From contig RDEW01000049.1 of assembly GCA_011109175.1 (NCBI GenBank), positions 83,157 to 116,156 on the forward strand: 33,000 nt of DNA. Direction: 5' to 3'. A program made the position numbers and the translations under genes. The notes below the pieces were generated by a model, which worked only from the letters and a program-made list of their open reading frames with translations, made no database searches and was not told the DNA's origin. Numbering within the stretch: the first letter of the stretch is position 1; every line of letters begins with the position of its first letter. This stretch comes from Dicyema japonicum. Its lineage: Eukaryota > Animalia > Dicyemida. This document shows, one piece after another, positions 1 to 33,000 of the stretch.

Positions 1-133
1 ATCCACTCGGCCTCTCACTGTTTCACACAATCGATTTCCTCTGCATGGATTAATGACGGCATTTCCGTTCGGCAGTGGGAACAATGGAGACGCACATGAT
101 TTGGATGGCATGTTTGCTTGCGTGAATTGGGAT
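1..133 (+). mobile_element. Dispersed repeat, probable APE-type LINE endonuclease C-terminal remnant; second copy at 20752-20883 (-)
   Basis: 1-133 aligns at roughly 80% to the reverse complement of 20752-20883. Translation ...SASHCFTQ...SVRQW(fs)NNGDAHDLDGMFACVNWD resembles the SDH...VRxW...F..xdW region at the end of LINE APE domains. Confidence 0.5.
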
Positions 134-1690
134 CACCTAACAATTTGACATTATTTTGCCTTTCTTTCTGAGTGGTCCTGAGGCTACTAAATAATAATTA
201 ATTAACAGGACTGTAAATAAAAATAGACATTAAAAGCATTATGTAAATAAAAAGATATACTCCATCCTCATTTTCGAAAACGATAGACAGCTCAAAAATT
301 ATCTTTAACATGTTTTCCCGCGACAGTCGCGTTTAACCAAAACTCTCAAATGTGAAGGATTCAAATAGCCTGAATGTTTCTGATCACAAGTCGACAGCAA
401 TCTTCGATAAAATTCAGCTAAAAAAGCTGTCCATAGAATAGGCCACATTCCACATTTTTTTCCATGTACGTATAGATTAACCGAAAGCATCAAGTTAACG
501 AGATGAAGGATTCTCCCTGCAGTATAGTCTCATGAATTTTTAATTGTCGGCATTTTAGTGTAATCATATCTTCGATTAGTAAATTAATTATTATATTGAG
601 CGACTTTAATGGCTAGGTAATTTACCTTACAAGATAAGACCTCGAAACAATCAGTCCCACGAGATACTAGTATATTTTAACATGTGTAACGCCCCAAGCA
701 ATGTTTCAACCATTAGCGAATGGGAATATCGTTATCCCTTCGGGGCGTTGCCATCGCAAAGGAAGAAACTAGTTGTGGCCAGCAGAAAAAGTGCATTTTT
801 AATGTCAAGTTGTTACCTCGAGGACAGCCATAAATTAGCTTAAAGGATGATAACCATCGATTCAGCGTCCACAAATGAATTTGCATTAACACAAAATAAG
901 GTCAAATCGGAGCAAGGTAGTTATTCTCACTGCCTCTTTGTCAGAACGTTGCCAAATTTACCACATTGATAAACATTCAACCAAGGATTTGTTAAATAAT
1001 TTCTAGTCGTCTTGAAGCAGACCTTCTAGCATCATATTCCTCTCAAAGAACTTTTTTTAAAAACATATCTTAATGTGATTTCAGATTAATTCGGTCATTT
1101 AGATCATTATGGAAATGTCCTCCTAAACGTCCAGAGATCCTGAAATAAGAGAAGTGGTAAAGTCAGAATAAACTTATGACATCCACATTTGTTGCGAATA
1201 ATATTAAGGATGCTAATAGCATCTATAGTCATCAAATGTATATTTAAAATTACTTTAACGGTTGACCTAATTTTACTGTCAAGGAGAAATATGACCTATT
1301 TTTACATTCAAGTAAAAAAGAACATCGGAGGTTGAAAATCTTTTAGTCCTGATAAATCGATATGTAGCCAAAATCGCACAAAAAAAATATTTTGTCATTA
1401 ATTGATTACCTTATTCGATTTTTTAATATTTCACATAAAATCAATTCGAGAGAGCGAATGTTGGTCATTCGTTACTTGGAACAATATCATCTATTTGATT
1501 CTAAAGAAGGCAAAAGATTCTCTTATCATACTCAGGCTAACTACTTCATACTGCTTTGTGTTAATTTCACGTCTAATCCTCCAAAATTAGACCAATTAAA
1601 TTACCTTGCAGTACTCTTGTCTGAAAAAAAATAATTTCATTTACCCTGCAGTACTTTTGTCTAAAAAAGAATTAGCTATCATCATTCTTC

Positions 1691-1815
1691 TAAAACAAAA
1701 TCCAGGTCATCCGCATATCTTAGTTCCTAGATAAAAGTAGGACAATTTTTAGCTCTCAGATTACGAAGAGCAGCTTCTAGATAGACAACAAAAGGATTGG
1801 TTATTGTGAGTCAAC
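1691..1815 (-). mobile_element. Non-LTR retrotransposon RT remnant (YADD motif) inside duplication copy A
   Basis: Minus strand reads PFVVYLEAALRNLRAKNCPTFI*ELRYADDLDF, i.e. RT domains 4-5 with an in-frame stop; same remnant at 30001-30125 (+). Confidence 0.75.
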
Positions 1816-1888
1816 TTCTGAAGTGTCAATGTGTGTAGCCTATCTTCAGATTCACTTAAAATTTTATTTTCGCGCAAATTGACCTGTA

Positions 1889-2030
1889 ATTAAACATTAT
1901 TCAAAAGATATTAAACTTTTTGACACAATTTTTAAGTATTTTGATAAAGTTACTAAACATTAAGGCAAAGTTATTAGACATTTTTGACAAATTTATTAAA
2001 TTTTATGGTAAAATTATTAAACAAATCGGA
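1889..2030. repeat. Degenerate ~21-bp tandem array upstream of LRR-like gene A
   Basis: About 6-7 units such as attaaactttttgacacaattt, actaaacattaaggcaaagtt, attagacatttttgacaaattt, attaaattttatggtaaaatt; also present in copy B (~29780-29925). Confidence 0.55.
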
Positions 2031-2199
2031 AAACCATGTAAATTGTGTGAATTTAATTAAATTATTTTTTAATTTTATTTTTTTAATCCATCACTTTATT
2101 TAATAAAATTATAATTAATTATGACGACAGTATTTCATGTAGTAATTTTTATTTCTTGTGGTTATTGTATATTTATTATTTTGGTATTTAATCTTATAG

Positions 2200-2974
2200 A
2201 TGTTTTCTTTTCTCGTGTTAAACTTGTCATTCGATATTTTGACATCACAGAATTTATGCAAAAACGAATTAACAGTGAGTAGAACTCTGTATTAAATATA
2301 AATTAATAAGATATTGGATTAATTGTACATATTCGATAACTGGCCTACCTGAATTTTATGTAGCTGCATTAATTGTTCAAAATATTGAATTTGAACCTGA
2401 TGTCATCTTTTCATTATTGGGAATGAATTTAGATAGATTGTATTAATTATTAATTATTCATAGTCAATGTGGTTATTATGATGAAAGTTTAAAAACTGTA
2501 GACAACAAAACATTCCCACCTACCATTAAGGACATGTTACATATTTTTTTAAATTTATAGAATTTTTGATTACTGTAATTCCCTCAAATTCATATCGATC
2601 GAATTTGCGGAAAATTTATCATTACTTGAAATTATGTACATTTTTTGTAATTAATGTAGATCCTTTCCTCAAGGAATAAGTGTAATTCAAAATTTTAAAG
2701 TGGGTTCCAACTTTATTACTTTAAATGAGTATTTTTAATAATAATAATATAGTGTTATCGTTTGCATCAATTCATTCGATAATCCAGAGGCGTATGATAT
2801 TTTATTTAGTATAGATATGAAGCAAAAACTAATAGACTATTATCTATCATAGATAATAAATTGTATATGTTAGAAAATAATATATTTAGAGGAAACAGCA
2901 GGCCGACAAGTGAATATTTCAGTCTAATAATCTGCAGTGCCATTAAAAACAAGTATAATGTACTTGGAATTTGA
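2200..2974 (+). CDS. Putative secreted LRR-like glycoprotein, paralogue A (201 aa, 8 exons, 7 mini-introns)
   Basis: Exons 2200-2288, 2311-2439, 2464-2535, 2561-2635, 2660-2728, 2753-2791, 2815-2862, 2890-2974. Introns are 22,24,25,24,24,23,27 nt, all GT..AG and all phase 2. Spliced ORF: MFSFLVLNLSFDILTSQNLCKNELTVSRTLYWINCTYSITGLPEFYVAALIVQNIEFEPDVIFSLLGMNLDRFQCGYYDESLKTVDNKTFPPTIKDIIFDYCNSLKFISIEFAENLSLLEIISFPQGISVIQNFKVGSNFITLNDVIVCINSFDNPEAYEAKTNRLLSIIDNKLGNSRPTSEYFSLIICSAIKNKYNVLGI*. Splice sites are conserved in paralogue B. The LRR call comes from LxxIxFxxCxxLxxI-like motifs and is less certain than the CDS. The start may instead be the ATG at 2121. Confidence 0.88.
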
Positions 2975-3905
2975 AGAGTTCAATTAAACATTTAACTAAC
3001 TTAATCGTTCATTTTTCTGGGATATAAAATTGGTGTTAATTAATTCAAATTTATTATGATTTAATTATTATCCTGGTTGGACAACTGAATCACACAGCTA
3101 TACTTTTGTCTCTAATAAAATAATTTCACTTCAAAAGACGATTACAGAAGTAATCGACTTTGATAGGTGTTAAAGAACGGACGGTTTTCCTCAGATTTAT
3201 ACAAAACGGCGTATGCAATAACCTTATTAATCATATAAGGACTTAAACTACTTGCTTTACTCACACACGATACTCTCAATGAAGAGGAATATGTTCAAAC
3301 AGTTCTGAACGATGATGGGAGTATTGACTATATAAGGAGCATTGTCATTTTACTTCGAATACTGCAATATAAACCAAAATGGTGCCATATAATAAAATAT
3401 TTAGACTAGGAGATTTAATGCAACTCTCTTTGAAAGACTCCGAAACTGATCAAAGCACTCCATGAAGACGAGGACGTTTATATTCTCTACCCATAAAGAA
3501 CACAGTAATACAATGCACAAATTTAATAAAAATTAACCATGCCCTTTTTCTAGACCACCGATTGGATTAACCCTTATCAAATACTCCAAAACAACACCAA
3601 ACAAAACTGGATCATTCCCCACAAACTTACAGGTACAGCGACAGCTTGACTCATACCAAGTTCAACTTGAGAATGAAATGCGCACAACACCTACGCTACG
3701 AGCTCCAGCACCTCATTGAAAGTCCGTCATACACGAACCTGGATCTGCCAAATCGTAACTAAAGTGTAGTTCAGCCTGCATTTCAGCGGGGAGGTCCTCA
3801 GAGAGATATTCTTTGAGAAATTCTTTTGAATAATTAACTCCAAGTTGTTCCGTTCACTCAAATCTTTGAAATCCAGTATAAAAAAGACACTCCTTGCGGC
3901 TAGGC

Positions 3906-4136
3906 TTGACATGTGACGCCGTCATCAGTGGAGATTAAATCTGGAACTGGATAGTCAAAAAGACATACACACAAGAAAAAGAAAAAGCAAAGAAATGAAG
4001 AGCATTCCTTAGTTCTCCCTTTACGAATAGTTATAATAACTGTTCTTTTCTTTGTTGAAGTGTGTGTTCTGCACGAGCAAAACCCTAAGCATCTTACGTG
4101 CTTATGGCGACGCGGTAGTGTTAATTGTTATTATTG
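3906..4136 (+). mobile_element. SINE-like element, 5'-truncated copy
   Basis: Shares tgacgccgtcatcagtgga...cacacaagaaaaaga...cattcctt...tgttcttt with 12747-13066 (-) and 22446-22700 (+); ends in a (TAT)n-like tail; starts about 10 bp after the end of duplication copy A. Confidence 0.7.
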
Positions 4137-5731
4137 CTGCTAGTCACGAAGGAAGCTTTATTTATACATTCTACCTAACATAGTTTCACTAGTGATCGTG
4201 CAATTATTTTCCAAAGTGTCGTTAAAACAGAAGTGGCCATTTTTTATTTGAACTTTTTTAAGGTTACCAATCTTTCTAAACTTTTCTCTATTAAAATAGC
4301 AAAAACCATGTTCATACCTCAAATAATGCAAGTTTCCAAATATAAAAGGGAGAAACCTTAGGTTTAGAAAAGAATCGGCTTGTGGAAAAATAACCCTAGG
4401 GATCACTTTATTGTACCAAAATGAACCCACTAGTCCATGATGCGTATCAGATGGGGAAAATTGCAAATCATTTTAAAATACTGCTATGACAGAGAAACAT
4501 GCAAATCATCGTTCTCATAGATCGGTCAGTACCGACATTGTAGACGAACGTTGTGCTAATTCATGACATTCAAATAGATCATTTGTTGTCAACACGTAGA
4601 AATTTCAAAAGGGATAGAGGATATCGTTTGTTGGTAGAGAGAAGTGGTGCCCAGAATTATTGTTCGGTTATTATTATTACCCCAAAATCACTGGTTCGCC
4701 TTTGGGGATCAGTTTTTGTTTCTTTTTATATAATCACTCCAAGACCACGGTCAAAAATCGACACTAACTATCACGTGATCTCGATATGTTTGAATAAAGT
4801 CCTCATCTTTTCCCGATGTTCCTCTTTTGATCTCACACGTTTAATATTCTCAACGACTTGCGATCTTATTGGTAACGGAAGAGAGGAAAGGAAGAGAAAT
4901 CGTCGACCAAGTACTCAACGTGGGGATTAAAACTCACGAACAGTGTTACAGGTATATTTTACCACTAGGATATGTAATTTATTAAACAAGTCTTACAAAT
5001 ATTCATGTTGCAATTTTTCTGGTTGTTATGAAATGTCCTTAAGTGGACTGATCATATTGAGCCTACAAAGAGGTATTCCATATATTTTAAGATTCTTCTA
5101 TCTTATACACAACTAGACCTCAAATTTCTAATACAAACTTTCCAAATCACCAATGTCTGTTTGCAACTCAGGGATCTGGATTGCAAAATGTAAGCAAAAT
5201 TTTAAGGCTCGTTTTTCAAAGTTTAAAGGATTGAAATACCCACCGATGAACTATATGACATTGTTGTATCAGGAGGATCTGTTTCGTCCAACTTAGCTTA
5301 TGATTCTCTTGTAGTGAATCTGGAAATTGAAAAAAAAATGCTTTGGGACGGATTAAACGTTTTATAAACAAATTTGACAAATTCCAGATGTTCTACAGCA
5401 GCAAAAAGAGTGTTACTGGAGCGAGTTGCATATCAATAAATTTTTTCTCGATGACGTCATCGTAGTAACGAAATTGATTAAAGACTAGTCCATCATCCTT
5501 GGGAGGAATTCGCTGATCAAATCACTTTCAAGTTTTGAAAGATTTTCAGGGACATCAATATTAGTGCGACATAACAAATGATACTACTTCATCCGAGATA
5601 CGAGACCTTGTACCTTCTTCCCGCAATTACGGCATCTGGCTCGACTCGCGGTCTTTCCAGGAATAATACGTTTTTATCGATGTGAACCCACAAGGCATCA
5701 CGCTTTCGTTCAGACATTAAAAAATTATATG

Positions 5732-5985
5732 ATTTTTTTGATTTTTTTAATAATTTAAATCATTGATTTTTTTGTTGATTAAAATCAAATGATTTAAATC
5801 TAACAACTCTGACATTAATCCATGCGGATGCATCCACGACTATATGGAAAGATGATATTTTTTTGATTTTTTTAATAATTTAAATCATTGATTTTTTTGT
5901 TGATTAAAATCAAATGATTTAAATCTAACAACCCTGACATTAATCGATGCGGATGCATCCACGACTATATGGAAAGATGATATTT
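5732..5985. repeat. 125-bp direct tandem duplication containing a DNA-transposon-like terminus
   Basis: Units 5732-5856 and 5857-5981 differ at 2 nt. Each has repeated atttaaatc/gatttaaatc motifs ending in caac(c/t)ctg (reverse complement CAGGGTTG), reminiscent of hAT-type termini. Confidence 0.85.
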
Positions 5986-7410
5986 GCGAAAAACACTAAT
6001 AATAATTTTGTGTCACCAATAGTTATTATTTTAAGTGATGTCTACAAGAATTTGGTGCTCTCAAAAAAGAGAAGCCGTCTTGACTGAATAGACTGGGTTC
6101 TAAGCGAAAGGAAGACACCCAAAATTGGATTATACTATGGATCAAGTTGTATGGATTCGTCTGTACAGACAGCCTCAATTGTGTTGACAAAAAATAAAAT
6201 CGAGAAATTGAGGTCATAATTCAGGCAAGAAGACTAAATTATTATTATTGAAGATTGGTGTAGCATGGGAGTATAAATACTCTCACGCGAGAAATCCAAC
6301 GCCCTACCAATTAGCTGTGTCGGGAAACAGTAAAAGCAAAAATACAAGCTTCATGTAAAGAATGAGCATTCAATGGTCTATTTAGGAGAAGAAATAGTGG
6401 AGTATGGAAGATATCAGAGTGAGGAAGACGAAAGCTATCTAATCCCTTCTATGCACTCGAAAGCTACGTGTCAATTGGAAAACATTTCTTGAGATGATTC
6501 TTCCAAATTTTCTTAGTAAATCCGAGGGATAGTTTTTCTTGAAGGATAGAATTATATTTCAAATGGAAATACGACTATTAAATTGGCATTAAGAAAGATG
6601 TTATGCGACGAGCTATCGAGGAAGAAGATAAGCTTCTAAATTAAATCAAGTAACGTTCGAGGAGAGGGTAAATGGAATTATGATGGGAACCAAAGTTCAA
6701 CCTGGAGAAGTGCAAGTCTCATGACATGACTAATAATACTCCGACTAACTTATAAGTTCTGTTCATTTATAAACGAGTGTACGAAGGTGTCTGGAAAAAG
6801 GAGGGATCTTACCCATTGGGATGAATAGTTTCATTGCAATGCGGATAATATTGTTGAGATATTTGGCCATTTGGTCTATAGAGGGCAACAGTGGGGTTAT
6901 CAGATCCTTATATATGTATGGACTTATTGTGCCACGGTCCCTCATGAACGATCAAAAAACAATAGACAGTGATTACTGGATCCCCTTTATGGGTGTTCCA
7001 ACTTTTTTTACAAAGAGAAGGACTTGCCCCATGATCTTTTTGAATGGGAACTTCTTAAGTAATTAAAAAATACAATATCTCCCATATTCATTCTTTCATA
7101 ACTCGGAGTATGTAGAATACTGTGACTAAACCCAAATGACAGTTTGACTGAAACGTTCACCAATTCCTTGATTTCGGGATTGTTAGGTCTTCAGTGAATA
7201 TAAGTTACTTTATCTTGCATACTTTATCATATTATTGAATTGAGTCACCTTATCCGATGCAAATATTTTCCTGCCAACAGGACTCCGATTACTGACAATA
7301 ATCAAGGAAATGATCAATCTCATTTTCAAACTTACGAGATAACATGCCATTTTAGGTAAATTTATGCTGGTTCTGTATTGACTTGTGTGTTTTAGTTGAT
7401 TAGTTATTTA

Positions 7411-7460
7411 GGCGTTATCAATTAGGAGAGCAGCCAACAGTTTCTAACTGTTAGTTTTTG
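7411..7460 (+). repeat. TIR-like ~50-bp repeat, inverted partner at 9098-9147
   Basis: ggcgttatcaattaggagagcagccaacagtttctaactgttagttttt vs reverse complement tgcgttctcaactatgagagcagccgtagttgttaactgttagtttttt; no target-site duplication seen. Confidence 0.6.
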
Positions 7461-7721
7461 TGCTTTAATAAATTGTTTTTTGGTTATTTAGTTACTTGCT
7501 AACAATTCATTAAAAGACGTAAAGTAAACATAACATGGAATTTTTTGAATTTTGTTTCAAAAAGATTGTACGCCAACCAAAATTAACGTAAAATTTTTAT
7601 AAAATTATTCTAAACATTGTTTTTTAAATAAACAATTTTCAATTTGTTTATAACGAGTAAATTAACTAATTAAGTGGAATGTCCTCACGGCATGCCAGTT
7701 ATACAAGTTGGGAGGTAGCAG

Positions 7722-8290
7722 AGGCCTACTCTTCATCGTATATCTTCAACCCATGCTTAAATTCAATGAGCATACTTTCGAGCGTTCTCTTCAGAACAAC
7801 CGATAGGATGTAAGTCCTCGTTGATTCTTCAATAGATAATTTATCCATATGATTCTTGAAGCATCTTGTGAAACTCTATCCCATGTCAAAACCACTGGGA
7901 AAATCTTCACTCGGCATTCATAGAGCAGCGAAAGTTCATTTGCAAGCAAGTCATATTTGTGAAGTTTCTCAACTTCAACTTGCTTTAGTCGGTCATGTGA
8001 GGTAATGCCCACTTCAATTAAGGTTACTTTCTTCTTTGTTTTGTCGTACACAAAAATATCAGGTTTATTGTATCGGGCTTTTGTTTTTGTCATAATCGAC
8101 GTGTCAAATCTGATTTCGACATTTTGATTCGTCAATATTGACTGAACCGAATGTCCTTTCAATTTCCTGCTTCTTTTGAGTCCATAAATTCGATAAAGTT
8201 GAAGATGGATGCAATTTACCACTTCATTGTGTCATCGGAGCATTTCACCAAACTGAGTGCCCAAATGATCAGCAGTTTTCTATCTTTTTT
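7722..8290 (-). mobile_element. RLE-type non-LTR retrotransposon 3' fragment (Zn-knuckle remnant plus restriction-like endonuclease)
   Basis: KTADHLGTQ..HNEVVNCIH...KPDIFVYDKTKKKVTLIEVGIT...EKLHKYDLLANEL matches the RHN / PD-(D/E)xK / KxxKY signature; frameshifted near the end. Confidence 0.9.
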
Positions 8291-8296
8291 TACCAA

Positions 8297-8990
8297 TGGT
8301 GTCCCACAAGGTTGCCCTTTATTACCCGCCTTATTTAACTTACACATGTCCGATTTACCACAACTCGATAATAAAGACGATTTCCTCCTATCAAATGTTA
8401 ATGACCAATTAATCGGATCCCGCGATCAAGATCTCCTAAAGGCATCAGAAAGACTACAAGAATACCTTCACAAGATTCAAATTTGGTTAAATTATAATCT
8501 ACTTGATATATCTACTGAAAAATCTTCTTCGTCCTTATTTACCTCTGACAAACGACTTTCATCTCACGTCGACGGCATCTCTGGTAGCTGCTCAAGAAAG
8601 CTAGGGAAAATCAAAACTATTTTTGATAATCAATCTAAATTGTTGTATAAGCAATTTGTTGAGCCATCTGTCAGCTATGCCAGTGCGTCATGGGGGATCA
8701 ATCTGTCCTGGACAAACAAACAAAGAATCCTTGGACAATCAGGCCAAAACAACCACTACTATCAGTAATCTCGAGAAACTAGAAAAACTAATACCCTCAT
8801 AACTTAAAGACTTTATCCGACAAACTGGAAAGTGATTTGCTTCTCTGTCAGGCAGTGCAGCTCTCAACAATACACAGTCACAACGTGTCTTATGAGAAAG
8901 GTATTCATCACCCCTCTCTAATTCCTATTCCCCAAACCACTCAGCCCACAGAGAAGTTGTGTTGGATCCCAGAAGGCGCAGGAGGAGAAA
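8297..8990 (+). mobile_element. APE-type LINE reverse transcriptase remnant (domains 4-7 and thumb, internally deleted)
   Basis: NGVPQGCPLLPALFNLHMSDLP is RT domain 4; the YADD motif is eroded to KDD; LYKQFVEPSVSYASASW is the thumb motif. Confidence 0.85.
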
Positions 8991-9097
8991 ATGAGAAATT
9001 TGATAGAGGCCTTCGAGATCACTGAATTAATTTAGTAATTAAATTAACTATTGCTGTTCTTGAGTTAATAATAATAAGTCAATATGATTTTTTGAGT

Positions 9098-9147
9098 GAA
9101 AAAACTAACAGTTAACAACTACGGCTGCTCTCATAGTTGAGAACGCA
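9098..9147 (-). repeat. TIR-like repeat, inverted partner of 7411-7460
   Basis: The reverse complement matches 7411-7460, including the gagagcagcc and taactgttagttttt cores. Confidence 0.6.
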
Positions 9148-9589
9148 TTTCCCTGACGATTTGCAAGGAAATGCTGTCAATGAGCCCTCTTCTCTTATCA
9201 TTTTTCTTTGCAAATCATGTTGATTTAAATTTGTATTTTTTGCGTTTAACCTCCATAATTAAAATTAAAAAAGGAAAGAGAGTAAACGGTTATATAGCGA
9301 CTGCCCTGACTGCGTGGCTATTCCCTCTCAGGATAGCGAGCCAGATTCGCTCAAATAACCAGCAGCGCTCACGCGTTTAACTGTAAACAAAATTTCAAAT
9401 ATACTTAATCTGAGCTTTAAATTATTTTCAAAAATAACCAACCTAAGAAATTATTTTAGGACAATTAATATGGAAATTAACAAAAACTACTAAATTTAAC
9501 TCGATGAATTGAGTGTATAACTTTGATAATGGCCGGATTGAGGATCCTTTAAATTTTGGGGCAAGCACCTTCACTAGTTAAGCTCTCGT

Positions 9590-12050
9590 GCCGAAGCACT
9601 GATTACGTTTGACACATGTGAAGGTCATGATGGTGTCAAATGTTACTCCCAATTCTCGGCTTGTTTCTTATTTGAGATTAATTCACCATTCAAAAATAGT
9701 TCGGCCGAATAACTTGATGCCTTCTATTCGACGTAAAAGCGAGGTAAATGACTTTTCTGTGGACGTTGACATTGAATTTTTTTCAACCATTCATGGAGTC
9801 TATCCAGAGTAGTTTTTTGATAACACTCAGGAATTTTATCTGGTCCGCTTGAGTAGGTTAGTTTTGAGGATTTAATGGTATTTTCAAGCTCCACTGATGA
9901 AAACGATATATGATCATGACGACATCTTGTTTTATCAATGACAAGGGAGGACCCTCGTACTTTTTATGAGGAAAGTAGCTGTTCTGAGCGTAGAACTTCA
10001 TCATTATATCCAGTTTTTTTTGCTGAAATCAGGACTGTTTCTCTTCTCAGGGTTCTTTATCATTGAGAGAGTCTTCCACATGATTGACAGGGATCACTGT
10101 TTGTTAAGGTAATTTTTCTCCATTCGTCCATTTCCCTTTTTGAGATTTTCTTTATTTCGCTATCAAGCATTCGAATTGTGTATGTAATTTCTGATGATGG
10201 CCTTTGGATGCTTTTGAGTCGATTACTTTCATTCATAATCTTCTTCGTTTTGCGGTCAAACGTTTAATGTAGGATTGATCTTTCCCCGATAAATACCTTC
10301 ATTGCCTTCTGGATCTTTTTGTCAACATAAGAGACTGCATTATCGAGTTAGTTGAAACCTACTGCGTTGAAATCGGATAAGTTCATGTCCATATATTGAG
10401 AAAAATTTTTCCAATTTCCGTTTCTGTAATCCAGTAAAGTGTTTCGTCTTCCTTCCGAAATGAGCGTGCCCTTTATCCAAATGAAAATAAGATTGTGGTC
10501 GCTCCAAAAGTCATAAATCNNNNNNNNNNNNNNNNNNNNNNNNNNNNNNNNNNNNNNNNNNNNNNNNNNNNNNNNNNNNNNNNNNNNNNNNNNNNNNNNN
10601 NNNNNNNNNNNNNNNNNNNNNNNNNNNNNNNNNNNNNNNNNNNNNNNNNNNNNNNNNNNNNNNNNNNNNNNNNNNNNNNNNNNNNNNNNNNNNNNNNNNN
10701 NNNNNNNNNNNNNNNNNNNNNNNNNNNNNNNNNNNNNNNNNNNNNNNNNNNNNNNNNNNNNNNNNNNNNNNNNNNNNNNNNNNNNNNNNNNNNNNNNNNN
10801 NNNNNNNNNNNNNNNNNNNNNNNNNNNNNNNNNNNNNNNNNNNNNNNNNNNNNNNNNNNNNNNNNNNNNNNNNNNNNNNNNNNNNNNNNNNNNNNNNNNN
10901 NNNNNNNNNNNNNNNNNNNNNNNNNNNNNNNNNNNNNNNNNNNNNNNNNNNNNNNNNNNNNNNNNNNNNNNNNNNNNNNNNNNNNNNNNNNNNNNNNNNN
11001 NNNNNNNNNNNNNNNNNNNNNNNNNNNNNNNNNNNNNNNNNNNNNNNNNNNNNNNNNNNNNNNNNNNNNNNNNNNNNNNNNNNNNNNNNNNNNNNNNNNN
11101 NNNNNNNNNNNNNNNNNNNNNNNNNNNNNNNNNNNNNNNNNNNNNNNNNNNNNNNNNNNNNNNNNNNNNNNNNNNNNNNNNNNNNNNNNNNNNNNNNNNN
11201 NNNNNNNNNNNNNNNNNNNNNNNNNNNNNNNNNNNNNNNNNNNNNNNNNNNNNNNNNNNNNNNNNNNNNNNNNNNNNNNNNNNNNNNNNNNNNNNNNNNN
11301 NNNNNNNNNNNNTTTTTTATCATTGAGAGAGTCTTCCACATGATTGACAGGGATCCCTGTTTGTTAAGGTAATTTTTCTCCATTCGTCCATTTCCCTTTT
11401 TGAGATTTTCTTTATTTCGCTATCAAACACTCGAATTCTGTATGTAATTTCTGGTGATGGCCTTTGGATGCTTTTGAGTCGATTACTTTCATTCATAATC
11501 TTCGTTTTGCGGTCAAACGTTTAATGTAGGATTGATCTTTCCCCGATAAATACCTTCATTGCCTTCTGGATCTTTTTGTTAACATAAGAGACTGCATTAT
11601 CGAGTTAGTTGAAACGTACTGCGTTGAAATCGGATAAGTTCATGTCCATATATTGAGAAAAATTTTTCCAATTTCCGTTTCTGTAATCCAGTAAAGTGTT
11701 TCGTCCTCTTTCCGAGATGAGCGTGCTCTTCATCCAAATGAAAATAAGATTGTGGTCGCTCCAAATGTCATTAATCAATGTTTGAAGATCGAGGCTAGAC
11801 TAAAAAAATTACGAAACGATGNTAAGTTCATGTCCATATATTGAGAAAAATTTTTCCAATTTCCGTTTCTGTAATCCAGTAAAGTGTTTCGTCTTCTTTC
11901 CGAAATGAGCGTGCCCTTCATCCAAATGAAAATAAGATTGTGGTCGCTCCGAAAGTCATAAATCAATGCTTGAAGATCGAGGCTAGACTAAAAAGAATTA
12001 CGGAACGATGGATTTTTGGAGAGTCCCAGCCTTCAATGCCCCTACAATCT
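9590..12050 (-). mobile_element. Degraded APE-type LINE (endonuclease end to RT), split by a gap and assembled redundantly
   Basis: SDHNLIFIW...LDYRNGNWKNF (APE C-terminus), FSSVELENTIKSSKLTYSSGPDKIP (RT domain 0), then LDRLHEWL and LGVTFD (RT domains 6-7). 10056-10519 recurs from 11316, and 11635-11821 recurs at 11823-12009. Confidence 0.8.
10520..11312. other. Assembly gap (793 N)
   Basis: Run of N; the three poly-X ORFs in the track are artefacts of it. Confidence 1.
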
Positions 12051-12746
12051 ATGATACGCATGAACCGTATAAAATGACGTTGTGACTACAAAGATCCAGT
12101 CATTCCGCCGATAATTGCTCGTGCGGGGTTAAGGGAAGAGAATCGGACCTAGTTGAGGTCTCTGCTAGGGCGTGCTAGGATCACTTTATTAGTTAGTCTG
12201 GTGTAACAGTGGTTTTGTTATTATTATTATTTGTTTAAGTTAACCTAGGCCATACCCAACGTGAACTTTGATGCAACCCCCATTAGCTGTTGACGTGCTA
12301 TTTGTCAATAATTATCTAACTGATTGCATAATTAGCATATGTACACTATTTAATGGAATAAGCGGGTTATTAAATCATTTACGGCTCGTAATCCGGATGC
12401 TTGGACATAAGTATTCCTTGCCTGAGAGCCTACAGTATGATGGTCACTATTTGCTGTCCTACATTTTATCCACAATTTCATTTCCCTTATACAAAATGTC
12501 AAAATTCAGATTCATTGTTGATTCAGTACGTTTTGGTGAGAAGGTGGATGTCTGCTGAAAAGAAGAGGAAGGACAAACAAAAGAATGGGTCTTCCAGTAA
12601 ATTGGCACAATTTACTGAAAAGTAACTGTCAATCTTCTTTTGTGCCCACTATCTACTCGGATATCCAATAGATTTATAATGAGCTACAGAAAGAGAATGA
12701 CTGACAAAACAAATTGTCATCCTTTTTAGACTACAGCAATTTTCAC

Positions 12747-13066
12747 ATAATAATAATAAAGCCTTTTCACGAGAGCCATAGTATTTATAGCTCCGCATAG
12801 GCAGGACACACACTTTATTTAAGTAAAGAACAATTAATTTTAACTAATCGTAGAACCAAGGAATGATCTTCACTTCTTTTTTTTCTTTTTCTTGTGTGTG
12901 AGTCCTTTCTAGACTATCCAGTTCCGCAGTGAATATCCACTGATGACGGCGTCACTCGTCAAACCATTTCTGCATCGTAGATGCGTGGAACCTTCCACCA
13001 GGTGAACAGCAGCGAGATTATAACCCGTAGCATAAGCCACTTAAGCCCGACACCTAACCACTAACT
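12747..13066 (-). mobile_element. tRNA-like SINE, apparently near full length (~320 bp)
   Basis: Minus strand begins tagtggttaggtg (A-box-like) ... ggttataatc (B-box-like); body is shared with two other copies; 3' tail tttattattattat. Confidence 0.7.
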
Positions 13067-13189
13067 TTAATTTTCTATTAATATTTTAAAATTGGCCGAT
13101 ATTTTTAGTAAAATAATTTTTTGCAAAACAAATTGTTTAAATTAAAATAAATTTAATATCAGGGCTATGTGGTAGCGTATTTTTTGTTA

Positions 13190-13590
13190 CAAGCGTCTAA
13201 CTTGCACTCAGAAACAAGAAATCATTAAATATAAGTATGTGAAACAATATCTAAAAGATTCTCCGATTATAAAAATGATGTTGGAAGACAATCAAATTTT
13301 ACTCAACAGCGTCTAACTTGCACTCAGAAACAAGAAATCATTAAATATAAGTATGTGAAACAATATCTAAAAAATTCTCCGATTATAAAAATGATGTTGG
13401 AAGACAATCAAATTTTACTCAACCGGGATAATATTTTGGGACAAAACCTGCAAAACACTAAAATCTCCACCCCATGACGATAAACTGGTAGAGTGGATGG
13501 GTTCAATGGAACCAACAGGTTTGTCAAATGAATAACTGTTAAGGTGCTCTGATAGACGACTCTTATAGTACATTTACATGGTGAAATGAA
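13190..13590 (+). mobile_element. Tigger/pogo-like transposase N-terminal remnant (CENP-B-type HTH)
   Basis: KRLTCTQKQEIIKYK...ILLNRDNI...DDKLVEWM...LHGE motifs occur in the expected order, with stops, frameshifts and deletions. Confidence 0.55.
13192..13423. repeat. 116-bp direct tandem duplication
   Basis: 13192-13307 and 13308-13423 differ at one base (aaagatt vs aaaaatt). Confidence 0.95.
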
Positions 13591-15665
13591 ATTTTTGCCA
13601 TTGAAAAACTTGTTGAGGAAATTGATTGTGAAGACGACGTAATAATGATCACTTTATAAGAAGGTATAGATTATAATTGCATTAATAATTTCTAGTGATG
13701 ATTAAAACGTTTATTTCTACTAATCCGAGTGGTACATTACCTACGGACTTTCCTGTGAATGAACGGGATGGACAAAACAATAGAACGCATTGAAGTGGTC
13801 AGAGTACAAAAAGACTCCCTAATCCAAATTCTCAACCGGAGTGCCGTGCAAATATTATATTCTCCATGCGATTATCGACCAGGTGAATAAGGAGGACAAA
13901 GATGAGTGGGTGTCGGAAGTTTTCAGAGTATCTNNNNNNNNNNNNNNNNNNNNNNNNNNNNNNNNNNNNNNNNNNNNNNNNNNNNNNNNATTCAATATTA
14001 AATTTAGACATTAGCGTTAACCTGATTTACTCTGGTGATTTACTGAAACTGAAAGAAATTGTCATGAAAAACACGGATAAGGTTATGACTGCGGGGGAAC
14101 TTGTTCTTGTTTACAGTCACTCCCAATTTAACATTATCTAAGAACTAATTTTTGATTTATCGAGGATAAACTAATGTTCGATTCCCCTTATTTCTTAGTG
14201 GCGTAAAAAACAACTCGTCGACTTCGACGACTTTCCTTGCCTCTCCTCTTACATTGTAGAGACAGCCATGACGATTTGATTGACACTTTGAAGACGCATA
14301 GGGACATTTGGTAGAAAAGAGAAGTGATCTACTGACCAAGTATACTTTTTCTGTGCTCTCATTTGACGGAAACCGTGATATTTGCAGGAAATACAAAATG
14401 TTTTGTTGTATATTGAGATAACCGATGGTAATTCACTTTCTTTTACTTTCAGTTCCTTGAAAACAGTTGAAAACCTCAGAAGAGTTAAATGGTTACCTGT
14501 TGATAGAATAATAGTAGAGACAGGTCGTGATATCTATTTTCGGATTCTCCCTGCTGTTCAATGAAACGTATCTGGGAAGCAGACAAGTACATAAAAACGA
14601 GATGGCAAACACTCAAAATTAATAAATGGACAGAAGGATAACTAATTCAAGGACGGAATGGGCCTTCCTGCATAGTTCGGATTTTTATGATTTAAAGCAA
14701 AGTCACGACAATTATAGCTGCTTATAAGGGAATGGACCTCATTGGCAGAAGTGATTATGTAATATTACTTATTCATTGTTCTTTGGGGGGAAAAGATAGA
14801 CTCGATTAAAATGTGAAATTAAAATTGTTTCTGTAAAATAAAGTGGTAGTTATGTTAGATTCTTAGAAGATGCTCTTAAAATTGATCTACGTGGTTGAGT
14901 AGCATTGAAAATGACTATATGTATGAAAGATAAAGTGGGAACTGACTGTCATACTGGAGACTTACAATATTTGGTTTTTCTATCGAAATAGAGCATCTAT
15001 TTATATTAATGAAGTCTTTTAACTCAACTTAGTATCTCAGAGAAAAAATACAGTTTTTATGTTAGAAAGACAGGCAAAAGACTACGCCGCTGACTGGTCC
15101 CCTATGACATCTGTCAACCATAGATAATTGGAATTTACATGCAATGCTTAGGCGATGAGTTAAAACTAGTTCTTCGCGAACAATCCTAGTTACCTCTGGA
15201 AGACTTATAACGACAAAGTGTCCTGCAACTACAGAGGTAGTGTCAAAATAACGAATTATATGACAATTAGCCTTCCATGCAAAAGTGCTTCTATTCAGGT
15301 CATATAGTTTAGATGAGAATATAAGGATTCCCTCTACTCATTCTCACCAAAGAGTCACTGATTTATTGCTTAAAACCGATCGTCTGCTTAAAATTGAATT
15401 TAAAGATCTATTTAAGTGATCCCATGTCAATATCGACTTATATCGAGCTTCCTCCTAAGATTGGTTTAGGAATCCTGGAACTTTCATAAATGCTAAGATT
15501 TCTTCTTGTATCTCTCTATTTTTGATAAAAAGTAATATATTTATACAAACTAAAATTTAAACAAATAATTTAAATAATTAAATAAATTTATAATTATTGT
15601 TTGATGGGCCCTTCGTTTACATCTGTATTTTTTAAATATACTCAGTCAATTAAAGATTTCTTAGT

Positions 15666-17050
15666 ATGGAGGAAGAGCTGGAAGCTAAATCATTTATCTT
15701 ACATTGCAAGGATGTGACACGATCTTGGAATTTTACAAATCAATGACATAGCTAACTAATTAGACAGACGTTCACAGATTATATTCAGAAAGTGTCGACA
15801 AAATATTGAAAATCTATTCGTTCAAATGAGAGACATTTCGATTATTAACAGTGATAATAGTCTGTTTGACCGATCAAATTGAGACTCCCAAGTCGACAAA
15901 CAGGAAAGTATGACAGATTTATTTATACGCAAGACTTCAAAGGGGGTAATGAATGGAAATGAGAACTTAAAAGCTCAGATTGAAAATTTGATTAACAAAA
16001 CTTTGTGAAATCTTCGGAAATTAACAAATTAGAGACCAAAATAACCGAATTTGCTATAAAAAAGAGATTATGAGGAAAGGGCTGAAAATATTGTTAAGTA
16101 AGCTCGAGGAAAGTCATTTGGTTGAGTTGATCGAGAAAATGTATGAAAACAGCATTTTGATGGATAAGAACTAAAAATGGAGGAGAAATTGGCAGAAATG
16201 GATAATTTAACATCCCAGTTGATAACAGTAAAATGACAATTTAGAGTATGATAGAGCCGTGGATCTGCTAAAAGAGAGATTTTACAGTCAACAGACAAAA
16301 TAGCGGACTTGACTGTTTTGCGGGCAAAAGAATTTTGTTCGTTAACCATGCTAGTCGTTCAAAGGAATATGAGCTCGCCTCTAGAACGATTGGCTAACAG
16401 ACTGAAGAAATTGAGCTTCTGAAAGCAGATTTGACAACATTTTGAATATAAAACAGGAATATGAAATATTGAACCGAAAATTATTGGAAGATCAGTCACA
16501 TTTCCTTTGAATGATGACTTGAAAAAAGCATGTCAGGCGTATTGTTGGAAGATGATAAAAAATTTGTTAGTTATTGGTGAAACTGAAAGGAATAGCTTAT
16601 TAATATAGATTGACGGCCTAAAGGAGGCCAATGGAGAACGGAAGGGATGAGCACATATGAGCTTCTTGCTTTCTCAATTCTAACCAAGAACAGTTGTTAC
16701 TACAGTTTAATCAGCTGATGTCGAAAAAAAGTCTCCGAGGCCAAAATTAACTTTCATTAGATAAGAGTTCGGACAAGAGATTTGGGTGAACAGGAAAGCT
16801 GTAGGTAGAAGATCAGTAGGTTATTCTCTCATAAGGAGGAACTCGTTAACAGTATGAATGTGCTAAAGGAAAGAATTTCCAATTGGCATGCGAAATCTCT
16901 GAGAATAAGAACGTCAACCAACTAAGGAGCTTCATGAGATAAGGATAAACAAGGTGAGCATTTATTGACGCTGAACTACGAGCAGCTTTGATGTGACCAA
17001 CGGGACAAAAGTTCTCTCAAAAAACACATATTTTTTCTCGAGGTGAGAAT
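15666..17050 (+). pseudogene. Decayed coiled-coil-like protein gene (identity unknown)
   Basis: Purine-rich plus strand with E/K/L-rich heptad-like segments (NENLKAQIENLINK; EINKLETKITE; ELKMEEKLAEMDNLTSQL) broken by many stops and frameshifts. Confidence 0.4.
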
Positions 17051-17689
17051 AAATCGAATTAAAAGACTGAAAAATTCTAAAATCTTCTACCACACATTTC
17101 AGGTGGGAGTTCAACAAATCTTGGTACTAGTACCTCTCTATAACATTGACATATATGGCGGGATGATTTAAGCCAAAATGAGTCGTGCTGCCATTCAAGC
17201 CGAACTACTCTCCCTGTTGAGGATTCTGATGGGATTGTGCTCTTTAATATTATCTGTCTCTTTCACCTTATTAAGTTCAAATAGACACAAGAAATGATTG
17301 TGAATCTTCTCAGAATCCATTCCATATACCTCCACTATAATGTCACTATTAAAAACTGTTATTAGATAAATATTCGACACGTGACAACGATTTTTTAAAT
17401 TGTTTGAAAATGTTGGTTCTTGTACTGATTTTTGGAAGTAGTCAAGTGTATAATTCCCTTAGTCCCGGTTTTTTCACTTGACTAAATTTATTACAATCAT
17501 AATGGTGGTGGATTCGTGGAGTAACAACTTTTCCTGGTAATGTTGCAGTTTAATAAGCTATATTTTTTTCAAGAAAGTAAGAAATAATAAAATAATTAAT
17601 TATATTATTAATTATATCAGCATATTTAGAGTAATTTTCTCTTTTATATTTTTTTATAATTAAAAAATTTATAAAAAAAACATCACTTT

Positions 17690-18220
17690 TTGGTTGAGGT
17701 GGTGAGGTCCCTCTTGAAAAGTATGTCTGAAAAACACGAAAATTGCAACCTAAATGACTTCTCTCTTTTAACATTCAATGTCAGAGGACTCTCTAGTGCA
17801 TGGAAAAGAAAAGAACTTTGTGAAGACCTTTCAAAATACAAGATATCAATCGGATGTCTCCAAGAGACAAAAATATCGAAGGAGTTTGAAATCTTATACA
17901 AGAGAACATGAACTGAGCCAATATCATGTTAGATTATTGATTCAAGATGGATGCTCTTTGGACACATACTCCGCCACGATATGGGGACCCCTGCCAACAT
18001 AGCAATAAAGGAGTATTTTGTCTTAGAAGCTTCTCGTTTCCGCGGCCGGCCGAGGACAACACTGCCGGTTATTCTAGATGAAGATCTCAGGATACGCTAC
18101 GGAACATGGCAACGGATCGAAAAAGATGGGGGACGTTAATTAGATTGTTTACTTTTCGTGTTGCACATGCTTTGTCATGATCTTGGCATCGCGTACGTGC
18201 CTATAATAATAATAATAAAT
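17690..18220 (+). mobile_element. Internally deleted RTE-like LINE: APE N-terminus joined to the 3' end
   Basis: TFNVRGL...IGCLQETK (APE motifs) is followed within ~80 nt by LFGHILR...RFRGRPRTTLPVILDEDL (LINE C-terminus) and a (TAA)n tail at ~18203-18218. Confidence 0.8.
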
Positions 18221-18355
18221 ATCACAATTTTAAGAAACACACTAATAAATATCACCAAAAAGCGCCAAGAACTCAGAGAAAACGCGATGTCGGTCTATTA
18301 CGTTCTGCAAGTCCCTCACTGAAATTCTCCAGATATATTCATGAAGATATGCTAT

Positions 18356-18478
18356 GTTGTCCAATTTAGTCGTGTCCGACCCTTGGAGATCTCATGAACG
18401 AGTTTCGTCCACTCTCCCCGATCCGTTGCAATTTGGAGTAGCCTTGATATAGGCATTCTCGTAACGTCTTCATTCATG
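18356..18478 (-). mobile_element. RTE/BovB-like LINE 3' end
   Basis: Close match to 31550-31650 (ctctccccgatccgttgcaatttggagtagccttgatata); the minus strand has the TCGGACACGACT 3' motif typical of BovB-like RTEs. Confidence 0.8.
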
Positions 18479-18530
18479 AAGATAACTCTTGAATAATTGA
18501 TTTGATGTTCCTTTATGCAATTAGAATCAA

Positions 18531-18780
18531 ATTTATACCATATTGTTGACGACTTTTTCTTTTAGCACGCTGCCATAGCTACTCGATGGACTGAGTGTGG
18601 AAATTTGGATCGGTGGGATCAACAAAATTTTGGGAGTGATTCACCCAAGAATGGCTGTATATACCGTCATCCCATTGTGGGATTGACTGATATGCCAACC
18701 ACCCATCAGTTATTTCTCGTCCCAGTAAGTATGTGTTTTGTAATTACATCTTTCAATGTTTCCGTCGATCTACAATGTTC
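18531..18780 (-). mobile_element. Merlin (IS1595/ISXO2-like) DDE transposase C-terminal remnant
   Basis: RSTETLKDVITKHILTGT(fs)ITDGWLAY...HSWVNHSQNFVDPTDPNFHTQSIE*LWQRAKRK matches the SDxWxAY / VNHSxxFVDP / HTQxIExxW signature. Confidence 0.88.
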
Positions 18781-19102
18781 AATATTTTAAAATAAACCTA
18801 TCGTGAACCTCTGCGAGAAACAGCGCCCTGTTATATTTACGTATTTTATTAACGTAAGACGAAATCACATCAATAGCGTGCTTTCTTATTAACTTTTAAT
18901 AAAAATTAATATATACAAAAATATATACGATTTTGGAATAATTGAATAACTTTCAGCTTTAAAGTAAGTTAGGCTCCACAGTATTATTGAATATTAATTA
19001 TATTAATTTATCTAAAAATATATCAAAAAAAATATTATTAATTATGATTTAATTATATATTAATTTGAAATTATTATTATTAAAAAATAAAACTTAAATA
19101 AA

Positions 19103-19151
19103 GGTTCGGACCCCTTGGAATTTTTCGCGGATCCCAGGTTGAGACCCACCG
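19103..19151. mobile_element. hAT (Charlie-like) terminus remnant
   Basis: ggacccc...cgcggatcccaggttgagacccaccg resembles the reverse complement of CAGTGGTTCTCAACCTGGGGTCCGCG-type termini; no partner end seen. Confidence 0.45.
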
Positions 19152-19399
19152 ATCTAATAAATAAGAACCACCAGATTAACCATTAGAGAATATTCCAGTT
19201 ACCCTTAGTTTTGGAATAATTTTAATTTTTTTATTTTTTGCTGAAGATCCATATTAAAATGTGTAAAAGGTTTTGAACAAAAAGTATATTATTATTTTGT
19301 AGGAAATTGTTGATTGTCGTGTTGTTATTGTGATTTACTATCACAAAAATATCAAAAAAAGTGATTTATTGAAAATTATGAACCTCGAATGTATGGTCA

Positions 19400-20417
19400 A
19401 CGATTCTTAATCATTTTTCCATCTTCTTTTCATTCGCATTTTTTCTGCAGCTACCAAAGTATGTCTTCGTGCTGAATCCCGTGACAAAGAGGTCTACACC
19501 TTTTTATAGTATGGTAATCTATTTAAGCGTTCATCAGAAATTTCTGGCGGATAATCGACTCGATTAAATATATTGAAAGGAGCAAGTTTGATGGTCTCGT
19601 GAATGGTAATACTGTATCTGAATACAATATCTCCCAGACTGATTGATATTTTCACAGAGTTCCATCAGTAGAAAAAACGGATGATAACCACTTTTAAGAG
19701 TTTGATTTAACCTATACATTATCATATAAATGATACCTCTCTATCTGGCCTTGAACCCACGGTGCTCTCGGTCGTCCAAAAATATGTTTAATTTAGCCTG
19801 TTACATATTTCTCTTTGAAAAGAGATTCTGAACTCAAAACTATTGTCTGTTTGAAATATAATAGGTGGTCCATAGGTATAAAAAAATTTCTGGCAGGCAA
19901 AAATACTATTATCAATTGTTGTTTCAGTTTTGCTCCTCCCTCGCAAAAAATTGCTGAAATAAATTGTTGCCCTAATCTTATTATAATCGAATTACTCTAT
20001 AATAGACTATATCGTCCTCGAAAACTAGCAATGGGGCTAATCTCCAAATGCGCTGTTTACTCTTTCTTGAAAGCAACGCATCAAGATATCTGTTTTCTAG
20101 ATATTCGATTATCTGACACAACTCATCCATGTTCAACTTGAAGCTTAAAACCATGTGCAGAAACAAATAATTTTTTTTTATTTTTTAATATTAATAACGT
20201 TTTTTGTTAATTAAGAGTAATAAAATATCATTAAAATGACACTCTATCATATTGACTAATTTTTTTGCTACTTTATGTTTTTAAATATTAACGAATTTAA
20301 CTAAAAATTACACTATTCAACTCAGAATGTTCTGAATTATCCAGATAACTAATTTTTATTTTGATTAGTTCTTGTGAAGTTCCACGTATGACGGAGTTCC
20401 ACGTACGGACGGTGACA
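19400..20417 (-). mobile_element. Ginger-like DDE integrase/transposase element, decayed, with mini-introns
   Basis: YGPPIIFQTDNSFEFR...IKHIFGRPRAPWVQGQIER^LNQTLK...IHETIKLAPF is an rve core. A 25-nt GT-AG intron lies at 19712-19736 and a 24-nt candidate at 19972-19995. The putative 5' terminus TGTCA at 20417 carries a 17-bp-period subrepeat. Confidence 0.8.
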
Positions 20418-20751
20418 AATATTATTTTTGATGTTTTCTGTTAATGGTAAAATTCATATTGAAAGGGATAACGTTAATTATACGCTGGGGTTCAGGAGAG
20501 TTCCAGCTACCAATGGCTCTTTAAGCCTTGATACGAATAAACCATGGAACGCGCAGTCGTGACCACGAAGATCCTTGAGCCAACTCATCCAAGACATGAA
20601 GGAAGTTTGCATGTTACTATTTTATTATGATTTTTAGATAATTATTATCTAATGCAGATTTTAATATTTTTAATTATTAATGTCCGCTGAACCAAAAAAT
20701 TAATTTGAGATTCCATTACAGTTAATGTAGGAAATGTTATAAAACATTAAA

Positions 20752-20925
20752 ATCCCAGTTCACGCAAGCAAACAGGCCATCCAAAACCTGTGCATCACCA
20801 TTGTTCCACTGCCGAACGGAAGTGTCTTCATTGATCTTTGCCGAGGAAGCCGATTGCGTGAAACAGTGATAGGCCGAGAGGATGTCCATCTTCCTCGTAA
20901 ATACGGAAAAATCCAGAACCACATA
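20752..20925 (-). mobile_element. Probable LINE APE C-terminal remnant, same family as 1-133
   Basis: VLDFSVFTRKMDILSAYHCF...VRQWNNGDAQVLDGLFACVNWDF; nucleotide match to 1-133. Confidence 0.5.
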
Positions 20926-21244
20926 TACGAGTTGTAGATTCCATCTGCAAGGAAGGAATTTTTGTTCAACACTGTGGTCCCAGCATACGTATTGTTTTTC
21001 TTTGCAGTAAGTTTAGCTTTTGGACAGTGACCTATCATGGACACAATCCACTTTCTTCTGTGCGAGTGAGACTGCTTCTGATGTCGAACTGCTTATTGTT
21101 GCAATAATAATGTCATCATAAGAAAGCAGTAGGAAATCCTTGTCAATGTCTGCTGGCAGGTCGTGGAGAAAAAAGGTTGAATAGATTAGGGGACAAAGGA
21201 AAACCTTGGGGCACTCTGTTTTGTAATAATTCTTAATATTTGTT

Positions 21245-21819
21245 TAACGAAAGAGTGTCTTTTATTTTGGGAGAACATTTGGAAAGAATAGCCGAGCAAT
21301 GAGAACACATTTTCAATGAACATTCGAGTGACTGGAGCAGAAGACACATTTATAGACTTCAGCAAATAAAGCATCTCCGAACCGGAGAGCTAGCGGATGT
21401 GGTGGATTGTAAAACTTCTTTCTCAAAAAATTCACATCGATTCCTGATTACTTTGTGAAGAGGTCTCATAGTTAATACACGAGAAGTATACTCCAGATGA
21501 GTGGTTGTACACAGGAGTCACATATCTCATCCAGAAGAAAGACCTATACCCCAAAGAACCTAAGACCAATTACGTGTATACCCAAAGTTAAAAGTTGGTT
21601 ACGAAGTGTGTGAACAGAAAATTATCAGACTATTTTGAGGCATACTATCTGATCAGTTACAATCAAGTGGGAACACGAAGGATGTGGAAAGGGGGTAAGG
21701 AGCAGGCACTATTAAACCAATGCATCAACCAGCAGAACGGGAGTAATTTGGTCACTGCGTGGATAGACGTTAAAAAGTACTTGGATTCGGTGAATCATGA
21801 TTATGTGTACAGTGAGTGA
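21245..21819 (+). mobile_element. RLE-type non-LTR retrotransposon RT remnant (domains 0-3)
   Basis: FWENIW...DEWLYTGVTYLI...NLRPITCIP...KLVTKCV...NQVGTRR..KGGKEQALLN...AWIDVKKYLDSVNH, with frameshifts. Confidence 0.88.
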
Positions 21820-21874
21820 CAAAATGATCAACAGTCTTTTTGTTTTTCTTGCAATGGTTACATAATGTACCCAC

Positions 21875-22290
21875 GTAGAAACGAACAAGTCCTGCGATTG
21901 TAGCTAAGTGCCAATTCCGTTATTTAATTACTCGCAGAATCTCCGACCTCCCCAAACATATAGCCAATCCTTTCCAGATTTTTATGGAACTGGAAGAGCA
22001 TCAGTTCTCTTTTTAAAGTGACTGAAGTAAGTTCTCTTTCAAAAGTCTTCCTGCTTAAATTAACCTCTCTTTATTTGCAGGTTTGAGGTGCAACCTCAAT
22101 GAGTAATTTCCGTGGAAATTAAACCCACACAAATTCCTATCTTTCATAAAGCTGAATATCAAGTTATAAATCCTCTCAGAAGCTTTGCTTATATGTGTCA
22201 AAGTTGTCACTTTCCCTGAAATTTCAAGACTACACAACCATCTGAGAATATGCCTTCAGGCGGGGAGGAGTGATCACTACTCTCTGAGAT
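21875..22290 (-). mobile_element. RLE-type non-LTR retrotransposon post-RT remnant
   Basis: LHLKPANKERL(fs)LSRKTFERELTSV...ELMLFQF...ILRVIK..WHLATI resembles the H.qPa..ERLYlpR..lGRGL.sv block of this family. Confidence 0.65.
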
Positions 22291-22445
22291 CTGTTACAAG
22301 AAGACTAATAATAATTTCCCATTGTCCGCGTAATATTTTAAAATCTTAGTACCGATGAATATTGAAAAAATTTACAATTGTGATTTTTACCGAGTATTTA
22401 TCGGTTTTTGTCAAAAAAAGGAATTACAAAATTATCAATGTCAAA

Positions 22446-22700
22446 TGCGGATCATAGCGCTGTCCAACGAGGACTGATGGTCCCTAGTTCAAATCTCGCT
22501 GCTGTATATTGGGGTTGAAGGTTCCACGTTTCTACGATGCTTTGCCATGACGAATGACGCCGTAATCAGTGAACATATCACTGCGGAACGGGTCGTTTAT
22601 AAAAAAAACATACACACAACAAAATGAAAAAAAAAGTGAGAGCATTTTTTGGTTTTCCCTTTACGATTAGTTATCATAACTGTTCTTTACTTAAATGGCT
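22446..22700 (+). mobile_element. tRNA-like SINE copy
   Basis: B-box GTTCAAATC at 22487-22495 preceded by a gtcc-aacga-ggac hairpin; body gaaggttccacg..tctacgatgc..tgacgccgt.atcagtg is shared with the other two copies. Confidence 0.7.
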
Positions 22701-23089
22701 CTCCTTTAAAGTGCTGTTATGGATGCGGATCATCTATTCTGGTACAGGAAACCTAATTTTAATACGGATAACCTTGTAATTCTCAAAAATAACAAATATC
22801 ATAGCATCATTACCTAATCTTAAACTGACTTTCCCACAAGCTACAGTTGACAATTGTCTTGTATCGAAGTGACCAAACACCATAGCTAAAAAAACATTTT
22901 TTGACCTGAAAAATGTTAATCATAATAAATTTGTTGACAAATCATCAACAAGAAGTCTAACAAGTAAATTAAAACCAATGTCAGAAATGACATTAACGCA
23001 CTGGTAAAGACTCAAGTCGACTCTAAGCAAACAAAACGTGACTTCAAAAACGAAAGAAACAGGAAATGACCTCAACTATTGGCAGAACA

Positions 23090-23210
23090 ACTTTGGTGAT
23101 CGAAGGAGTCTGAATCAATTATGAAAATCTACGCCGATGATATTGATTTCGTCTGCTTATTAGCAATTATCTTTTTTTTGAAAATGAAATTGCCTATGTT
23201 ACCCAACATT
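23090..23210 (+). mobile_element. Short RT remnant (YADDIDF)
   Basis: MKIYADDIDFVC has the same YADDxDF flavour as 1691-1815; flanks are unrecognisable. Confidence 0.45.
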
Positions 23211-23446
23211 GTATGAAATTGCCATTTTTTAGAAAATGAATTGGATACTAAACTGAAGTGCATCGGGGTATGACAAGAAATTAGATCTTAGTCATTTTGG
23301 TAGAGATTCGCTATTCTCTAAACTAATAAAAATCCACTATTCAGTAACGAGGTAAGAGAGTGATCTCTCAATGCGTACCAGTAAAATTGATGAATTATTT
23401 CTTAGAATAATGCTATTCAACAAATAAAAAGGTTTTCTATACAAAA

Positions 23447-23515
23447 GGCTAGGTTTAGGATTAGGTTGAAGTTCATGTTAACGGTTAGAAGTAAGGGTTG
23501 AGGATTGATACAGGG
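23447..23515 (+). repeat. Degenerate TTAGG(G)-like tract
   Basis: ctagg tttagg attagg ttgaag ttcatg ttaacgg ttagaag taaggg ttgagg, with ~6-bp periodicity. Confidence 0.4.
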
Positions 23516-24334
23516 TATATGTTGGAAGTTAAAATATCTTAGACAACTAAAATTTGTTCATCACCCTGAATTTCAGTCTCTTTTGTTAATGCTTTTCCAT
23601 TTTAAAAGAGACGTCAAATCGCAAGTCCAATATTCTTAAAACTATTTTTGTAATCCAAACTGATCGTACAAATCCACTTTGACACCCTTTTCTCTGCGTC
23701 TTGCTTTCAACATTGTATGAGAACTAAACTCCTATGATGCAAAAATTCTTTAACCATGTTGGTCGTACGAGACTGAGTTAACCGTGGCTTTGAAAACAGT
23801 TTTGTGCTTAAACGAATATATCAGAGATTCAAGGATCATATCCATTCCGGGAACCAATAAATCACGAGATTTACTAGTTTAGCGTTTCCGCGGAATTTGG
23901 AATTTTTTCATTTCATTATTCATTTCAAAATTAGATCTGACTGCATTTCATATAGCGCCTAAAATAATCTCTAAATTCTTTGCTATATTATATACTTTTT
24001 ATTTACAAAACTCCAAACGCCTTCCCTTTCGGCTATTTAAAATTTGGCATATTTTGATGTGGGTTTTCACCTCTACAAATCTTCATTCAAGAATAGATCT
24101 TAAATTTAGTTTTTATTTAATATCCAGGGACATATGGATAGAGATTATGAGACACGTCCAGATCCTACGATCAGTTTTAAAAAGGCACGAAACATGACAG
24201 AATCCTAATTTTACTTTAACATAATTATTGTTTGCGTACAGAATTCCAAAATAATTAAAAATTTATATAAATATTATATAAAAACTTTAATTTAATTAAC
24301 AAAAATAATAAAATACCGCCACTATTTTTGAGTT

Positions 24335-26010
24335 TGTGATGGACAATTTAGCTTGCTCATTGTTAGTAATTTTTTTGGACAATTTAGCTTGCTCATCGTT
24401 AGTAAGGTTTTTTGATTATTCGACATTCAATTTTTTATCCGATTTCTATCGTGATTTCTATTATGTTAGATTATTTTTTATTCATAAACGTTATGATTTT
24501 TTACGTTATGACTATAAAGAATTTATAGCGGCAAACCTAAATTTCTAGCGTGATATTTAGCTTGGAAGATCATTTTGTTGTAATGGGTCATAAATGGGTT
24601 TTGTGAAAGACTGCGTGGAATAAATCTGTATAGACTCTATGTTGTAGGTTAGTACGTGGATGTAATTTTAAGAGATGCTTTGGATGTAAATTTCTCGTAA
24701 TTTTCCGAGACACTGTTAATAAGATAGAGAATGTTTCTATTATCAATGAAAGCTATTGTAAATGTGCAATAAATGTAAAGATCTGAAATACACTGATCTC
24801 AAGTTAGTCATATCTCTGGTGAATGAAACCCTAATGGAGTTCGTGGCGAAATCATTAAACGAGTTTTCACACTGAAGATTAAATAAAATTGAGTATGAAT
24901 GTCGACAAAGATACTTCACTGTAGATAGTTAGATCATCAGAAAAGTCATTCGAAATTGTGAAGTTTGAAAATTTTCGCGTCCTTTAAAAGTATGATTTCT
25001 TTTAATTGTAGATTGGAGATATTAATCAACATGTGGTCGCTTTTGTACAATTGAACGTTTTCAGATTGATCTTATAATCTGAGATTGTCAATAATAAATC
25101 AAAATTTCAAATTGATTTTAACGGTCACTATATATATACTAGGTTGGTTATTTTAAACAATTTTTGTAGATTCGCATTCGTCAGACCACTTTCTAATAAG
25201 TCTGGAAAAGAAGTGTGTGAAAACCTTAGATCTATGTTTTGTCTGAATCGGCCATGCAAAAATCTTCAGTCAGACAATGGGTCTGAATTCAGAAATCGAG
25301 AAATAAAAAGCAAATTCACGGAAAGCTTAACAACCCTTGGGCACAAGAGATCGTCTAAAGATTCAATCAAACGATGACGAGAAAGTTGTCCAAAATGCTG
25401 GATAACAGTGAAAAAATTGGCTTGATAAAATAGAAATTGCTGTGTACAGTCATAACATTTCTGGCCATTCATTTTCTAACGAAAGTCCTTCGAAGGATAT
25501 CGAGGAATAAAGGGAATAAATTTAATAATTCATCGTTACACATATATCACNTAATAAATCAAAATTTCAAATTGATTTTAACGGTCACTATATATATACT
25601 AGGTTGGTTATTTTAAACAATTTTTGTAGATTCGCATTCGTCAGACCACTTTCTAATAAGTCTGGAAAAGAAGTGTGTGAAAACCTTAGATCTATGTTTT
25701 GTCTGAATCGGCCATGCAAATATCTTCAGTCAGACAATGGGTCTGAATTCAGAAATCGAGAAATAAAAAGCAAATTCACGGAAAGATTAACAACCCTTGG
25801 GCACAAGAGATCGTCTAAAGATTCAATCAAACGATGACGAGAAAGTTGTCCAAAATGCTGGATAACAGTGAAAAAATTGGCTTGATAAAATAGAAATTGC
25901 TGTGTACAGTCATAACATTTCTGGCCATTCATTTTCTAACGAAAGTCCTTCGAAGGATATCGAGGAATAAAGGGAATAAATTCAATAATTCATGGTTACA
26001 CATATATCAC
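24335..26010 (+). mobile_element. Second Ginger-like (SCAND3/KRBA2-type) integrase element, decayed
   Basis: Zn-finger remnant (IIRKVIRNC), ERFQIDL, FAFVRPLSNKSGKEV, LQSDNGSEFRN, PWAQEIV*RFNQT. Candidate 22-nt intron at 24990-25011. TGT-starting 36-bp-period repeat at 24335-24405 may be a terminus. Confidence 0.78.
25092..26010. repeat. 459-bp tandem duplication joined by a single N (likely allelic assembly redundancy)
   Basis: 25092-25550 vs 25552-26010 differ at 4 positions; N at 25551. Confidence 0.95.
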
Positions 26011-27554
26011 ATTAAGTTTAAACAATTTAAATGATGAATGTGTGATTCCAGAGCAAATGGGAAATTAAGTTAATTGTTCGATTCCAGTATCTATTGAAAA
26101 ATCACGTAATTCAATTTAAAAATAAATAAGTTCGAGTTGAAAAGGACATTGGAACAAATTCTTGGATGCAGAAATAATTAATATTTTTCCGAATAAAAAG
26201 TTGAGGTAGTTTTAAATATTTTAATTTAATAGATAAAAAATTCGAAAAGAGAAAATTCGACTGTAGGAATTGCGAGACAAAAAAATTAGTTATTTAAAAA
26301 TTTCCGAAGACGGAAACAATCTTTCAGTTCTCTGAGGGAAAATTGGTAGTATCAGAGTGTATTTGTGTGGATTCTTTTTCTAACACTGTGATGCTCACTT
26401 CGGCGCAAGAGAAGGACACAAAACAATTATTTTCAATGCTTAAAATAACTTGTTGGCGATTGCTTTGAATAATTCTTATAGTTGGCTGGCAACTCTTCTG
26501 ATCATGTGCACTTTCTGCCTTTATTGTTGTTTTTGGGGATATTGTGTTCAAAAATCACATTTCAAATTTAAACCAGAACAAACGAAAGAAAATCAAACCA
26601 ATTTAGATTGAGCTCTCAGAGGACTTGAAATGACAAGTTACGGATAGAATCTTTTTTAGTTGAACCAGCTTTCTGAAATTTTTATTTTTTTCTGAAATAT
26701 CGGTTAACAAGGAAAGTCTGCTTTCGTTGAATAAGGTTGAAAAAGCATATACTTTTCGCTTTACTTCTCAAGTTAGCAAACGGCAATTTTCATAATTACA
26801 AATGAAGTAAAAGTACAATCAACAATATTAATGAAGTGACATAGCCAAAGAATATATTCATCTATAATCTTTCCAAATTGTTTGTAAAATAATAAATAAA
26901 ATTAATGACAAAAAAGCCTACACTCATGGCTAGTTCGGTTCTTTGAATAATCTTGGAAACCACACTTCTCTCTAGCAGATCGGTTCCGAGCGAATGTTGA
27001 CCATTGGAGGGCACGTAAGAACTCGACACTTCCTTCTTTCAATTACTTGCAGTTGTCCCTATTATGTATACATGTGATCAAAAAATCACATTTTCTGAAT
27101 CCATTCAATCAAAAAATAACATCCTTATATTTATAAAACAATTTTATTGAAAACCTCAGTAGGAGTAGAAGGGTTGATGTTCAAAGGAAATGATTTCAGT
27201 TTCCCTACAGTTTGTTAAAGAATTTGCAATGTTAGGAGAACTCTATAAAATCTACAACACACACGGCGTTGAAAGAAATCTTTAGACGATCTATGGAAGA
27301 TGCCAAACACCCTTCTTTGGTCAAACCAGTCTTTTAATGGGGGAAACATCTTATGGGATGACCATCTTCCCTTTGAAGCGGCGAAATCTTTTGCTGGGAC
27401 CGCCATCTTTCCCTTAATACCATATCAAAGTCCACTTAATTTATTTTAAAACCACAAGACCACCAAGAATAAAGAATTAACTCATTAAAAATTTTACTAC
27501 ATCACAAAAAATGATTTCCATTAATTTAGATTAATTTTCCATCATCAAAAACAA

Positions 27555-27775
27555 TTGGGTCTGACTTTCGATACTAACGTGCTGAACAAATGTGAAAAGA
27601 AATGCCTAACAGGTCTGTGGAAAATTGGACATCACCCTATACATAAAACGCTATACTAACAGTACATTAAACCATGCATTTCATATGCGTGTACTTCATG
27701 GGGACCACTGGCCTTTTATACGAAGACTCAGAAAATCTACGCAACTCAGAAAAAAGCCATCAAACTAACTGAAAG
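27555..27775 (+). mobile_element. APE-type LINE RT thumb remnant
   Basis: GLTFD...KTLY*QYIKPCISYACTSWGP...IYATQKKAIKLT, homologous in motif to the 8640-8730 region. Confidence 0.7.
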
Positions 27776-28808
27776 ATTATATACAGGAGAAATATCAAAT
27801 CACCGACGCTTTAAGTTTGTTCTTCAAATTAGTTCGTCTACCAAAAAATCCTCAACTTCTTGGATCTCCACTGCTCGATGGTCTTTCAAATCAAAGTTTT
27901 TTAAATTCTTGGTAGGAGTGTCTTTTTATACTGGATTTCAAGGATTTGAGTGAACGGAACAACAATAGTTAATTATTCAAAAGAAATTCTCAAAGATCAT
28001 CTCTCTGAGGACTTCCCCGCTGAATTACATTCTGAACTACACATTAGTTACGATTTGGCAGATTCAAGTTAGTGTAAGACGGACCTTCAATGGGGTGCTG
28101 GAGCTCGTGGCGTAGATGTCGTGCGCATTTCATTCTCAAGTTGAACTTGGTGTGATTCAAGCTGTCGCTGTGTTCCTGTATGTTTGTGGAGAAGGATCTA
28201 GTTATGTTTGGTTTTGTTTTGGAGAATTTGATAAGGGTTATTCGAATTGGTGTTCTAGAAAGAAGGTATGGTTGGTTTTTATTAATTTTGTGCTTCGTTT
28301 TACTGTGTTCTTTATAGGAAGGAAGATAAATTTCTTGTCTTCATGGAGTGTTTTGATCAATTTCGGAGTCTATCGAAAAAAGTTGCATAAACCATTCTGG
28401 TCAAAATATTTTATTAGACAACTCTATTTTGGTTTATCTTGCACTATTCGCAGTAAAATGAAGATGTTCCATATGAGTCTATAGTCCCATCATCGTTCTC
28501 AACTGTTTGAACATATTCCTCTTCATTGAGAGTAATCGTGTGTGAGTAAAGCTAGTTGTTTAAGTCCTTATATGATTAATTATGATAATGCATACTCTGT
28601 TCTGCATAAATCTGAGGAAAACCGTCCGTTCTTTAACACCTATCAAAGTCGATTTTTTCTGTAATCGTTTTTTTAAGTGAAATTATTCTTTTAGAGACAA
28701 AAGTATAGCTGTGTGATTCAGTTGTCCAACCAGGATAATAATTAAATCATAATAAATTTGAATTAATTAACACAATTTATATCCCAGAAAAATGAACTAT
28801 TAAGTTAG

Positions 28809-29613
28809 TTAAATGTTAAATTGAACTCCGCAAGTTCCAAGTACATTATACTTGTTTTTATTGGCACTGCAGACTGAAATAACATTATTAATTACGTAAT
28901 TCACTTGTCGGCCTGCCGTCTTTTCTAAATATATTATTTTCTAACATATACAATTTATTATCTTCGAGATATAATACTCCATTAGTTGATACTTTATATC
29001 TATACTAAATATAATATCATACGCCTCTGGATTTCCGAATGAATCAATACAAACGATAACACTATATTATTATCATTAAAAATACTCATTTAAATAAATA
29101 AGGTTAGAAGTAATTTTAAAAATTTGAATAACATTTATTCCTCTAGGAAAGTTACTACATTAATTATAAATTCGTACATATTGTTAAGTAATGATAAATT
29201 TTCCGCAAATTCGATCGATATGAATTTGAGAGAATGACAGTATTCAAAATATCTATAAATTTAAAAATATATGTAACATGATGAAAATAGTAGGCGGGAA
29301 TGTTTGGTTGTCTACAGATTTTAAACTTTGATCATTATTACCACAACTACTATAAATAATTAATAATTAATACAAACCATCTAACTTCATTCTTATTAAT
29401 GAAAAGTTGACATCAGGTTCAAATTTAATATTTTGAACAACTAATCCAATTATTTTAAAATCAGATAGGCCAGTTATCGAAACTGTACAATTATTCCAAT
29501 ATCTTAATAATTTATATTTAATACAGAGCTCTATTTCTTATTGAATCGTTTTTGCATAAATTCTGTGATGTCAAAATATCGAATGACAAGTTTAACACGA
29601 GAAAAGTGAACAT
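28809..29613 (-). CDS. Putative secreted LRR-like glycoprotein, paralogue B (204 aa, 9 exons, 8 mini-introns)
   Basis: Exons 29613-29525, 29502-29374, 29349-29278, 29252-29178, 29154-29086, 29061-29023, 28999-28952, 28924-28896, 28873-28809. Introns are 22,24,25,23,24,23,27,22 nt, all GT..AG; the first seven are phase 2 and the last phase 1. Spliced ORF: MFTFLVLNLSFDILTSQNLCKNDSIRNRALYWNNCTVSITGLSDFKIIGLVVQNIKFEPDVNFSLIRMKLDGFSCGNNDQSLKSVDNQTFPPTIFIIYFEYCHSLKFISIEFAENLSLLNNINFPRGINVIQIFKITSNLIYLNDVIVCIDSFGNPEAYKVSTNGVLYLEDNKLKDGRPTSELLCSANKNKYNVLGTCGVQFNI*. No internal stops. The start may instead be the ATG at 29692. Confidence 0.9.
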
Positions 29614-30000
29614 CTATAAGATTAAATACCAAAATAATGAATATATGATAACCACAAGAAATAAAAAATACTACATGAAATACAGTCGTCATAATTAATA
29701 ATAATTTTATTAAATAAAGTGTTGGATTAAATAAATAAAATTAAAAAATAGTTTAATTAAATTCACACAATTAACATGGTATTCCTATTTGTTTAATAAT
29801 TTTACCATAAAATTTAATAAATTTGTCAATAATATCTAATAACTTTGCCTTAATGTTTAGTAACTTTATCAAAATGTTTAAAAATTGTGTCAAAAAGTTG
29901 AATACCTTTTGAATAATGTTTAATTACAGGTAAATTAGCGCGAAAATCAAATTTTGTGTGAATCCGAAGAGAGGCTACGCACATTGACACTTTAGAAGTT

Positions 30001-30125
30001 GACTCACAATAACCAATCCTTTTGTTGTCTATCTGGAAGCTGCTCTTCGTAATCTGAGAGCTAAAAATTGTCCTACTTTTATCTAGGAATTAAGATATGC
30101 AGATGACCTGGATTTTGGTTTTGAA
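30001..30125 (+). mobile_element. RT YADD remnant inside duplication copy B
   Basis: PFVVYLEAALRNLRAKNCPTFI*ELRYADDLDFGFE; the in-frame stop is shared with copy A, so decay predates the duplication. Confidence 0.75.
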
Positions 30126-31124
30126 GTATGATGATATCTAATTCTTTTTTAGACAAGAGTACTGCAGGGTAAATGAAATTATATTTTTTCAGACAAGAGT
30201 ACTGCAAAGTAATTTAATTGGTCTAATTTTGGAGGATTAGACGTGAAGTTAACACAAAGCTGTATGAAGTAGTTAGCCTGAGTATGATGGAAGAATCTTT
30301 TGCCTTTTTTAGAATCAAATAGATGATATTGTTCTAAGTAACGAATTATCGTCATTCGCTCTACTGATTTGATTTTATGTGAAATATCGAAAAATCGAAT
30401 AAGGTAATCGTTTGATGACATATGAATGTTTCTGTGCGATTTTGGCTACAGATTGATCTATCAGGACTTATAGCTTTTCAACCTCCGATCTTCTTTTTTA
30501 CTTGAAAGTAAAAATAGGTCATATTTCTTCTTGACAGTTAAATTAGGTCAACCGTTGAAGTACTTTTAAATATACATTTGATGACTATTGATGCCATTAG
30601 TATCCTTAATATTATTCGCAACCAAATGTGGATGCCTTTGGTTTATTCTGACATTACCACTTTTCTTATTTCTTGATCTGTGGACGATTAGGAGGACATT
30701 TTTTTAATGATCTAAATGACCGAATTAATCTGAAATCACATTAAGATATGTTTTTGAAAAATAAAGAGTTCATTGAGACCAATATGATACTGGAGGTTTG
30801 CTTCAAAACGAGTAGAAATTAATCAACAAATGCTTGGTTGAATGTTTATCAATGTGGTAAAATTGGCAACGTTCTGACGACGAGGCAGTGAGAATAGCTA
30901 CCTAGCTCCGTTTTGACCATAATTTTGTGTTAATGAAAATGCATCTGTGGACGCTGAATCGATGGTTATCAGTCTTTAAGCTGATTTATGGCTGGTCCCC
31001 GACACTAACTTGACTTTAAAAAATGTTTCTTTCTTTGCGATGGCAACACCCCGAAGGGATAACGATACTCCCATTCGCTAATGGTCGAAACATTGCTGCG
31101 GCGTTCACATGTTAAAAAATACTC

Positions 31125-31540
31125 TCCAACAAATTTGGCTGGAATCCAGTTTATGACACCGAAGATCATAAAACTAGACTTGTTCCACAAAGTTCAGCTG
31201 TAAAAAAACAGGAACTACTTGGCCCACGAGAAATCGAGAAATGCATTATTTAAGAGATGTAGCACTATACCTATCAGTTTAGAATTACTGGAATCCAGAA
31301 GGAAGCTTTTCGGACACGTGCGAGGATGGAATTAACATCCCCACCTAACAAATCTATGGAAACATACTATGTTAGTCAAGAAGGCCGCTATCGTCGAAGA
31401 CCAAATACAACAATGCCAACAGTTTTACAAAAAAAAAACCTCGTTAAAATTAAAAGAAATTTAAAAACTGCCGACGACCTTGACACTATGGTCCACATAG
31501 ATGGTGGCAACTCTGAAATAATGATTATATGTTGTGTTGT
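31125..31540 (+). mobile_element. RTE-like LINE 3' remnant
   Basis: KLDLFHKVQL...KRCSTIPISLELLESRRKLFGHV(fs)RM...RYRRRPNTTMPTVL, related to 17951-18139. Confidence 0.75.
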
Positions 31541-31545
31541 TTAAT

Positions 31546-32760
31546 TAAATCGTGTCCTTTGAGATCGCATGAACGAGTTTCCTCAACTCTCCCCGATCCG
31601 TTGCAATTTGGAGTAGCCTTGATATAAGAATTCCCGTAACCTCCTCCACCGTGGATAGCTACCAAGTCTTTGGTCGGCCAGGTCTTCTCTTCCGAGTGAT
31701 ATTGCTCAGCATATTGGTTCTTTCAAGGGAATCAAAGCGGACAACATGCCCAAAAAACGCCATTCTGTGTTTTACGATTCTTCCTTTAGCGAAATGTCCG
31801 TTTCCACCCGTTTGAGTACATCAATGTTTTTAATTTAAAAGTCCAATGGATTCTTACTAACCTCCTTCAGTACCACAGCTCAAAAGCATCAATTTTTCGT
31901 CTATCCACTTTTTTCAGTATCCATGATTCTCCGCGGAATAGGAAAACCGGTAACACGATTACATTAACCAGTCTGCATTTGGTCCTTAATCAAACATCTT
32001 TGCTTTTCCAAATTCTATTCATTCTCTGGAAGGTGTCTCGTCCCATGGCAATTCGCCTCTTGATTTCCAAACCTCCGTCATTATTCCGATTAATTAGACT
32101 TCCCAGAAAGACAAAATTATCTCAAATCTCTTGTTTCTTATTCCCAATTTTTTAGTTCCATTATTAGCAGTAGTCATAATTTCGGTCTTCTTGATATTTA
32201 GCAATAAACCAAAGACGACGCTCTATTCTCTGAATCTTAGAATCAACTCCCTGAGGCCATCCTCTGTTTCAGCCAGTAAGGTTGCATCGTCAGCATAGCG
32301 CAAATTATTGATGTTGCTTCATCCAATTTTAATCCCTTTTTTGATACAGTATCCAATTTAGTCATGATCATTTCGGCATAAATATTGAATAGGATGGGAG
32401 ATAATAAGCATCCTTGTCTTACTCCTTTACTAATTTTAAACCAATCGGTATCTCCATACACTGTTCTAACAGTAGCTTCTTGATCCTTATAAAGAGATTT
32501 GATAAGCAATATCAGATGGGCATCGAATCCAAATTCTTTTAAAGCGGACCACAGCTTGTCATGTATAACGGAATCAAAAGCTTTCCGATAGTCAATGAAG
32601 CACATGTATACACTCTTTTGGGATTCATGGGCTTTCTCCATAATCCACCGGACATTTGCTATATGGTCACGTGTGCCTCGTCCCTTCCTGAATCTTGCTT
32701 GGACATCCGGTAGAATCATTTCGGCATTTGGCATTAGACGATGTTGTATAATGTCACAGG
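31546..32760 (-). mobile_element. RTE/BovB-like LINE, 5'-truncated, RT to 3' end, frameshifted
   Basis: QARFRKGRGTRDHIAN...CFIDYRKAFDSVIH...KGVRQGCLLSPILFNIYAE(fs)INNLRYADDATLLAE...FVFLGS...DAFELWY*RRL...FFGHVVR...PTKDLVAIHGG; 3' GGACACGA motif. Confidence 0.95.
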
Positions 32761-32827
32761 CGCAACAGTTTATCAAATTAATGATTTAATTTATCAAATT
32801 AATATATATAATTTGACCAAACTAGTG

Positions 32828-32940
32828 CAACAACAACAACAACGATTTATTGACAAAAGAGTTAAGGAGATTTCTGGAGGGTATTACATCTGAGTCCTAC
32901 CATAAGGCTTGGACTCCACACCTGGACCCTTCCTCCTTTT
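32828..32940 (-). mobile_element. Possible retroposon 3' end with (GTT)n tail
   Basis: Minus strand ends AATAAA-tc-(gtt)5; no coding motif visible. Confidence 0.3.
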
Positions 32941-33000
32941 TTTTATTATTAATCTTTTTCGGAACGTTTCTCCCAGCTTTTTAATCTTTATTCTCCCAGC

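Follow-up and report, generated by a model that had tools for sequence, protein, structure and literature searches.

Hypervariable LRR binding faces are known from the VLRs of lampreys and hagfish and from the NLR and RLP resistance proteins of plants, and the glycoprotein-hormone receptors are an example of genes in which each exon encodes one LRR and the introns share the same phase. Canonical LRRs of the 'typical' class carry the segment LxxLxLxxNxL or LxxLxLxxCxxL, with the concave strand formed by positions 3–5 of the conserved segment (PMC2946307). Units of the TpLRR or BspA-like class (Pfam LRR_5) are 23–25 residues long and follow the consensus LxxLxLxxxLxxIgxxAFxx(C/N)xx (PMC2946307); under that nomenclature, the strand of the protein described below would be its invariant half, and its hypervariable residues would be assigned to the 'variable segment'. 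For nested LRRs of the IRREKO type (LxxLxLxxNxLxxLxLxxxxx), which have 21-residue units and are almost exclusively bacterial, strands on both faces have been proposed (PMC2946307). At the level of gene structure, introns of about 22–27 nt with a donor signal reduced to 'GTa' have, among animals, been reported only in two parasitic lineages, myxobolid myxozoans and Dicyema japonicum (PMC13644364). The Dicyema assembly has a G+C content of 36.7%, contains 49% repeats with many LINE copies, and holds ~5,000 genes in 67.5 Mb (PMC6736024).

Here we describe a previously unannotated pair of genes, without detectable relatives, in a 33,000-nt stretch of DNA (hereafter the window, to which all positions refer). 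The gene is intact in both copies, its predicted product contains a periodic repeat, and the differences between the copies are concentrated at specific sites of that repeat. Our preferred reading, to which we assign a probability of about 0.6, is that this intact pair encodes an LRR-like secreted or surface protein, one binding face of which has been under diversifying selection, such that the two products would recognise different partners.

An inverted duplication with two copies of a predicted gene

The window is AT-rich (34% G+C), its long standard-code ORFs are reverse-transcriptase (RT) fragments only, and it looks like a gene-poor, repeat-rich animal scaffold. The RT fragments are of the RTE-like LINE type (Pfam RVT_1) and are located at 8142–8765 (+), 32246–32785 (−) and 7794–8231 (−); for a 180-aa RT fragment, the best named relative is a protein of Octopus vulgaris with 66% identity, which would be of note should the genome belong to a cephalopod parasite. 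A ciliate genetic code was considered and rejected, with TGA-only ORFs performing no better than chance and the RT fragments reading in the standard code. Rfam and tRNA scans of positions 2100–33000 gave no match, and a search for contigs encoding two of the window ORFs found none on record.

Several other repeats are present. Direct repeats at 10053–10549 and 11313–11994 are 97% identical and lie on either side of a gap of 793 Ns (10520–11312), which may result from misassembly or from a tandem duplication that collapsed there. Altogether, the window contains four runs of N, the others being 13934–13989 and single Ns at 11822 and 25551. Tandem or near-tandem repeats occur at 5732–5981 (two copies of 125 nt) and 13181–13412 (two copies of 116 nt), and the segment 25092–25851 contains two 300-nt copies, 460 nt apart, with 99% identity. 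A second, short inverted repeat pairs 1–133 with 20752–20883 (85–89% complementary) and is unrelated to the arms described next.

The main inverted duplication, defined by repeat search and MAFFT alignment, consists of arm A at 673–3900 (+) and arm B at 27923–31121 (−), i.e. two arms of 3.2 kb with ~24 kb between them. The alignment gave ~90% identity and placed the boundaries of arm A at ~690 and ~3880. The motifs that the initial annotation had compared as 'A vs B' come from these two arms, which hold the only two copies of the gene within the window, copy A in arm A and copy B in arm B. Arm A also contains LINE remnants, and an RT-box-like remnant (..RYADDLD..) is found in it at ~1700–1730 on the − strand, so that the duplicated arms carry LINE debris upstream of the gene. 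A 122-codon ORF at 28116–28481 (+) is open in arm B only, its arm A counterpart at 3577–3690 (−) being broken; it lacks a Pfam match and is unlikely to represent a gene. An AT-rich stretch at 2052–2090 lies ~110 nt upstream of the copy A start codon.

In the alignment of the arms, short GT..AG segments are near-invariant, and differences cluster in the intervening sequence. When the segments 2440–2463, 2536–2560, 2636–2659 and 2729–2752 are taken out, one frame is open in both copies. Based on a splice-aware ORF search and comparison of the copies, the predicted gene of copy A extends from ATG to TGA at 2200–2974 (+), with an in-frame TAG immediately 5' of the ATG at 2200, and has 210 codons in seven exons (2200–2288, 2311–2439, 2464–2535, 2561–2635, 2660–2728, 2753–2791 and 2815–2974). 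The predicted copy B at 28809–29613 (−) has 213 codons, with exons at 29613–29525, 29502–29374, 29349–29278, 29252–29178, 29154–29086, 29061–29023, 28999–28896 and 28873–28809. The spliced translation is open in both copies, and exons 1–6 have identical lengths. Copy B has a specific 22-nt GT..AG insert at 28895–28874, where copy A has 16 coding nucleotides (2915–2930); when the insert is removed, the frame is kept to the stop at 28809–28811. This segment could have been gained or lost recently as an intron, or it could provide an alternative C-terminus. A six-exon model ending at 2851 was rejected in favor of the seven-exon one, under which both copies gain an in-frame canonical LRR unit and dS equals the flank rate.

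The six predicted introns of copy A are 22, 24, 25, 24, 24 and 23 nt long, all in phase 2; five start with GTA and one with GTT, and all acceptors are AAG or TAG. Their size and donors agree with those of the ultra-short-intron animal lineages. On the + strand, intron 1 (2289–2310, GTA..AAG), intron 2 (2440–2463, GTA..TAG) and intron 3 (2536–2560, GTT..TAG) each show one difference from copy B, and intron 4 (2636–2659, GTA..TAG) has 23 nt in copy B owing to a 1-nt indel. Introns 5 (2729–2752) and 6 (2792–2814) are also GTA..TAG, and splicing of intron 6 adds a canonical LxLxxNxLxxLxxxxF repeat to the ORF of both copies.

Integrity of the gene in both copies

A sceptical explanation would be that there is no functional gene. 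The arms would then be junk DNA that was duplicated, or pseudogenes in decay, and the spliced ORF would be produced artificially by the picking of GT..AG pairs in AT-rich DNA. Such an explanation is in line with the lack of a homologue in our searches, with the LINE remnants in the arms, and with the behavior of the search method itself. The spliced ORF search returned 719 and 701 nt at the two copies, compared to a maximum of 602 nt in 82 other 1-kb tiles and of 410 nt in 100 shuffles; when 1.2-kb tiles were used, it also returned a 713-nt path at 31573–32298 (+), which has four GT..AG segments of 23–26 nt and is antisense to an RT fragment. We treated this path as a false positive of the method, and because it was found elsewhere in the window, ORF length by itself is not decisive.

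Conservation between the two copies is a stronger argument for a gene than ORF length. Both copies have the same ORF and the same splice sites, with 24 of 24 splice-dinucleotide bases conserved, whereas simulations that put 88 neutral substitutions into the aligned coding sequence (573 bases) left it free of stops with a probability of 0.011. The same 573 nucleotides are devoid of indels, compared to 10 gap events over 2183 flanking nt; the copies are distinguished by indels within intron 4 and, beyond codon 191, in the unaligned 3' tail. The substitutions further show an asymmetry between residue classes, with 14 of 78 hydrophobic residues changed as against 42 of 113 other residues (P = 0.006), as expected for a folded protein. 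We therefore regard the absence of a gene as very improbable. The locus is probably a real, intact, orphan gene pair with a small, LRR-like, secreted product.

Repeat architecture of the predicted protein

At the N-terminus, a hydrophobic segment precedes a polar stretch, much as in a signal peptide, which suggests that the product may be secreted. Both copies have six cysteines in common (Cys198 being in the unaligned tail), as well as three N-glycosylation sequons beyond the signal-like N-terminus (NCT, NxT and NLS). The ORF ends at 210–213 residues without a TM region.

Six LxxLxL units start at residues 47, 70, 94, 119, 143 and 164, i.e. with spacings of 23, 24, 25, 24 and 21 residues, within the 20–30 residues of the tandem repeats of the LRR superfamily. 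U1 (LxxLxL, aa 47–52) is located at 2360–2377 (+) inside exon 2. U2 (LxxFxC, aa 70–75, 2429–2470), U3 (IxxIxF followed by xxCxxL, aa 94–105, 2525–2567), U4 (LxxIxF, aa 119–124, 2625–2666) and U5 (LxxVxVxxNxF, aa 143–153, 2721–2762) span introns 2, 3, 4 and 5, respectively, and U6 (xxxLxIxxNxL, aa 164–174, 2831–2863) lies inside exon 7, all on the + strand. Introns 2, 3 and 4 split the codon for position 4 of U2, U3 and U4. The three motif pairs reported in the initial annotation appear as described once the mini-introns are removed, namely LDR-F-QCG/LDG-F-SCG (aa 70–76), IKD-I-IFD/IFI-I-YFE (aa 94–100) and LEI-I-SFP/LNN-I-NFP (aa 119–125), and the phase-2-split codon encodes the middle residue of each.

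The repeat register was picked on hydrophobicity alone. When the chain was slid from −12 to +12 residues, a single one of the 25 registers was best, with 17 of the 18 sites at core positions 1, 4 and 6 occupied by hydrophobic residues in both copies, and the next best reached 11 of 18. A best chain of at least 17 arose in 0.25% of 2000 column shuffles (P = 0.0025). An alternative in which the invariant LKFISI-type half is the strand, as in TpLRR or glycoprotein-hormone-receptor proteins, would place the variation on the other side of the fold. It corresponds to sliding the register by 11 residues; U2 and U3 fit it by eye, but it suits two or three units only, with 6 of 18 core sites hydrophobic across the six units as opposed to 17 of 18. 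It was dropped as the primary reading but still bears on which face is the variable one.

The LRR assignment has a competitor in which the gene is real and fast-evolving but its product has a fold other than LRR, either beta-rich or mixed. The variable residues would in that case simply be those on the surface of a rapidly evolving secreted orphan, and a composition rich in Ile, Leu, Phe and Asn would account for the LxxLxL chain. Homology searches leave room for it. Pfam was scanned exon by exon, i.e. with exon-sized queries of low power: 13 of 14 pieces matched no family, the other gave a sub-threshold non-LRR match, no exon scored above the gathering score of LRR_5, and, as a weak negative, no exon matched any LRR family at E ≤ 10. 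This was the form in which the profile check for LRR families proposed in the initial annotation was carried out, and it returned no LRR match. Sequence searches of the PDB with single exons 2, 4 and 7 found no real relative and no receptor chain at E ≤ 10; a match over 13 residues between the Cys region near the N-terminus and a strand of TCR V-alpha is at chance level (E = 1.3). Atlas searches with single exons gave nothing usable, and a profile of exon 2 compared with 1.84 billion representative proteins found no real relative, its two matches being translated satellite (tandem) repeats.

Pattern statistics on the whole protein likewise leave room for a non-LRR fold. Counts of the regular expression LxxLxLxxNxL did not exceed those in composition-matched shuffles (P = 0.33 and 0.64), and the autocorrelation of variable sites at lags 23–25 was not significant (P = 0.15). 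The hydrophobic autocorrelation had a weak peak at lag 12 and none at 24; the lag-12 peak fits the presence of two LxxLxL-like halves per unit in U2–U4. Asn or Cys at position 9 occurs in three of the six units (U3, U5 and U6).

Against a by-product of composition stand the significance of the chain and its uniquely best register, together with the exon structure, in which exons of 72, 75 and 69 nt encode approximately one repeat each, running from mid-strand to mid-strand with phase-2 introns recurring at the same repeat position. In addition, U3 (IxxIxFxxCxxL), U5 (LxxVxVxxNxF) and U6 (xxxLxIxxNxLxxLxxxxF) have the form of canonical highly conserved segments, and the two C-terminal units, U5 and U6, match the published LxxLxLxxNxL consensus exactly (PMC2946307). 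The distribution of the variation, described below, also speaks for repeats, because it targets motif positions 2, 3 and 5 beyond polar sites in general. We thus consider a non-LRR fold unlikely and favor a putative LRR solenoid. The initial annotation had read the pair as LRR paralogues; a spliced gene in two copies, the periodic LxxLxL motif with about one repeat per exon and the hypervariable x positions support this in part, and a Pfam LRR match on any exon is the part that failed to appear.

Divergence between the copies

Coding sequence has diverged more than its surroundings. In the six-exon model, 85 of 533 exon positions differ (16.0%), compared to 8 of 118 intron positions (6.8%) and to 8.4% in the upstream and 11.0% in the downstream flank (exons vs all non-coding sequence, P = 2e-5). 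For the seven-exon model, comparison of the two sequences gave dS = 0.119, dN = 0.186 and omega = 1.56. The dS value is indistinguishable from the flank distance of 0.104, and pN exceeds the flanks with P = 7e-5. Because silent sites have evolved at the flank rate, the excess is specific to amino-acid-changing sites, which argues against an old gene pair whose flanks have merely been homogenized. The same rates bear on the decaying-pseudogene explanation, with dN above the neutral rate instead of equal to it.

The changes are distributed unevenly along the repeats. At the x positions 2, 3 and 5 of the motif, 14 of 18 residues (78%) and 24 of 54 bases (44%) have changed, whereas at core positions 1, 4 and 6 only 2 of 18 residues, both conservatively, and 3 of 54 bases (5.6%, i.e. 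below the flank rate, which again speaks against decay) have changed. Positions 7–11 are intermediate, with 15 of 90 bases changed (17%), and the rest of the repeats has 36 of 273 (13%). Taking all non-motif positions together, 33 of 121 residues differ (27%; x positions vs these, Fisher P = 6e-5). Base divergence of the x codons relative to the flank rate of 9.7% gives P = 4e-11, such that the predicted exposed positions of the repeats have diverged ~4 times faster than the surrounding DNA. When all motif instances in any phase were counted, 19 of 32 x residues had changed, compared to 33 of 107 elsewhere (P = 0.006). The observation in the initial annotation that core hydrophobic residues are fixed and the x positions change is thus confirmed for the six units taken together. 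Given the predicted fold, such a pattern is what diversifying selection on a binding surface would leave behind.

Among the units, all three x residues have changed in U1, U3 (7 of 9 bases), U4 and U6, two in U2 and none in U5. The initial annotation had further placed the variable residues next to exon junctions. As a general statement this is not significant, with 13 of 36 residues within 3 codons of a junction variable vs 43 of 155 elsewhere (P = 0.32). U1 and U6 have variable triplets away from any junction, and U5 lies at a junction but has none; the pattern therefore belongs to the motif, and the link to the junctions is incidental.

Within the coding sequence, the differences form a mosaic of long identical runs and multi-change codons. 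The block LKFISIEFAENLSLL, a 45-nt run at 2583–2627 (+) in the invariant second half of U3, is identical at the DNA level in both copies, as noted previously. By itself, this length is unexceptional arm-wide, identical runs of 83, 61, 54, 51 and 49 nt being present in the arms as well; the three longest runs of the coding sequence (61, 45 and 40 nt) nevertheless sum to 146 nt vs 74 nt expected (P < 0.0002). Codons with two or three changed bases, which the initial annotation had described as frequent, number 20 compared to 12 expected (P = 0.002).

This mosaic could in principle arise from patchy exchange, in which micro-conversion or cassette-like transfer from diverged family members imported the hypervariable triplets, as opposed to point mutation and selection. 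The surplus of multi-change codons agrees with such exchange, as do the number of difference pairs within 2 nt (37 vs 24.7 expected), the change of five of six adjacent bases at aa 95–96, and an exon-per-repeat layout that permits modular exchange. On the other hand, the patches, one or two codons in length and broken up by conserved introns and the invariant codon of position 4, are shorter than usual conversion tracts. Moreover, dS equals the flank rate, the flanks are mildly clustered as well (P = 0.019), the window holds two copies only, and no further member was retrieved with the exon 2 profile. Taken together, we consider exchange a rather improbable source of the triplets, and retain point mutation followed by diversifying selection as the preferred reading.

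Comparison with known systems and implications

In terms of mechanism, the data are compatible with the following sequence of events. An inverted duplication would have left an intact, lineage-specific gene in both arms. With seven small exons separated by phase-2 introns of 22–25 nt, this gene would encode a protein of ~210 residues with six LRR-like units. Since the duplication, amino-acid changes have gathered preferentially at residues 2, 3 and 5 of the LxxLxL motif, whose side chains would point outward from one face of the solenoid, while residues 1, 4 and 6, predicted to be buried, and the latter half of the units stayed fixed. Diversifying selection on that single binding face could then have led to two paralogues that recognise different partners. 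Which of the LxxLxL-like halves lines the concave face is deduced here from the canonical LRR rule and depends on the real strand register. That the paralogues bind different ligands, as the initial annotation suggested, is plausible if the variable face is indeed a ligand-binding one.

Compared to canonical LRRs of the 'typical' class, the protein is alike in its six tandem units of 21–25 residues, in the hydrophobic positions 1, 4 and 6 and in the LxLxxNxLxxLxxxxF sequence of U6. It differs in that three units lack Asn or Cys at position 9, in the small number of units (approximately six), and in N- and C-terminal caps that are unrecognisable. The TpLRR or BspA-like class is approached by U2–U4, which have F-x-x-C/G followed by S-L-K-x-I/V-x-I/N and a length of 23–25 residues. 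Those same three units, with two LxxLxL-like halves ~12 residues apart, are also reminiscent of IRREKO-type nested LRRs, although the units here have 23–25 instead of 21 residues and the likeness is one of pattern.

With respect to exon organization, the locus shares with glycoprotein-hormone receptors the exons of 69–75 nt that encode one repeat each and the phase-2 introns at the same repeat position, but its introns measure 22–25 nt, and it has neither a 7TM nor a hinge region. Membership in the glycoprotein-hormone-receptor/LGR ectodomain group is not indicated, as single exons 2, 4 and 7 matched no receptor chain and the ORF terminates without a TM segment. The likeness to BspA/LRR_5 and to glycoprotein-hormone receptors proposed in the initial annotation therefore stands as a resemblance in pattern only; exon by exon, it has no counterpart in a Pfam or receptor match.

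The closest parallel in the distribution of variation is to the VLRs and to the plant NLR and RLP proteins, with which the locus has in common variation at the x residues of xxLxLxx (exposed there, and predicted to be exposed here), a fixed hydrophobic scaffold and omega > 1. In contrast to these, we find two germline paralogues of a small, probably secreted protein that has no signalling domains and no sequence relationship to them, and the gene pair gives no sign of the somatic assembly seen with VLRs. The pair is of a familiar kind, an LRR-type binding surface that would be under diversifying selection, and reveals no new mechanism.

A more far-reaching conjecture, which we regard as speculative and improbable, is that the two genes are members of a bigger family, so far unannotated, whose LRR-like secreted products are hypervariable and modular by exon, in a highly reduced parasite (myxobolid or dicyemid). 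One solenoid face of these proteins would have been diversified by very strong recurrent selection or by templated exchange of patches the size of a codon, and together they might constitute a germline repertoire for recognition or evasion that follows the same logic as VLRs and plant R genes. To our knowledge, no variable repertoire of this kind has been described in this animal lineage.

Genes like this pair would escape ordinary gene finders as well as profile searches. If confirmed, the locus would represent an unannotated gene pair without detectable relatives in a genome that splices introns of 22–25 nt. It would carry a signal of adaptive divergence, amounting to 44% at 18 codons predicted to be exposed as compared to ~10% at neutral sites and 6% at codons predicted to be buried, and such proteins would be candidates for host–parasite recognition or immune evasion.

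Follow-up and report, generated by a model that had tools for sequence, protein, structure and literature searches.

A transcribed, many-copy gene family with ultra-short introns in Dicyema japonicum and its probably diversifying exons

Two copies of a small, intron-rich gene lie in opposite orientation in a stretch of Dicyema japonicum DNA of 33,000 nucleotides (the window), and they raise the question of why the exons of a duplicated gene should have diverged further than the introns and flanks that surround them. The window is part of a gapped eukaryotic scaffold of ~33% GC, with runs of N at 10520-11312 and 13934-13989; the D. japonicum assembly as a whole has 36.7% GC, 4.1% gaps and 49% repeats (PMC6736024). 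Both genes sit in the middle of the arms of a 3.2-kb inverted duplication. Arm A (669-3894, +) and arm B (27914-31123, -), each the gene-carrying repeat unit, are joined by a single 3.2-kb blastn match of 87.8% identity (77-97% per 100 nt), which has abrupt limits at both ends, and no further copy of the arm was found by blastn within the window. Beyond the two genes, the window holds only RTE-type LINE reverse-transcriptase fragments, integrase fragments and tandem repeats, and the reverse-transcriptase fragment is of a widespread animal type, with 55-70% matches across animals.

Copy A (2200-2974, +) encodes 201 amino acids in eight exons (2200-2288, 2311-2439, 2464-2535, 2561-2635, 2660-2728, 2753-2791, 2815-2862 and 2890-2974), separated by seven introns that fall within 2289-2889 (2289-2310, 2440-2463, 2536-2560, 2636-2659, 2729-2752, 2792-2814 and 2863-2889) and measure 22, 24, 25, 24, 24, 23 and 27 nt. 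Copy B (28809-29613, -) encodes 204 amino acids in nine exons (29613-29525, 29502-29374, 29349-29278, 29252-29178, 29154-29086, 29061-29023, 28999-28952, 28924-28896 and 28873-28809); its eight introns fall within 28874-29524 (29524-29503, 29373-29350, 29277-29253, 29177-29155, 29085-29062, 29022-29000, 28951-28925 and 28895-28874), with lengths of 22, 24, 25, 23, 24, 23, 27 and 22 nt. An earlier, sequence-only reading of this DNA had proposed these two paralogues, and the models were rebuilt identically. All 15 introns are bounded by GT..AG, are 22-27 nt long and very AT-rich, and start with GTA or GTT.

The intron positions coincide in the two copies, and introns 1-7 are in phase 2 in both; the chance that six further introns share the phase of the first is (1/3)^6, or ~0.0014. 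Because of this common phase, the internal exons (129, 72, 75, 69, 39 and 48 nt) form in-frame cassettes. Intron 8 of copy B, in phase 1, has no counterpart in copy A, and the C-terminal frame is open in both copies despite differing indels (the extra intron in B, an 8-nt insertion and an 18-nt deletion in A). With the standard code, a stretch of 200 codons contains none of the three stops and glutamine is written CAA or CAG; a ciliate code (TAA/TAG read as glutamine) was ruled out, as it would merely add a tail dense in TAA and TAG. A model with six introns and a 110-nt exon 6 was also rejected, because copy A then contains a TAG and a stop follows intron 6; adding a 23-nt intron removes both stops and leaves 201 and 204 amino acids open.

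Among animals, a bare GTA...AG signal on introns below 30 nt has been reported only from the parasitic dicyemids and myxobolid myxozoans (PMC13644364). The present genes resemble these in intron length (22-27 nt), in the GTA or GTT 5' signal, the AG 3' end and the A-rich interior, in having several short introns per gene, and in lying in a gapped, repeat-rich and LINE-rich assembly. They differ in that the dicyemid and myxobolid papers treat conserved genes (PMC13644364; PMC6736024) and not a variable orphan family.

How easily such models arise by chance was gauged with an intron-aware dynamic programme, in which any GT..AG segment of 20-30 nt could be removed. The best spliced open reading frame on the sense strand of both copies is 650-713 nt long, compared with 104-137 nt on the antisense strand and with a mean of 158 nt and a maximum of 482 nt in 100 dinucleotide shuffles. 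The two copies are the top spliced reading frames of the whole window, and the others above the cut-off include reverse-transcriptase fragments.

Direct evidence of expression comes from four sequencing runs (X1-X4) of one study, with library type unrecorded, whose reads were mapped to 28400-29900 around copy B. The runs contain 27-40% of the sampled words of that stretch, and so may not be the source of the assembly. X1, X2 and X4, from one sample, are DNA-like and retain the introns, and their summed depth peaks over the flanks and exon 1 and is lowest over exons 2-3. X3, from another sample, is RNA-like: its depth is limited to about 28808-29700, is close to zero over those flanks where the other three runs reach their greatest depth, and declines from 1825 through 173 to 52 immediately beyond the stop codon.

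Splicing is visible in the same run. Within X3, one loose end of 30 nt agrees with the predicted exon 4/5 junction of copy A at 30 of 30 positions and has no match to a genomic copy; the exon 3/4 junction of A-like paralogues is bridged, with 1-2 mismatches, by two more. In a third paralogue, intron 4 is present in X2 and absent in X3, with the join at the identical point. For copy B, the match of X3 record 22 ends exactly at the start of exon 2 (29502), and its 16 further letters are unlike the intron. The gene is thus transcribed, and introns 1, 3 and 4 at least are spliced as predicted, the read support consisting of joined exons for introns 3 and 4 and of the acceptor boundary for intron 1; the remaining introns, 2 and 5-8, are predicted from sequence models. 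Removal of internal eliminated sequences (TA-bounded DNA elimination) as the source of the joins was rejected, since the junction fits GT..AG removal and retains no TA. Spliced reads over the junctions predicted for introns 3 and 4, of the kind on which the sequence-only reading had made its case depend, are therefore present in X3, exactly so for exon 4/5.

That reading had spoken of a pair of genes. Two copies are indeed present in the window, but the reads place them in a many-copy family with at least dozens of variants, and probably hundreds. Contigs at least 92% like the 1.5-kb stretch, flanks included, number 1780 in X1, 531 in X2 and 409 in X4 (each about 70-140 nt long), and one variant letter is shared by up to 36 contigs from these runs. 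The summed depth of X1 reaches about 190,000-370,000 at 29726-29878, in the 5' flank of copy B, a figure that gives no copy number. Sequences of both A type and B type occur in the runs and the gaps of the scaffold lie far from both arms, so that the mis-assembly on which the earlier reading might have foundered is not borne out.

Two details of the models allow alternatives. The 27-nt segment counted as intron 7 (2863-2889, + in A; 28925-28951, - in B) is in frame, free of stops and 100% identical in the two copies; read through, it would add nine residues, and it may be kept as coding. The bin that contains it shows a dip in X3 depth, which favours splicing and is not decisive. At the other end, an upstream ATG (2121 in A, with the segment 2121-2199 on the + strand; 29692 in B) lies in the transcribed leader and opens an overlapping frame of 53 codons. 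Together with a possible 25-nt intron (2226-2250 in A, 29587-29563 in B) it would give an alternative and far more hydrophobic N-terminus, the best 15-residue Kyte-Doolittle mean being 2.4-2.9 from the upstream ATG versus 1.7 from the start chosen in the earlier reading. A paralogue variant in X3 carries a conservative leader change in the frame of the ATG at 2200, which mildly favours that ATG.

The product is a protein of about 200 amino acids with a hydrophobic N-terminus. Six cysteines are shared between the copies, as had been noticed before (positions 20, 35, 75, 102 and 149, and the cysteine of a C-terminal CSA). Residues 2-16 are moderately hydrophobic, with a mean hydropathy of 1.5, no basic residue before the core and no clear -3/-1 site by eye. 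By these measures the earlier description as secreted is not supported, and secretion stays a plausible prediction. Relatives were sought with the exon pieces. Ten pieces of 22-52 amino acids gave in Pfam, at E up to 10, only a chance-level match to DsbC_N (E = 0.076); in the PDB sequence search there was nothing beyond two chance-level matches (E = 1.3), and in the ESM Atlas feature search no match. A profile of exon 2 found just two low-complexity repeat artefacts among 1.84 billion representatives, the C-terminal 52-residue piece had no match in a word-indexed search of 5.8 billion proteins, and two metagenome scans with conserved 27-28-mers gave none either, nor did one open reading frame of the window have an exact match in public assemblies. 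Judged by these searches of exon pieces in Pfam, PDB, the ESM Atlas and 1.84 billion proteins, the family appears to be an orphan, with neither homologue nor domain.

The earlier description of the proteins as LRR-like is unsupported. In some LRR proteins each same-phase exon carries one repeat, the variable lymphocyte receptors that jawless fish build from cassettes among them. The present genes resemble such proteins in their internal exons of 23-25 codons in one phase, in their leucine, isoleucine and asparagine richness, and in one or two matches to LxxLxLxxNxL, at residues 131-141 and, if the 27-nt segment is read through, near 165-175. They differ from them in lacking a match to the Pfam LRR clan (exon pieces of 22-52 amino acids), a motif excess over shuffles, periodicity and an internal repeat. 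The motif LxxLxLxxN/CxL is matched twice in A and once in B; its relaxed form is no more frequent than in shuffles (P = 0.16 and 0.53), and the strict form reaches P = 0.024 in A only. No hydrophobic periodicity of 22-28 residues was seen (autocorrelation at lags 18-30 is about 0), no internal repeat was significant (best off-diagonal self-alignment, P = 0.04 in A and 0.19 in B), and alignment to tiled LRR consensus units was not better than for shuffles (z = -1 to 2.8). What remains is a lead: one module per exon, of 23-25 codons in a single phase, and the composition, which an AT-rich genome yields anyway. Unlike the lymphocyte receptors of jawless fish, the genes show no sign of somatic assembly.

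The copies differ at 84 of 521 nt in exons 1-7 (16.1%), with no indel and two differences in the first 22 codons, all as previously reported. For the introns, counted earlier at 6/145 (~4%) over six alignable introns, introns 1-7 differ at 9 of 168 nt plus one gap column (5.4%), far below the exons (Fisher p = 2e-4). On the assumption, which underlies all comparisons with introns, flanks and arm, that these references are neutral, the exons also exceed the near flanks (1550-2199 and 2975-3300 in A; 6.1%, p = 1e-9), the whole non-gene part of the arm (9.7%, p = 4e-5) and the distal arm parts, its most diverged portion (12.5%, p = 0.048). Exons therefore stand out as the most diverged part when set against introns, flanks and the remainder of the duplication. 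The size of the excess varies with the reference, since non-coding divergence ranges from 6% to 15% within the duplication: against the most diverged single non-coding stretch (3301-3840, 14.9%) there is no difference (p = 0.61). Because that stretch is so diverged, the low-divergence flanks may be constrained or homogenised and not neutral. The 5' flank (1550-2199, + in A; about 29614-30263 in B) has 4-7% divergence and is transcribed only in part, at its 3' end; the 3' flank (2975-3300, + in A; about 28480-28808 in B) has 6.2% divergence and nearly no X3 transcription.

Mutation bias and base composition were ruled out as the source of the exon excess. GC content is alike in near flanks and exons (0.27 versus 0.28), and exchanges between A and T alone, counted per A/T site, amount to 7.7% in exons versus 3.1% in near flanks (p = 7e-4). 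The intron value of 5.4% is about what is expected from a neutral level of 10-12% with ~30% of positions constrained, so that it is the exons that are odd and not the introns. Within the exons, two runs are identical in A and B, one of 61 nt in the leader and one of 45 nt that encodes a 16-residue block in exon 4, which would be expected 0.002 and 0.03 times; in exons of 16% divergence, they indicate patchy constraint.

Whether the excess reflects selection was addressed on 173 ungapped codons. Nd is 71.3 over N = 413 sites and Sd is 12.7 over S = 106 sites, giving dN = 0.196 and dS = 0.131. Omega is 1.50 (NG86), 1.62 (LWL85), 1.51 (YN00) or 1.56 (ML), and by GY94 1.57 (F3x4), 1.85 (F1x4) or 1.43 (leader removed). 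The sequence-only reading had staked its case on a ratio above 1 after correction for AT bias; the point estimates of 1.5-1.85 agree with this, but none is significantly above 1 in this two-sequence test of low power (Fisher p = 0.17-0.24; bootstrap 95% interval 0.85-3.0; LRT p = 0.09-0.33). Its underlying count of 58 amino-acid against 9 purely synonymous differences came out nearly the same, with 59 mismatches over the full length and about 10 synonymous codons, the latter counted on an earlier exon model that differs in the exon 6/7 region.

dN is larger than the Jukes-Cantor divergence of the whole non-coding arm (about 0.104; Z about 3.6) and of the distal arm parts (about 0.137; Z about 2.2). 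After 84 random substitutions with the observed spectrum, only 0.9-1.0% of trials are left without a stop; the reading frame is maintained by selection. Among the 40 variable places listed from the reads, 20 lie in flanks, 20 in exons and none in introns, and the exonic variants among near-B contigs are 19 non-synonymous to one synonymous, where chance gives about 78:22 (P about 0.04), a count that overlaps the A/B comparison in that copy A supplies some of the variants. Faster divergence of the coding parts than of their surroundings suggests, and does not prove, selection for protein diversity. The family is probably under diversifying selection; of the earlier claim of rapid diversification, the exon excess and the preserved frame stand, and they are set against a pairwise omega that is not significant and a heterogeneous reference.

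On balance we lean towards a multigene family that is expressed and unannotated, an orphan whose variable patches are probably under diversifying selection. The two loci would be paralogues in inverted orientation that belong to a single member type of this transcribed family. Amino-acid change would be favoured in patches of the protein, while the leader exon, the 16-residue block of exon 4, the cysteines, the introns and the flanks would be held constant, a pattern like that of extracellular protein families that vary where host meets parasite or self meets non-self. The same-phase introns and conserved flanks would permit exon exchange between copies without a break of frame.

The main rival, a serious one to which we give clearly less credence, is near-neutral drift of the exons of a repeat unit (omega about 1) in the absence of positive selection, with flanks, leader and introns kept alike by concerted evolution or because promoter, termination and splicing signals are under purifying selection. 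An omega statistically indistinguishable from 1 fits drift, as does the approach of dS (0.13) and of the distal arm parts (12.5-14.9%) to the exon divergence, and a large share of the positions in such short introns may hold splicing information (PMC13644364). Drift does not readily explain a frame that survives 84 substitutions (P about 0.01) as well as differing 3' indels, nor a dN above the divergence of the most diverged non-coding part; it would also require constraint over about 1 kb of near flanks outside the transcript, which is unlikely, and the introns, as set out above, have the divergence expected of them while the exons have not. An origin of the 3.2-kb unit as a mobile or self-amplifying repeat, with the protein as its cargo or its own gene and the A/B differences reflecting element source lineages, is a lesser rival and rather improbable. 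Flank depth at least equal to gene depth in the DNA-like runs, the sharp ends in both arms, the RTE-type LINE and integrase fragments that crowd the neighbourhood and a second conserved open reading frame of unassigned function within the unit would all suit a mobile element. Against this, neither terminal inverted or direct repeats nor a target-site duplication were found at the ends of the unit, and no transposase, integrase or reverse-transcriptase similarity or other enzyme domain was found inside it; a transposon gene would not usually have eight spliceosomal introns and a hydrophobic leader, and a transposon protein should give an omega below 1 between functional lineages.

A mosaic origin appears less probable again. 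Here the arms would have been duplicated recently (flanks about 6%) and the coding parts overwritten by ectopic gene conversion from distant members, with no selection on the pair; the many related copies are possible donors, and the differences are indeed clustered, being interrupted by the identical 45-nt and 61-nt tracts. The converted tracts would have to skip seven introns of 22-27 nt, however, unless introns are constant family-wide, and constant introns and flanks around variable exons throughout the family would still need selection, so that this account shifts the question and does not answer it. That the genes are an artefact, either a chance reading frame from free removal of GT..AG segments or a mis-assembled duplicate, we regard as having next to no chance of being true: GT..AG pairs are many in AT-rich sequence and the scaffold is gapped, but the X3 junctions, the 30/30 match at exon 4/5 and the shuffles, which never reach the observed spliced length, refute it, and intron positions common to both copies at 16% divergence and the presence of A-type and B-type sequences in the runs, with the gaps far from the arms, speak against it too.

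The preferred reading, a diversifying multigene family, has parallels in the variable families of parasites, such as the BspA-like LRR proteins of Trichomonas vaginalis (PMC2843621), STEVOR of Plasmodium (PMC2637975) and smorf of Babesia bovis (PMC3459096). Common to these and to the present family are many copies of which several are transcribed, placement in DNA rich in repeats, variable patches of coding sequence framed by a conserved leader and conserved flanks, and a small cysteine-containing product with a hydrophobic N-terminus; the likeness is drawn from sequence and reads. Unlike those families, to which no sequence relationship was found, the present gene consists of 8-9 mini-exons with ultra-short introns between them, and its host is animal-like and not a protist. 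In a bolder version, which we consider unlikely, a minimal parasitic animal would possess a combinatorial system for diversity: hundreds of copies would swap same-phase mini-exons, with the constant introns and flanks as joints, and so supply a shifting repertoire of extracellular proteins that serve for recognition or as decoys. If true, it would be a metazoan counterpart of the protozoan antigenic-variation families.

If the pattern holds family-wide, standard annotation would miss an expressed, many-copy and fast-changing family twice, because its introns are shorter than the minimum usually allowed and because the locus is masked as a repeat. In the gene prediction for D. japonicum, repeats present more than 30 times were masked beforehand (PMC6736024), a step at which such a family could have been passed over. 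The sequence-only reading had blamed short introns, which do fall below the usual minimum, but repeat masking is an equally likely reason. Where an animal lineage has ultra-short introns, a family of this kind would be a first place to look for host-interface molecules, and the 22-27-nt introns between its exons offer built-in local references for the mutation rate and hence a clean natural test.

The second open reading frame of the duplicated unit lies upstream of the gene on the same strand and is present in both arms (1392-1634, + in A; 30421-30179 in B). It has 80 codons, with no known domain and no homologue among 5.8 billion proteins, and differs between the arms at 23 of 240 nt and 14 of 80 amino acids, with a dN/dS of 0.5-1.0.

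The gene of small protein and 22-27-nt introns (copy A, 2200-2974, forward strand; copy B, 28809-29613, reverse strand) is accompanied in both halves of the 3.2-kb inverted duplication by an 80-codon ORF, which lies about 600 nt 5' of it on the same strand (1392-1634, forward, in arm A; 30179-30421, reverse, in arm B). The two versions of this ORF differ at 14 of 80 amino acids, with a dN/dS of 0.5-1.0. A Pfam search with the ORF returned no domain, and no homologue was found among 5.8 billion proteins. Its N-terminal part weakly resembles the overlapping frame that opens at an ATG upstream of the gene's start (2121 in arm A; 29692 in arm B), and its last 15 residues are similar to a frame that begins just past the stop codon of the gene. 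The ORF and the gene are also both followed by a recurring motif of about 40-50 nt, present in each arm as a tandem pair after the 80-codon ORF (1593-1642 and 1633-1682; 30145-30217) and once more about 110 nt past the gene's stop codon (3082-3131; 28689-28721). This motif might be a 3' signal common to the ORF and the gene, or what is left of an older duplication within the unit.

At its inner end (3301-3840 in arm A; 27968-28500 in arm B) the duplicated unit is GC-richer and 15% diverged, about as much as the gene's exons. A domain search of this region gave no match, and an ORF of 122 codons is present in arm B only (28116-28484, forward strand). Which part of the unit can fairly serve as a neutral reference depends in part on what this inner end is.

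In all three DNA-like runs (X1, X2, and X4), a contig links position 28895 to 29011, skipping 115 nt of copy B (28896-29010). The skipped stretch comprises the 27-nt segment counted as intron 7 (28925-28951), the exons on either side of it (7 and 8) and 11 nt of intron 6, with both breakpoints within introns or at an intron edge. Exons 7 and 8 seem to be absent from some family members, tentatively so because the letters between the contig's two sides are "not known."

Elsewhere, the window holds RTE-type LINE reverse transcriptase fragments at 7791-8222 (reverse), 8151-8768 (forward) and 32243-32776 (reverse), with RVT_1 matches at E = 9e-22 and 7e-8. Their top matches, at 55-70% identity, are scattered over animals, the best named one being from Octopus vulgaris (66%); if the source organism were an octopus parasite, this element would be of interest as a possible horizontal transfer. 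A 460-nt tandem duplication (25092-25851; 300 nt at 99% identity) carries an integrase-core fragment twice (rve, E = 3e-6). A very AT-rich tandem repeat (19-25% GC; period about 1257 nt) covers 10053-11994 and encloses a 793-nt assembly gap (10520-11312), and shorter tandem pairs of 125 and 116 nt occur at 5732-5981 and 13181-13412, respectively.
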